DNA from: an uncultured delta proteobacterium
GTDB taxonomy: Bacteria > Myxococcota_A > Polyangia > Fen-1088
Length of the DNA stretch: 64,000 bases
Reading direction: 5' to 3'
NCBI GenBank assembly: GCA_963796685.1
Contig: CAWCMR010000025.1
Location: 1-64,000 of the forward strand
Below the pieces are notes generated by a model that saw only the letters and a list, made by a program, of their open reading frames with translations, did not search any database and was not told the origin of the DNA. Position numbers and translations under genes: made by a program. Shown here piece after piece: positions 1-64,000 of the stretch. Position 1 is the stretch's first letter, and the number at the start of each line of letters is the position of its first letter.

Positions 1-32
1 GAGGTCGTCCGCCGGTCGACAGGGTTTCCATA

Positions 33-1463
33 TCAGCGTGTGTAGGTGAGGGTCGCGATCGAGCGGGATGGCAGAAAGACGCTGCCGTCGGATTCGAGCG
101 CGACCGCGGCGGTGCGTTCGCTGGCGCCCGAGCTGCGGTAGATGGCCAGCGAGCCGAACGGGAAGGCGCCCGGGCTCACCGCAACCATGTGGTCCTTGGC
201 GCTGGTGTTGAGGAGCACCAGGGTGAGGCTGCTACCGTCGGGGCTCACGAACGCCGACGAGCGAACCGAAGAAACCGAGGACGTCGCATCCACCCGAACC
301 CAACCCGGATCCGTCCAGCGCGCGAAGTGCTTGAGCGCGTAGTAGAGGTCGTTGATGGTGTAGGGCGAGCTCGAGGAGAAGCCTGCCACGGACACCAGCC
401 CGGTGGCCGGCGTCGAAGCGTTCCAGATGAGCTCCCAATAGATGTAGGCGGACACGTTCTCGACCGTGAGCGCGTTGTGGATCAGCCAAGCGGTGTCGAA
501 CATGGTCGGGGCATTGGGCGAGTACTCGGTCATGAAGGTCGGCAAGCCCAAGGCGGCGGCCGACCTGCCCACGCCGCCCATCGACCCGTTGAACCAGTCG
601 GGGTTCGGATTGTCCTCGGTGCTGCCGTAGAGATGATGGGCGACGCCCACGAGCTCGCTCGGATTGAGGCCGGCCAGGTACTTCTGCACGATGTTGTTGC
701 CGAAGCCGGTGGTCTCGGGCCCGACGAGGACGGGCCGCGAGGCCAGGCTCGACGCCGCAATCGCGTTGTAGACGGCATCCAGAGCCTGCCCGTAACCCGC
801 GGTGGCGATGCCTTCCAGGGTGGCGCCTTCGGTGGGGCCCCAAAGGCAAGTCTCCCATCCGCTGGTGAAGAAGTCGGGCTCGTTCTGAATGCTGATGTAG
901 TCGGGCACGACCCCCTGGGCTGCATAGGCTTGCAGCGAACGGACCCACCAGTCGGCAAACTCGGCGTAGGCATACGCGCCGCCGTTCTGAATGAGCGTGC
1001 CGGCCGCTTCCCCCGAGCCGCCGCCATAGGGTGGCCGGGTCATGCCATTGCTCTTGAGGTAGGATGGCGGCGACCAAGAAGACATCAAAATCTTGGGCGG
1101 AGTGCCGCCTCGCGCGGCGGTGGCCTTTTGCACGATCTGCACTGCTGCGGAGTCGGTAAACGGGGTGGTTGGGGTGGTGTTCGTGGAGCTCTGGTTCTGG
1201 TACCAATTCCCGAGCCGCAAAATGTCGAGCCCGGAATCGACGAACAAGACCTTGTAGATGTCGTCGTTGCGGCCCGACAAGATGGAGGACTGGTAAGCGG
1301 TCGCTGCACCAAAGCCCACCAGGGTCTGATGCGGGACGGTCGTGTCCACCACGACCGACACGTTGACTGGCTCTGGCGAAGCGCCGCACGCGCACGTCGC
1401 GAGAGCGACGCAAAGAACGCCGCCCCCACGCAGCGTTCGCAAAGGACCCGGGCAAAAATTCAT
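33..1463 (-). CDS. GH30 family glycoside hydrolase (xylanase-like), predicted lipoprotein
   Basis: Motifs Q-x-x-x-GFG, SSWSPP, SIQNEPD (acid/base Glu), AHHLY, FMTEY (nucleophile), HFARWTDPGWVRV; hydrophobic leader ending TCAC. Start moved to ATG 1463 (ORF is open to 1523). Confidence 0.85.
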   Translation of the reverse strand: MNFCPGPLRTLRGGGVLCVALATCACGASPEPVNVSVVVDTTVPHQTLVGFGAATAYQSSILSGRNDDIYKVLFVDSGLDILRLGNWYQNQSSTNTTPTTPFTDSAAVQIVQKATAARGGTPPKILMSSWSPPSYLKSNGMTRPPYGGGSGEAAGTLIQNGGAYAYAEFADWWVRSLQAYAAQGVVPDYISIQNEPDFFTSGWETCLWGPTEGATLEGIATAGYGQALDAVYNAIAASSLASRPVLVGPETTGFGNNIVQKYLAGLNPSELVGVAHHLYGSTEDNPNPDWFNGSMGGVGRSAAALGLPTFMTEYSPNAPTMFDTAWLIHNALTVENVSAYIYWELIWNASTPATGLVSVAGFSSSSPYTINDLYYALKHFARWTDPGWVRVDATSSVSSVRSSAFVSPDGSSLTLVLLNTSAKDHMVAVSPGAFPFGSLAIYRSSGASERTAAVALESDGSVFLPSRSIATLTYTR

Positions 1464-1714
1464 CGCCGGCACCCTAACACGAGCGCTGCGGATGCCTCGC
1501 CGATTCTCGCCCGGCCGAGGCAACGATCCAGGACACGGATTCGTCTCCCGCGACCTCGACGCCGTGACCTAGCCAGATTTGACAAAGACGCGCACAAAAA
1601 GGCGAGACTCGGCCCGCCCTGGAGCGAATTTCTGCCTCCGCGATGGCAACTCACGCGCATCGAGAATCGAACGAATGGTAGGTTCGAGGCTCTACGAAAG
1701 GATCCCAGGAGGAC

Positions 1715-3775
1715 ATGACCATGAGGACGCTTTTGCCCTTGGCTCTCGCCGTCGCTATCCCCGCGAGCCTCGTCGCTTGCAAATCGGACCCGCCGCAGCA
1801 CCTCGACGTGAACGTCGATTGGTCCGACACGAAGCAAACCATCGATGGCTTCGGCGCTTCCTCGGCGTTTTTCGGCGAATCCATCTCCGACGATGTGGCC
1901 GACCAACTCTTCGATGCCAAGAAGGGAATCGGACTTTCCCTGCTGCGCACCATGATCGGCGTGCCGGACGACACCCAAACGGACGGATCCGAGCCCGACA
2001 ATGCCCAGCCCGTCGCCACCGCACCGGAGCTGTTCACGGCCCAGCAGGCGATAACCCGTGGAGCCAAGGTCTGGGCCACGGCTTGGACGCCGCCGCCCAT
2101 CTGGAAGACGAAGAACAACAAGAACGGATCCGGAGACGGCTACCCCTCGAACAGCCTGGATCATTCTCACTACCCGGACTACGCCCAGTACCTGGCGAAC
2201 TTCGTCAAGCTCATGGCCGAAAACAGCGTTCCACTGCTGGGCCTCTCGCCAGCGAACGAGCCCGACTACGTCGCCACCTGGGACGGCGCCCAGTGGACCC
2301 CGGATGAGCTGACCACCTTCATCGGTCAGAACCTGGGCCCCACCCTCCCCCAGTCGGTGAAGATCGTCACCCCCGACACTGCCAGCTGGCTCAACTGCGA
2401 CAAGTACCTGACCCCGCTGCTGGCCGACTCGACCGCCAACGGCTACGTGCCCATCGTTGCGACCCACCCGTACTCCGCCGGCAACTGGAACTACACCAGG
2501 CCCCAGCAGAACGGGAAAGAGTTCTGGGAGACGGAATGGTCGCAGGAAAACATGAACGGTGACACGCCGGATCCGAGCATGACCAGCGCGCTCGACATGG
2601 CCCAGCACATCCATGACCACCTGACGATCGCGAACATGAACGCCTGGAACTGGTGGGCCATCTACATCACCGCCGACGACCTCAAGAGCGGAGACCAAGC
2701 CAAGGTCCGTGAGAACCCAGCCCTCATCCAGCCGGACAAGAACATGGGAGACTCGTACATGTTCAAGCGCGGGTACGCACTCGGAAACTGGTCCAAGTTC
2801 GTGCGTCCGGGCTTCCAACGCATCGGCGCGACCGACCACCCGACCGGCGGCGTGCTCGTGGAAGCGTATCGCGACTCGATCTCCCACATCGCCATCATCG
2901 CCATCAACTCCAACTCCGCCAAGGTGACCCAGAAGTTCATCATCAACGGCACCTCGATCGACAGCCTCACGCCCTGGATGACTTCACCCGATGACTCGCT
3001 TGCTGCCAAGGACTCGGTCTCCGCCAGCGACGGCTTCACCTACGATCTACCAGGCCAGAGCGTGGTCACCTTCGTGAACTGGGACGCCACCACGGAAACG
3101 CCCAACCAGGGGACCCTGCCCGTGATCAACCAGGACGGCGGAACGAGTGTCAAGCCCCCGACCGGCGGGCTCGACTGCTCCAATGCGATTGTCCCGGACA
3201 ATGGCGGGAACGGCGGCGTGACCGATTTCTCGGACTGGGGATCCAGCAAGTGGGGCAATACGAGTGGCCTGTGGGGCTACATGTACTCGTACAACGGGAC
3301 CAAGGGATCGACCATGAGCGCCGGCGCCGACTCCTCGGCCAAGAGCATGCACGTCACGGGCTCGGTCATGGCGGGTGACTACGGTGGTGCCGGCATCAGC
3401 TTCGGCGTGTGCGCCACTGTCACCTCGTTCTCGCAGATCCAGTTTACCTTGTCTGGCTCATCGCCAGGATGCGACCTGGAGCTGCAAATCAAGACCTTCG
3501 ACCAGCAGCCCGTCGATCAGAATCCGGCCGGAGGCTGCCTGCAAGACGCGTCCGCAGGCTGCTACAATTTCCCCGTCGCGAAGAAAGTGGCGGTGCCGTC
3601 CTCCGACCCCACGACCGTCACGACCTCGCTGGGCGATTTCTCGAGCTGGTCCGATGCCAACGCGGCCCAGGTGGTCGGGTTGCAGTGGCAGTGGACCGGC
3701 ACAGGGGTCGATCCCGACGCCGGTGTCGGCTGCCCCATCGACGTGAACATCACCGATATCAAGTTCGTGCCCTAG
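1715..3775 (+). CDS. GH30 family glycoside hydrolase lipoprotein with C-terminal putative carbohydrate-binding beta-sandwich domain
   Basis: GGAGGA RBS; lipobox LVAC; QTIDGFG, WTPP, PANEPD, WETEW, WSKFVRPG motifs; about 200 aa Cys/Trp-containing C-terminal domain after a linker. Confidence 0.88.
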   Translation: MTMRTLLPLALAVAIPASLVACKSDPPQHLDVNVDWSDTKQTIDGFGASSAFFGESISDDVADQLFDAKKGIGLSLLRTMIGVPDDTQTDGSEPDNAQPVATAPELFTAQQAITRGAKVWATAWTPPPIWKTKNNKNGSGDGYPSNSLDHSHYPDYAQYLANFVKLMAENSVPLLGLSPANEPDYVATWDGAQWTPDELTTFIGQNLGPTLPQSVKIVTPDTASWLNCDKYLTPLLADSTANGYVPIVATHPYSAGNWNYTRPQQNGKEFWETEWSQENMNGDTPDPSMTSALDMAQHIHDHLTIANMNAWNWWAIYITADDLKSGDQAKVRENPALIQPDKNMGDSYMFKRGYALGNWSKFVRPGFQRIGATDHPTGGVLVEAYRDSISHIAIIAINSNSAKVTQKFIINGTSIDSLTPWMTSPDDSLAAKDSVSASDGFTYDLPGQSVVTFVNWDATTETPNQGTLPVINQDGGTSVKPPTGGLDCSNAIVPDNGGNGGVTDFSDWGSSKWGNTSGLWGYMYSYNGTKGSTMSAGADSSAKSMHVTGSVMAGDYGGAGISFGVCATVTSFSQIQFTLSGSSPGCDLELQIKTFDQQPVDQNPAGGCLQDASAGCYNFPVAKKVAVPSSDPTTVTTSLGDFSSWSDANAAQVVGLQWQWTGTGVDPDAGVGCPIDVNITDIKFVP

Positions 3776-3894
3776 CACGATCGGCAAGCCGGCCACCCAA
3801 ACACGCGCCGCGCAGGACCCGCATCGGGCTGCAAAGCCCCCTGCCCCCCTTGCACAGCGCGTGATGGCAAAAACAAAACCACCACCCAACCCCC

Positions 3895-3923
3895 TTGACG
3901 GAAAGGAGCTTTCAGCCTAAACC
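3895..3923 (+). promoter_or_regulatory. Putative sigma70 promoter of tRNA-Gly
   Basis: TTGACG, 17-bp spacer, TAAACC, ending 11 bp before the tRNA. Confidence 0.55.
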
Positions 3924-3934
3924 ATGCAGCCTCT

Positions 3935-4006
3935 GCGGGCGTAACTCAGTGGTAGAGTGTCACCTTGCCAAGGTGAACGTCGAGGGTTCAAGTCCCTTCG
4001 CCCGCT
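3935..4006 (+). tRNA. tRNA-Gly(GCC), CCA not encoded; island attachment site
   Basis: Full cloverleaf: GCGGGCG/CGCCCGC acceptor stem, ACTC/GAGT D stem, TCACC-TTGCCAA-GGTGA anticodon arm, GAGGG-TTCAAGT-CCCTT T arm, U discriminator. Confidence 0.97.
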
Positions 4007-4046
4007 CCGAAAAGCAGAACAAAAATGGCTGGTTAGCGGTGCAACG

Positions 4047-5333
4047 CTAGCTGGCCCTTTTCTTTTCTGCGTCATGCACACCACCTTGCACACCACCATG
4101 CGATGTGTCGGCCATCGCCTCCTTCATCTTGACCAAGGAGATCACCTTTCCGAGGCTTTCCCGCATCTCTTCGGGAGCCACGGTGCTGTACCTGTGCTGC
4201 ATTGCCTCAGTGGCGTGACCTGATACTGCCCTGGTAACCACGTCCCCGATCTCCGCTGCCCGAGCAATGTCCTGGAACGTCCGCCGCATCCCCCTTGGCG
4301 TGATTCTCTTCGTCAGCTTGAGGGCGTCCACCACCTCTTGGAACGGTTTGTCCAACGTCGAAGGTGACTGAAGGCCCCCAAGGCAGGATGGAAACAGAAG
4401 GTCCGAAGCCTCCTGCTTTCCAGGTGGCAGGTTTTCCACGTGTTGGCGAAGAATCGCCATCAGGTCAGCGGGTAACGCCAGCCTCTGGTGTGCCTTCGTC
4501 TTGGTGGTGTTCATGATTTCCTGCTTCCTGCCATGCGACCGCCGGACAAGTATCACTCCCTCCTCCCACAAGACATCCGGACTCGGCCCCTTCCTTCGTA
4601 GTGGTCGCATGCTAGATGGTCGCAACCCTGTCGCAAACCCCAACGCCACCATGGCAAAGAACTGGGGAAAGAGACGATTCATCGTCGCCAAAAATCCAGG
4701 GACCTCGTCGACGGTGAGTGAGTTGGGCTGCTCATCGGTGTACGTGTGAAAGGTGCTCGTATCGAGCGTACCCACGTCGGCCGCAGGATCTCGTTCCAAC
4801 TCAAACTCGCCCTTGGCTGCACCCGTGATGACCTTCAAGATGGCGAGCCATCCGTTGAAGGTAGTAGGTGCCACCTCTCCAGCTTTCACCTTGGCAGCCA
4901 TCTTCAGCTTCCATGCTTCAACGTCTGACCGTCGAAGCTGGTCGACGTAGAAATCGCCGAATGCCGGGATGAGATGAAGACGGAGCACGTGACCCCACTT
5001 CTCCCGTCCCTTGATGGACCGTATGTCACCCTCCATCACCTTCTTCTCCAGCAACGACACGGCGTAGTCGTCGAAGCGCTGCCTCTCGACTGTGGCCACC
5101 CGTCCTGCCCTTACCTTCCGTAGCTCCTCCTGAAGGCGATGATATGCCCCGACTGCATCGACGTTCTCCAGCGTCAGCTTGACCTCGCACAGCTTCCCTG
5201 TTCTTGGGTTCACCGCTCGGCCGCGAATCAGGAATCCACCGTCCTTTCTGCGCCAGACCCCCGGTTTCGAGGGCTTGGGCGCGATCCATGATCTCCATCT
5301 TCGTTTCCACTTTTCTTTCTTCGTGTCTTCCAT
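4047..5333 (-). CDS. int: Tyrosine recombinase / phage-type integrase
   Basis: TGLRPSS (Arg I), TPRGMRRTF (box II), SGH and HRY (catalytic Tyr); GGAGG RBS before ATG 5333; adjacent to the tRNA. Confidence 0.9.
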   Translation of the reverse strand: MEDTKKEKWKRRWRSWIAPKPSKPGVWRRKDGGFLIRGRAVNPRTGKLCEVKLTLENVDAVGAYHRLQEELRKVRAGRVATVERQRFDDYAVSLLEKKVMEGDIRSIKGREKWGHVLRLHLIPAFGDFYVDQLRRSDVEAWKLKMAAKVKAGEVAPTTFNGWLAILKVITGAAKGEFELERDPAADVGTLDTSTFHTYTDEQPNSLTVDEVPGFLATMNRLFPQFFAMVALGFATGLRPSSMRPLRRKGPSPDVLWEEGVILVRRSHGRKQEIMNTTKTKAHQRLALPADLMAILRQHVENLPPGKQEASDLLFPSCLGGLQSPSTLDKPFQEVVDALKLTKRITPRGMRRTFQDIARAAEIGDVVTRAVSGHATEAMQHRYSTVAPEEMRESLGKVISLVKMKEAMADTSHGGVQGGVHDAEKKRAS

Positions 5334-5520
5334 TTGTGCCTCCGGTTGAAGGCGCACCTGGACATCCGAGGCCGATGGTATCACCGGGCAGGATGCCAAG
5401 AAGGAAGTTGTCGAGGTCCGCGATCAGCCACATCCACGTTCCCGTTCCCCCACGCCTACCAGACGGACGAACCTTGCCTTCCAGATACGCCTTCCGAAGT
5501 CCGCCGCTGGTCTTGAACCC
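5026..5520 (-). pseudogene. Excisionase-like HTH gene, 5' end cut off by the IS; tail overlaps int in another frame
   Basis: GFKTSGGLRKAYLEGKVRPSGRRGGTGTWMWLIADLDNFL resembles a winged-HTH excisionase; it starts at the IS end near 5520. Confidence 0.6.
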
Positions 5521-6741
5521 GTGCTGTCTCGAAAGGCGTCGCTGAAGCTCATGCGGCCTCGCGGTAGTAGAAGTTGAGGAGACCGCCGAGGCGCGAGCGA
5601 CAGGCGTCGTTGCCATCAGCCCTGTTGTCATTCGTCGCATCGTCCTGCTTTTTGATGAGTTGGCCGCCGATGCCCTGGTGAAAACGCTCGGAGTGATAGT
5701 GCTCGACGAATTCATTGATCAAGTGACGCAGATGTCGCTCGCCGAAAATCGCGAACTGGTTCAGACATTCGAATTTGATCGTCTTCACAAATCGCTCCGC
5801 GTGCGGATTGCAGTTCGGACTTTGCGCTGGGATCTGCACGCACTTCACGCCCCTTGCTGCGAGAATCCCGAGAAACGCCTCCGTGAACAACGGGTCTCCG
5901 TCGTGGACCAGGTGTGTCGCACCTCGGAGGAATCCATCGACCGGATCCACCAGGTTTCGTGCGATCTGCTTCATCCATTGACCGTCGGGATCGACTCGAA
6001 TCCCGGCGACCTCGACCACGCGACTCTTGATCTCTATGACGAAAAACACCATGTAGCGGACCATGCCGAATGCCCCCAACGCTTCCACGCTGAAAAAATC
6101 ACAGGCGTACAACGTGTCCCAGTGCATCTTCATGAATTGCTTCCACGTCCGCTTCTTCTCCCTCTCCGGCGCAGGCTCGATCCCTTCCTCCAGCAGGATG
6201 TTGGCCACCGTCGTTCGTCCGATCTCGATCTTCAATCCGGTCCGAAGGGCGTCTCGGATTTTCGTATATCCCCAGCCGAGATTCGCCAAGGCCATCTCGA
6301 TCACCATCTTGCGGATGTCCTTCCTCTTCCGCGGCCGACCGACCTTGCTTTCCGAGCTGTCGTACTTCCGCGCCGCCATCTGCCGAAACCACCCCAAGAT
6401 CGTTCCGGGCTTCACGATCTGGCAACACTTCTTCCGCTCTTCCGGGCTCAATGCCTTCCCCACCACGGCCAGCCGACGACGCTGATCCGCGGTGAACGAG
6501 AGCCGACCGTTGCCAGTGAGCGCCGCGACGATCTCCTTGAGAACCCGGACTTCCTCCTGCGTGTAGTCCAGCTTGCGCTGCATCCTCTCGTTGATCGCGC
6601 ACGCGATCATCGTGATGAGGAATTGGAGCGTCGCCGGCAGCATTCATCGCCACTTTGTTCCCTTAGACAGGCTGATTCAAGCTGTGTATCTCCGCGAATT
6701 CGTGCCAGAATTCCACCGACGGCTTTCCGGACACCACTCGG
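5519..6741 (-). mobile_element. Insertion sequence A (single-ORF rve/DDE transposase)
   Basis: Imperfect terminal IRs GTGCTGTCTCGAAAGGCGTCG (5521-5541) and CGACGGCTTTCCGGACACCAC (6717-6737), 17/21 match. Confidence 0.8.
5549..6643 (-). CDS. Integrase-core (rve) DDE transposase
   Basis: WGYTKIRDAL HTH, ACDFF (D1), HDGD (D2), SPNCNPHAERF (E), C-terminal RLGGLLNFYYREAA. Confidence 0.9.
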   Translation of the reverse strand: MLPATLQFLITMIACAINERMQRKLDYTQEEVRVLKEIVAALTGNGRLSFTADQRRRLAVVGKALSPEERKKCCQIVKPGTILGWFRQMAARKYDSSESKVGRPRKRKDIRKMVIEMALANLGWGYTKIRDALRTGLKIEIGRTTVANILLEEGIEPAPEREKKRTWKQFMKMHWDTLYACDFFSVEALGAFGMVRYMVFFVIEIKSRVVEVAGIRVDPDGQWMKQIARNLVDPVDGFLRGATHLVHDGDPLFTEAFLGILAARGVKCVQIPAQSPNCNPHAERFVKTIKFECLNQFAIFGERHLRHLINEFVEHYHSERFHQGIGGQLIKKQDDATNDNRADGNDACRSRLGGLLNFYYREAA

Positions 6742-6856
6742 GCACGACCGACGTCACCGGCACGTCATTGTACGCGGACCGATTTTTGGCGATGGACAGC
6801 AAGTCGAGCCGTCCCCCTATGTCACAATCCTGACGTACGCCCCTTCACCCGCGCAG

Positions 6857-7135
6857 CTACGTCAGCTTCACCTTGGACAGCGGCACGGCTGGCGACTGTT
6901 CAGGTAGGCCAAGTACTTCGACCTCGATTGGCTTGTCGATGGGTGGTTGGATGCGAAAGAAACGAGCGTCCCTTTCGACTGTGGCTTTAGGGGAGTAGAG
7001 ACGATCAAGCTGGACTCTTCGCAGGACTGATCTTGTGCCGGCCTGGTGAAAGAGAGCCCAGATCGTCCGCCGGCCTGCTTCGCGCGTGGCGAGCGCTCGA
7101 CGAACGCCGTTCAAGATGTAAAGCTTCCCTTTCAC
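6857..7135 (-). CDS. Small ParB/Sulfiredoxin-like protein (possibly circularly permuted)
   Basis: LYILNGVRRALA resembles the ParB YEIIAGERRWRA motif; GTG start overlaps the PP2C stop (GTGA). Confidence 0.55.
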   Translation of the reverse strand: MKGKLYILNGVRRALATREAGRRTIWALFHQAGTRSVLRRVQLDRLYSPKATVERDARFFRIQPPIDKPIEVEVLGLPEQSPAVPLSKVKLT

Positions 7136-7743
7136 TTGCTCTCGATGATCGCGATTGCAACGTCGTCTTGCAGGGCTCCGCTCCTCATTCTGACACCCGC
7201 AACGAGGGTCTCGGACGCTGCCTCAAGAGGTCGGAGGGCGGCGGCCTTGGCGATGCGGGCGCGGTCTAGGTACTTCCACAGTCCGTCAGTCGCTACGAGG
7301 AGCGAGCATTCCTTGACATGTGTCTCGAATCCAATGGGGAGCGCTCTCCCCTCGCCTAGTAGAGGTTTGCGCACCTGTTCGGCAGTGAGGTTTTGCGCCA
7401 TGCCGTCCATGAAGGTCCATGCCTCGCAGTCTCCGACGCTCGCCCCGACGACAGAACCATCATCTCGGACTTCGACGATGACGGCGGCGGCGAGCCCCGA
7501 AGATCCAGACATCTGGCGGTCGACCTTTGCAAGGCATTGAGTCCAATCGATGGCGATGTCTCGATGGCATTGTTCGACGACTGCCTTGCAGACGGCTTCT
7601 GCCGCCACAGCTCCGCCCGCGACGCCGCCGGCACCGTCCGCGACGACGAAGACAGTGCGGCCGGCCAGAGGGATGACCTCGATGCGGTCTTCCCCGCGCC
7701 CTGGCCGGGCGTCTTCCCGCCTCGTTGTCCACTGCGCGAGCAT
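7132..7743 (-). CDS. Compact PP2C/PPM-family protein phosphatase
   Basis: EDR, VADGAGG, SVGDC, ATDGLW and QDDVA metal-binding motifs. Confidence 0.85.
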   Translation of the reverse strand: MLAQWTTRREDARPGRGEDRIEVIPLAGRTVFVVADGAGGVAGGAVAAEAVCKAVVEQCHRDIAIDWTQCLAKVDRQMSGSSGLAAAVIVEVRDDGSVVGASVGDCEAWTFMDGMAQNLTAEQVRKPLLGEGRALPIGFETHVKECSLLVATDGLWKYLDRARIAKAAALRPLEAASETLVAGVRMRSGALQDDVAIAIIESK

Positions 7744-7788
7744 GGTTGAAGTCTACCCTACTTTTCGCTCTTCGCGCATTCGGGTGAT

Positions 7789-9012
7789 CCGTCTTGGCTA
7801 CTTTCCTCATCCCGAGGCATTTCGCGAGGATAGACGAGTCTCGGCGGACCTGGACTGGCTACCGGGATCGTGGTCCAACAGCACCATGCCTTCTATCGCC
7901 ACACCGATCCTTGCTGCGGTTCGCCGTCTTTGGTCCTACCTTGCCCCGCTCCGGGACCGGGTTGAACCGATCCAGGTCGTTGCCGATCTTTGCCGCCGCT
8001 CCCGACGTGAACTCGTCGTCGAAAACGCCACTCTCCGCCACCAACTCAGCGTACTCCGACGGACCGGCGGCCGTCCACGTCTCGGACTGACCGATAGGCT
8101 TCGACTGCTCGTCGGCGCCGCCTTGTTACCTGCATGGCGGAAGGCCATCGTGGTCGTGCAACCCGAGACGATTCTCAAATGGCATCGGGCTGGCTTTCGC
8201 CTGTTCTGGCGGCACAGGTCAAAGTCCGGAAATCTTGCACGCCTCAACGCGGACACCATCGAGCTGATACGCAACATGGCCAAGAGTGATCGTCTGTGGG
8301 GCGCGGAGCGCATCCGCGGCGAGCTGCTCAAGCTCGGCATCAAGGTCAGCAATCGCACGGTCCAGAAGTACATGCGTGGGATTCGGACGAATCATCGAGG
8401 GCAAAGCTGGGCCACCTTCCTGGCCAACCACGCTGATGCCACATGGGCCTGCGATTTCATCCAGGCGTACGACATCCTCTTCCGGCAGGTATATGCGTTC
8501 TTCATCGTGCACCTGGGCTCGCGCAAGGTTGTGTATACGGCGGCATGTCGGAACCCGACGCAGGAGTGGACCGCGCAGCAGCTGCGCAATGCAACCATGG
8601 ACGGCGACGCACCGAAGATCTTGCTGCGCGATCGGGACGACAAGTTTGGGGCGTCGTTCGACCGTGTGGCCAAGGGCGTGGGTACGCGGGTGATTAAGAC
8701 CGCGGTGCGCGCGCCTGATATGAATGCCGTGGCTGAGAGATTCGTCGGTAGCGCACGGCGCGAGATGCTCGACCACGTGATCGTGCTCAATGATGAGCAT
8801 CTTGGTCGCCTGGTCGGGAAGTACAAGCAGTACTTCAACGAGGCGAGGCCGCATCAGGGAATCGGCCAGCGGATTCCTGGGAAGCCGGCGGCAGTCGCCG
8901 ACATCACCAAACCCATCGTGGCCAGTCCCGTGCTCGGAGGACTTCACCACGACTACCGGAGGGCCGCATGATGCCGGCATTTGTCGGCGGATGAGCTCGG
9001 TAGCCAGCACGG
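7789..9012 (+). mobile_element. Insertion sequence B (single-ORF rve/DDE transposase)
   Basis: Imperfect IRs CCGTCTTGGCTACTTTCCTCATCC (7789-7812) and GGATGAGCTCGGTAGCCAGCACGG (8989-9012); no clear target duplication. Confidence 0.8.
7886..8971 (+). CDS. Integrase-core (rve) DDE transposase
   Basis: LWGAERIRGELLKLG HTH, WACDF, RDRD, APDMNAVAERF, LGGLHHDYRRAA; start placed at ATG 7886 inside the IR boundary. Confidence 0.88.
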   Translation: MPSIATPILAAVRRLWSYLAPLRDRVEPIQVVADLCRRSRRELVVENATLRHQLSVLRRTGGRPRLGLTDRLRLLVGAALLPAWRKAIVVVQPETILKWHRAGFRLFWRHRSKSGNLARLNADTIELIRNMAKSDRLWGAERIRGELLKLGIKVSNRTVQKYMRGIRTNHRGQSWATFLANHADATWACDFIQAYDILFRQVYAFFIVHLGSRKVVYTAACRNPTQEWTAQQLRNATMDGDAPKILLRDRDDKFGASFDRVAKGVGTRVIKTAVRAPDMNAVAERFVGSARREMLDHVIVLNDEHLGRLVGKYKQYFNEARPHQGIGQRIPGKPAAVADITKPIVASPVLGGLHHDYRRAA

Positions 9013-9143
9013 TGGAAGCAACCGTCCCGGTCAGCCGCTGCAACGCCTTGATCTCATGGCAGAATCCGCGTGCTACGCCGGCGGGAAACTGCAGGAAAGG
9101 ACGTGGCGAATTTCGGTGGACCGGTTCACCGCGGCCCATATCA

Positions 9144-10965
9144 TTAGATAAAGCTCTTTAGCCCCAGACTGCGAGACGGGTGGCGTAGCTTGAGCAAGGC
9201 CTTGGCTTCTATCTGGCGGATGCGCTCGCGAGTGACATCGAAGTCCTGGCCCACCTCTTCCAGGGTGTGTTCCGACTTCTCACCGATACCGAAGCGCATG
9301 CGCAGCACTTTCTCCTCGCGCGCTGTGAGAGCGGCCAGCACCTTGTGCGTCTGAGCCGCAAGGTTCATCGAGATCACAGCATCATCCGCGGAGATTATGC
9401 TCTTGTCCTCGATGAAGTCGCCAAGGCGTGCATTCTCGTCAACGCCCATAGGAGTCTCCAGCGATATGGGCTGCTTGGCGACATTGAGCACACTGCGAAC
9501 CTTCTCAAGCGACAGTTCCATTTTCTCGGCAATCTCTTCTGGCGTAGCCTCGCGTCCCAGCTTCTGGACTAGGTGGCGACGAGTCCAGGTGAGCTTGTTG
9601 GTCACCTCGACCATATGCACCGGGATTCGGATCGTTCGGCCCTGGTCCGCGATTGCGCGGGTGATTGCCTGCCGAATCCACCACGTCGCGTAGGTCGCGA
9701 ACTTGTAGCCACGCTTGTAATCGAACTTGTCTACCGCCTTCATCAGACCAATGTTGCCCTCCTGGATCATGTCCAAGAACTGCAGGTCGCGGTTGGAATA
9801 CCTCTTCGCGATGGAGACCACGAGTCGCAAGTTTGCCTCGACCATCTCGGCTTTGGCCCGCTGCGATTCGCGCTCACCGTTCTGGATTTCCCTCACCGAC
9901 TCGCGCAGATTCTGTTTGGTCATGGTGGCCTCGACCTCCACCTTCTTGACCTTCTTTCTTGCCTTGGCAATCACGTCGGCCAGTTCCATGATCTCGTCCG
10001 GGCATAGGCCAATCTTCTTGGCCAGAACACGCTGGCGCAGCGGGGAGGAACGAACCTCGCGCAGGCACTTGCTGAAGGCATGAAGGGACATGCGGGCGCG
10101 TTGCTCGCAGTCAGCTAGCTCGCGCTCTGCAGCGTCGATGCGTGACACAAGTCCCTTCATGATGAAGACGATGCCATCGATCTGCTTTTTGTTTAGACGC
10201 ATGCCCAGCAGGGCGTCGATGATCTTCTGCTTGGTTGTTGCGACCTGATTCTTGATCTTCTTGCGTGCGGTCTCGTTGGCAGCCCTCTTCTCCCCGACGG
10301 TCTGCATCTTCTTGTGCAATTCGCGCACGTTCTCGATGGCCTCGCAGACCCGTTCGACGTGCCAGTTCTCGCCGAATTCGGCATCATCCTCGTCCACGTC
10401 CCTGACCACTTCCTGGACCGGAATCCTCTGTTCTCGCAGCCTTTCACCCAAATCCAGGATCTCCCTGATGGCCACGGTGGAATTGAGCACCACTTGCAAC
10501 ACACGACGCTCACCATCTTCGAGGCGTTTGGCGAGTTCAATTTCGCCTTCGCGGGTGAGGAGCGAAAAGGAGCCCATCTTGCGCATGTAGATGCACGTCG
10601 GGTCATTGGCTCTTGAGAGGGTGCCCTCCTCGTCCTCAACTTCGCGTACCTGCGTGGCATCAGGGGTGGTCTCTTCCCCCTGAGGCTGTTTCGTTCGAGG
10701 GCGATCTGTCAGGCACCTTTGCTTGGGACGTAGAGTCAACAGGCACGAGGTCCTCGTCACCCAGGGGTGCCGGTCCCTCGTTGATCTCTCCGAGCAAGCC
10801 GATGCTCTGGTGACTGTGACGGTTGACCTCGTCGATGATGACGAGATTGCGCGTATCGTATTCTCTCTCTGCGCCCGATACCGACCGCTTGGCCACGATC
10901 TTGGTTTCGACATCTTCGTGGTCCTGGCTGTCGTCACTCAGTTGCCAGTAGCCATCTTCAATCAT
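9144..10965 (-). CDS. RpoD-like group 1 sigma70 paralog with a frameshift near 10680
   Basis: Region 1.2 [25 protein letters not shown]; region 2 [44 protein letters not shown]; region 4 [25 protein letters not shown] degenerate region 1.1 lies in the overlapping ORF 10660-10965. Confidence 0.88.
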
Positions 10966-11231
10966 GGGGCCAAAACCTCTCCGGTGGGAGCTAGAAACCC
11001 ACTTTGGTCCAGATCAGTGTCACGATTCTCGGTGAAAGGGCGCGTGTTCTCCGCCATGCCATACTTGATTGCACGTTTCACGCCCTCCTCGTCTACCGAA
11101 CGCATCCGGACTGGATGATACCTTGAATCTGGGCTTACATGCAGTTTGACCGACTGCTCGGGTCCCAGTGTCTTTTCCGCCGCCGCCATATTTCCGGTGC
11201 TTAGGTCTGCGGGTACGCTGGTCATAGCAGT

Positions 11232-11822
11232 ATGGGTGCGATTTCTTCGCGCGTCGAGGCTCTGGGACTCGGAGGAACGGTTCGCTACCTTGTCTTCTTC
11301 GTCATCGCGCTGAAGACGCGCGCCGTGGAGATCGCGGGGATACGCGTTGACCCCGACGGGGAATGGATGAAGCAGATGGCGCGCAACCTGACCGACCCGG
11401 TGGACGGCTTTCTCCGAAGCGCGAAGTACCTGATCCACGACCGAGACCCGCTGTTCACGGCAGCGTTCGAGGCCATCCTGAAGGAGCGAGGGGTAAAGTG
11501 CGCGAAGATTCTAGCGCAGAGCCCCAACTGCAACCCCCATGCGGAACGGTTTGTCAGAGCCATCGAATCCGAGTGTCTGAACCAGTTCATCTTCTTCGGG
11601 GAACGGCACCTGCGCTACGTGGTCAAGGAATTCATTGCGCACTATTATACCGAACGCTTTCATCAGGGGCTCGGTGGCCAGTTGATCCAGCGGTCGGACG
11701 GCCCGGCGAACGAGAATGGGGCGCATGGCAAGATCGTTTGCCGGTCGCGCCTCGGTGGAATGCTGAACTTCTATGTCCGCGAGGCCGCCTGAGCCTTGGC
11801 GACGAATTCCCGGACACTACGG
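11232..11822 (+). mobile_element. 3' remnant of an IS-A-type element
   Basis: Translation is highly similar to the C-terminal half of the 5549-6643 transposase and is followed by an IR-like CGACGAATTCCCGGACACTACGG. Confidence 0.85.
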
Positions 11823-11864
11823 CACACGACCATGCCACCCGTCCGTTTGTCGGTCGAGAAACAC

Positions 11865-12290
11865 CTACTGAGCTGTGGGCGTGAATGGGTCGAGCACGTC
11901 GACGCCAGTGCGGACAACATCCTTCACATTGCGCGTGACCAGGGTCAGGTCGTGTACCCGTGCCGTCGCAGCCAGCAACCCGTCTACAACTGGCAAGCTC
12001 CCCCGAGCGTCCAGCCTGCCCCACTCGTCCGCGGTCGCGGCATCAACCGGCAGGACGCGCTCAGAATGAGCCTGCAGCACGTTGTCGAGCCAGCGTTCCA
12101 GCGCCGAGGCAGCGCGCGGGTCACGCTTCCGGATTGACTCGATCCCGCGGCGAATCTCACCCGTGACCAAGACGCTCAGAAAGATTGAATTCTCATCGAT
12201 TCCCTCGAACCAGCGCCGAACATTGACATCAGCGCGCGCACCTTTGCGTAGTTCCGAGAGGACGTTTGTATCGATCAGAAAGCCCTTCAC
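11865..12290 (-). CDS. vapC: VapC/FitB PIN-domain toxin
   Basis: FLIDTNVLSE, SVLVTGEI, DGLLAATA, LVTRNVKD PIN motifs. Confidence 0.92.
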   Translation of the reverse strand: MKGFLIDTNVLSELRKGARADVNVRRWFEGIDENSIFLSVLVTGEIRRGIESIRKRDPRAASALERWLDNVLQAHSERVLPVDAATADEWGRLDARGSLPVVDGLLAATARVHDLTLVTRNVKDVVRTGVDVLDPFTPTAQ

Positions 12291-12517
12291 AACGCAACTC
12301 GCCGGCCCAAGCGTCGCGCTCGTCCGAAGTCGGAGTCGCGGCCCACATCTGGAATTCCACCTAGCATCGCTTTCAACGAGGGGGCCCTCGACGAGAGCAG
12401 CGCCTGCTTGAGAATCTCCCGATGCTCTGCTTCGGCTGAATGTCCGCGGCTTGCCGCCCGCTGTTTGAGGCGGGCAACCACCTGCTGGGGAATATCTCTC
12501 ACGATGAGCTGTGCCAT
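12287..12517 (-). CDS. FitA-like ribbon-helix-helix antitoxin
   Basis: MAQLIVRDIP..LKQRAASRGHSAEAEHREIL; overlaps the toxin start by 4 bp. Confidence 0.88.
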   Translation of the reverse strand: MAQLIVRDIPQQVVARLKQRAASRGHSAEAEHREILKQALLSSRAPSLKAMLGGIPDVGRDSDFGRARRLGRRVAL

Positions 12518-12707
12518 GTTGCTATCAATGATAGCACAGATGCGCTTCAGAACTCTTCCAACTGCTTGTCGCTTCCACTGGAGGCGCGACGGCACGAGGT
12601 AATCACGTCCAGCATGAGGTAGGAATGAGGTAATCTGGCAGTCCTTTTCAGGTCCTTTCGCGCCTTCCAAGTCCGCCAAACTATTGAAATCACAAGGCCG
12701 ATGCTCT

Positions 12708-12906
12708 CCTTGCCAAGGTGAACGTCGAGGGTTCAAGTCCCTTCGCCCGCTCCGAAAAGCAGAACAAGAACGGCCAGTTAGCGGTGCAACGCTAGCTGGC
12801 CTTCTTCTTTTCTGCGTCATGCACACCACCTTGCACATCACCATGCGATGTGTCGGCCATCCCCGCCTTCATCTTGACCAAGGAGATCACCTTGCCGAGG
12901 CTTTCC
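12708..12906 (+). repeat. 199-bp imperfect direct repeat of 3963-4161 (attR plus left arm of a second element)
   Basis: Colinear at offset 8745; covers the tRNA 3' half, the spacer and the integrase 3' end, with scattered substitutions. Confidence 0.95.
12792..12906 (-). pseudogene. C-terminal remnant of a second, related integrase
   Basis: [37 protein letters not shown] versus [37 protein letters not shown] in the intact int. Confidence 0.9.
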
Positions 12907-13089
12907 TTGCAGTGAACGCGGACCTTCCGCACTTTCATGTACGCAACAGCAGCAGTGCTGGAATCATGGAGGAATCCGTACGATGGGAAGGCTGGCTTGC
13001 CGACCAAGGCAGCGGTCGCAGGACATCGCTCGGTTCGACGCAAGACGTGCCGCGCGCGCCTTGTCCCGGACCGCTGCCAGCTCCGCGGG

Positions 13090-13330
13090 CAGGTTGGCGC
13101 TTGCCAGCGCGGAGCCCCAATCTGAACGCCTACGCCGAGAGATTTGTGCTTTCGATAAAGAGCGAGTGTCTGGAGCGCTTGGTGCTGCTGGGCGAGTGGC
13201 ACCTGCGGCGGGCGATCTCGGAGTATATGAGGCACTACCATTGCGAACGGAACCATCAAGGGCTGGAGAACGCCCTGATAGCTGGCAATCCCGAGGACGC
13301 AGCTGGTGCCGGCGCAGTCGTTCGACGGAA
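13090..13330 (+). pseudogene. Internal fragment of an IS-C-type rve transposase
   Basis: [31 protein letters not shown]; its 3' part matches 19900-19955. Boundaries approximate. Confidence 0.8.
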
Positions 13331-13471
13331 GAAAACCGGCCACCCGGTCGGTCAGGTTGCGAGCAATTTGCTTCGTGACGGCTGCTTGCGTCAGCTCGAA
13401 AACGCATGGTCCCCTGAAATGATCGCGGTCTTGCCGTCACTAGCCCCGGCACCAACACACAAGAGGTTCCC

Positions 13472-14467
13472 ATGTCGACAAGAACGACCGCCATGCACAC
13501 GATACTGATCGCCACTCGATGCTTTGCCCTCGCCGTTTTCGGCGTCACCTATTTCCTGGCAGGTTGTGAAGCGGACAACGCGGCCCTCCACACAAAGGCC
13601 GATGCCGGCAAGTCGGGCGGACAGGACGCTAGCGGGAAGGACGTCCCGACCAGCGATACCTCCGGCGGCACGGGCGGCAGCAACGGCACCGGCGGCAGCA
13701 ACGGCACCGGCGGCAGCGGAGCTGGCGGCAAGAGCGGCACCGGCGGCAGCAGCGGACGCGGTGGCAGCAGCGGATCTGGGGGCAAGAACGGAACCGGTGG
13801 CCGAAGCGGCACCGGAGGCAACACCTCGGTCCCCGTCAACACTTGCACCGAGGCTGGCGGCACGTGCGTTGGCGTCCTTCCCGGAAGCTGTGCCTCCGGC
13901 ACCATGGACTCGTCGTTGTACTGTGGCCCGGGCGTTGGCTCCGCGTGCTGCATGCCCAGTGGGGGCGGCGGACGTGGCGGCAACAGCGGAGCCGCGGGCC
14001 AAGGTGGCTACTCAGCAGGTGGCGCCAACGGCCAGGGCGGGACGGGCGGGCGAGGAACAGAACCGCAAGCGGCTGCCTGTGAAAAGGCCGGAGGGATCTG
14101 CATGGAACAGGGCACGTGCGTGAGCCAAGGCGGCACGGTGGCTGCCGAGAGCCCGGGCGGCTGCCAATTCAGCGACGGGCCCGCGGAGTGCTGCATTACC
14201 CCCGCGCCGAAGTCGAACCCTACTACCTGCGCCGAGGCCGGCGGAACCTGTGCTTCAATCTCCGGATGTCTGATGGCAGGCGGCTACTTCACGGCGACCA
14301 ACTATGACTGCTCTTTCCCGGTCAGCTGTTGCGTCCCCAATGCGACTTGCGGTACGGCGACCATCGAGTGCTGCGGGGACGGCGTCCTCTACAATGCTGC
14401 TTGCCAGGGAGGACAGTTCGTCTGTGTGGCCGGATCGCCCGTGCCCCGGGGTACCTGCAAGATCTGA
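13472..14467 (+). CDS. Gly-linker, Cys-rich lipoprotein with three C-x6-C..C..C..CC modules
   Basis: AAGAGG RBS, lipobox LAGC, GGSNGT repeats, three CxxAGGxC...CC units. Confidence 0.8.
13673..13717 (+). repeat. 18-bp coding tandem repeat GGCGGCAGCAACGGCACC (2.5 copies, degenerate copies follow)
   Basis: Directly visible; encodes the GGSNGT linker. Confidence 0.8.
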
Positions 14468-14932
14468 CGCGACCGCGGCAGAATCGATCAAGAGCGCAGC
14501 ACCCGCGGCGTGTTGCAAATGCACGAAGAAAGGCCAGCTATGTTCTGATTCGCAGCTGCGCAGGCGCTTCGAGCCGAGACCCAGATATCCGCCCCATGGC
14601 GCCTGTGCGGCGCCATGGGCGCCGGCCCGAGCCAAGATTGGAGATCGACTACAGCTGGCGTCCACCCCGTTCCGAGGCGCGCGGCACTTGGCGCAGGTCG
14701 AGATCCGGCGGGCAAACTGAGCGATGTGGCAGCAGCGCATTCGCCGGCAGGGGCGACGTCTGCCTGGCGTCCGAAAGGAGCATCGAGTGGCGCGCTTCAG
14801 GCATTTCCGAAACCTCGCATCCAAGGCCAAAGGCGCTCTCGGCGAGCCGATCTGACCTCATACTTCGTGCTCAAATGTCGCTGTTTTCCGTTGGCGAATG
14901 TCGATGGACCACTACACCTGACGGGACCGTCC

Positions 14933-15718
14933 TCATTGAGCGATACAGTTCTGCTGCATGGTCAGCCAGATCTGGTCCGCAATCACCGCTGCGCCAGCCG
15001 CGGAGGACTGAATGCCGCTGCTGTCGGTGTACTCGGGATGGCCGGCCCACCATTCTTGCAGATCGAGGAAGTGGCATGGCACCAAGCTTTCGGCGCAGGC
15101 TTGCTGGAGTGGCGATCGCAGTGCCGCGACCCCAGTGATAGTGTCGGGGCAAAGGTAGTAGATGATGTGCCCGACGGTCCCGTCGGCGGCAACCTTGGTC
15201 AGGAATTGTCGGAAGGTGGCGACGACGCTGGTGACGGATGCGCTGGAACCGCCCGACTGGATGGTATCAAACGTGCCTCCGTCCATGACCAGGACCTTGA
15301 CTTTGGTTTGGGTCGATTCTTGGGCGTCGTACTGCGCGGCAATCGCGGCCATGCCGGCGAAGGGGGCTGCTGCAATCGTGTAATCGTCGGTCGGCCCGAT
15401 GGCGCCGGCCGCTCGAGCGAGATCCCTGACCTGCGTATGCTGCGTGCCCGGAAGGGTTACCCACGTATCGCCAATCCACGCGACCTCGCTGGCCTTGATC
15501 TGGCCGTGCAGACAGTTGTCCGCATCGATGGAACCGCCGGTGCTGTCCGGTGCCGGCGTGTCCGCTGCCGGCACGTCCGCTGCGTCGCCCGCGACGACGC
15601 CACCGTCATTCGCGGCTCGTCCGTCGCCAAGTCGGTACACGTTGCCTTCACAGCCGGCGAGCACGAGAGCTCCAGACAGAAAAGCGATCGTACGCGCGAC
15701 AATTGACAACCGGACCAT
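14933..15718 (-). CDS. SGNH/GDSL-like lipoprotein with degenerate catalytic motifs
   Basis: Lipobox LAGC; block I WIGDTW, block III MDGGTFD, block V DSSGIQS. Confidence 0.65.
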   Translation of the reverse strand: MVRLSIVARTIAFLSGALVLAGCEGNVYRLGDGRAANDGGVVAGDAADVPAADTPAPDSTGGSIDADNCLHGQIKASEVAWIGDTWVTLPGTQHTQVRDLARAAGAIGPTDDYTIAAAPFAGMAAIAAQYDAQESTQTKVKVLVMDGGTFDTIQSGGSSASVTSVVATFRQFLTKVAADGTVGHIIYYLCPDTITGVAALRSPLQQACAESLVPCHFLDLQEWWAGHPEYTDSSGIQSSAAGAAVIADQIWLTMQQNCIAQ

Positions 15719-15741
15719 TCCGCAATGTTACCATCCTCGCG

Positions 15742-16845
15742 ATGACAGGGGGCATTGTCGTGCTAGCTACCTATCTCGCGGCGGCCGGAGTCGGCCTTCC
15801 CACCGCCACGACGCAGGCGCCGATTGCGCGGGCGCGCCTCGAGCTGCGCGCGCCCGCCACCTGTACGAGCTCGGCCGATCTGCTCGCCCGCGTCGCCGCC
15901 CGATCGCCGCGCATCGCGTTTGTCGGGGATTCTGCCGCGGTCGGTGTTCGAGCCACGTTCACCGTGGCGCACGGGGTGAGCGCCGAGTTGGTCCTGGTCG
16001 AGGCCGGCGTAGCTCACACACAGCGGCGGCTCGTTGCACGTACCTGCGCCGAAGCTGCCGATGCGGTGGCGCTCATGATCGCCGTGGCGCTCGATCCAGT
16101 GTGGATGAGGGAGCATCGCACGGCGGCTACCGGCGCGTCCGACACCGACGGGTCCTCGGCCCGCCCTTTCGTAGCCTCGACCGCGCCGCAAGAGACGTCG
16201 ACGTCGAGGAGCAGGCTGGCCGAGAAGACGAGCGCCAAGGAGCCGGGGCGGCCCTCTTCTCGGCCCCAGCTCTCGCTCCCCGTTCCAACCGCGGCGGACT
16301 CGATAGCCACGTCACCACCTCGCGCGCAGCCGAGCGCCAGCGTGTACCTGGCTGGCCAGACCCTCTGGGGACCGGCGCCAGCAGTGATGTCGGGAGTTGC
16401 CGCGTACGCCACAGCCGCCTCGGACCGAGACGCCCTCTGGTCTCCGGCCGTCGCGCTTGGGGTGCTCCACGCCTGGAGAAGCAACCTGCCGGAACCGGGC
16501 GGAAGCGCCTCCTTTTCGCTCGACGCCGTCACCGTCGACGCGTGCGCGCTTCGCCTACGGCTCTCCATCGTGGCCGTGCGGGCCTGCGCGGCAGCGCTAC
16601 TCGGCCGTGTGTCGGCCCGCGGCTCGAACACCGATGCCCCCGCGGCGGTCTCGAACCTTCTCGCTGCCGCCGGCGCGGCCGGTGTCCTCGGCGTGGACCT
16701 GGGCTCGAAGGTCGAGCTTCTTGCGCGCATCGGAACCGGGCTCACCCTTCGGCGCGACTCCTATGAGTTCGCGACGGTCGTCTTCCACAGGACTTCGCGC
16801 TTCACGACCTCGGCCAGCGTCGGGGTTGGCCTACACCTGTGGTAG
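15742..16845 (+). CDS. Hypothetical exported protein, convergent with the ECF/anti-sigma pair
   Basis: Long ORF with C-rich R-x-L-x-A-x-T-C-x-E-A-A-D-A-V-A-L motif, a Pro/Ser linker and beta-strand-like C-terminus ending in W; start uncertain. Confidence 0.6.
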   Translation: MTGGIVVLATYLAAAGVGLPTATTQAPIARARLELRAPATCTSSADLLARVAARSPRIAFVGDSAAVGVRATFTVAHGVSAELVLVEAGVAHTQRRLVARTCAEAADAVALMIAVALDPVWMREHRTAATGASDTDGSSARPFVASTAPQETSTSRSRLAEKTSAKEPGRPSSRPQLSLPVPTAADSIATSPPRAQPSASVYLAGQTLWGPAPAVMSGVAAYATAASDRDALWSPAVALGVLHAWRSNLPEPGGSASFSLDAVTVDACALRLRLSIVAVRACAAALLGRVSARGSNTDAPAAVSNLLAAAGAAGVLGVDLGSKVELLARIGTGLTLRRDSYEFATVVFHRTSRFTTSASVGVGLHLW

Positions 16846-16868
16846 CCGCTGTCGAGGCGTGGCGACAG

Positions 16869-17648
16869 TCAGGGTGACGTCGCACCGGCAACGCGTCTTA
16901 CGCGATCCGTGAGCGGTCCGTCGCCGTACTCCGCCACGAAGCGGTTGGCCAGCGCATGGGCCTCGGCGCTCCGGCCCAGTCTCGCCAGGGCCTCGATCCT
17001 GAGCGCGGCTGCCTCTGGACGAAAGACGCCGCCGGGGTACTTGTCCTGGTAAAGGCGCAGAAGGCCCAACGCCTTGTCGGCGGCACCCGACGCCACGGCG
17101 TCGCGGGCTGCATCGACAAGGGCGGTCTGCTCCCGCACATCCGTGGGCACAGAGGCTAAGCGCAGCCGGCGGCCGGCAGGTACGACCGCCGATTCCGGTC
17201 GCGGTGGGGCCACGGCGGAAGGAGCCGGCTCAGCAGCAAGAGAGGGTGCCGGCACGGCAGGGGCAGACTCTGCGGCGGATTCGAGCGCGGAGGCCTTCAC
17301 TGCCGGAGCAGGCTGCGGTGAGGGGCTTGTCTTCCACGCGCGAGCACCAACGATCGCACCAGCCAGGGCCAAGCCCAACACCCCGACGGCCATCCACGGC
17401 AGAACAGGGGTCGCGCCGGCGCCAGCCGCCACCTTCGCCGATGCCGCTGCAACTGTCTTCGTGGCCGCGGCAGCCGTCTTGGCCAGAGCCGCCGATGAAG
17501 CCACAGCCGCCGCCGAGACCCCGAGCGCTCGCGCCATGCGGTCACGCAGCTCCGGGGAGGGCTCCTCGTGCGCCGATTCTTCGAGCACGCGTCGCTCCAG
17601 CGCGCTGCTCGCGACCAGGCGTAGCCGCTTGGGGTCCCTCGGTCTCAT
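16869..17648 (-). CDS. Putative anti-sigma factor (single TM, Pro/Ala linker, TPR-like C-terminus)
   Basis: Coupled to the ECF stop by ATGA overlap; TM WMAVGVLGLALAGAIVGA; YQDKYPGGVFRPEA TPR-like motif. Confidence 0.7.
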   Translation of the reverse strand: MRPRDPKRLRLVASSALERRVLEESAHEEPSPELRDRMARALGVSAAAVASSAALAKTAAAATKTVAAASAKVAAGAGATPVLPWMAVGVLGLALAGAIVGARAWKTSPSPQPAPAVKASALESAAESAPAVPAPSLAAEPAPSAVAPPRPESAVVPAGRRLRLASVPTDVREQTALVDAARDAVASGAADKALGLLRLYQDKYPGGVFRPEAAALRIEALARLGRSAEAHALANRFVAEYGDGPLTDRVRRVAGATSP

Positions 17649-18209
17649 GGCTGTTCCTCACGATGCATGGTTCGTTCGAGGCGTGCAAACACGTTGCGAA
17701 ATTCCTCGCGCGCGCGGCGCAGCCGCGATGCCACCGTACCGAGCGGTATCTCCAACAGCGAGGCGATCTCCGGGGACGACAGCTCCTCGAAGCTCGAACA
17801 GCACGAAGACTTCGGCCAAATCCGGGTCCACTTTGGCCAACGCCAGATCGCAGAGCTGAATATCGGCGCGCCGCTGGTCGGTGGCGCGCTCCTCGAGGCC
17901 TCGTTGGTCCATGTCATCCTCCAGCTGCCACCTCATGGCTTTCCGCCCCAGCTTGCGCGCCACTTGCAATGCATTGCGTATCAAGAACGCGCGTTCGTCG
18001 TCCGGCTGAATCTCGTGCAAGCGCTCTACGGCGATGGTGAAAGCCTCCTGTGTCGCGTCGGCCGCCGCGTCTCCGCTCAAGCCGCGCCGGCGCAGGATGC
18101 GCCAAACGGTGGCATGGTAGGTCGCGAACATCCGCTCGAGCCGGGCGTGGTCCGCTGCAGGACGCGCAATCGGAGCTTCGGGCATTGCAATCATTGCACT
18201 TTCAAACAT
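17645..18209 (-). CDS. ECF sigma factor with a frameshift near 17790
   Basis: Region 2 (VWRILRRRG..DATQEAF) in ORF 17658-18209; region 4 (EELSSPEIASLLEIPLGTVASRLRRAR) in ORF 17645-17917. Confidence 0.82.
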
Positions 18210-18363
18210 CGGTCACTTCCCAGGATGACCTAACCCTCTAAGGCGGGAGAAGGGGCAAATCGATCACGAAAAGCGCGAAGCCCTTGGATGGCGGCGCATT
18301 TCGTGATCGATTCGTGCGACTCGCTGCCCGTTGTCCTTCGTGACCACCACAAGAGGATTTTCG

Positions 18364-19779
18364 ATGAGACATTCGCAGACGATCAACGCCTTCATCACGC
18401 CTGCCTGCGTGGCGGCGTTCCTGTTCCTTGGGTGCAACGGGTCAACAGGGGGGAGTCAACCCGGGACAGGAGGACATGCCGGCACCGGCGGGATGACCAG
18501 CGCAGGCGGCACGACCAGCTCGGGCGGGACGAGTGCCTCGGGCGGTACGAGTGGCAGCGGCGGCGTGGTCGGCACCGGTGGGAAGCCGGGCTCGGGTGGA
18601 ACCGCCGGAACCGGCGGAACCCTCGGTAGCAGCGGCGGCAGCACGTCGAGCGGTGGCGTGCTCGGATCCGGTGGCAGGGTCTCGACGGGGGGCCAGACTG
18701 GACCGGACGGAAGCACCGGAACTGCCGGCGGGACGTCCGGGGGTGGCGGGGGAGCCGACTCGGGTGGAAACGCAACGGGAGGGGCCAGCGGCGGAGCCGG
18801 GGCGGGTGGCAGCAAGGCCGATGCGGGCTCCACGCCGGCCGACAGCGGGTCTTCGGGCGGCAGCTCGGGCACCTGTCCGACGACTACCCTATCGGCGGGT
18901 GACCACAACGAGAGCATCACCTCGGGTGGGGAGTCCCGCACCTTCATCGTCCGCATCCCCACGGGCCTCACAGCAGGAACGCCCGCCCCGGCCATTATCG
19001 ATTTCCATCCGCTGGGCGGCAACGGCAGTGGGCAGGAGGGCTCGTCAGGCTGGAAGGCGAAGTGCGACAGCGTGGGCTGCATCTCCGTTTACCCCGACTC
19101 GTCCAAGAAGGCCGGCGACAGTTCCTGGAACGCGGGTTACTGCTGCGACAACTCCGAGAAAGACCAGATCGATGACGTCCAGTTCGCGCGGGACATCATC
19201 AAGTGGCTCGAGGCCAATACTTGCGTCGATGCAAAACGTATCTACGCGAGCGGAGGCTCCAATGGCGGCGGCATGACCTACCGGATGGCCTGCGAGGCCT
19301 CCGATGTGATAGCCGCGGTGGCGCCCGTCGACTTTCGCTGCGTCACCGGCAAAGACCCCCTAGCGAGCGCCGGGTCAGTAACGGCCTCCAACAACACGGC
19401 GTGCGTATGCCCCAACCTCAAGCGACCGATCACCGTGGTCGCGTGGGACGAGTCGGCAGATACATCCATCGTCCCCTACGGCGGTGGCCAGACGCCACAG
19501 CTCGCTACGGACTGTCCCCCGAGCGGGAGTTGTGTGGGAATCGGCTTCACGAGCGCGCAGATCAACGCCCAGACCTGGGCGGATTTCAGTACGTGCACCG
19601 GTTCGGCGACCACGGATCCGGACAACTCGCTGTGCAAGACGTGGACATCTTGTCAGGGCAATACAACGGTCTCCCTTTGCTCAACGACCAGCGGAGGTCA
19701 CCTCGCCGTGTACTCGAACTCGTCGGCGAAGTGGACCGACATGGCTTGGAACAAGCTCAAGACCCAATCGCTGCCGTAG
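18364..19779 (+). CDS. LpqC/PHB-depolymerase-like alpha/beta esterase lipoprotein (CE1-like)
   Basis: Lipobox FLGC, long Gly/Ser/Thr linker, DFHPLGG, SWNAGYCC, DDVQF, RIYASGGSNGGGM (GxSxG). Confidence 0.85.
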   Translation: MRHSQTINAFITPACVAAFLFLGCNGSTGGSQPGTGGHAGTGGMTSAGGTTSSGGTSASGGTSGSGGVVGTGGKPGSGGTAGTGGTLGSSGGSTSSGGVLGSGGRVSTGGQTGPDGSTGTAGGTSGGGGGADSGGNATGGASGGAGAGGSKADAGSTPADSGSSGGSSGTCPTTTLSAGDHNESITSGGESRTFIVRIPTGLTAGTPAPAIIDFHPLGGNGSGQEGSSGWKAKCDSVGCISVYPDSSKKAGDSSWNAGYCCDNSEKDQIDDVQFARDIIKWLEANTCVDAKRIYASGGSNGGGMTYRMACEASDVIAAVAPVDFRCVTGKDPLASAGSVTASNNTACVCPNLKRPITVVAWDESADTSIVPYGGGQTPQLATDCPPSGSCVGIGFTSAQINAQTWADFSTCTGSATTDPDNSLCKTWTSCQGNTTVSLCSTTSGGHLAVYSNSSAKWTDMAWNKLKTQSLP

Positions 19780-19830
19780 CCATCGAAGAATGACGGACGA
19801 ATGACGATTGTGTGATCGAATCGCCCATCT

Positions 19831-20657
19831 CGTCCGGTGCCAAAACTCAATCGCGCCCACTCACGCCGCTTCTCGGCAGTAGAAGTTGAGCAGACCACCA
19901 AGTCGCTCGCGCCGAATGACTGCGCCGGCACCAGCTGCGCCCTCGGGATTGCCAACCAAACAGCGTCACACCTCCACCGTGAAAAAGTCCATCCCCACGA
20001 TCGCCCCCAGGTGCGCCTTGATGAACTTCGCCCACGGCATCCGCTTCCCTCGAATCGGCGCCGGATCGATGCCGTGCTCCCGCTGAATGCGTTTGATCGT
20101 GCTCCGTCCGATCTTGTGACCCAGGTTCTTCAGGGCCCCCCTTATCCGCGCATAGCCCCATCCTTCGTTGTCTCGAGCCATCGTGAGCACCAACTCCACG
20201 ATGTCTTCGGCTTTCCGAGGTCGTCCGGGGCCACGTCGCTCGCTCCCATCGTACTTCTTTGCCACCAGTTCTCGGTACCAACGCAGAATCGTCTCCGCCG
20301 CCGCGATCGTGGCTATCTTGCCCAGTACCTTGAGGCCCAGTTCCTTTCCGAGAATCGCCAGTCGCCGCCGATCGGCATTCGTGAGCTGCAGTTTCCGGTC
20401 GCCGAGCTTTTCCTTGAGGGCCCTGTTCTCGGCCATCAAGTAGTCGACCTGCCGCTGCAGAGCGCGCGCAAACCACACCGCCAGCCACGCTGCCAAAAAC
20501 TGCAGCGGCAACGGCAGCATCGAACCGAGCGGCTCGGTCTTCTTCGTGCTCACGGGCTGCCTTACACCCTTCTCCGCCCGCTGCAAGCTCCTCGGCACCT
20601 CCGACAACCGCCCAGATTCCCTTCGCTTTTCGACGATCTAGTTTTGATACCGCACAC
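19831..20657 (-). mobile_element. Internally deleted IS-C (non-autonomous): both ends kept, DDE core lost
   Basis: IRs CGGTGCCAAAACTCAATCG (19835-19853) and CGATCTAGTTTTGATACCG (20634-20652); transposase N-terminus stops at MDFFTVEV and is joined to the RERLGGLLNFYCREAA tail. Confidence 0.8.
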
Positions 20658-21029
20658 CTATCCGGTCACCCGCAAGCCAACTGCCATTGCTGCGCGACGG
20701 CCGCGCCACTCGTCGATGCACACGTCCGAGATTCTTCTTTCAATCGCCAACTGAAGGACTGCAGCTTCGCCAGCGTCGAGAACATGCTGGCTCAATAGCG
20801 GGACCGCACCGGCCAGCTCTTGGACGGTCACCCACGGTGGGATGATGCCCGGATGACCCAATCGACTGCCGACTTCAATTTCGTCGGAAACCTGGCGTGG
20901 TGTTGTGAAGCGGATGGGTAGTTGTCCGATGAAATCGAACGCATCGATCCTGCCAAGAGCGATGAGCGGGCCGGTGTTGACGACGAGTTCTTCAGGTGCG
21001 CTCGGCAAAGGCGACCTCGTCGACGACAT
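20658..21029 (-). pseudogene. DUF3368-type PIN protein, C-terminally truncated by IS-C
   Basis: VVNTGPLIAL, LDAGEAAVL, IDEWRGRRAA..GLRVTG, then a stop at the IS boundary. Confidence 0.78.
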
Positions 21030-21255
21030 CCTCCGGGCGCAGATTGCTCATCGAGACGCCGACTCGCTGGAGGGAGGCTAGAAATGCTACTCGTCCCAAG
21101 CCACACAGCTCAGCGGCCTTCCCGGACGATAATCGGCCCTGTTCGAAGAGCTTGGCCGCGAGGAGAATCTTTGCTTCTTGCTCGAAGTCCGCCTGGGGCA
21201 GGCTGGCTTCGAGCAGCACCGAATCGTCATAGGATATCTGTAGGGTCCGGATCAT
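20992..21255 (-). CDS. UPF0175 family antitoxin-like protein
   Basis: AAKLFEQGRLSSGKAAELCGLGRVAFL; lies upstream of the PIN gene. Confidence 0.85.
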   Translation of the reverse strand: MIRTLQISYDDSVLLEASLPQADFEQEAKILLAAKLFEQGRLSSGKAAELCGLGRVAFLASLQRVGVSMSNLRPEDVVDEVAFAERT

Positions 21256-21456
21256 GGTGCGAATCGTACCACGACATACGACAGGTTCGCGCACTGCGAC
21301 TGTCTGGTGATCTCATCGGTGCCGAGCGTAGTCTGCGCACACTCGAGACTCACTTCCCGAACAGCGTCCACCTCGCGGCGCTCAAACAGTGAAACCGTTC
21401 CCTTTGCGGCTGCGCACGCTTCGGTTTCAGTTCAAGCCCGGCAAGTTCACCGATCG

Positions 21457-22124
<668 letters not shown>

Positions 22125-22164
22125 CTATCGGCGGCCACGCGGCTCTTCCTGCCACCCGTTGCCG

Positions 22165-22262
22165 AGGTGTGCTCGGGGAAGGCTTCGATGATTTGCTGGG
22201 CGGTCCAGGCCGCGCTCGGGAATTCGGTGATGTTGAAATGAACAACGCGACGCCGTTCGACT
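22165..22262 (-). pseudogene. Short rve transposase scrap
   Basis: ERRRVVHFNITEFPSAAWTAQQIIEAFP, homologous to the IS-B core; boundaries approximate. Confidence 0.7.
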
Positions 22263-22692
22263 CGGCCATCCGTCAGATGCGCTGCTTGACCTCTGCAGAC
22301 CTTCGCCAGGCCGCCGTCCGCGGCCATCAAGGCCACCTTCTCGTGGTGAAGAGGCCGCGGCCGGCACCGACGAACCGAAGGCAGGAGCCTTGGTGAAGGC
22401 GGAATTGCTCGGGGGATCGCCAACGGGACAGACATGAGATTCCTCAAGCTGCTCAAGCGGCCGGATTCCGGACCCGGACGAGTCGAAACGACCCTCGGTC
22501 GGGGATGTGCTCGTGCCCGTGCGCCCGCCGGACATTCACCTCGCGCCGCGCTACCCAAAAGACGACTATGTTTGTCCTGGTTGACCTTGCGCTCGCGGAA
22601 TGAGCAAACCACACTTCCTTCGGTACCCAGATGAACGCAGACAAGTCCGGGTTGCAGTACGAAACGCAAGGGGGCCTTGCGCGGAGGTTCAC

Positions 22693-23742
22693 ATGGCGCC
22701 ACGTCGCCCACGATTGACTGTGCAGGTACAAACTCGTCGTGAGTTCCTGGAACGCAGCATGGGAGCCGTTGCCGCGGCTGGTCTCGCCGCCTGCCTCCCA
22801 CCCAGGCGAGGCTCGCGCGGAGACGGAGGCGTTCCACCGCAAGACGCGGACTCGAGTGCGCCTAGGCCTCTGACGTCTTACGGCCCCATCACCCCGAATG
22901 AGCACTTCTACATCACGAGCTGTTGCTCGAACCCGGCGGTCGACGCATCCACTTGGGCGCTCTCAATCCAAAACCGCGGCGCCGAAATCGCCAGCATCGA
23001 CTACGCCACGCTGACGCGTCTTCCTGCCCGCAACAAAGAGCACACCCTGGAGTGCATCAGTGCTGCCCCGTACTATTTGGCCATTTCCAATGCGATATGG
23101 ACAGGGCTTCCACTGACTGAAGTATTCGGCGCAAAGGGTGTTCAGGTCTCACCTGGCACCGTAGAGCTGGTGTTCAGAAGCGTGGACCAATACTACACCT
23201 CTATTCCCGTGGCGGATTTGCAGAAACCTGTATGGCTCGTTTGGCTCATGAACGGCGTTGCGTTGCCGACAGAGCACGGCTATCCGGTGCGACTACTCGT
23301 GCCTGGGCGCTACGGCATGAAGAACCCGAAGTGGATTACCAGTATCGACTTCGTCGATCAACCGTTCACTGGATACTGGGACCAACAGGGTTGGTCCAAG
23401 GAAGCCGTTTACCAAACCAACGCGTTGGTTCACGTTCCTTTCGAGGACGTCCCGGCTGGGGAGCTCGTAGCCGCCGGGACCGCATTCGCCGGCACCGATC
23501 CGATTGTTTCCGTAGAAGTTTCGGTGGATGGAGGTGACTGGCACTCGGCGACGCTCGACTACAATCCGGGTCCCGACATCTGGACGCTGTGGCACTACGA
23601 CGTGGTGCTCGATCCAGGCGCTCACACACTTCAGGCGAGGTGCACGGCCCTTTCCGGGAATCAGAGCGACCCATCATCGGATGACCCCGACCCTCAAAAC
23701 GGCTACGATGGCAGCGGCCTGTTCACGTTCAACGCAACCTGA
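22693..23742 (+). CDS. Sulfite oxidase family molybdopterin oxidoreductase, Tat-exported
   Basis: GGAGG RBS; TRREFL Tat motif; ITPNEHFY, TLECIS (Mo-Cys), HGYPVRLLVPGRYGMKNPKW; Ig-like dimerisation domain. Confidence 0.9.
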   Translation: MAPRRPRLTVQVQTRREFLERSMGAVAAAGLAACLPPRRGSRGDGGVPPQDADSSAPRPLTSYGPITPNEHFYITSCCSNPAVDASTWALSIQNRGAEIASIDYATLTRLPARNKEHTLECISAAPYYLAISNAIWTGLPLTEVFGAKGVQVSPGTVELVFRSVDQYYTSIPVADLQKPVWLVWLMNGVALPTEHGYPVRLLVPGRYGMKNPKWITSIDFVDQPFTGYWDQQGWSKEAVYQTNALVHVPFEDVPAGELVAAGTAFAGTDPIVSVEVSVDGGDWHSATLDYNPGPDIWTLWHYDVVLDPGAHTLQARCTALSGNQSDPSSDDPDPQNGYDGSGLFTFNAT

Positions 23743-23799
23743 ACCGGGCCACGGTGGTTGCAGTACCGTCTGTCACCGCCCCCAAAGCATGGGCTCGCC

Positions 23800-24240
23800 G
23801 ACCGGCGCCTCGGAGAGGAGGACTACGCGCTCGAATTCGAGGAGCCGGCGCTGGCGACGCTGGGCTTCGCCTACGAAGAGCGCGGTCACCTGTCGGGCGG
23901 CGCCTACCACGCCATCTTGCGCAAGGTCGACGGCTGGCTGCCAGGACCCTTGCGGGACGCGCTGCCCGTTCGCAAAGAGCGCGCGCAGCACCTGCTGGAG
24001 CTCGACGCTGCCATCAGCACGGCCATCGACGGGCTCAAACAGCGCGGTCTGACCAGCCCGTACCTGCGCACCTTCGTCGTCGCCCGCGTGAACCCGCTGC
24101 GGTTCATCAAGGGCGAGCCACCCTCTATCGACGAGCTCCTCGACACCATGACCAAACGGGTGCGCGGGATGAACCTGGACAAGATCAAGAGCCAGGACAT
24201 CGCGCGCACGGGGCAGCTCCCGAGCAGGCTGGCGAATGAC
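23800..24240 (+). pseudogene. C-terminal fragment of a conserved myxobacterial ParB-domain protein
   Basis: YALEFEEPALATLG..SGGAYH..SPYLRTFVVARVNP recognised from memory; no N-terminal ParB domain or credible start; coding-like codon bias. Confidence 0.6.
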
Positions 24241-24259
24241 GGCTCCCGTCCAGCAAGTC

Positions 24260-24352
24260 GTTGGTCAGCAGCGAGCGCGCGACCGCCAGCCCCGACACCC
24301 CGGCACCAATCACGATCACGTCGACCGTGTCTCTTCCCGTTGCTATCGCCAT
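24260..24352 (-). pseudogene. N-terminal scrap of an FAD-dependent oxidoreductase
   Basis: MAIATGRDTVDVIVIGAGVSGLAVARSL (GxGxxG), then homology is lost. Confidence 0.65.
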
Positions 24353-24353
24353 G

Positions 24354-24505
24354 TTACTTGATCGCGACCACCTCAACCTTGCCGCGCTTTTCGAGGACGT
24401 TGACCGCAACGTCGTGGTCCGAGCGTTCGAATCGCAGATCGATGGTGGCCCCCCCAACCTCGAGGTGACGGATGTCGACTTGCTTGAGAAAGGTCGGAGG
24501 TGCGA
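24354..24505 (-). pseudogene. C-terminal scrap resembling amylo-alpha-1,6-glucosidase
   Basis: PTFLKQVDIRHLEVGGATIDLRFER..VAVNVLEKRGKVEVVAIK-stop; family assignment from memory. Confidence 0.5.
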
Positions 24506-24650
24506 TCTGGGCGATACGCAGCGGAAGCGCCTCTGACCAAGATGTTTCGTTTACGTTACCAATTCGAGCTCTCCATGACATGGTTCGCTTGAGCTCGCAA
24601 ATTGAGTGCCATTGCTGCGCAATGGCGTTGGTAGTGCGTCGCGTACTGCC

Positions 24651-25967
24651 TCAACCCGCCCCGCCGTCCTTGCTGAGGAGCGCGCACGCCGACGTGGACA
24701 ACTGCGCGCACTGTCCGCTCACGCACAGGAGGTGGTCGTCGCACGGATGGCGATCGTCGCAAGCGTCCCCAGGCTTGCCGTAGGGCGTGCACACGCCGGT
24801 GGTGCTCGCGCAATAGAGTCCATTCGCACACGGCGTGTCGCCGCCGTCACCGAGGCAACTTTCACCGGCAGCGGCCTTGGGGACGCATGACTGGCGTCCG
24901 CCGCTCGTCTCGCAATAGGTCGTCTCGTCGCATGCCGTGCTCCCGCACGAATACATCGGCACGCAGGAAGAGACTGTCACGTACGAGCCATCGGCGGTGG
25001 GAAGGTTCATGTTGATGAAGCAGACGAAGCTCGCAGGGCAAACGACGTTGACGGCGTCGCATGCCTGCCCGGCGTCCAGCACGATCGGCGGCTGGCGTGG
25101 CTCGCATGTCCCAGCGGTTCCCCCGTCCACCACGGTCCGGCAGTACCGATCGCCCGCGCAGCCGATCGACGGCACGGCGGCAGGATCGCAGGTCTCGCCG
25201 GCCCCAGCGTGGACGATGGTGCTTGCCGGCGTGCACAGCTTGGTCGCCGGATGGCAGAAATCGCCGGGCCCGCAGCCACTGCCATCGGCGCACGAGGCAC
25301 CTGTGGCGGCCAAGGTACCGATGCATGAACCGCAGCCCAGGCTGTAACCGCTGCAGGTTCCGCTTTGGCAGGTGCTCGCGCGGGCGCAGGGTGTGCCGTT
25401 CGGCGCCGTGCCCGGGGTGAAGCACGAGGGACGCACACCGAGATCGATGTCGGTACACGAGAGTCCCTCGAGCTCGCCGAGGCAGCCGGCAACGGAGGCC
25501 AACGTGCGGGTCGAGGTCCCGTTGAAGAAGTAGTCGGGACAGGCAGCCGCGGTGTCGTTGCAAGGTGGCGAGAGGGTCGAGGGATCCACCGGAGGGGATC
25601 CGGCGCACGCCGCGTAGCGGTCGCAAAGAGCGCCGAGCGCCGCACGGCATACCTCGTCGGCGGTCAAGCCCCCGCCCGTGCCGCCCGCGCCACCTACCCC
25701 ACCCGCGCCGCCTGCCCCGTCGCTCGCGCCGTCGGTCGTGCGAGCATCAGCGCCGCCCGCGCCGCCCGCGCCGCCCGCGCCGAGCGCGCTGTCCGCTGAT
25801 GATTTCCCGCCCGTGGCCGGCATCCCGCCGTCACCCGAGGCTCCGCCGGCACCGCCAGCGCCCCGACCGGAACCCGAGCAAGCGATTTCGGCAAGGACGA
25901 TCAGAAGGCCCATCACGAGCAGGCAGTACAACATCGAACGGTCCCTGGCGATCGCGCCCATGTTCAT
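24651..25967 (-). CDS. Cys-rich exported protein/lipoprotein with Gly-Ala linker and repeated disulfide modules
   Basis: Hydrophobic leader ending EIAC; repeated GxxC..C..GxxC....C units; start uncertain. Confidence 0.75.
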   Translation of the reverse strand: MNMGAIARDRSMLYCLLVMGLLIVLAEIACSGSGRGAGGAGGASGDGGMPATGGKSSADSALGAGGAGGAGGADARTTDGASDGAGGAGGVGGAGGTGGGLTADEVCRAALGALCDRYAACAGSPPVDPSTLSPPCNDTAAACPDYFFNGTSTRTLASVAGCLGELEGLSCTDIDLGVRPSCFTPGTAPNGTPCARASTCQSGTCSGYSLGCGSCIGTLAATGASCADGSGCGPGDFCHPATKLCTPASTIVHAGAGETCDPAAVPSIGCAGDRYCRTVVDGGTAGTCEPRQPPIVLDAGQACDAVNVVCPASFVCFINMNLPTADGSYVTVSSCVPMYSCGSTACDETTYCETSGGRQSCVPKAAAGESCLGDGGDTPCANGLYCASTTGVCTPYGKPGDACDDRHPCDDHLLCVSGQCAQLSTSACALLSKDGGAG

Positions 25968-26059
25968 ACCTCTAATGATCGAGCATACAGCCAGTCGGAC
26001 TTTCTGGCGCCTGCGATGTCGCCGAGTGCGTTCGACCATCATGTGTGACGGCGAGCACG

Positions 26060-26830
26060 AGCCCGGTGGACACCCGGATTTCTTCTACTACGGCGCCACC
26101 TTGCAGTCGCCGGTCAGTATCACGGGGGTGCAGGGACAGACCGATCCGCTGAGCTACGACAAGCGCTATTGTGTCCCCAATTCAGCCGGTCCGGCACGAA
26201 AGAACGACTCGACCACGCGCTGTTGGGATATGGCGCAAGCAAACCTGGACGCAAACGGCAGGCCGGCCTTCAACAGCAATCGCAATGGAGGCGGCGCGAA
26301 GGCCACCCTGTGCGATTGCCAGTTCACCGATTGGAGCCATGATACCAACGGCGGCCACGTACCAGACTATGCGATGAGCAACAGTCCGCTCGACGGCTTG
26401 ACCTACGTGTCTGGATCGAGTGGACACCCGATGTACAAGGGTCCCGCTCCCATCGCGAGCAGCGCGACCAGCTTTGGACAGTGGTGGACCGATAACACGT
26501 ATACGAACAACACACATCAGGTTGCGACGCTCAAGCTCGGGCCCGTGGCTGGCGCGACGAATCTCTACCGATTCTCCAGTGCGCCTCACAGCGTGTATGG
26601 GGGCTTCTTCCCGCTCGATCCGACGACCAACCAGTTCCCTCAATGGAAGCACAACCGGGCCGGGGACGGTGTCGACGTCGACCACCGGAAACAGCGAGCC
26701 TCCCTTGTGCAATATCTGGCCCTACTGGTATAGCTCCACCTCCTTCGGCGCGGGGGCCAGCTGCAAGAGCGACCAGTATATCTTCCCCCCCAGCTTCGCG
26801 CCTGGAGCCGACGCGGCGCTGCCCATGGGA
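26060..26830 (+). pseudogene. Internal fragment of a fibro-slime/PA14-like domain protein
   Basis: GHPDF, SATSFGQWW and GGFFPLD motifs; no signal peptide or start, frameshift near 26640, ends just before the tRNA-like gene. Confidence 0.6.
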
Positions 26831-26860
26831 GCATGGTCAGACCCGCGCTACCCGAGATCA

Positions 26861-26936
26861 TGGTGCCCCACCCCGGAGTCGAACCGGACCCTCCGCGGCT
26901 TCGGCGCGGCGCTCATCCCACGAGAGCTTTCGGGGC
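26861..26936 (-). tRNA. Non-canonical tRNA-Phe(GAA)-like gene with encoded CCA
   Basis: GCCCCGA AA GCTC TCGTGGGAT GAGC G CCGCG CCGAAGC CGCGG AGGG TCCGG TTCGACT CCGGG GTGGGGC A CCA: all four arms pair, but A8, U14, C33 and an A7:G66 mismatch deviate from the consensus. Confidence 0.75.
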
Positions 26937-26940
26937 AAAT

Positions 26941-27035
26941 GCGGGACTGGCATGTCCCGCAAGGTTGGGTCACTTTGCAGACCCGCCTCGCGGCGCATCG
27001 GTGCGGTCTTTAGTTCGGCGCGAATCAGCCGAATC
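26941..27035 (-). ncRNA. Candidate structured RNA leader upstream of the tRNA-like gene
   Basis: Consecutive hairpins: GCGGGAC-ATGCCA-GTCCCGC (26941-26960), GGGTC..GACCC, CCGC-GAG-GCGG, TTCGGC..GCCGAA. Confidence 0.4.
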
Positions 27036-27069
27036 ACGGCTGGTGGCATCAAGAGGGACTCAGGGAGAC

Positions 27070-28994
27070 ATGCTTTGCGCACCGGAAGATACCGATCTGT
27101 ACGAGCACCAATTCCGCACGGTGTTCGAGACCTCCGCTTCCATGATGTGGTTGATGGATCTTCAGGGACATGTCCTGAAGATAAATCCCCTGGCCAGCAA
27201 CTTTTCGGGGACCACGCCGCAGTCGACCGTGGGAAATCTGCTTTGGGAAGCCGGCGGCTGGAACCACTCGCCGGAGATCCAGGCTTTCGTTCGTGAAGCG
27301 GTGTTCCAAGCCGCCGCGGGACAGTCCGTTCGCCGCCAAACGGTTCATCCTCAAGATGGCAGGCCGCCGGTGGTGGTGGAGCTGCATCGTGCAACCGATC
27401 CGCCAACCGGATGGGCAAGTCGTTCAGTTGCTTGGCGAGGGGCGTGACGTATCCCAATTGATTTCCGCTGATCTGGCGCTGGCGGAGACCGCGCAGAGGT
27501 TCCGCACGGTGGTCCAGAACGCCCATGCGGTCATCTTCATCCTTGACCGCCACGGTGTCTTTCAACTGTCCGAGGGGCAGGCGCTTTCGCGGCTCGGTCT
27601 GGAACCGGGCCAGGTCGTCGGGAAGTCCGCACTCAAGCTTTACAAGGACACGCCCTCGGTTGTGGAGAGCATCCAAAAGGCTTTAGTCGGCGAAACGTCT
27701 CGGGTACAGAACACGCTGGGCCCGGTCACGTTCGACACCATCTACTCGCCCTATTGGAACGCAGAGGGAGAAGCTCGATGGGGTGGTGGGGATCGCCATC
27801 GATATCACGCCTCTCGTTTCGGCCAATGAAGAGCGACAGCGCCTACAGTCGATCCTGCTCCAGGCCCAACGCATGGAGGCCATCGGCCAACTGGCGGGTG
27901 GGGTGGCGCACGACTTCAACAACATCCTCGCCGCCATGCTGATGTACATAGGCCAGCTTCAGATGGAGAAGCAGCTCACGGACGACGTGCGTTTCTCGCT
28001 CAAAGCACTGGATGAATGCGCCCATCGTGCGGCCTCCCTCACGCGTCAGCTTCTTGCTTTCAGCAGGCGGGAAGCAATCCAGCGACGCCAGCTCGATCTC
28101 GATTCGCTGCTCGGGAATCTTCTGCGCATGTTGCGCAGAATCGTCGGTGAGAACATCGGCTTGGAGTTCTTCGGGTCGCGGCTTCCCCTGTGGATCTTCG
28201 CCGACCCGGGTATGATCGAACAGGTGTTCGCCAACTTGGTCGTCAACGCTCGGGACGCCATGCCGAATGGAGGGCGAATCCAGATCAAGACCGAGTCTCG
28301 CTCTCTTTCAGAGTGCGACACGTTGGCGGATGCCGATGCCCGGCCTGGAACCTTCGCCGTCCTCTCGGTGACCGACTCGGGGTGTGGCATGGACGCCACG
28401 ACGATCGGGCGCGTGTTCGAGCCGTTCTTCACCACCAAGGGCGAGGGCAAGGGCACGGGCCTGGGACTGGCCGTGGTCTACGGCATCATCAAGCGCCACG
28501 AGGGCTGGATCGAGGTCCACAGTACCGTGGATGTTGGAACGACCTTCCGCGTTTTCCTGCCGCAACTCCTGGACGTCAAGGTCACCGACGACGTGGACCT
28601 GGCACCGGCGTCTCTGCCGCTTGGCAAGGAGACGATTCTGGTGGTGGAGGATGACCACGTTCTTCGCGGCATCGTGGCAGGAGTCCTGGACCGTGCTGGC
28701 TACCAAGTGCTGCAAGCCGCCACGGGCCAGCAAGCCATCGATGCATGGACCAAGCAAGGCGCGCGGGTCGATCTGCTGCTCACCGATCTCATCATGCCTG
28801 AGGGGCTGACCGGCATCGAGCTTTCTCAGCGGCTTCGCCGGGAAAGACCGGATCTCAAGGTCGTCATCATGAGTGGGCACAATCTCGATCATGGCCTCGA
28901 GACGATGCCCGCCCAAGAAGAGATTCTCTACCTTCAGAAACCCTTCACGGCCACCACCCTGGCCAACACCATGCGGCGCTGCTTGGACGGCTAG
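27070..28994 (+). CDS. Hybrid sensor histidine kinase (2 PAS, HisKA, HATPase, REC), frameshifts near 27385 and 27780
   Basis: PAS repeats FRTVFE and FRTVVQ; H-box LAGGVAHDFNN; NARDAM, DSGCGM, FEPFFTTK, GTGLGL; REC ILVVEDD..LLLTDLIMP..KPF. Confidence 0.88.
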
Positions 28995-29260
28995 CTGTCA
29001 GGTGTTCTGCGGTTCTCCCAGATCAGTCATTGCATCCTCGCTTGTTTCATCGAATGACACGAACCGGCTGCGTTGTCTTCCTCTTGCCAGAGCCCGTTGA
29101 TGGCGATGCGGAAAAGCCAGGTCGACCATCGGTCCGCGCTCAGATGAAGCTCTTGTCTCGAGGTAGCGACGAAATCGTCGCCTTCTCGCCGATGGTCATG
29201 CGCCTTCTCGACAGTAGAAATTGGTCAACTCATGGTAAGATTGACGCGCATCAAATCCCA

Positions 29261-30070
29261 ATGCTGACCGCTCTGATCATCACGACGTTGCTCAGTGGTG
29301 CGACAACCAGCGCCGGTCCGTCTGATGCGCCGGACTCGCTTCCCAGGCCGAGCTCGGTGGCGCAGCCTCCGACCGGCGTAGCCGAACCAGCGCGCTCGCC
29401 CGCCATGCCGCCATCGGCCGACCAAAGCCGCGCCGAGTATGACCGGAAGTTCATTGACATCTCCGACCAGCCGACGCTCGACTGCCGAGGGAGAGTCTGC
29501 GCGCAGACCGTGCTTGACGTGCCCACCCAGGGCAAGACGTTCCGGCGCGTGCTCGAGCCGGGCGACTTCTATCGGGCGGTCGGGCGCGACGACCTTGCCC
29601 ACAGTTACGACGTGGCCGCGTCCAACCGGCGTCTCGTCGCGGGGATCGGGACCGCCGTGGGCGTGGGCATGATGGCCTTCGCAGCGGTGTGGGTAGCGGA
29701 ACACCAGCCGCAAGCTGTCGCCTGCGATCCGACGGTCTCCTTCCAGCAATTCCAGAACTGCGCCCAGACATCGCAGGACCAGTTCCAGCGTCAAGCGGAT
29801 CGGAACGTGGAGCTCCTCTTGGGAATGGGCGTCGCTGCAGTGGCCATCCTCGGCGGGTCCTGGGCCTATGCCCTCTCGGACGCCAACCCCGTCTCACTCG
29901 AGGAGCGGCGCCGCCTGGCTCGCAGTTACGACGAGGAGCTGGCGAGTCACCTGGGCGTGCCCGTAAGTGAGGAGGAGCGCCTGCCGGCACGGCCTGATAC
30001 TGTCCAGCTCAGCCTCCGGCCGGAGCTCTCTCGGGGTGCTGGCGGGCTGACCCTGGCGGCGACCTTCTGA
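29261..30070 (+). CDS. Hypothetical membrane/exported protein
   Basis: Signal-like N-terminus, Pro linker, two TM segments, C-terminal GGLTLAATF. Confidence 0.6.
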   Translation: MLTALIITTLLSGATTSAGPSDAPDSLPRPSSVAQPPTGVAEPARSPAMPPSADQSRAEYDRKFIDISDQPTLDCRGRVCAQTVLDVPTQGKTFRRVLEPGDFYRAVGRDDLAHSYDVAASNRRLVAGIGTAVGVGMMAFAAVWVAEHQPQAVACDPTVSFQQFQNCAQTSQDQFQRQADRNVELLLGMGVAAVAILGGSWAYALSDANPVSLEERRRLARSYDEELASHLGVPVSEEERLPARPDTVQLSLRPELSRGAGGLTLAATF

Positions 30071-30167
30071 ATGTGGCGCCAACGCCGCTTCAAAGCCATC
30101 GCGCACCCGGACCCCTGCGAGCGTAAGATAGACGAGCAATTCAACCCGACCTTCGATAGAAGTAGCC

Positions 30168-31063
30168 ATGAATGATTTTCTGCTGTCAGGATTGCTGGGC
30201 GTCGTAGAAGGGCTGACCGAGTTCCTTCCGGTGCAGCTCCACGGCCCATCTGCGCATCGTCGAAGCCTTCGCCCACATCGACCTCACCAGCGGCTACTGG
30301 AAGATGTACACCGTGGTGATCCAGCTGGGGGCGATCCTGTGCCTTCCGGTCTACTTCTGGAGCGAAATCAAGCATCTCGTGGGGACGTTTCCCGGCGGCG
30401 AGGCTGGGGACCGAACGGCGCTCACCCACCCCCTCGGGCTGATCATGGTGGCCTTCGTCACGACGGCGCTTCCGGCGTTTCTCTTGACCAAGATCATCAG
30501 CAAGCACTTGGAGAGTCTCGTCATCATGGGCTCGTCCCTCGTCATCGGCGGCGTGCTGATGTGGGTGGTCGATGCCAGAAACGCGGCGGCGGAAGAGTCC
30601 GGCAGGCAGGCGGCCGGCGGCGGCCGGGTCCACACTTGGCGGATGGAGGAGATGGGGCTTCTCCAGGCTGTCTGGGTCGGGGCCTGCCAGAATCCTCTCG
30701 GCGGTGTTTCCCGGGACCTCTCGTTCCATGTCCACCATCGCTGCAGGGCAGCTGGCCGGGATGTCGCGCTCGTCGGCCCTGGAATTCTCCTTCTTTCTTT
30801 CGATTCCGACCATGGTCGTCGCCACCGGCTACAATCTCCTCAAGACCTTCCTGCCGGGTCATGCGAACCCCCTCGGAACGTCCCATATCGACGCGCACGG
30901 CTGGGCCGTGCTCGCCGTGGGGTTCATCCTCTCGTTTCTGGTTGCCCTTGCCGCCGTGGCATGGTTCATGAGCTGGGTTCGGCGGCGAGGCTTCACACCC
31001 TTCGCGATCTACCGGATCCTCTTCGGCGCCGCGGTCCTGGTTTGGGCGCTGCAGATGGGATGA
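30168..31063 (+). CDS. uppP: Undecaprenyl-diphosphate phosphatase, frameshifts near 30233 and 30690
   Basis: LGVVEGLTEFLPV(SSTAH), VIQLGAIL, FPGTSRS, ALEFSFFLSIP, FAIYRI spread over three frames. Confidence 0.9.
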
Positions 31064-31208
31064 GCCCGCGACGGAGGCGGCTGCCCGAAGCTCCAGAAAT
31101 CGTTGCGAGGAGCCCAGGGTGCAAGGAGTCGGCACGAGTGATCATCGAACCCGGCCCATACCTCAGAGTTTCTGCGGCGGACAGGCCCTTGGCTCGCAGC
31201 CCGAGCAT

Positions 31209-32342
31209 TCAGCCTGCGAAGTATGCGTGCTCCGCCTCGGTAGGCTCGTCCTCCAACAGGTCGTACCGTCCGTGTTTCATCGCTTGAAAATAGAAACAGT
31301 AGATGTCGCCCGAGCTCTCGTTGTTCAAGCTGTAGCGCTTCCACGTGCAGCCGCCACGACAGACATCGCCATAGCGGCACACGCGGCAGAACCCGCGGAG
31401 CTGTTCGGGATGAAAGGCGCGGTTGTAGGCGAATCCCGCGGCACGGTTCCAGATGGCGCGCAAGCTGGTGGTGCGCAGGTTGCCCTCGACGAAGCGGGTC
31501 TCGCCATGGCGGGCCGAAGGCAGCGAGAGACAGCCCTTCACGTCGCCGTTGCTCTCGATGGCCAGCGCCTGCATGCCCGCCCAGCAACCCAACCAGAAGG
31601 GCATGCTGACGTCGGCCTGGCGCAGATGGGCTTCAGGCCGCCCGTAGTAGCCGATGTGATCGCTCGCCACGATGTACATCCCGCCCTTGCGCTCCCGGCA
31701 GAATTCGGCAATTTGCGGCACCAACCACAGCACATCCTCGGGCGGCAATACCAGCTCGCGATGGCGGGCCATGGCGCCGGTGGCGACGGCGTATTGCAGT
31801 TGCCACGAGCGCACGCCCTCGGACACGAGCAGATCGCGCAACGCCACGAGCTGATGACGATTGCCACGATAGATGGTGGTGTTGACACCAAACTCGAGGC
31901 CCACGTCGCGTACCGTACGCAGCGCCGCGAGAACGCGTGGAAACGAGCCGGAGCCACGGAAGTCGTCGTGCTCGCGGTCGAGCCCATCGAGACTGAAGCC
32001 GACGCTGCAAAGACCTGCGCGCGCAGCTCGTTCCGCGTCGCGTGGGCTCCACGTCCACGCGTTGGAAAGGATGGCCACCCGAACCTTCTGCCTGGCCAGG
32101 CGCTCGCCGAGCACGTCCCAGTCCGGGCGCAAGGTGGGCTCGCCGCCGGTCAAGGTCACGCGCCCGCAGCGCAGCGCCACCAGCTCGTCGGCCACGCGCA
32201 GGCATTCGTCGTGCGATAGCTCGTCCTCCCGAGCTCGCCCGGCCAGCGAGCCGCAATGCCGGCAGCCCATGTTGCACCGGAGGGTGATCTCCCAGCCGCA
32301 GGCACGCGGCACGAACCCGATTCGTCGGAATACTTCGAGCAC
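31209..32342 (-). CDS. Radical SAM/SPASM peptide-maturase-type enzyme
   Basis: WEITLRCNMGCRHCGS (CxxxCxxC), TGGEP, SLDG, SPASM WLGCWAG..GDVKGCLSL and CRVCRYGDVCRGGC..C; starts 3 bp after the upstream ORF stop. Confidence 0.92.
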   Translation of the reverse strand: MLEVFRRIGFVPRACGWEITLRCNMGCRHCGSLAGRAREDELSHDECLRVADELVALRCGRVTLTGGEPTLRPDWDVLGERLARQKVRVAILSNAWTWSPRDAERAARAGLCSVGFSLDGLDREHDDFRGSGSFPRVLAALRTVRDVGLEFGVNTTIYRGNRHQLVALRDLLVSEGVRSWQLQYAVATGAMARHRELVLPPEDVLWLVPQIAEFCRERKGGMYIVASDHIGYYGRPEAHLRQADVSMPFWLGCWAGMQALAIESNGDVKGCLSLPSARHGETRFVEGNLRTTSLRAIWNRAAGFAYNRAFHPEQLRGFCRVCRYGDVCRGGCTWKRYSLNNESSGDIYCFYFQAMKHGRYDLLEDEPTEAEHAYFAG

Positions 32343-32345
32343 CAG

Positions 32346-32826
32346 CTACGCCTTCTCTGGAGAGGCGGAGGGCGCCGCCGCTGCGTCGGGCGGGGCCGCA
32401 GCGTCCGTTTCTGCCCGCTGCATATAGTAGATGTAGACGAGGGGAGGTATCGGAACGTAGGCGTCGGCGGCCGCGTCCGGGACTTGCGTTCCGGCTTCGG
32501 ATTCGCCGTCACGGGTCTGGTCGGGGGCAACATCATCTGGCGGGAGCGCGACCAGATAGGGCACGGCCATGAGCGGAAAGTCGTTCGGAGAAGTCGCATC
32601 CCTGACCTCCGGCGCCGCCAGCGGAAGGTCCTCGGTCGAAACCTTCGCCACATCCGAGACCTGCGCGGCCGAATCTCCCCCCGCATCGGCGGCTTTGGCG
32701 TGCAACGCATGTTGATCGCAGCCGGAAACGCTCAGCCCCAAGCCCACCGACGCGGGCACCACGACATTACGGGCCGTCTTGCGCAAGAATCGCTCGATAC
32801 GCTCGCGGAGACTCCTTTTCCTTCAT
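32346..32826 (-). CDS. Acidic low-complexity lipoprotein, candidate rSAM substrate (probable 1-bp indel just after ATG 32826)
   Basis: Basic leader RSLRERIERFLRKTARN, hydrophobic stretch and lipobox VSGC; Asp/Ala/Pro-rich body with Tyr motifs MAVPYLV, AYVP and LVYIYYM. In-frame TTG start at 32786. Confidence 0.7.
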
Positions 32827-33151
32827 GGACGGCCTCAGCAAGACATTGTATCTGGTTTCTTTTCGTTGGAGATAGCAGGAACGCCAGCTTCGAGCTCTTG
32901 CCAGCCAGTCCAGTGACGAGTGGTTCTGAAACGTCTTCTCACGCCATGCGTCTATCTCGATTCAGCGCACACCGCGGTCGTGGGCTGTCCACCCCAGGAG
33001 TGCAGACGACCCCATCGCGGCTGCATTGGTGTAATTGGTGGGCCGCGGGCCACGCGGGTCGCCGCGATCATCTTCCAGCTACCGCAGAACACGAATCTTC
33101 CTTATCAATCCCCGCACCCGTGCCGTTGCGATATTGAAGGAGACCATCAAC

Positions 33152-33436
33152 ATGAGTGAGTCTGTAGGCAGCGTTACGCAAACCCAAGCGGTAGTTCGGG
33201 CTGCGGATGTCCGCGAAAAGCCCGAACCCAAGCCACAGCCAGTTCCCATCGACATGGTCCAGTTGAGTAGTGCCGCCCAGGCAGCCTTGCGCGAAGTCGT
33301 GGAAACTCCAGCCCAAACCGCCAAGGAAGCCGGCTCGGGCGATATGCTGGCCAAGCGATTGCTCGCCAAGCAGGAAGCCTCCAAGGAAGCCGCTGCCCAA
33401 GAAGAAGCCAAGAACACGAAGCACGTCGTGGCGTAG
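33152..33436 (+). CDS. Small hypothetical helical protein
   Basis: AAGGAG RBS; DMVQLSSAAQAAL and ETPAQTAKEA..GD motifs. Confidence 0.65.
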   Translation: MSESVGSVTQTQAVVRAADVREKPEPKPQPVPIDMVQLSSAAQAALREVVETPAQTAKEAGSGDMLAKRLLAKQEASKEAAAQEEAKNTKHVVA

Positions 33437-33439
33437 CCC

Positions 33440-33642
33440 TGCCACGCCGGTCGGGAAGCTCGACATCCTCAACGCTGCTGCGGACATCCAAGAATCTGCG
33501 AGCTCCACCGTTGAATCATCTCGAACGATTGAGCGGCTCGCTTGAAGGCTACTGGAGCGTCCGCGTCAACGACCAATGGCGGATTGTCTTTCCCTGGAAA
33601 GATGGCTCCGCGATGGACGTCAAGCTGACCGATTACCATTAG
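33440..33642 (+). pseudogene. higB: HigB-type toxin remnant (5' truncated, frameshifted)
   Basis: Manual translation: KLDILNAAADI, then in a shifted frame NLRAPPLNHLERLSGSLEGYWSVRVNDQWRIVFPWKDGSAMDVKLTDYH-stop. Confidence 0.85.
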
Positions 33643-33652
33643 GAGAAGCGAT

Positions 33653-33991
33653 ATGATTCCAAGCAGCCGAACGCCAACCCATCCAGGCGAGATCTTGCGT
33701 GAAGAATTTCTCTCTGAGCTGGGGATTCCGCAGACCGAGTTGGCGGCCAAGCTCGGCATACCAGTCCAGCGCATCAACGAAATCGCCAACGGCAAGAGGG
33801 GCATTACTCCCGATACCGCATGGCTCTTCGCCGCTGCCTTTGGCACGACGCCGGAGTTTTGGATGAACCTGCAGGCTGTCTATGACTTGGCCCGCAACCG
33901 CCCAAGCCGAGCCGTCCCGCGACTGGCTGCGCGGCCCCCTGCCCAACGGACGTCAAAGACGCATGGCCATCGCCGCGCTTCGGCCGCATGA
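33653..33991 (+). CDS. higA: HigA family antitoxin (XRE HTH)
   Basis: PTHPGEILREEFL, QRINEIANGKRGITPDTA, TTPEFWMNLQ; AGGAG RBS. Confidence 0.93.
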   Translation: MIPSSRTPTHPGEILREEFLSELGIPQTELAAKLGIPVQRINEIANGKRGITPDTAWLFAAAFGTTPEFWMNLQAVYDLARNRPSRAVPRLAARPPAQRTSKTHGHRRASAA

Positions 33992-34093
33992 GGTAGGGGT
34001 AGCCAACGCCGGGCGCGGGGCCTACTCTGCAGGTTCGGGATGACCGCGCGAACCTATGACACCTTTGGGCTCGGCTAGCGTCGTGCATGCGGT

Positions 34094-35236
34094 TCAGTGA
34101 ACCGAGGATTGGCCGCCCGCACCGCCAACGCCCGGGACGCCGCTGCCGGTACTCCCGCCTGCCCCGCCCACGCCCCCCGTGGGGGACGGGCTGGCCGGCA
34201 CCAAGGTCCCGGCCGCGTGGCCTTCGATGGCAGCACCCCAGAGCTTTCCGGTGATGAAGTAACGAACGATCAGGCTGTCATCCTGGCGAGTGCCGTCCAG
34301 TCCCTCGACGAAGTCGTTGAGCTTCTCGGTCGAGTAGGCGTGGTAGCGGATCACGAAATGCGCCGGCGTGGCGGGCACAACGTCGTCGTAGGTAACGGTG
34401 CCCTGATCCGCGACGGTACCTGCGTTGCCCGGCGGCAGCTCGTTGGTGTTGCCGGTGAAGCTCACCGTGCGCACGAAGTTCTTGAACATGAACCACCGCA
34501 GTTGGCCACTGCCGTCGAGTGACACCGTCAGATGATCCACGGGCGGCCCGGTGAAGCCGGGGGCAGTCATCTCGACCGGGGCCGACCACAGGCTTGGCTG
34601 GCCAGCGGGCGCGACGGTGGCGGTGGGGTCGCGCTGGTAGATGGTGCCCTGGGCGCTCGACGAGAAGTGTGCGGCGTAGAGGATGCCCTGGGCACTGTAG
34701 ACGATGGCCCAGCCGTCGCCCGCGGCCGTGCCCTCGATCGACTCGACGTAATCGCACTGGCTCCCGGTGCTGACGTAGTGCGAGCTCAAGAGGAAATGGG
34801 TCGCGGTCGGCGCGGGTGAGTCGAGCACCGTGACCTGGTCGTACACAACGGTCTGGTCGGGGCTCAGATCGACCTGCCGCGAGCCGGTAAGCGGGAAGTC
34901 ATGCGGGCCGTCGCCGTAGGTTTTCGGCTGCGCGGGCATGGTCTGCCACGCCATGTAGCGCAGGCCATTGTCGGGACCGAGGCCGATGGTCAGCATGTCC
35001 TGCGGCAGGGTGGCGAAGCCGGGCGCCTGGGCATCGAGCTGTCCCCAGAAGAGGGTTTCCGTAGCGGCCGGCGCCTCGGTAAGCGAAAGCATGGCCAGCG
35101 CCTGGCCGGGCTGGCCGCCAGCCCCCGCTCCGCCGGTTCCCCCGCTGTCGGGTACGATACCCGGGTCAGCGCCCGAACCGCACGCCACCAAGGGCGAATA
35201 GCAAAACACGACGGCCAAAAAGCATTTCGCGCTCAT
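34094..35236 (-). CDS. Hypothetical lipoprotein with two homologous beta-rich domains
   Basis: GGAGG RBS, lipobox LVAC, internal duplication. Confidence 0.75.
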   Translation of the reverse strand: MSAKCFLAVVFCYSPLVACGSGADPGIVPDSGGTGGAGAGGQPGQALAMLSLTEAPAATETLFWGQLDAQAPGFATLPQDMLTIGLGPDNGLRYMAWQTMPAQPKTYGDGPHDFPLTGSRQVDLSPDQTVVYDQVTVLDSPAPTATHFLLSSHYVSTGSQCDYVESIEGTAAGDGWAIVYSAQGILYAAHFSSSAQGTIYQRDPTATVAPAGQPSLWSAPVEMTAPGFTGPPVDHLTVSLDGSGQLRWFMFKNFVRTVSFTGNTNELPPGNAGTVADQGTVTYDDVVPATPAHFVIRYHAYSTEKLNDFVEGLDGTRQDDSLIVRYFITGKLWGAAIEGHAAGTLVPASPSPTGGVGGAGGSTGSGVPGVGGAGGQSSVH

Positions 35237-35586
35237 GGGTCAAGCCTCCCCTTGCCACCCAGCTTTTATCGCTGTTTAGGAAGGATGCCAGGCATGCCCC
35301 CCAAAGTCTCGTGATCTCGCGCACCGGCGGAGACGATCATCGGAAATGGCGCCACGTCCCGATGGCGCGGTCACTCGTCACGTGACAATGGCTTCCACTT
35401 CGAGCCGGACCATTTTCATGTGCGTCCTGCCTTGTTCGTCAACCGGATGAACGCGGAGCAGCTCGCGAGCTACAGACGTTGCTCGCCGAGCTCGCCTTCG
35501 CCCAGGGCTGTGCGTGGAGCATCGTTCCTGGCCAGTAGTCGGATGATTTGCCCAAGATCGCAGCATGACTTTGATAGATTGGACGC

Positions 35587-36147
35587 GTGCAACACCACGC
35601 GGGCTTCGTCGCCATTCTCTTGGTCCTCACGATGCCGCCCGTGAGTAACGCTGAGGAGAATTTCAACGAGCCGATAGAAGGGCCTCCATCCAAACTCCGG
35701 TTCATGGGTAACTTGGGCCTTGCCTCGGTCGTGGGGGAAATCGGTGGCACGCTTACCTACGCCCCAGCTCGAGCCTTCCAGATCGAGCTAGGTGTCGGGC
35801 TCGGAATCACCGGACTTCAATTCTCGGTGATGCCCAAGCTGAGTCTAGGTCATCTCCCAACGTACCACTTGATACTCGGCTTGGGACCGTCTCTTTCGGG
35901 CCTCCAGAAGGACGCTCAGGGCGTCGTCCAGTACTCGGTTTGGCTGAATGGCGAGGTAGGTTACGAGTACCGGTCGCCAACCGGATTCTCCTTTCTCGTT
36001 GCTGGAGGGTTCACGTATGCGCTGGCCAGCGACCAGACCTATGGCTCCTGCCACGTGTATTGCGACAGCGACAAGATCTACCCTGTGAAGCAATTTTCCG
36101 GTTCAGTCTTTCCACAGGGGCGCATCGCCTTTGGTCGGTGGTTCTAA
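35587..36147 (+). CDS. Hypothetical small outer-membrane beta-barrel-like protein
   Basis: Signal peptide, alternating G/aromatic strands, terminal GRWF. Confidence 0.6.
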   Translation: MQHHAGFVAILLVLTMPPVSNAEENFNEPIEGPPSKLRFMGNLGLASVVGEIGGTLTYAPARAFQIELGVGLGITGLQFSVMPKLSLGHLPTYHLILGLGPSLSGLQKDAQGVVQYSVWLNGEVGYEYRSPTGFSFLVAGGFTYALASDQTYGSCHVYCDSDKIYPVKQFSGSVFPQGRIAFGRWF

Positions 36148-36666
36148 GGGCAAATTTCTGCGAGGCAAGTTGGCACCAGCAGAGCTGGCGGCGGGCCAGG
36201 CGGCACCACGGCCACTGGTGCAGGCTCTGCCGGGGGGATGCTGTACGTGTCGTATCCGCAGCCGGGTGCCAGCAGCGCCGCCAGAACCAGTATCAAGCGC
36301 ACCACGAACCATCGAAGAGGGGGCGACCAAGCTGCCATTCCTATCTGTCTCTTCAATTTCCAGGCCAACCACGACGGGATGTCCGGCACGCAAATATCAT
36401 GGAGTCGCAGCCAGACATCCTCGCGGCGGATGCGTTCACCTGCCAAATTCGCATCAGCCACGTGAATCGCCGTCACACTCACGGCGACGACGAACGGAAC
36501 CCGATGTTCCTTCTGGTCGATGGCCTAAACCCGGTCTCGGGCATTTCAGGTGCTACACACGCTCTAACTGCTCTCCACGCACCGCGTATCTCGCGCAACC
36601 AGCTGTTGCGACTGCCGCTTCTCCGAGCTACCGGCTGCCCGAACCGCGTGTCATACTTTGAGCATT

Positions 36667-36915
36667 ATGAGAACAATACGCCGATACTCCAACCGGAAGC
36701 TATACGACACGGAACAAAGCCACTATGTCACGCTGACCGATCTCGCCAAGTTGATCCGAGCTGGCGAGGAGATTCGGGTCACGAGCAAAGACACAGGACA
36801 AGACCTGACCACCGCCACCATGGCCCAGATCATCTTCGAGGAGGTCAAGCAAGGGCAGGCGCTACCGGTGCCAGGTCTCCGGAAAATCATCGTCAGCGGC
36901 CTGCCGGGAGAATAG
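36667..36915 (+). CDS. Stand-alone PhaR-type N-terminal DNA-binding domain protein
   Basis: IRRYSNRKLYDTEQSHYVTL..GQDLT..QIIFE. Confidence 0.9.
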   Translation: MRTIRRYSNRKLYDTEQSHYVTLTDLAKLIRAGEEIRVTSKDTGQDLTTATMAQIIFEEVKQGQALPVPGLRKIIVSGLPGE

Positions 36916-36939
36916 ATTCGGGCCAATGGGCAGCGAGGA

Positions 36940-37308
36940 CTACGGCGCAACCCAAGTGCCGCCGTTCTGCGCGCAGGTCGATGTTTCTGTGCCGACCGTG
37001 TCGGCATCGCCGGAGTAGTACCAAACCGTCGTGCTGGCGGAGATTCCATCTGTCGTGGTCGTCTTCTTGCAGCCACCGTCCGCGCCATCGTGCGAGCAAA
37101 CGCTCGAGATGACGCCCCCGTTGTTCGTGCAGTCGTTCTGGGCCGTCGTGATCGTCTGGGAAGTGGAGATGTTGGTCCAGACCTCGACGCACGTCTGAGT
37201 GGGTCCAGTGCCTACCGTGCACGCCGTGGTGGTGCTGCCATGGATGACATCACACCCCACGACCAGCAGCAGAGCGAGAAGGACTGCGACACGAGAAAAG
37301 GGGTTCAT
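36940..37308 (-). CDS. Small Cys/Thr-rich lipoprotein
   Basis: GGAGG RBS, lipobox VVGC, two CxxNGG repeats. Confidence 0.75.
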   Translation of the reverse strand: MNPFSRVAVLLALLLVVGCDVIHGSTTTACTVGTGPTQTCVEVWTNISTSQTITTAQNDCTNNGGVISSVCSHDGADGGCKKTTTTDGISASTTVWYYSGDADTVGTETSTCAQNGGTWVAP

Positions 37309-37412
37309 GGTGCCTCCGAGGTTGGCCATTTCGAGCGCGCATCGCCGCGACCTATTCACGCGCCTTGTCCCACGTTGGAGGGTCGGATGCCGAGCATCCG
37401 TCAAGAAATCCT

Positions 37413-38033
37413 TCACCCCTGTGCGGTCGCCAGGAAGATCGTGAATGGTCGCAAGGTCCCGTCGGCGATGGTCTTCTCCAGGACATAGGCGTCACCGAAC
37501 TCGATGTCCGAGAAGCCGGCAGCGCCAAGAATTCCGGCCAGCTCATTGCGGTCGAAACCATCGTGCATCACATCGGCATGGTCGGCGTGGAACAAGCCGC
37601 CTTCCGAATCGAGATCCGCGATCGCCAGCTGACCACCTCGCCGCAACGCTTTCTTGAAGGCACGGGCAAGACCGAGGGTGTCGCGCACGTGGTGCAAGGC
37701 CATGGAGCTGACGATGATGTCGACGGCCGGCAGCTTCGGCATGGTCTCGCCGGGCAGGCCTTGAACCAACTCGACGTTGGTGATGCGGTTCTGCGAGAGC
37801 TTGTCCCCCAGCGCCCGCAGCATGCCCTCCGATGTGTCGAAGGCGAAGACCTTGCGAACGTGAGGCTGGAACCTCAACGCGATGAGCCCCGTGCCGGTGC
37901 CGAAGTCGAGGAGATCTCGATCCGAGCCAAGCCGCAGAGACCGAGACATTACCTCCGCGATGGCTGCGGCCATCTTCACGCGCGGCTCTTGCTGATCCCA
38001 TTGGCTTGCCTCTTGGTCGAATCGGTTGTTCAT
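37413..38033 (-). CDS. Class I SAM-dependent methyltransferase
   Basis: LLDFGTGTG, FDTSEGML, SSMALHHV, GGQLAIAD. Confidence 0.92.
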   Translation of the reverse strand: MNNRFDQEASQWDQQEPRVKMAAAIAEVMSRSLRLGSDRDLLDFGTGTGLIALRFQPHVRKVFAFDTSEGMLRALGDKLSQNRITNVELVQGLPGETMPKLPAVDIIVSSMALHHVRDTLGLARAFKKALRRGGQLAIADLDSEGGLFHADHADVMHDGFDRNELAGILGAAGFSDIEFGDAYVLEKTIADGTLRPFTIFLATAQG

Positions 38034-38159
38034 GGCCAAGGTCTACTTTGCGAACGGCGACCGGCGCAATGGCCATCAGCGCGGCGGTGTCGGTGATGAA
38101 GGTTTCCGGTCAGGGCGAGAAAAGTACCCTCGGACAGCGTTCGCGCGTACGATGAAGCT

Positions 38160-39196
38160 GTGGTGAGACCGCTTGCGCGAATCCTGAGCACTGCACTGGT
38201 TGTCCTCGTCTTGATCGGCACCGTGACTGCGAGCCAGGCGGCGGGCGCGCCGGCGAAGGAGAGCGTGGGAGCGGCCCGCGCACACTTCAAGCAAGGACGC
38301 ATGCACTACCAGCTCGGCGAGTACCGCGAGGCGCTCGACGAGTTCAAGGCCGCGTACTTGCTAAAACAGGATGCGTCATTCCTATACAATATCGCGCAGT
38401 GCCACCGGCAGCTCGGGGAGCTGTCGGATGCGGCCAAGATGTACGCGAGCTACTTGCGCGAGGCGCCGGAGGCGCCGAATCGAGCCGAGGTGGAGCGGCA
38501 GATCCGCGAGCTGAAAGTCGCTCTCGATCGGCAGCGACAACAGCAGGAGGAACAGGCAGCGGCGGCAGCGGCTCTCCCCGCACCATCCAAGGTGTCCCCG
38601 ACGGGGGAGATGCCTGCGCCCGTGCCCACCACCGCGGCAACTCCACCTGTGGCTGCTGCGGCGCCGGCCGCACCCACCGCGCCCGCGCCCCGGGTCGAAG
38701 TACCCAAGGACGCGGAGCTGGAGGTGATAGCCCGACCGCCCGAGGCAAACATTCTCGTCAACCATATCTCCGTGGGCATGCACGGCCCAGTCAAGCTGCG
38801 CCTGCCCCCGGGCTGTACTCCGTGGCGCTCGAACGCGAGGGCTTCCGCGGTGCCGAGGGAGCGGTGACGCTGATCGCCGGAGACCACACGTCCGTGGCGG
38901 GCAATCTGGCGCGCGTCAAGACCCATGGCTGGCGCAAGCTGGGGACGACCTTCGTGGTACTGGGTGTGCTCGGCGAAGCCGGTGGCATCGTCGGCCACAT
39001 CCTGGCCAATCGCAGATTCGCCGGCACCGATGAGTTCAATCGCTTCGCCACTATGGAGAAGATCGGTCAGGGAGTGGCCATCGGATCGGCGACGCTGGCC
39101 ATCACCTGCTATGTGCTCGACTGGGCACTCAATCGTGGCAACGTCGATCCGGGTCCGCCCAGCCTGCTTCTTCCCGCATCCCAGGAGACGCCGTGA
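38160..39196 (+). CDS. TPR + PEGA domain protein with C-terminal TMs, frameshift near 38805
   Basis: ARAHFKQG..YREALDEFKAAY..FLYNIAQC TPR; PEGA PPEANILVN continues as PGLYSVALEREGF in the next frame. Confidence 0.8.
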
Positions 39197-40701
39197 CCCG
39201 CCGTCCGGTCGCGTTCGCGCTGATCTTTGCCGGGCTCGGCTGCGCCAAGGGCATCCCCCTGCCTGACGCCACCCCGACGGTGACAATTCCGGCGGGCAGG
39301 TACCTCATCGGTGGCACCACCGACGCGTGCAACCCGTCGCAGACCAAGCCTTGCGGAATGGCCGAGCCCGCGCACGCCATCGCGCTCAGCCGATCCTACC
39401 CGATCGATGTCCACGAGGTGACGGTCAGGCAGTACGCCGCCTGCGCAGCCCTGGGCAAGTGCTGCGACGAAGATTCCGGCGACTACGTCAACCAAGGCGA
39501 TCTTCCCGCCCAGGTCACCATCGAAGAGGCGCGCCAGTACTGCCGCTTTCGCAACCTGCGCTTGCCCAGCGAGGCCGAGTGGGAGGTGGCGGCGCGCGTG
39601 AAGGACAACCAGGGCGACATGCAGGTCTATCCTTGGGGCGACCTCCCGCGCGCGTGCGGGGATGTCCCCTCCCTGGATTGCGGTTCCGGCAACAAGCCGT
39701 TGCAGCCGGTGGCCAGCAACCCCATCGACTGCACTCCGCTCGGCGTCTACGACATGGCAGGCAGCGCCCCCGAATGGGTCGAAGACGACTTCGTCTTCTC
39801 CACGGGTTGCCGGTACCTGACCCCGCTGTCGACCCTGTGCTCGAACGACACCGGTTGCGTGACCAGCCAGTGCGCAGGCGGCAACGCCTGCCAAAGCGAG
39901 TGCACGGGAACGACCGACACCATGTACCAGTGTCCGGTGGACGCGTCGAACCCTCCGACGTGTATTCCCACGCCCGCCGCAGAGGCGGTCACCGATCCCC
40001 TCCACGTCACCTACGATCATGCGACCCAGGACCAGGGCACCGACTGCGGTGGCTCAAACCTGGGAACCGGTGGCCCCTCCGCGCGCAACCCGATGCTCAA
40101 GGGCGGCGGCGTGTTCGAGAACCAGTGCCGGCAAAATCCGGCGGGCCGCTACCTGGCGCTCGACAACAATCTCTCGATCAATTCTTCAGGCGATTCGCGG
40201 GCCCGCGCTGGCTTTCGCTGTGTGGGCGGAACCTCTCCGCAGGCCACGCTGACCGCGCGGGTGCAGCTCGCCGGCTCCGTGCAGCCGGCTTGTGGTGTCC
40301 TGTCGATCTCGCAGGCAGGCACCGCGGCCCCGGCGGGATGGGGCTCGCGCATTCAGGTTCTGCTGGCCTCGAGCTACGGCACGGCGCCGATGACATTCGA
40401 CTCGGCCAACTCGCGCTACACCATCGACCTGGCGGACACGCGACTGTTGCCTGCCACCCCTTGCGCTTCGTCGTCGCAGTTTTCCAGCTTCGGTGGCATC
40501 GGCCTGGTGCTCACCAATCTGCCGGTCGGTCGCTTCAATCTGCAGATCCAGTATCCCGGCAAGTCTTCAAGCCAGTATCTTGGCCCCGATGCCGGCGGCT
40601 CTTGCACGGTCAGCTACACACAGACCGTCGATATGTCGAGCGGGGAATCCCCGTGCACGACGAATTTCACCGGCACCAATAGCAATCCGCAGTGCTTGTG
40701 A
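39193..40701 (+). CDS. FGE-sulfatase (SUMF1) domain lipoprotein
   Basis: Lipobox GLGC, IDVHEVT, RLPSEAEWEVAAR, YPWG, GVYDMAGSAPEWV, GFRC; GTGA overlap with the upstream gene. Confidence 0.88.
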   Translation: MTRRPVAFALIFAGLGCAKGIPLPDATPTVTIPAGRYLIGGTTDACNPSQTKPCGMAEPAHAIALSRSYPIDVHEVTVRQYAACAALGKCCDEDSGDYVNQGDLPAQVTIEEARQYCRFRNLRLPSEAEWEVAARVKDNQGDMQVYPWGDLPRACGDVPSLDCGSGNKPLQPVASNPIDCTPLGVYDMAGSAPEWVEDDFVFSTGCRYLTPLSTLCSNDTGCVTSQCAGGNACQSECTGTTDTMYQCPVDASNPPTCIPTPAAEAVTDPLHVTYDHATQDQGTDCGGSNLGTGGPSARNPMLKGGGVFENQCRQNPAGRYLALDNNLSINSSGDSRARAGFRCVGGTSPQATLTARVQLAGSVQPACGVLSISQAGTAAPAGWGSRIQVLLASSYGTAPMTFDSANSRYTIDLADTRLLPATPCASSSQFSSFGGIGLVLTNLPVGRFNLQIQYPGKSSSQYLGPDAGGSCTVSYTQTVDMSSGESPCTTNFTGTNSNPQCL

Positions 40702-40820
40702 CCCGCGAGACCGCCCCCTGCGCCGCGTTTCGGGTGGGCGAGCTGCCCGAGGGGAAGCCGGGCTAGTCCATCAGCGGTCTTGTGCACACGAGCACTCTCT
40801 CTGCTATCCCATTGCAGGTG

Positions 40821-42938
40821 ATGACCAACCAATTGTTCCTGCGCAAAGATCTCCTGTGGCTGCTCTTCGCGGTTTGGGGGTGTCGGGCGACCCCAGCCGT
40901 GGGTCCGTCGCCGCCCCTGCTCCCGGTGCCCTCTTCGCCCGCGCCCATCGCCGCGCCGGCCGTGGATCCGGTCGCGCTCGGATTCGATCCGACCGCGCTC
41001 GACCGCTCGGTCGCGCCCTGCCAGGACTTCTATCAATACGCGTGCGGCTCCTGGCTCGCGCGCACCCCGATCCCGCCCGATCGGCCGGCGTGGACTCGAT
41101 CCTTTTCCGTGATCCACGAGCGCAACCAGAACATCCTGCACGGCATTCTCGATGCCTACGCCGTCGGACAGGTCAACCCGGGCGAGCCCGACGCCCGCCG
41201 GGTGGGCGATTTCTACGCCTCCTGCATGGACGAGCCGGCGGTGGCCGAGGCAGGACGGAGGGCCCTGTCCGACTGGCAGGCACGCATCGCAGCGGTCTCC
41301 AATCTCGAGCAATTGGCCACACTGGTGCGCTGGATGCAGGATCGCGGCTTCGGCGCGTTCTTCACCTTCGGCCCGGATCAGGACTTTCGCGACGCCACGC
41401 AGATGATCGGAGAGGCCGATCAGGGCGGGCTGGGCCTGCCCGATCGCGAATACTATCTGAGGCAGGACGCGGAATCGCGCAAGCTGCGCGAGGCCTACCG
41501 TGCCCACATCGTGCGCATGCTCGTGCTTGCCGGCGAGACCGCGCCCGCCGCCACCGCGGATGCCGACGTCGTGCTCGAGCTCGAAACCCGGCTCGCGCAA
41601 GCCTCCATGTCGCTCGTCGACCGGAGGGATCCGGAAAACGTGTACCACCGCATCGACCGTGCCGGCCTCGAGGCGGCCGCGCCGCGCTTCCCGTGGCGGC
41701 GTTACTTCGTCGGGGATCTGGCCGAGGTCCGCGCGATCAACGTGACGGTTCCCGGCTTCTTCGCCGGTCTCAATCGCCTGCTCGAGAGCACGCCGATCGA
41801 GAAGCTTCGCGCCTACTTGCGCTGGCACGCGGTTTCCGATCACGCCATGGCCCTGGGACCGCGCTTCGTCGATGAGAGCTTCGCGTTCTCCAGCCAGAAC
41901 CTGACCGGCTCCAAGGTCCTGTTGCCGCGCTGGAAGCGTTGCGCGGACGCCACCGACGTGGCCCTCGGCGAGGCGCTGGCCCAGCCCTTCGTGAAGAAGG
42001 TGTTCTCCACCGATGCCAAGCAGCGCGCCCTGTCCATGGTGCACGACATCGAGGCCGCCTTCGCGCGGGATCTCGAGCAAGTCACCTGGATGGACGCGCC
42101 CACGCGGGCCGCAGCCTTGGACAAGCTGCAAGCGGTGTTCGACAAGATCGGCTATCCCGAAAAATGGCGACGCTACGATCGCGTCCACATCGACCGGCAC
42201 GACTACATCGAAAACGTCCTGGCCGCGGATGCGTTCGAGAGCGAGCGCCAGGATGCGAAGATCGGCAAGCCGGTCGACCGCCAAGAATGGGCCATGACGC
42301 CCATGACGGTGAACGCCTACTACAATGCTCAGCTCAATGAAATGGTCTTCCCGGCCGGCATTCTGCAAACGCCGTTCTTCGCCCTGAACGCGCCCAACGC
42401 GGCCAATTACGGCGCCATCGGCATGGTGATGGGGCACGAGCTGACCCACGGGTTCGACGATGAAGGGCGCAAGTTCGACAAGAACGGCAATCTGCGAACG
42501 TGGTGGACCCCGCAGGTGGAACACGCCTTCGAGGAAAAGACCGCCTGCGTGGTCAAGCAATACTCCGGCTATCACGCGTACGACGACGTCCCGATCAACG
42601 GCAAGCTCACGCTCGGCGAGAACATCGCGGACCTCGGCGGGGTCAAGCTTTCCCTGCAGGCACTGCTCCATCGAGCGCAAGCGCCTGTGCCGAATCAGGC
42701 CGGATCGGCCATGACGGGCGCCCCCACGGAAGAGCAGCGCTTCTTCCTCGCGCTTGCGCAATCCTGGTGCACCAATCGGCGGCCCGAGCTCGAGCGCAGC
42801 CTGGCCACGATCGATCCCCATTCCCCGCCGCGCTTCCGGGTCAACGGCGCGCTCAGCGACCTGCCTGCCTTCGCCTCGGCCTTCGCCTGTCCCGCCGGTT
42901 CGGCGATGGCGCCGCGCAATCGTTGCAGCGTTTGGTAG
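40821..42938 (+). CDS. M13 family zinc metallopeptidase (PepO/neprilysin-like)
   Basis: PCQDFYQYACGSW, VNAYY, FPAGILQ, GHELTHGFD, GENIAD, DPHSP. Confidence 0.95.
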   Translation: MTNQLFLRKDLLWLLFAVWGCRATPAVGPSPPLLPVPSSPAPIAAPAVDPVALGFDPTALDRSVAPCQDFYQYACGSWLARTPIPPDRPAWTRSFSVIHERNQNILHGILDAYAVGQVNPGEPDARRVGDFYASCMDEPAVAEAGRRALSDWQARIAAVSNLEQLATLVRWMQDRGFGAFFTFGPDQDFRDATQMIGEADQGGLGLPDREYYLRQDAESRKLREAYRAHIVRMLVLAGETAPAATADADVVLELETRLAQASMSLVDRRDPENVYHRIDRAGLEAAAPRFPWRRYFVGDLAEVRAINVTVPGFFAGLNRLLESTPIEKLRAYLRWHAVSDHAMALGPRFVDESFAFSSQNLTGSKVLLPRWKRCADATDVALGEALAQPFVKKVFSTDAKQRALSMVHDIEAAFARDLEQVTWMDAPTRAAALDKLQAVFDKIGYPEKWRRYDRVHIDRHDYIENVLAADAFESERQDAKIGKPVDRQEWAMTPMTVNAYYNAQLNEMVFPAGILQTPFFALNAPNAANYGAIGMVMGHELTHGFDDEGRKFDKNGNLRTWWTPQVEHAFEEKTACVVKQYSGYHAYDDVPINGKLTLGENIADLGGVKLSLQALLHRAQAPVPNQAGSAMTGAPTEEQRFFLALAQSWCTNRRPELERSLATIDPHSPPRFRVNGALSDLPAFASAFACPAGSAMAPRNRCSVW

Positions 42939-43019
42939 CGCGCTCGGGAGCGTGGATGCCAAGCAGAAGAACCGAGGTTCGATGCAGGTGATCGCGGTCC
43001 GTCGCTCGCGGTGTGCGCC

Positions 43020-43748
43020 ATGAGGGTTCCGTGGCTCGCCATCGCCCTGGCCGTACTGGTCGACGGGTGCGCAGGTTTGACGGGTGCGCTCTTGCCCGAA
43101 GCGTGGCTGGCCAGCCGGCGCCAGGCCCTGGTCGGGTTCGCGACCGGCGTCATCCTCGGCGTGGCTTTCCTGGACATCCTGCCCGAGGCGCTGGTCCAAG
43201 GCAGCACGAAGACGATCCTGGGCATCGCCCTCGCCAGCTTCAGCGCCACCGCGGCCTTGGAGTGGTGGCTCGGGCATCGACGCAGCCGGCACGATGCGCA
43301 CACGATCTTGCCGGCCATGCTCCTCGGCTCCGACGGTCTTCACAACGCCGGGGACGGTGCTGCCATCGCGGCGGCGTTCATCGCCTCGCCCCGCCTCGGC
43401 GTGGCAACCGCACTCGCGGTGATCGTGCACGAAGTCCCGCAAGAGGTCGGCGACTACGCCATCTTGAGAAGCTCGGGCATGAGCCGCGGGCGAGCCGCCG
43501 CCGCGTTGGCGCTGGTGCAGCTGACCGCGGGCCTGGGCGCCCTGGCGGCGATCCTGGCGGCCAGCGTCTGGGCCTCCGCCATCCGTGGCGTGCTGGCCAT
43601 CGCCGCGGGCACCTTCCTTTACATCGGCGGTTCCGACCTGCTCCCCGAGCTGCTGCACGAATCCCACGACGGACGGGCGGGCAGGCAGGCGATATCGGGG
43701 TTCTTGGCCGGGCTTGCCGTGGCGGTCGCGAGCACGTTGCTCGGCTGA
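43020..43748 (+). CDS. ZIP family metal transporter
   Basis: FLDILPEA, DGLHNAGDG, HEVPQEVGD, AGTFLYI..DLLPE. Confidence 0.92.
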   Translation: MRVPWLAIALAVLVDGCAGLTGALLPEAWLASRRQALVGFATGVILGVAFLDILPEALVQGSTKTILGIALASFSATAALEWWLGHRRSRHDAHTILPAMLLGSDGLHNAGDGAAIAAAFIASPRLGVATALAVIVHEVPQEVGDYAILRSSGMSRGRAAAALALVQLTAGLGALAAILAASVWASAIRGVLAIAAGTFLYIGGSDLLPELLHESHDGRAGRQAISGFLAGLAVAVASTLLG

Positions 43749-43764
43749 GCGCGTCGCTCACGCT

Positions 43765-44193
43765 TCACTGACGACGGCCAATCTCGGCGCGCAAACGTTC
43801 CTCTCGGGCGCGCAGCTCGGGCGTGAATTCCTTGCCGAAGTCCTCGGCCTCGAAAATGGGCCTGACCTCCAGCTCGGACTCTTCCCCTGGCATGGGATCC
43901 GGGCAACGCCTGATCCAGTCGAGCGCCTCATCCATCGACTTCACCTGCCAGATCCAGAACCCCGCCACGACCTCCTTGGTCTCGGCAAAGGGCCCGTCGA
44001 TGACCATCCTCTCGCCGCCGGAGAAACGCACGCGCTTGCCCTTGCTGCTCGGGTGCAACCCTTCGCCGGCCAGCATGACACCGGCCTTCACCAACTCCTC
44101 GTTGAAGCGCCCCATCTCGGCGAGCAACTTCTGGTCGGGCATCGCGCCCGACTCGGACTTCCTCGTCGCTTTGACCATGACCATGACTTTCAT
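43765..44193 (-). CDS. YciI/DGPF family protein
   Basis: GEGLHPS, IDGPFAETKEVVAGFW. Confidence 0.92.
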   Translation of the reverse strand: MKVMVMVKATRKSESGAMPDQKLLAEMGRFNEELVKAGVMLAGEGLHPSSKGKRVRFSGGERMVIDGPFAETKEVVAGFWIWQVKSMDEALDWIRRCPDPMPGEESELEVRPIFEAEDFGKEFTPELRAREERLRAEIGRRQ

Positions 44194-44228
44194 TGCTCTG
44201 TTCCTTTCCGTGTGTTCTTCCTCGATCG

Positions 44229-44600
44229 CTACGGCCCCTGGCCGGGCTCGAACATCGGTCGCACTTCAGACTCGCCCTCGAAGCTGGGCCAGTGCTTGCG
44301 GTGAAGCTCCATGAACTCGGTCGCGATCCGAACGGCCTCGGCCTTCGAATCGGTCTTCAGGATGGCCCAGCCGCCGATGACCTCTTTGCTTTCGGTAAAC
44401 GGGCCATCGGTGACGGTGAGCTGCCCCTTGGCAAGCCGGATGCGAAGCCCGTCCTTGCTCGGCAGCAAGCCACCGGTATCGACCAACACGCCATCTTTCA
44501 TCGACGTCTCGACGAATTTGCCCATCGCCTCCATCAGCGCGGCGGGCGGCTGAGCTTCGCGGTATTTCTCCGAATGGCGAATGAAACACAGGTACTTCAT
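44229..44600 (-). CDS. YciI/DGPF family protein
   Basis: GGAGG RBS; TDGPFTESKEVIGGW. Confidence 0.92.
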   Translation of the reverse strand: MKYLCFIRHSEKYREAQPPAALMEAMGKFVETSMKDGVLVDTGGLLPSKDGLRIRLAKGQLTVTDGPFTESKEVIGGWAILKTDSKAEAVRIATEFMELHRKHWPSFEGESEVRPMFEPGQGP

Positions 44601-44630
44601 GGGATCCTCCTTGTTGGGTTGTGCTCGAAG

Positions 44631-44657
44631 GACGAACGAGCCGGTGTGAAGCCGACA
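44631..44657 (-). promoter_or_regulatory. Putative ECF promoter TGTCGG-N17-CGTC upstream of the two yciI genes
   Basis: Same motif and spacing occur three times in this cluster. Confidence 0.7.
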
Positions 44658-44688
44658 CGCGTGCCGATCTTTTTTCACCCGGCCGCGG

Positions 44689-45948
44689 TCAACCCGCGGC
44701 GGTCGGCGTCGCCTGCGGCCTGCTCATCAAGCGATCGAGGTGCATGCGAATGTGCGCGGCCTCGGCCGGGGTGTGCGCAAGCGAAATGGCGCGGTCGAAC
44801 GCGACGCGCGCCTCCTCGTGGCGACCGAGCTGCATGAGCAGGGCGCCCTTGACGCCGAAGAAATAGAAATAATTGCCGAGCTTGGGCGCGAGGGGCTCGA
44901 CCATGGCCAGCGCTGGCGCCGGGCCCTCGGCCTTGGACAGGGCAACGGCACGGTTCAGACTGACCACGGGCGATGGCTGCACTTGCTCGAGAGCGGCGTA
45001 GAGAAGAGCGATCTGGCGCCAATCGGTGTCTTCGGCGCGCTCGGCTCTGGCGTGCAAGGCCGAGATGGCCGCCTGAATCTGGTACGGCCCGCGGGTCTGG
45101 TGGCGAATCGCCTTGTCGAGCAGCGCCAGCCCCTCCTCGATGAGGCCGCGGTTCCACAGCCGGCGGTCCTGGTCTTCCAAGAGGACGATGGCACCCTGCC
45201 CGTCCGTCCTCGCCTTGGCGCGCGCATGCTGGAGCAGCATCAGCGCGAGCAGGCCCATGAGCTCGGGCTCCGCGGGAAAGAGGCGCAGGAGCAACCGCGC
45301 GAGCCGGATGGCCTCTTCGCACAGGGAGGCGCGAATGAGCGCGTCCCCGCCGGTGGCCGAGTAGCCCTCGTTGAACATCAGATAGAGCACGGCCGCGACC
45401 CCGGCCAGGCGCTGCGCGCGCTCGTGCTCATCCGGGGTCTCGAAGGGAACATGGGCATCGGCGACGCGGGTCTTGGCGCGCGTGATCCGCTGTTCCATGG
45501 CCGCCTCGCTGACCAGAAAGGCGTTCGCGATCTCCTTGACCGTGAGGCCCGAGACGATGCGCAAGGCCAGGGCAATCTGCTGTGTGGCCGGCAGCTCGGG
45601 ATGGCAACAGATGAAGAGCAGGCGCAGGATGTCGTCGCGGTAGTGCGCATCGTCGAGGGACTGGGCCAGCTCGCCTTCAGTATCCTCCAGGTTCGCGAGC
45701 GCGTCCTCGGGCGGCAGGGGGCGTTGCTTGCTCTGCCGCCTGACCGTGTCGAGGGCGGCGTTGCGCCCGACGAAGATCAGCCAGGCGGCCGGATCGTGGG
45801 GCGGGCTTCGGCCCGGCCAATTCTTGAGCGCGGCCAGGCACGCCTCTTGGAACGCCTCCTCCGCCAGGTCGAGGTCGCGGAAGTAGCGCGTGAGCGCGCC
45901 CATCACCCGTGGCCGCGCCGAGCGCAAGGCGAGATCGATCCAGTCCAT
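44689..45948 (-). CDS. ECF sigma factor with C-terminal TPR-like extension (DGPF-associated type)
   Basis: DLDLAEEAFQEA, LRLLFICCHPEL, GLTVKEIANAF, FNEGY, GPYQIQAAI, SPVVSLNRAVA. Confidence 0.92.
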   Translation of the reverse strand: MDWIDLALRSARPRVMGALTRYFRDLDLAEEAFQEACLAALKNWPGRSPPHDPAAWLIFVGRNAALDTVRRQSKQRPLPPEDALANLEDTEGELAQSLDDAHYRDDILRLLFICCHPELPATQQIALALRIVSGLTVKEIANAFLVSEAAMEQRITRAKTRVADAHVPFETPDEHERAQRLAGVAAVLYLMFNEGYSATGGDALIRASLCEEAIRLARLLLRLFPAEPELMGLLALMLLQHARAKARTDGQGAIVLLEDQDRRLWNRGLIEEGLALLDKAIRHQTRGPYQIQAAISALHARAERAEDTDWRQIALLYAALEQVQPSPVVSLNRAVALSKAEGPAPALAMVEPLAPKLGNYFYFFGVKGALLMQLGRHEEARVAFDRAISLAHTPAEAAHIRMHLDRLMSRPQATPTAAG

Positions 45949-45953
45949 GGCAT

Positions 45954-46352
45954 TCACTTGACTCCAGCGCCCGGCAAGAAGAGTGAAATCGGACGCACCT
46001 CGTACGCACCGCCGGGGTTGGCGTGACCGAGCTCGCGCGTGATGTCCAGGGCCTCTTCGAGGCCCGTGCATTGGATGACGTAGAAGCCGAGAAGTTGCTC
46101 CTTGGCCTCGGCAAAGGGGCCGTCGGTCACCACGGGAGGCTCGGGACCGGGCTCGAGGCGCTTGCCGTACCCACCTTTTCGCAGCGTGGTGGCCGCGGTG
46201 GTGGGCATCAGGCGCGCAACCGGTCCCAGCTTGCCGGCCTTGGCCAGCTTGTCGTTCACCGCCGCCAGGCGGGCCATGACCATGTCGTCCTCCTCCTTGC
46301 TCCAGGCCCCGGTGATGTCTTCATCGTTGTAACAAAGAATGGCGTACAGCAT
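45954..46352 (-). CDS. YciI/DGPF family protein
   Basis: TDGPFAEAKEQLLGFY; GGAG RBS. Confidence 0.9.
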   Translation of the reverse strand: MLYAILCYNDEDITGAWSKEEDDMVMARLAAVNDKLAKAGKLGPVARLMPTTAATTLRKGGYGKRLEPGPEPPVVTDGPFAEAKEQLLGFYVIQCTGLEEALDITRELGHANPGGAYEVRPISLFLPGAGVK

Positions 46353-46375
46353 CGCTTCTCCCCCTGCTTTCATAC

Positions 46376-46402
46376 GACGATCAAGGATGACCGGCGCCGA
46401 CA
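46376..46402 (-). promoter_or_regulatory. Putative ECF promoter TGTCGG-N17-CGTC (yciI-sigma operon)
   Basis: Exact motif, correctly oriented upstream of the ATG at 46352. Confidence 0.7.
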
Positions 46403-46431
46403 CCCGAGCCGGGAAAAAAGTTGCATCGGGA

Positions 46432-46458
46432 TGTCGGACCGGCCTGCGCTCATTCGTC
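46432..46458 (+). promoter_or_regulatory. Putative ECF promoter TGTCGG-N17-CGTC (doxX)
   Basis: Exact motif, followed by AAGGAG and the ATG at 46482. Confidence 0.7.
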
Positions 46459-46481
46459 GTGTCGGCGAAAGGAGAATCGCC

Positions 46482-46970
46482 ATGAGCACGACATCGAGCA
46501 CGACATTGAACCTGACCAGCCACGTTATCAGCCAAGCAGCGAGGCCTGCCTACCCGCACACGCTCCCAGTCAGCAAAAAGAGAATCTGGATCGGACGCAT
46601 CGCCAGCGGCCTGGCCGTGGCGTTCCTGCTGTTCGACAGCTTGACCAAGGTGCTGCAGGTGCCTTGGGTCGTGAAAGCCAGCACCCAGATGGGCTTTCCC
46701 GTCGGCGCCATCCTACCCATCGGGTTGGTGCTGCTCGCTTGCACGATCGTCTATTGCATCCCGCGCACCGCGATCCTGGGTGCGGTGCTGCTCACCGGCT
46801 ATCTGGGTGGGGCCGTGGAGGTCAACGTGCAAGCTGGGCTCCCCCTCGCGAGCCATACCCTGTTCCCCATCTACTTCGCCGTCTTCGTCTGGGGCGGTCT
46901 CGCGCTGCGGGATCGCCGGGTGTGGAGCATCTTTGCCCGCCCTGCCACCGGCCCCACGTCCGCGGAATAG
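46482..46970 (+). CDS. DoxX-like membrane protein
   Basis: IPRTAILGAVLLTGYLGGA, WGGLALRD; four TMs. Confidence 0.88.
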   Translation: MSTTSSTTLNLTSHVISQAARPAYPHTLPVSKKRIWIGRIASGLAVAFLLFDSLTKVLQVPWVVKASTQMGFPVGAILPIGLVLLACTIVYCIPRTAILGAVLLTGYLGGAVEVNVQAGLPLASHTLFPIYFAVFVWGGLALRDRRVWSIFARPATGPTSAE

Positions 46971-47003
46971 CTCGTCGGTGCGCGCCGTAGCGCAGCTTCG
47001 CGC

Positions 47004-47396
47004 TTACTGCACCAACACCCCGCCGACCTTGCCGTCCTTCACCCACAGCCGGACAAGCACTTCGTCCTGAGCCCCGACAGCGTCGACTTTCCACACATAC
47101 ACCGCCATGCCCCGCTGTTTCAGTTGGCCGAAGTAGGTCAGGGTGTAGCCCTGCTTGAGCGGCTTGGTGTAAAGGCCGCACAAACCTTCGAATTGCTGGC
47201 GGCTGAGCTGCTTCTTCATGTTGGCGTCGGCGTCGGCCAGGAAGGCGTCGTAGGACTCGGCCTTCACCGCCTCGATCAACTTCAGGAGGAGCTTCTCCGC
47301 CTCGGCAGGTGCGGCCCCCGCGGCGCGCGCGGCGTGCGGGACGGAGAGGAAAAGGGCGAGCGAGGCAACCAGGGACAGGAAGGTGCGTTTGTTCAT
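47004..47396 (-). CDS. Small secreted protein (NTF2/DUF3887-like), paralog of the neighbouring ECF C-terminal domain
   Basis: Signal peptide MNKRTFLSLVASLALF..AARA; ATGA overlap with the ECF stop. Confidence 0.78.
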   Translation of the reverse strand: MNKRTFLSLVASLALFLSVPHAARAAGAAPAEAEKLLLKLIEAVKAESYDAFLADADANMKKQLSRQQFEGLCGLYTKPLKQGYTLTYFGQLKQRGMAVYVWKVDAVGAQDEVLVRLWVKDGKVGGVLVQ

Positions 47397-48550
47397 GGTG
47401 ATGTCTCCACGGGCATGGGAAAGGGTTCGTTGATGAGGAAGCCGGCCACTTGCCACCCGTTCATGGGCAGGGTGACAAGGGCGTCGTCTCCGTCGTCGGA
47501 GAATTCGATGCCGAAGATCCAGTCGATGTGTTGCGACCGGCGCACGGATCCCAGCGTGGTCACGCGGTGGCCCTGCGACAGACGCCTGCCGAGCTTCGAG
47601 CTCAGCTGCGCGAACCTGGCCGTGGCCACCGCGGCCCGGAAAGATGCCGAACCCTTGGCCACGAACGCGTCGTAGTCGTTGCCTTGGATCGCGAGCAGCA
47701 ACTCCTCGGCCAGCGATTCGGCGTCCGCGCTTCCAGGACCGGGCGGAAGCGCGGCGAGCGCGTCGGTTTGCGGGGCGACCGTGCGCGCGAGGTTCAACCG
47801 CACCGTGGGCGCGCTTCGCAGCACCGGAGTGTTTTCGACCGCGGGCGGCGACCGGTCTTCCCTCGCCACTTCGACCTTGTGCCTGCGCAGGACGATGGCG
47901 AGGACGACGACGGACAACAACCCCATCGCGGCGACGGCCAGGTACACGAGTGCGGGGAAGCCGCGGGCGTCACGCAGCGGACGCGCGGCCGGTGCATCGG
48001 CCTTGGGCAACAGCGGCACCAGGGCCGTCACCCACGCCGCGCGGTTGTCGGCATGGCGGCGGTCGAGGTCGCGACGCACGCGAGCGAGCCCTTCCTTCAC
48101 CCGCCAACGGATGGTGCCCTCGGGCTCGCGCAGCTTACGCGCGATCTCCGCCGACGACAGGCCTTGGTAGAAGCGCAACACCAGGGTTTGGCGAAACGGC
48201 TCGGCCAGGTTCGCCACCGACTCGGCCACGTGCCGATGAATCTGCGCGTCGCCGACCAATTCCTCGGGCGTAGCCACGCGGCCGGCATCGCATTGCCACG
48301 CGGCTTCCTCGCGCCGCGCGCGCCGGGCATCGCCGCGGAAGCGATCCACGGCCAGGTTGCGCGCCACCGTCGCAAGCCACGCCCGTCCGCCTCCGGCGGC
48401 AGGTTGGCGCAACGCCGTCGCAAACGTGTCCTGCGCCAGATCCTCGCCATCGTCCGTGTCGTGAAGCAGCGCCCGCGCGAACCGTCGCAACCACCCCGCT
48501 TGCGCGAGGAGCGCTTCCATCTCCGCCGTGTGCTCCGCATTCATGCCCAT
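47393..48550 (-). CDS. Membrane-anchored ECF sigma factor (sigma, TM, extracytoplasmic domain)
   Basis: Region 2 WLRRFARAL..EDLAQDT..WLATVARN; region 4 GLSSAEIARKLREPEGTIRWR; TM LVYLAVAAMGLLSVVVLAIVL. Confidence 0.85.
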   Translation of the reverse strand: MGMNAEHTAEMEALLAQAGWLRRFARALLHDTDDGEDLAQDTFATALRQPAAGGGRAWLATVARNLAVDRFRGDARRARREEAAWQCDAGRVATPEELVGDAQIHRHVAESVANLAEPFRQTLVLRFYQGLSSAEIARKLREPEGTIRWRVKEGLARVRRDLDRRHADNRAAWVTALVPLLPKADAPAARPLRDARGFPALVYLAVAAMGLLSVVVLAIVLRRHKVEVAREDRSPPAVENTPVLRSAPTVRLNLARTVAPQTDALAALPPGPGSADAESLAEELLLAIQGNDYDAFVAKGSASFRAAVATARFAQLSSKLGRRLSQGHRVTTLGSVRRSQHIDWIFGIEFSDDGDDALVTLPMNGWQVAGFLINEPFPMPVETSP

Positions 48551-48553
48551 AGA

Positions 48554-48579
48554 AACGTCGCCGCCGGGAAAGACGTTGG
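48554..48579 (-). promoter_or_regulatory. Putative autoregulatory ECF promoter CCAAC-N17-CGTT
   Basis: AAC/CGT-type ECF motif a few bases before the start codon, which implies a leaderless transcript. Confidence 0.45.
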
Positions 48580-48715
48580 CAGAATCTTATCGCGCCAGCC
48601 ACCCCGACAGCCTGAATTCGCGGAGCTCTTCAAGACTCGCCACCCGCAAAGCCCCCGCTGCTGCGGCAATGCTATTCTTCGCAGGCTGATGGGTAGCTGA
48701 GCAGGCAGATCTCGC

Positions 48716-49351
48716 ATGATGGACACGAAACTTCAATTTCTCTTCGCGCCTGGCGCGGGTGCCCCGTCTTCGTCGCCTTGGATGAGGAAGGTCAGCAAAC
48801 GACTGGCGGTTCTCGGACGCGTCCGGTGCTTCGACTATCCCTATCAACTGGCAGGCAGACGTTCGCCCGACCGCTTGCCCGTGCTCGTCGCGGCCCACCG
48901 CGCCGCCTTCGACGCGCTCGACCCGGGCGGGCCTGTGGTGCTCATCGGCAAGAGCATGGGCGGTCGCATCGGTTGTCACCTGGCAAACCTTCCCGCACCC
49001 AGGAAGGCGCTCGCGCTCGTCTGCCTGGGTTACCCACTCGTCGGCCAGAACGGCTCGCTTCGCGATGAAGTCCTGCTCGCGCTGCGGACACCCATCTTGT
49101 TCGTGCAGGGCTCGCGCGATCCGCTTTGTCCGCTCGACCGCCTGGCCGAAGTCCGCGCGCGCATGAGCGCGGTCAACGAGCTTCATGTGGTCGAGGGCGC
49201 GAACCATTCCCTAGAGCTTACGAAAACCATGCTCAAGGCGCGCGGGCTCGCGCAAGACATCGTTGATGACGCCATCGTCCGTCGCATCGCGAGCTTCCTG
49301 GCGGACAAAGCATGCCGCAACGGCGCCGAAACCTCTCCGCGACTGACGTGA
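48716..49351 (+). CDS. Alpha/beta hydrolase
   Basis: APGAGA, GKSMGGR, CLGYPL, QGSRD, GANH catalytic triad motifs. Confidence 0.88.
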   Translation: MMDTKLQFLFAPGAGAPSSSPWMRKVSKRLAVLGRVRCFDYPYQLAGRRSPDRLPVLVAAHRAAFDALDPGGPVVLIGKSMGGRIGCHLANLPAPRKALALVCLGYPLVGQNGSLRDEVLLALRTPILFVQGSRDPLCPLDRLAEVRARMSAVNELHVVEGANHSLELTKTMLKARGLAQDIVDDAIVRRIASFLADKACRNGAETSPRLT

Positions 49352-49560
49352 GCTACGCATCATGATTCGAGCATGACCGGTTTTGCTCCCCCGGATCAAG
49401 TAGGCGACCTATTTTCTTCACGAAGATCGAGGACGCACCGCCGGCCGGCCGACCATCTAAAACCGGACCCATCCCCTCTCCTTTTTTCATTGCCGCGTCC
49501 GAGGTGCGCACCTATCCTTCGCCAAAGCCTTGGGGGTTGCAAATGGGGGTGCGAACCCGA

Positions 49561-50283
49561 ATGGACGCCGACTTGCGGAAACGAAGAGTGGAGAGCCGAA
49601 CCAACAACAGCTCCACGAACGCCTTCGGACTGTTTGCCATCGTGGCCGTTTCGACGGCCTTGCTATCGAGTTGCAATGCGCACATCACGAGTTTCGATGT
49701 GACACCCAGGCACATTTGCCCAGGGGATCTGGTTATGATTGACTGGGAGGTCACCGGCTCACCCACGCTGACCGTGACACCCAAGCTTGTAGGAGCGCCG
49801 GACGGTCCGGTGGCCACCAGCGGTCGCGTGACGATCAAGCCCACCGCGAATACGCGCGTGTCCCTCAGAGTGACTCGCTTGGGAGGCGAGCCTGCCGGCG
49901 CCGATGTGGATGTCGATGTCCCGGCTCCCGTGGAAATCGCGGCAGACCTCAACGACTCGGCCCTGTGCAAAGACGGGGTCTTGACCCTCGTGGCCCACGT
50001 GAAGGGGTTCTCGCCCGAGGTCATGGCCAAGAGAATGGGCGGCGCCAAGCGACCACTCGACATCAGTCGCCTGGACAGTGCCGGCAAGAGCGTGACTGAC
50101 AGCGAGGGTAAACCGATCGTGGCGCACCTCGAGCGAGGAGAGATTTCCCGAGCCTTCGCCGCCTTTCCGGTAGCGGGTGACTGGCGAGTCTCATCGCCGC
50201 TGAGCCCGGGCGAGTCGTGCGGCAATCCGCCGCACACCCTGACCCTGTTCGTTTTCACCGAGTGCGAGGAGCCAACACCATGA
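49561..50283 (+). CDS. Hypothetical lipoprotein with Ig-like region
   Basis: Lipobox LSSC; ITSFDVTP..ICPGD..IDWEV; ATGA overlap with the next gene; start uncertain. Confidence 0.65.
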   Translation: MDADLRKRRVESRTNNSSTNAFGLFAIVAVSTALLSSCNAHITSFDVTPRHICPGDLVMIDWEVTGSPTLTVTPKLVGAPDGPVATSGRVTIKPTANTRVSLRVTRLGGEPAGADVDVDVPAPVEIAADLNDSALCKDGVLTLVAHVKGFSPEVMAKRMGGAKRPLDISRLDSAGKSVTDSEGKPIVAHLERGEISRAFAAFPVAGDWRVSSPLSPGESCGNPPHTLTLFVFTECEEPTP

Positions 50284-51608
50284 CCCCAGACGAGCTCAAA
50301 CAGAAGGTCGGAACCCTTGTCGTCGTCATGATGGAGAATCGATCGTTCGACAATGTCCTCGGGTACTTGCGCCACCCCGAGGGAGGAAATCGGCCCGAGG
50401 TCGAGGGCATCGAGGACTTTCAGAACGATCGCTACGTCAACAAGAACACGGATGGACTCGCCCGACGACCCTCCTGGAGGACCGACGCCCCCTTCGTGAG
50501 CGACTTGCCGCACAACTCGGGTGGCGTCCGCGAACAGCTCAGTTGGTCCCCGTTGGCGAAGACCCATTTGATGGACGGGTTCGTGCGAGCCTTCGAGGAT
50601 CAGTGCCATAGCATCGTCGACGATCCGCCCGTGATGGGGCTGCTGCAAGCGAAGGATCTTCCGACGACCGCTCCGCTGGCGGAGCAGTACACGGTCTGCG
50701 ACAACTGGTTTGCCTGCGTTCCGACGTCGACAGCGCCGAACCGCCTCATGTCGATGTGCGGTGCCACGCCCCTGGCAGAGACGGGCGTTCTGCTACCCGA
50801 TCAGCAGACCGTGTACGACTGGCTGCTCGGGCACAACGTGCGATGGCGCGTCTACGCCGCCGGACTTCCCTTCTTCGCGCTCATGCCGCGCATGGCGCCA
50901 CTCGTGCTGACGGGACACTTCAAACGGCTCTCGGACCTCGAAAAGGACGTCATGGAAGAGCCGGTCGGCGATTGGCCCCAGGTCATCTTCATCGAGCCGG
51001 ACTACTATGACTGCCCTGTGCACTTCCACCCGCCGTGCGACAATCATGCCCCTCTCGCGATGGCGCCCGGGGAGTCCTTCGTCAGGGAGGTGTATCAAAG
51101 TCTGACCGCGAACCTCGACAAGTGGTCGCGCAGCGTCTTCGTTCTCACGTACGATGAGCACGGGGGGCTGTTCGATCATGTTCCTCCGTTGCCGATCACG
51201 TACCGGCATCCGAATGGCGTCTCGTTCGACACCACGGGGCCCCGAACCCCTACCATCATCGGCGGGCCGTTCGCGCCCAAGCGAGGCGTGTGCAAGCGCC
51301 CCCTCGACAACACCTCGATTCTGCAGCTATTGGCCGAGACTTTCGGCTCGCCGGGCGAATCCTACTCGTCGGAAGTCCTGGGCAGAAGCCAGCAGGGGAT
51401 AGAGAGCTTGTCGGTCGTCCTGGATGCCGCCGCCGGGAACACCGAGATCTGCACGATGGGTAGTGGCACAGGCGCGGCCGCGCCAGGCAGCGTGCCCGAA
51501 TCCGACCTGCGCAAGGCCTTCGATGGCGCGATACGGGCGCTCGCGGCAAGGCATCAGACGGAAGCCATGCTCAAGTACCCCGAGCTGCGCGGCTACTTGA
51601 AGAGATGA
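50280..51608 (+). CDS. Phosphoesterase / phospholipase C family protein
   Basis: VVMMENRSFDN, VCDNWFACVP.STAPNR, LTYDEHGGLFDHV. Confidence 0.92.
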   Translation: MTPDELKQKVGTLVVVMMENRSFDNVLGYLRHPEGGNRPEVEGIEDFQNDRYVNKNTDGLARRPSWRTDAPFVSDLPHNSGGVREQLSWSPLAKTHLMDGFVRAFEDQCHSIVDDPPVMGLLQAKDLPTTAPLAEQYTVCDNWFACVPTSTAPNRLMSMCGATPLAETGVLLPDQQTVYDWLLGHNVRWRVYAAGLPFFALMPRMAPLVLTGHFKRLSDLEKDVMEEPVGDWPQVIFIEPDYYDCPVHFHPPCDNHAPLAMAPGESFVREVYQSLTANLDKWSRSVFVLTYDEHGGLFDHVPPLPITYRHPNGVSFDTTGPRTPTIIGGPFAPKRGVCKRPLDNTSILQLLAETFGSPGESYSSEVLGRSQQGIESLSVVLDAAAGNTEICTMGSGTGAAAPGSVPESDLRKAFDGAIRALAARHQTEAMLKYPELRGYLKR

Positions 51609-51638
51609 TAGGGGCAGTTCCTCGCCGACGGAGAAGGT

Positions 51639-53213
51639 TCAAAGGTCTTCCTCCTCCGAGGTCGACTTTGCCAGGGAGGCCAGACGCGCATCCACGGACG
51701 CGCTCAATTCATGCGCTACCTTGCTGCCGATCAGCCCGTGTCGCGCGGCCTGTGCAATCGCGCTTCTTTCCACCAGGGCCAGATAGCGCCGAAGTCGCGC
51801 CAGGGTCTCGTCGCGCAGCCCGGCCTCTTCGCGGTAGAGGCGCCCCAGGTCGGCCTCCGCGGAGCGCAGGATGGACTGGTATTCCTCTCTGACGATGGCG
51901 ACGATTTCCGGCGCCACGGCGTGGGTACGCGCGGCCTGATCAAGACGGTCGAGGGCGGCCTGGACGGCGACCAGTTGCCCTCGCCGAAGATCGTAGGCAC
52001 GCCGGTCGGCCACGGCGCGGACCACGCCCAGCCAGCGCAAGAGCGGCGCCATGGTCAGCCCCTGGGCGAAGATCGACACGATCACCACCCCGAAGGTCAG
52101 GCTCACCAAGATCTCGCGGTGGGGAAAATCCTTGGCCAAGGAGAGGGCCAAGACCATCGAGAGCGCGCCGCGCAGTCCGCCCCAGGTTAGCACCACCGCC
52201 CAGCGCCACGGAATCTTCTCGCGCGAGCGCCCTAGGGCCGCCGAGACGATCGCGATCACGACCGCGCGCCCGAGGGTCAGGGCGACGAAAGCCACCAGGA
52301 TCGGCTTCCAGACCGCGACCACGGCACGAAGCTGGACCTCGAATCCGATGAGCAAAAAGACCAAGGAGTTGAGGGCGAAGGCCAGGTATTCCCAGAAGGT
52401 CTCGACCGCCAGGCGCGTCGACGGGCTCATCCCGCTCTTCGCGGCGTAGTTTCCACACAGCATTCCCGCGGTCACGGTCGCGATGACACCGGAGACATGC
52501 AAGTGCTCTGCGGTCACGAACGAGCCGTAGGCGGCAAGCGTGGTCAGGGTGATCTCGATCATCGCTTCGTCGACGCGTCGGATGACCTGGGACACCGCCA
52601 TCCCCAGGATTCCGCCCACGAGAAGCCCGCCCCCGACCACGCCCACGAACTCGCGCGTGGCGCCCGCGACGGAGGCGCCCTGCCCCGAGGCGATGGCCAG
52701 AATGATCCCGAAGAAGACCACGGAGGTTCCATCGTTGAGCAGGCTCTCGCCTTCGATGAGCACCCCGAGCCGGGTCGGCACACCCAGGGTTTTGAACATC
52801 GCGATCACGGCGATGGGATCGGTTGCCGCCAGGAGAGCGGCGAACACGAGGCCGTGGATGAATCGGAAGTCCTGCACGAAATGGAGCGCTCCCACCGCCG
52901 GGGTCAAGAGCGCCGCGGTCACCGCAATGGAGGCGACCACCCCGGGAACCGCGAGCGACACGATCGCGACCTTGCTCCGCCAGAAGCGGGAGAAGTCGAG
53001 GTGAAAGGCGGCCTCGAAGAGCAGCCCGGGCAGGAAGACCGCGAAGAGCAGCTCCTTCGTGAGGTGAGGCGGCATGAGGACGTGCGTGGTTCCGAGCAGG
53101 AGCCCGGCCAGGACCAGGCCGACGGTGTAGGGAACGAGCAACTTGCGCACGAGGAGAGCGACCACGGTCGCCACCGCGAACAGCACGACCACGATGACGT
53201 CTATGTTCTGCAT
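51639..53213 (-). CDS. CPA1 family Na+/H+ antiporter
   Basis: FLPGLLFEAA, ATDPIAV, IEGESLLNDG, SGVIA, WGGLRGALS. Confidence 0.93.
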   Translation of the reverse strand: MQNIDVIVVVLFAVATVVALLVRKLLVPYTVGLVLAGLLLGTTHVLMPPHLTKELLFAVFLPGLLFEAAFHLDFSRFWRSKVAIVSLAVPGVVASIAVTAALLTPAVGALHFVQDFRFIHGLVFAALLAATDPIAVIAMFKTLGVPTRLGVLIEGESLLNDGTSVVFFGIILAIASGQGASVAGATREFVGVVGGGLLVGGILGMAVSQVIRRVDEAMIEITLTTLAAYGSFVTAEHLHVSGVIATVTAGMLCGNYAAKSGMSPSTRLAVETFWEYLAFALNSLVFLLIGFEVQLRAVVAVWKPILVAFVALTLGRAVVIAIVSAALGRSREKIPWRWAVVLTWGGLRGALSMVLALSLAKDFPHREILVSLTFGVVIVSIFAQGLTMAPLLRWLGVVRAVADRRAYDLRRGQLVAVQAALDRLDQAARTHAVAPEIVAIVREEYQSILRSAEADLGRLYREEAGLRDETLARLRRYLALVERSAIAQAARHGLIGSKVAHELSASVDARLASLAKSTSEEEDL

Positions 53214-53605
53214 TCGATTACCGAGGATCGCCTCAGGGTCGCTTGCCCCTGTCGTGCGATGTGCGCGCCATGGGACGAGTGTAGTGGCGAATGGCACGCA
53301 CGCAAGACCGACGGCAGGGCATGGCGATCGCGCCGATCGCGCCGTAAGGTAGAGCCTTGGGCTCAGCGGCTGGCTGCAGGCTGTGGCGCAGGAGAGAGTG
53401 GCGCAGCAGGGATGGATGCGGGACGGTGCGTTACTCTGCGCAGCAGCCAAGAGAAGCTGTCGTTGGGCCAGGAGGCTCGCCAACAGGTTGTCCAGGACTC
53501 CCTCGAGCGCAGAACTCACGCCGTGGCTGAGGAGCTTTGGAAAGGCGTGACGTAAAAGGCGGAGCTATGCGTTGGCAAGCACAATGAATTGGCTGGGTAT
53601 GGGAG

Positions 53606-54088
53606 CTACAGCGAGCGCTGCCAGTAGCCGATGTCTATCCAGCGATCGAACTTGTGGCCGATGCGCTCGAAATGGGCGACCTTCTTGAAGCCCAATTTTT
53701 CGTGCAGTCGTTCGCTCTGCGGATTGGGAAGGGCGATGCGCGCCACAGCGGTGGCAAACCCGTTCTGCTTGAGCGAGGCCAGGAGATCGGTATAGAGCAT
53801 CCTGCCGATGCCGCCGCCAACGCGGTCTTGGCGGAGGAAGATGGAAGTCTCGACGGCGAAACGGTAGCCCTCCCGCTCTTCGAAGGGCCACGCGTAGGCA
53901 TAGCCGACGATCTCGCCCGCGTGCTCGGCCACCAACCAGACGTGGCCGGGGTGTCGCTGCATGCGCGCGCAGACTTCCTCGACTGCCGGCACCTTGAACT
54001 CGAAGGTGTACGTCGTGTTCTCGACGTACGGGGCATAGACGGCTTGAATGGCTGCTCCATCCGCCGGTGTGGCTGGGCGCGTGTGCAT
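53606..54088 (-). CDS. GNAT acetyltransferase, phosphinothricin/YncA-like
   Basis: YAPYVENTTYTFE, GYAYA, GGGIGRMLY, LHEKLGF, GHKFDRWID. Confidence 0.92.
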   Translation of the reverse strand: MHTRPATPADGAAIQAVYAPYVENTTYTFEFKVPAVEEVCARMQRHPGHVWLVAEHAGEIVGYAYAWPFEEREGYRFAVETSIFLRQDRVGGGIGRMLYTDLLASLKQNGFATAVARIALPNPQSERLHEKLGFKKVAHFERIGHKFDRWIDIGYWQRSL

Positions 54089-54209
54089 GGTTGGTCGTCG
54101 CTATATTCGCCTGCCAGCATAGGACGACCACCAAGCGGCTGACCAGATCGATCGTTCGGCGTTGGTGTCTTGGTCGAAAAATCCGGCGTCTGCTAGTCTC
54201 GGACGTGTC

Positions 54210-55214
54210 ATGTTGAGCATTCTCTTGGGCGCAAGTGTCCATCTCCACGACCCGGGAGTCGGACATCCCGAGGCACGTGCGCGCGTCGAGCGACTTGGCA
54301 AGTGCCTTGCGGACGCAGGCTATGCCTTGCAGTCGTGCAGCCGGGAAGCCACGCGCGACGAGCTCGTCACCGTTCACGATCCGGACTACGTCGACCGGGT
54401 GCTTGCCCTGAGCGGTCGGGTGGCCGATCTCGACCCCGAGACGCGCCTCGGCCGCGATTCGGTCAAGTCTGCGCTGAATGCGGCGGGAACCGCACTCGCG
54501 CTGGCGGACGAGATGGTTGGTCAGAAGGACCGTCAGGTCTTCGCCGTGGTGAGGCCGCCCGGGCATCACGCAGAGTCGTCCTCCACGTCCGGCTACTGCG
54601 TCTTCAACAACGTCGCGCTCGCGGCCGAACGACTGCGTCGGCAAGGGATGCGCATTTGCATCCTGGATTGGGACGTCCACCACGGCAACGGAAGCGAGCG
54701 CATCTTCCTTGCGCGGTCCGACGTCCTGTTCGTTTCGATTCATTCGAACCGGCTGTTTCCACAAGACAGCGGCGATGTCACCACCGTGGGCGAAGGCGAG
54801 GGCCGCGGCACAACGGTGAACGTCCCCTTGCCGGCCGGGGCCACGTTGGCGGCTTATGCGCTCGCCACCAGGACCGTGATCCTGCCGGCCGTGCGACGCT
54901 TCCGGCCCGATGTCGTGCTGGTGAGCCTGGGGTTCGATGCGCGCGAGGGCGATCCCCAGGGAAACATGCGTTTGCGCACCGAGGACTTCGAATTCATCGG
55001 CGCTGCCATCGCTGCGGCGGGTGTGGGTTCGGCCGAAGGGAGAATCGGCATGCTCCTCGAAGGGGGCTACAACGTCGAAGCCATCGGACCATGCGGGCTC
55101 GCCGTGCTGCGCGGGCTTGCCAAGAAGCTCGACGATGGGTGCCCCGACCAAGCCACGGCAGACGAGCGTTCGAGCGTCGAAGCTGCGGTCAGAATTCACG
55201 GATTCAAAGGGTGA
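54210..55214 (+). CDS. Histone deacetylase family amidohydrolase
   Basis: HPE, RPPGHHA, GYCVFNN, DWDVHHGNG, SLGFDA..DP, LEGGY. Confidence 0.93.
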   Translation: MLSILLGASVHLHDPGVGHPEARARVERLGKCLADAGYALQSCSREATRDELVTVHDPDYVDRVLALSGRVADLDPETRLGRDSVKSALNAAGTALALADEMVGQKDRQVFAVVRPPGHHAESSSTSGYCVFNNVALAAERLRRQGMRICILDWDVHHGNGSERIFLARSDVLFVSIHSNRLFPQDSGDVTTVGEGEGRGTTVNVPLPAGATLAAYALATRTVILPAVRRFRPDVVLVSLGFDAREGDPQGNMRLRTEDFEFIGAAIAAAGVGSAEGRIGMLLEGGYNVEAIGPCGLAVLRGLAKKLDDGCPDQATADERSSVEAAVRIHGFKG

Positions 55215-55223
55215 TTCGAATCG

Positions 55224-55659
55224 ATGACATTCCCACAGCGACGGATCCGATATCTTGCAGCGGCGACGTTCATCGTGGCATGTAGCTCGAAAGGCGCTTC
55301 GTTGCGCCTCAGCGATGCGGCTAATGTTGCCACGGGAGGAATCGGAGCCGGTGGCGGTGGAAGTGCCGGGGCAGGCGGCGCCCGCACCCAGTGCGTTGTG
55401 CTACTGCAGCCCGGTCGACATCTGCATCATCGGGTGCAGGAGTAATGCTGATTGTCCCGCGGGGCAGGGGTGCGATGCCAGCCATGGTTGCCAGAACACC
55501 TGCGTGCCCGGTGACGGTACCTGTGCCACGGATTTCTCCTGTGGCGCGAGCGGATTCTGCGAGCGGATCAGCTGTACCGACGACAGCCAATTCTCCGTCG
55601 CCTGCGTGAAAGGCGCATGCGACGGCGCCGCCGGGACCTGCCAGTACCCGCCGGTCTGA
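55224..55659 (+). pseudogene. Small Cys-rich lipoprotein gene, broken or frameshifted near 55395
   Basis: Lipobox IVAC and Gly linker in one frame; CxSNADC..C repeats in another. Confidence 0.5.
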
Positions 55660-55797
55660 GCTGTCCCCGCGGTCCGCCTTGCGCCCGCGCCAAGTCCCGC
55701 TCACCCGCGTCGATACGCGACGCTGCCTTTCCCTGCTGCGCGGGGCAAGGCGATCCGGCCGCTGTCGCGGCCGGCGGCTCTTACACGGAGGCGCCCC

Positions 55798-59464
<3,667 letters not shown>

Positions 59465-59468
<4 letters not shown>

Positions 59469-61345
59469 CGCGCCCCCGCGAGCGGGCGCTGCCAATCGGT
59501 GCAAGTCGGCATGGCCTTGCCGAAATAGGGATTGCGGATGGGGCCGGTGGCCTGAATCCACACCGAGCCTTCCCCTTTGCCGTCCGGGTACATGGGGCAA
59601 TGGACATCTTCCAGCTTCTGGCTGTAGCCCTTGGGCACGCCGGTGTCGTGCAGCAGCTTGGACAGCGCCGCGCTCAGCGAGGCGAAGGCGCGACGGGCGT
59701 CGTCCAAGGTGTTGGCAGCGGCCAGATCGAGCGCCTTTTGCTTCACGTTCGCGGCGTCGGCGTGCTCGTGCCAGTAGTGGGGCTGGTCGGGGATCGCCAT
59801 CGCGACCAGGGCGTCGATGGCATCGACGACCTTGCGGGCCGAGACCCCCATGTTGGTGGTGGTGTCACCGGCCAGCGCCTTGCCCACGGCGAGATAGCCG
59901 TCGAGCGCCGTGGCAAGCGCCGCGTTCGCGGCATCGGGCAGGACGATGGCCACGGGCGCGGCCGCCGGGACGACCTTCGAGGCCGTGGCCTCGCCCACGG
60001 GCGTGCCCTCCATCATGCGCGCCAGGGCTTCGCGCATTCTGGCCTCGCTGTCGATGAGGAACTGACCGCTCACCACGACCTCGTCGCCGGGCTTGAGCCC
60101 GTCGAGGATCTCGACCTTGCCATCCTCGGTCTCGGCCCCCATGCGGACGGTCCGTGGCTCGAACCGCCCTCCACCCAGCGCAACGAACGCAACCTGACGC
60201 TCCCCGGTGTCGATGACCGCGGAGCGCGACACCAGCACCCGGCTTGGGGCCTCCGTGCCCTGAAACACGACCGTGGCATACATCCCGGGCTTGAGCTTCA
60301 GGCCTGGGTTGGGAAACTCCAGACGCACGTTGACCTGCCGGGTGCGTTCGTCGAGATAGGGGTAGATGTAGTCCACCTTGCCTTTGAGCTGCATCCCCGG
60401 CAGATACGTGAGCGTCATGGTCGCCGGTTGTCCGACCTTGATCTGCTGGCTCTGGTACTCGTAGACCGTGGCCATCACCCAAACGCGCGACAGGTCCGCG
60501 ATGCGATACATGGTCATCCCGGGGGTGACCTTCATGCCCTCGAAGGCCTGCTTCTCGATGACCACGCCGCTTTGTGGGCTGCTGATGATCATGCTCTTGA
60601 GGGGGTTCCCCCGTGTTTCGAGCGCGGCGATCTGCTCCCTGCTGATGTCGAAAAACGACAGCTTGGTCCGGGCCGATTCGAGAAGGTCGTTGCCCAGGCC
60701 CGCACCGGGCGAGCCCGCGCCTGTCCCAATCCGTTGCGATGCCCGGTAGGCAAGCAGGTACTCCTCCTCGGCCGAGTAGAGATCCGGCGAGTAGAGATCG
60801 AAGAGAGGCTGACCGCGTTTCACCGGCGCCCCCAGGGAATTCACGCGCAGCTTTTCGATCCAACCCGAAACCTTCAAGTTCACATCGGTGAGGCGGGTTT
60901 CGTCGTAGGTGACGATCCCCACCGTGCGGATCGAACCGGTCTCCGACCCCAGGGTGACCTTCTCGACGCGCACGCCGATGTTCTGCGAGACCACGGGATC
61001 GATGGTGACCTGGCCCGAGAACTTGGCGGGATCGAGGGGAACGAGCTTCATGCCGCAGATGGGACAGTTGCCCGGCTTGGGCTCGATGACCCAGGGGTGC
61101 ATGGCGCAGGTGTAGTAGTGGTGCCCACCGGCCTCGCCGGCCGCTTCGCTCTTCGTCCCCGACACGGCCGACCACACCTTGTGCAGCCCCATGCCGACCG
61201 GTGGCCCGATCTGTGCCCCTAGATAGAGCGTGAAGCTGACTCCGCCAATCCATAGGGCGAGGTTCTTCTTGCTCGTCCTTTGCGGGATCGGCGCGCCGGC
61301 CTTTGCGTCGGCTGGAATGGTTTCTTCGTTCTTGCTCGACATCAC
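59465..61345 (-). CDS. cusB: CusB-type membrane fusion protein with N-terminal heavy-metal-binding domain and DUF3347-like C-terminus
   Basis: [63 protein letters not shown]. Confidence 0.92.
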
Positions 61346-62610
61346 TTGACCCCATCTCCAACGATTTCTTCGGCAGCCACACGCGCTTCAGCGGAATCCG
61401 TCGCCGCCATCAGAGTGGTGCGTTCAAAGTTCAACAGGTCCAGCTCGGCCTGGAACAGCGACGCGAAGTCGGCACGCCCCACCCGATACGATGCGAAGGT
61501 CGCATCGAGGCTCATGCGAGCCTCCGGTATCAGTTCTTTGCGATAGGTGCGCGCCTTTTGCGCCGACCGCTTCCAGTCCGCGACGATGCCGCCGAGGTCG
61601 CCGCGCATGCGATCCAGCGCGGCAGCGCATTCTTGCGTGGTCGCCTCGGCCAGCTTCTCGTTCTGGCGCGCTTCACTTCCCCAGCGCCCATCGTAGAAAA
61701 GGGGAAGCGGCAGGGACACGCCGAGCGAGACAAAGTCCTTGCCAGGGTCCGTGCCGGCCTGCGTCCGCACGCGGTAACCGCCAAAAATCGTGATGTCGGG
61801 GTAACCCTCTCGACTCGCCCGGCGGGCCGCGCTTCGGTAGGTCTCGGCCTCGGCGGCAAACCGCTTGAACAGGGGACGGTCGCGTTCCGCTTGCTGGGCA
61901 AGTGTGGCCGCGTCCGTTGTGGGCTCTTGCACCACGGTCTGCTCGGGAGTCGGCACTTCGACGTCGATAGCCCGGTGAAGAGTGGCATTGATGGCCGCGG
62001 TCAGCGAGGCTTCGTCCCGGTCGAAGGTCTTGAGGTCATCCTTCAGCTGGTCGACCAGAACGTGGAGTCTGAGCAGCTCGTGTTGAGCACCGACGCCGGT
62101 CTCGACTTTGACGCGCACGACATCGATGAAATCGCTCACCAGTTTCACGTGCTGTCTGGTCACGTCTCGCAATTGCCGAGTCAACGCCAGTCGGTAGTAG
62201 GCGCGTCTTACGATGGCTCGTAGCTGTACCGCTTTCTCGGCCAGGCTCAGTTGCTCTTGAATCACCCGGCCTCTCGCCTCGTCTTCGCGCGCCCCGATCT
62301 TGCCAGGCCAATAGAAGGTCTGCCTCAGCATGAGCTGAATCCCGCTCATGGGGTGCTGGCCGGGCGTCGGATCGTCGATGGGCATGTTGCTGTACTCGGC
62401 CGAGAAGGTCGGGTCGAGCCAGACCCGGGCCTGGCGAACCTTCTGCTCCAAGGCTCCGACCCTGTCCCCGAGCGCCTGGAGGCTGGGGTTCACGCGAACC
62501 GCCTCGTCGCCGAGCGCGTCCGCCTGGTCCTCTTCAGCCGCGAAGCTTTGCGCCGAGAGAAGAAGGAGCGCCGTGGCGCATAGGCAGGAAAAGACATGCC
62601 ATATCCTCAT
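61342..62610 (-). CDS. TolC family outer membrane efflux protein
   Basis: Signal peptide, NPSLQA, QTFYWPGK, SLPLP, ASYRVG; first of the tripartite pump genes. Confidence 0.9.
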   Translation of the reverse strand: MRIWHVFSCLCATALLLLSAQSFAAEEDQADALGDEAVRVNPSLQALGDRVGALEQKVRQARVWLDPTFSAEYSNMPIDDPTPGQHPMSGIQLMLRQTFYWPGKIGAREDEARGRVIQEQLSLAEKAVQLRAIVRRAYYRLALTRQLRDVTRQHVKLVSDFIDVVRVKVETGVGAQHELLRLHVLVDQLKDDLKTFDRDEASLTAAINATLHRAIDVEVPTPEQTVVQEPTTDAATLAQQAERDRPLFKRFAAEAETYRSAARRASREGYPDITIFGGYRVRTQAGTDPGKDFVSLGVSLPLPLFYDGRWGSEARQNEKLAEATTQECAAALDRMRGDLGGIVADWKRSAQKARTYRKELIPEARMSLDATFASYRVGRADFASLFQAELDLLNFERTTLMAATDSAEARVAAEEIVGDGVK

Positions 62611-62664
62611 TTGCAATCCCCTTTGGCGGAACCGTAGCAGAGGGGCGTTGCCCCAGCCACGCGG

Positions 62665-63030
62665 TCACTTCACGATGATGACACCGGCGACCATGTTCAT
62701 GGCGCATGCGTACCGAATCTGTCCCGACTTGGTCGGCGTGAAGGTGACCTCGACGGGCTGGTCGAGTGGCAGCACCTTCTCGATTGCGAAGTCCTTGATG
62801 ACGAGCGTCTTGGCGCAGGTTTGGTCGGTCTTGCGCGTGACCACGAGCTTCACCGGCTGGTTGGCATTGACGTTGACCTGGGCGGGCTCGAAGCCGCCAC
62901 GTGTAACCGTGATGGCAACTGTCTGTTCGCGGGCCTGCTTGCCATCCACCGACTTGGCCAGCGCCTGCCCGCCGACAACGATCGCACCCGCGACGATGAT
63001 CGAAAGAGCACCGAGAACGCTTCTGAACAT
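62665..63030 (-). CDS. Secreted cupredoxin-domain protein
   Basis: GGAGG RBS, GFEP, TCAK, FTP, YACAMNMVAG. Confidence 0.88.
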   Translation of the reverse strand: MFRSVLGALSIIVAGAIVVGGQALAKSVDGKQAREQTVAITVTRGGFEPAQVNVNANQPVKLVVTRKTDQTCAKTLVIKDFAIEKVLPLDQPVEVTFTPTKSGQIRYACAMNMVAGVIIVK

Positions 63031-63190
63031 GACGAACCTCCTGTAAGAGCGCCGGGTCATTCCGGCCTTCACCCCTATAGGCCGCGGGAAGGGAAGCGTG
63101 ACACCCGACGAACGGTTGGGTCGTGGCGAGGCCAGCCTGCAGGGACCGGCCGCAGGCGCTGCCGCCGGGCACCCGCCATAGGACTGAGGC

Positions 63191-63733
63191 TCACTCGTGG
63201 GCGGCCCGCGAAATGAGGCGAACCTCGGTCATGGTCTCGGTCTGCACGATCAGGTAGTTGTCCATGCCTTCCAGTCGGGAATCGGTCCCTGTCCTTCTGG
63301 TCCTTCCGTAGAAGGTCGCCGAGAGCGGCACCTCGATTCCGCCCCTGACCCTGGAGGCATTCGCTCGCTCGAACTCCACCACGTAGTCGACACGTCCCGC
63401 GGCCAACAGTCTGTTGCCATCCTCCCGATTCTTCACGCGTCGAATCTGCGTCGGGCCGGACGCACAGGGAATCGACAGATCGTCGGCTGCCACGTATGCC
63501 AGCCTGTGCCCCCTGTCCACCATCTTTCCGCACGCCATCTCGTGCAAGATGGACCGAAGCCCTTGCCGGTACAGCGCCTCGTGCTTCGCCGACCAGGATG
63601 GGTCTGGCCAGTCGTCGAGCGAGCCGCAATAGTCCATCTGGATGCAATCCACGAACCGCAGCGGTGGTGCGGAGGTCGAGGCACAGGAAAGAAGACAAAG
63701 TGCGAAACAGGACAGCACAACCTTGCAAACCAT
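63191..63733 (-). CDS. Hypothetical lipoprotein
   Basis: Lipobox LLSC after ATG 63733; no recognised domain. Confidence 0.5.
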   Translation of the reverse strand: MVCKVVLSCFALCLLSCASTSAPPLRFVDCIQMDYCGSLDDWPDPSWSAKHEALYRQGLRSILHEMACGKMVDRGHRLAYVAADDLSIPCASGPTQIRRVKNREDGNRLLAAGRVDYVVEFERANASRVRGGIEVPLSATFYGRTRRTGTDSRLEGMDNYLIVQTETMTEVRLISRAAHE

Positions 63734-64000
63734 GGGCCCTGCACTATCACACCCCATGCGACCGGACTGGCTTCCCTCGGTCGGTGGCTTATCGGTGAGA
63801 ATGAGCGCCACCGGGGCGCGCTTGACGCCGAGCGCATCGGCCAGGGGACTTTGCATGGCAGGCGCAATCTTGGCGTGGCCACGCCGTCGGCGCAAGCTGT
63901 AGCGGGACAAGGCGCGACGACGGGCAGGAGCGGAACGGGATTTGGCAAGGCAGCGACGTTTCACGCTTAGGCGAAGCTGGGGTTCGGTCCATCTCTTGGA

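Follow-up and report, generated by a model that had tools for sequence, protein, structure and literature searches.

A radical SAM/SPASM enzyme and its predicted lipoprotein-type precursor: a splicease-related gene pair of Myxococcota with tyrosine sites that lack glycine

On the minus strand of the window, by which we mean the whole 64,000-nucleotide stretch of DNA analyzed here, a gene for a radical SAM (rSAM)/SPASM enzyme follows directly upon a gene for a lipoprotein-like protein with tyrosine motifs. Is this protein the substrate of the enzyme, and if so, which reaction takes place at its tyrosines and by which route would the product mature? Spliceases (PlpX/PlpY with PlpA, and the binary RhaX-RhaA) belong to the rSAM/SPASM enzymes and remove a tyramine equivalent (about -135.06 Da) at X-Y-G motifs, the products being alpha-keto-beta-amino residues. 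A preliminary description of the locus had proposed an undescribed system that modifies a membrane-anchored surface protein, at a site other than YG or by a different chemistry. That interpretation was upheld in part, as to the kinship of the enzyme, the existence of partners and the fit to a lipid-anchored product; the locus is not an isolated system.

The two-gene unit and the frame of its upstream gene

The features of the unit are as follows.

31209..32342, minus strand: rSAM/SPASM enzyme gene, 377 aa, GTG start (open reading frame and Pfam/NCBIfam profile matches)
32346..32826, minus strand: precursor (putative substrate) gene, with the extent found in intact orthologues, where it encodes 159-160 aa
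31184..32882: block in common with locus L022, 95% nucleotide identity
32811..32811, minus strand: extra base, A on the plus strand and T on the coding strand, which shifts the frame after codon 5

The two genes form a real unit, and the 3-bp gap reported for it (32343-32345) does separate the enzyme gene from the partner ORF, whose end is at 32346. The block shared with L022 consists of exactly both genes together with ~56 bp upstream and ~25 bp downstream; outside 31184-32882 the flanks of the two loci are unrelated. The neighbours of the unit in the window are a convergent, frame-broken uppP/BacA gene, an ORF assigned to no family and HigB/HigA-like genes, and, as had been noticed earlier, no protease, transporter or RRE gene adjoins it. 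In the uppP/BacA gene, the Pfam matches between 30304 and 31063 fall in two or more reading frames, and the HigB-like ORF covers profile positions 51-91 only. By eye, a third, N-terminal piece of uppP/BacA begins at 30168. Neither a sigma-70-like promoter nor an intrinsic terminator was found by a simple scan of 31000-33100, and no protease, exporter or RRE recurred among the 101 flanking ORFs of 34 loci.

The description of 32346-32826 as one open frame had to be abandoned. The ATG at 32826-32824 begins the stretch MKEKE, after which the frame is broken by the extra base at 32811, and the frame of the body meets a TGA at 32825-32823. The longest in-frame partner ORF has 146 aa, with a TTG start at 32786 and its stop at 32346-32348, and a start at this TTG leaves the basic leader out of the window ORF. 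The original observation was thus right about the unit, the gap and the quoted peptide strings (SLRERIERFLRK, the lipobox LSVSGC, FPLMAVPYLVALPP and AYVPIPPLVYIYYMQ were all found in the partner frame), and wrong about the single frame, a break in which its call for a check of reads at 32815-32826 evidently anticipated.

In our view an assembly error is a likelier source of the extra base than a true lesion. It is absent from the orthologous loci L022, L023 and L024, and also from contigs of ~93-95% relatives in sequencing runs X2 and X5. In the search of sequencing runs the window's share of words was at most 0.17, and four runs were aligned (X1, X2, X5 and X15). Run X1, the only one with the same strain (its pieces are identical to the window), leaves 32811 uncovered; evidence at the site thus comes from the contigs of the relatives. 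From run X15, an RNA library of a relative, there are contigs over 31900-32139 and 32246-32665 only, which are no gauge of transcription. The broken frames of uppP/BacA and the HigB-like ORF nearby make up a pattern that fits indel errors. An alternative scenario is that the frameshift is real and that the window copy is a decaying, non-functional cassette, whose precursor, if made, would start at TTG 32786, lack the helix and stay unmodified. The assembly itself does contain the base, the same-strain run leaves the site uncovered, Leu83 of the DLP motif, invariant in the orthologues, is Phe in the window, and at a further paralogue of this genome (C25:1585430) just the C-terminal end of a partner remains in frame, with no leader found by tblastn. 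Set against this are the intact rSAM gene, the remainder of the partner, which is 91% identical to that of L022 over 139 residues, the other broken frames close by, and the lack of the base in the three orthologous loci and the two relatives' contigs; we consider decay quite unlikely.

Kinship of the enzyme and distribution of the pair

The enzyme carries the cluster motif CNMGCRHC (Cys 23, 27 and 30) and seven C-terminal cysteines (253, 271, 319, 322, 328, 332 and 349), all ten of which are invariant in 69 homologues; with a CxxxCxxC motif and a Cys-rich SPASM C-terminus it is of the SPASM type. Pfam yielded Radical_SAM (PF04055, 93.9 bits) and SPASM (PF13186, 35.3 bits) only, with no N-terminal RRE. 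The two best NCBIfam matches were TIGR03913 (GDL motif peptide-associated maturase; ~258-259 bits, curated cut-off 591.75) and TIGR04103 (nif11-class peptide radical SAM maturase 3; ~239-240 bits, cut-off 725). TIGR04133 (rSAM_w_lipo) came third with 134.9 bits, and all families beyond the best two scored at most 135 bits, among them the cofactor-type SPASM families NirJ2 (131), AhbD (130) and PqqE (83) and the crosslinking families WgkB (86) and DynA (62). The likeness to the PlpX/Y_X(10)_GDL-associated group proposed earlier was therefore borne out by a wide margin, and the comparison with cofactor-synthesis families came out clearly on the side of the splicease-related ones. As both scores are far below the curated cut-offs, the enzyme resembles this group and is not a member of it. 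We take TIGR04103 to be the model to which PlpX belongs, and Y-x10-GDL to be the peptide motif associated with TIGR03913. TIGR04133 is presumably named for a lipoprotein neighbour, which implies an rSAM/SPASM-lipoprotein pairing like the present one, whereas the score of the window enzyme is far below its cut-off of 425.

In a tree (a quick build with SH-aLRT support only), the clade of the enzyme is separate from the TIGR03913-like enzymes. Those of Myxococcota score up to 517 bits for that model, 591.75 being reached in none of 201 genomes. Three of their loci (L117, L120 and L121, taken from the first 8 of 12 loci passing a two-YG filter) encode precursors that combine a lipobox with x-Y-G-(A/L)-P-x-D repeats, close to the consensus x-Y-M-A-P-x-P-D of the Tyr-centred repeats in the partner family studied here. 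These precursors, however, begin with a Cys-rich CPxC...CPFCG module and not with an amphipathic helix, and no GDL motif is present in the window partner.

A partner ORF lies directly upstream of the rSAM gene in orthologues L002-L005 and in paralogues. An upstream ORF with the leader pattern was found for 44 of the 100 rSAM matches in the loci fetched; the leader pattern was used for these counts, motif counting being unreliable in GC-rich DNA (wrong frames). The 56 misses include three matches without upstream DNA, the window itself, more distant clades, and variant leaders (L013/L050, L014/L061, L072, L084 and L096). The crown clade of the tree has 29 rows, 25 of them with a leader-pattern partner; the other four are L012 and L051, which have no upstream DNA, L027, with repeats in a broken frame, and the window. 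The two genes stay together even in paralogue groups with 50-60% enzyme identity to the window, where the flanks differ. Partners with Tyr motifs, expected of homologous rSAM enzymes if the earlier proposal was right, are thus present at many loci, and the Tyr positions are invariant in 28 orthologues. Judged from sequence, the pair is a divergent branch of a large family in Polyangia and other Myxococcota MAGs and soil myxobacteria. The literature searched contained no description of it (the study of Scott et al. 2022, in Chem, where spliceases have reportedly been typed widely, lay outside that search), and in this respect the system may be called undescribed; it is not an isolated one, as its large family includes YG-rich precursors.

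The precursor, its tyrosine sites and the modelled complex

Four elements of the precursor gene enter the argument.

32772..32826, minus strand: stretch encoding the amphipathic leader helix at the N-terminus, MKEKE plus LRERIERFLRKTA, predicted to dock on the enzyme (leader conservation; model contacts 1-18)
32718..32768, minus strand: signal peptide of lipoprotein type, h-region plus lipobox, NVVVPASVGLGLSVSG-C (Cys codon 32718-32720)
32532..32582, minus strand: Tyr motif 1, DFPLMAVPYLVALPPDD, predicted modification site (Tyr codon 32556-32558; equivalent to DLP....PY of the orthologues, Tyr90)
32418..32453, minus strand: Tyr motif 2, PIPPLVYIYYMQ, second candidate site (Tyr codon 32433-32435; equivalent to P127...Y131 of the orthologues)

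The leader profile matched 359 cluster representatives at E <= 0.001, nearly all of them aligning from residue 1. A lipobox VSG-C is accompanied by a basic n-region and a hydrophobic h-region, as judged by pattern; its Cys36 is present in every one of 24 sequences, and a lipobox-like Cys is found in 144 of the best 150 leader-profile matches. The body, ~120 aa long, is acidic, Pro/Ala/Asp-rich and disordered, with two invariant Tyr. The window partner matched no Pfam or NCBIfam family at E <= 0.01, and 11 diverse partners searched in the same way likewise gave just chance-level matches (E >= 0.065). These features make a lipoprotein route for the precursor likely, and the earlier suggestion that the product is lipid-anchored and not released as a peptide agrees with the invariant Cys and with the lack of a recurrent dedicated protease or exporter.

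The sole invariant core positions in the 28 orthologues are D82, L83, P84, P89, Y90, P127 and Y131, and Tyr90 is followed in all 28 by L, I, M or V, and never by G. As already reported, YG occurs nowhere in the window partner, which consequently has no X-Y-G splice motif; paralogue groups do carry YG, and in the nearest of them (L042/L043, with rSAM enzymes 61-62% identical to that of the window) the homologous site is DLP....PYG. Throughout the family the residue after Tyr is M in 52% and G in 14% of cases, others occurring as well, position +2 is A in 59% and position +3 is P in 43%. In the best 150 leader matches 15% of Tyr precede G, and 85 of these 150 proteins contain Tyr without a single YG. 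In the tree, the enzyme clades of the YG-rich and of the YM-rich partner groups are sisters. Family-wide, no other side chain is conserved alongside Tyr, which fits a reaction at Tyr and the backbone and not a crosslink. A cyclophane (aromatic-x-x) crosslink was set aside, the +2 residue being Ala or Gly.

A model of the enzyme-precursor complex reached an ipSAE of 0.88 (median of 3), versus 0.00 for the best control, a score that expresses the model's own confidence; of 157 solved complexes 116 attain the mark for it, as do 2 of 215 mismatched pairs, in a calibration made without the own alignments and riding ligands that the present job used. The three runs had at least 74% of contacts in common, the partner being modelled with a pLDDT of 49-50, i.e. 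with an uncertain fold. The partner makes contact through residues 1-18 and 80-96, and the enzyme through positions that include 32, 61-66 (beside the cluster and GGE motifs), 244-251, 323-327 and 364-365. In the model the SPASM/C-terminal surface carries the helix, and the catalytic barrel takes up the first Tyr motif. The PDB contains no solved complex of relatives, SkfB and PqqE being the nearest by sequence. In binary spliceases, as reported in PMC11414181, the leader helix binds the enzyme and the XYG site lies in the active centre; for the present pair the corresponding arrangement is seen in silico only.

The model favors binding, as the earlier assignment of the partner as substrate would predict, and the two proteins are very probably an enzyme and its substrate. 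That they are mere neighbours, with the enzyme making a cofactor or serving another target and the upstream ORF encoding an ordinary lipoprotein, is extremely improbable. The enzyme does have a distant likeness to NirJ/AhbD, PqqE and MoaA-type proteins (73-131 bits), and the precursor belongs to no known family; yet the pair is kept across paralogue groups while the flanks change, the two Tyr motifs are the only invariant core residues of the precursor, the modelled complex holds a Tyr motif in the barrel, and no cofactor-pathway genes recur among the flanking ORFs of the 34 loci.

Candidate reactions and proposed route of maturation

The pair shares with spliceases the kinship to TIGR04103 (~240 bits) and a Tyr as the one invariant core residue, and with the binary ones an enzyme and precursor gene pair without a Y protein, as well as the predicted binding of a leader alpha-helix with a Tyr motif in the active centre. 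It differs from them in a score of one third of the TIGR04103 cut-off (725), in L, I, M or V instead of G after Tyr, in a lipoprotein signal peptide that follows the helix in place of a Nif11/NHLP or other leader, in its ~120-aa disordered body, and in that its modification is a prediction. All characterised splicease sites in the literature examined are X-Y-G, and even a DYG site of RcsA stayed unmodified, suggesting that context matters.

We propose that the upstream gene gives rise to a precursor composed of an ~18-aa amphipathic helix, an SPII-type signal peptide with the invariant Cys, and the disordered body. In the cytoplasm, following the model, the helix would dock on the enzyme's SPASM/C-terminal face and DLP....PY would thread into the SAM/[4Fe-4S] barrel. 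Radical chemistry would then take place on Tyr, the likeliest reaction by kinship being a splicease-type excision of a tyramine equivalent that leaves an alpha-keto-beta-amino amide, and the excision site would be Tyr-Leu/Ile/Met/Val rather than Tyr-Gly. Sec export, lipidation at the Cys and cleavage by signal peptidase II would follow, as the sequence and the precedent of DAG-RiPPs suggest; this cleavage would free the helix and the signal peptide together, so that no dedicated protease or exporter would be needed. What results would be a modified polypeptide of ~120 aa with a lipid anchor. We give an even chance to the complete scheme, a self-contained two-gene cassette in which leader-helix-guided, splicease-like Tyr modification precedes export, lipidation and trimming, and slightly less than that to tyramine excision as the reaction.

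The same pair and the same export could also serve another reaction at Tyr, be it C-alpha/C-beta cleavage, beta-hydroxylation, epimerisation or the Tyr crosslink mentioned in the preliminary description. This possibility, somewhat unlikely in our estimation, gains from the absence of YG at the invariant Tyr in all 28 orthologues and its scarcity in the best 150 leader matches, and from the position of the enzyme, below both splicease-related cut-offs and in a clade apart from the TIGR03913-like enzymes. It loses from the two nearest families both being splicease-related (259 and 240 bits versus at most 135), from the low scores of the crosslinking families WgkB and DynA, and from the want of a conserved crosslink partner, +2 being A or G and +3 a P in just 43%. 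The alternation of YG and non-YG partners among sister enzyme clades argues for a single shared reaction. If another reaction did take place, the loss of Gly after Tyr would signal changed chemistry.

The maturation route has its closest parallel in the DAG-RiPPs, which are hybrids of RiPP and lipoprotein. In PMC13056109, maturation of RiPP precursors through the lipoprotein pathway is established for MNIO enzymes: a precursor with an SPII signal peptide and a lipobox Cys is encoded beside a modifying enzyme (ChrH-type MNIO), with no dedicated leader protease or exporter. The present pair has the same arrangement, and the lipoprotein pathway would again be the route of maturation. Its enzyme is of the rSAM/SPASM type and not an MNIO (DUF692), an additional conserved helix precedes the signal peptide, and its lipidation is a prediction from sequence. 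The main text of PMC13056109 contains none of the terms 'radical SAM', 'rSAM' and 'SPASM'. Whichever chemistry applies, the family would widen lipoprotein-pathway RiPP maturation from MNIO to radical SAM enzymes, and it draws attention to a class of envelope proteins, disordered, lipid-anchored and modified, in uncultured Myxococcota of soil and peat. Were the chemistry different, the rSAM reaction directed at Tyr would be a new one, with natural substrates numbering in the hundreds. Should splicing at Tyr-Leu/Met/Ala be true, the X-Y-G rule for finding and engineering tyramine splicing would be too narrow, and beta-amino/ketoamide sites could be installed in proteins with a set of two-component enzymes that use short docking helices.

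A broader and more tentative reading, toward which we lean less than toward tyramine excision itself, is that this Myxococcota family unites splicease-type Tyr backbone chemistry with lipoprotein-pathway RiPP maturation. The helix ahead of the signal peptide would then tether the nascent precursor to the rSAM enzyme in the cytoplasm and so delay export, Tyr with hardly any restriction on the next residue (M, L, A, S and I as well as G) would be turned into alpha-ketoamide sites, and signal peptidase II would act as the leader protease. Spliceases would not be tied to X-Y-G, and mining by YG frequency would have missed most of the family. The products would be lipid-anchored disordered polypeptides with electrophilic warheads, e.g. 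envelope-bound protease inhibitors. The bearers of such inhibitors would be predatory or social bacteria.

The cassette and the start of the partner gene

The cassette is made up of a radical SAM/SPASM enzyme gene and, upstream of it, the gene of a putative precursor, here called the partner:

31209-32342, minus strand: radical SAM/SPASM ORF, 377 aa, GTG start
32346 to TTG 32786, minus strand: partner ORF, 146 aa, the only open stretch

The two-gene unit of the preliminary description was borne out, with a 3-bp gap separating the enzyme ORF from the partner ORF ending at 32346. All strings quoted there from the partner were also present, but its frame is open only from the TTG at 32786. An ATG at 32826 encodes MKEKE, after which a single additional base at 32811 shifts the frame; in the frame of the partner body a TGA is found at 32825-32823. 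When the DNA was aligned to that of three orthologous loci, this base was the sole indel in the start region, and it is also absent from contigs of relatives (~93-95%) in two public runs; in the one run with pieces identical to the window, the site fell outside the coverage. Two loci close by were considered together with this extra base:

30168-31063, plus strand: broken uppP/BacA, in at least two reading frames by Pfam
33511-33991, plus strand: HigB-like toxin ORF, then HTH_3 antitoxin-like gene

BacA profile positions 40-166 were found by Pfam in frame from 30304 and positions 153-256 in frame from 30572; a third frame holds an N-terminal piece, beginning at 30168, that is BacA-like by eye only and had no Pfam family match. 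The broken gene suggests indel errors in the assembly. The HigB-like ORF is 43 aa in length and covers only profile positions 51-91 of 91 (the last 41); it has the look of a truncated or frame-broken toxin gene. Since uppP/BacA is split over frames and the HigB-like ORF is partial, the assembly seems indel-prone. The base at 32811 is probably an assembly error rather than a real lesion.

Over the block 31184-32882, which contains only the two genes, identity to positions 2462-4155 of L022, an orthologous locus from another genome, is 95%, while the flanks of the block displayed no detectable similarity to it; homology ends within ~56 bp ahead of the start codon and ~25 bp past the stop, and the flanking genes of L022 (a methyltransferase and others) differ from those of the window. 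The two genes of the cassette therefore move together or are kept together. In the public metatranscriptome run X15, contigs of a relative, ~93-96% identical to the window over 31900-32139 and 32246-32665, cover parts of both genes, and one spans their junction; they are no proof of transcription.

The enzyme and its predicted complex with the partner

A Pfam search of the 377-aa enzyme found Radical_SAM (93.9 bits) and SPASM (35.3 bits) and no further domain, an N-terminal peptide-recognition domain included. Its two best NCBIfam models were TIGR03913 (259 bits) and TIGR04103 (240 bits), both related to spliceases, the radical SAM/SPASM enzymes that excise a tyramine equivalent at X-Y-G, and both below the curated cut-offs (591.75 and 725 bits, respectively); TIGR04133 'rSAM_w_lipo' (135), NirJ2 (131), AhbD (130) and PqqE (83) followed. 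The kinship proposed earlier was thus upheld in part of its detail: judged from these scores, the enzyme is nearest to the splicease-related group and a member of neither model. The same genome holds three enzymes of the window's clade and, on another contig, a tandem pair; none of the five is above the TIGR03913 or TIGR04103 cut-off, and the former was reached in none of 201 Myxococcota genomes (best, 517 bits). The enzyme had a match at E <= 1e-40 in 26 of 41 related genomes. When one genome per species was scanned, 592 stretches were confirmed, and Myxococcota/Polyangia MAGs account for almost all of the best 80 loci. Public annotation of these enzymes reads 'radical SAM protein' and nothing more; among PDB chains SkfB and PqqE come closest by sequence, and no splicease-like structure has been solved.

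The L022 enzyme (alignment of 69) was folded together with residues 1-110 of its own precursor (23-row alignment), SAM and three clusters. The complex scored 0.88 (median of three runs), and the best of three controls 0.00. Of 157 solved complexes 116 attained the score mark, as did 2 of 215 mismatched pairs; these counts are only rough here because the alignments and ligands lie outside the calibration. Contact agreement between runs was at least 74%, and the fold of the partner itself is uncertain (pLDDT 49-50). The confident partner contacts comprise residues 1-18, through a hydrophobic face of Leu6, Ile10, Phe13 and Leu14, and residues 80-96 (PSDLPLMAVPYLVALPP); neither the signal-peptide core nor the linker is among them. 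On the enzyme, the helix is placed at 244-251 (with the invariant P-F-W), 323-327 and 364-365, and the motif at a site including 32, 61-66, 88-92, 112-115, 152-154 and 178-186, namely the strand ends around the cluster and the GGE motifs. As a prediction, the model supports binding of the partner by the enzyme.

The partner family and its tyrosine motifs

Directly upstream of the enzyme gene, a partner ORF is present both at the orthologous loci and in paralogue groups with enzymes sharing 50-60% identity with that of the window. It consists of a leader, M-(K/R/S)-E-x-(E/D)-h-R-x-x-h-x-x-F-L, a hydrophobic stretch running to a lipobox Cys, and a low-complexity body. The leader pattern was present for 44 of 100 rSAM hits in the loci, and for 25 of the 29 rows of the crown clade of the enzyme tree; the four exceptions are the window itself, one row in which the frames are broken, and two for which upstream DNA is lacking. 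A 42-position leader profile, searched against 1.84 billion proteins, matched 359 cluster representatives at E <= 0.001 (121 at <= 1e-10), from residue 1 in nearly all and in proteins of 66-324 aa; a lipobox-like Cys was found in 144 of the 150 best matches. None of 12 partners tested matched a Pfam or NCBIfam family.

The mature parts of 37 distinct partners from the loci contain 227 Tyr in 5398 residues, with the repeat consensus P-(L/V)-Y-M-A-P-x-P-D-A. Tyr is followed by M (52%), G (14%), L (7%), A (7%) or S (6%), then by A (59%) or G (11%), with P at +3 in 43%. The 150 best leader matches gave the same picture: 85 have Tyr without any YG, and 7 only YG. The window's partner group is a divergent branch with two Tyr sites:

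32556-32558, minus strand: Tyr codon of DFPLMAVPY, equivalent of D82-Y90
32433-32435, minus strand: Tyr codon of PPLVY, equivalent of P127...Y131

The conserved Tyr motifs looked for in partner ORFs were indeed found, as D82 L83 P84, P89 Y90, P127 and Y131 (L022 numbering) are the sole invariant positions outside the leader in 28 orthologues (45-98% identical); the residue after Tyr90 is L, I, M or V. The nearest paralogue group has DLP....PYG at the homologous site, and in a quick tree a YG-rich, Gly-rich group is sister to a YM group. Gly after Tyr is thus optional in the window's clade.

Precursors adjoining TIGR03913-like enzymes of other Myxococcota (L117 340-1593, L120 701-1384 and L121 2708-3202; 3 of 8 loci) have a Cys-rich N-terminal module (CPxC...CPFCG), a lipobox and x-Y-G-(A/L)-P-x-D repeats, and are the YG counterpart of the window's family. 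The lipobox and the Tyr repeat are thus old features of a wider Myxococcota set. Upstream of the rSAM genes of L014 and L061, a precursor within a 417-aa open frame (stop to stop) alternates Y-G/A/M motifs (LYGPPP, EYGVPF, AYMGPF and DYAAPF) with Cys-rich CxDGxDNDGDGxxDCxDxDC repeats.

In the window's own genome, two more cassettes of the clade were found (C25:842337-844130 and C25:1585430-1586563). The precursor of one is intact and Gly-rich, and carries (L/V)YG(L/T)GG motifs. In the other, the enzyme has a C-terminal extension (open frame of ~550 aa), and all that is found in frame upstream is the C-terminal end of a partner (..LYLAQLPVPRS). A leader-bearing precursor at C6:19225-19761 (MREQEMRLRVFRFLK..., lipobox, YSAP/YMGP/YVAP/YMAQ repeats) adjoins no rSAM gene and is possibly an orphan substrate that an enzyme elsewhere serves in trans. 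The tandem rSAM/SPASM genes at C5:388590-390715 are more distant (40% and 36% identical); the long protein encoded upstream has, besides its cytoplasmic N-terminal part, a lipobox-like segment and a Gly-rich region, and its C-terminal domain contains Cys and ends in ..VPVYKGVSFPD.

A possible route and chemistry

The pairing of enzyme and partner, the invariant Tyr motifs and the lipobox are read from sequence. The partner helix would dock on the enzyme in the cytoplasm, where radical chemistry would be performed on Tyr; the modified precursor would then be exported by Sec and lipidated, and signal peptidase II would take off the helix and signal peptide. A lipoprotein route for RiPPs is established with MNIO enzymes (DAG-RiPPs; PMC13056109), in a paper whose main text makes no mention of radical SAM enzymes.

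We tentatively favour tyramine excision as the reaction, at slightly below an even chance, because the only close relatives of the enzyme belong to the splicease group, because no second conserved side chain is present for a crosslink, and because sister enzymes switch between YG and non-YG partners. Excision is disfavoured by the sub-threshold HMM scores and the characterised splicease sites found in the literature, all of them X-Y-G. A literature search whose coverage stops short of Scott et al. (2022), which may bear on this, and its supplements found neither an rSAM enzyme paired with lipobox precursors nor splicing at non-YG sites. According to a review, that study mined by YG frequency beside rSAM-SPASM genes, and could therefore have caught YG-rich relatives but not the window's group.

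Among 101 flanking ORFs from 34 loci there was no recurrent protease, exporter or RRE; the neighbours that did appear, among them a CheA-like kinase and a TPR protein, are subgroup-specific only. The window's group has neither a TPR fusion nor a TPR neighbour. In the YMAQ subgroup (P0052-P0120) the enzyme, of ~540-550 aa, carries a fused TPR domain at its C-terminus, and a separate TPR protein is encoded directly after the enzyme in the YM subgroup (L030-L032 4164-4685).
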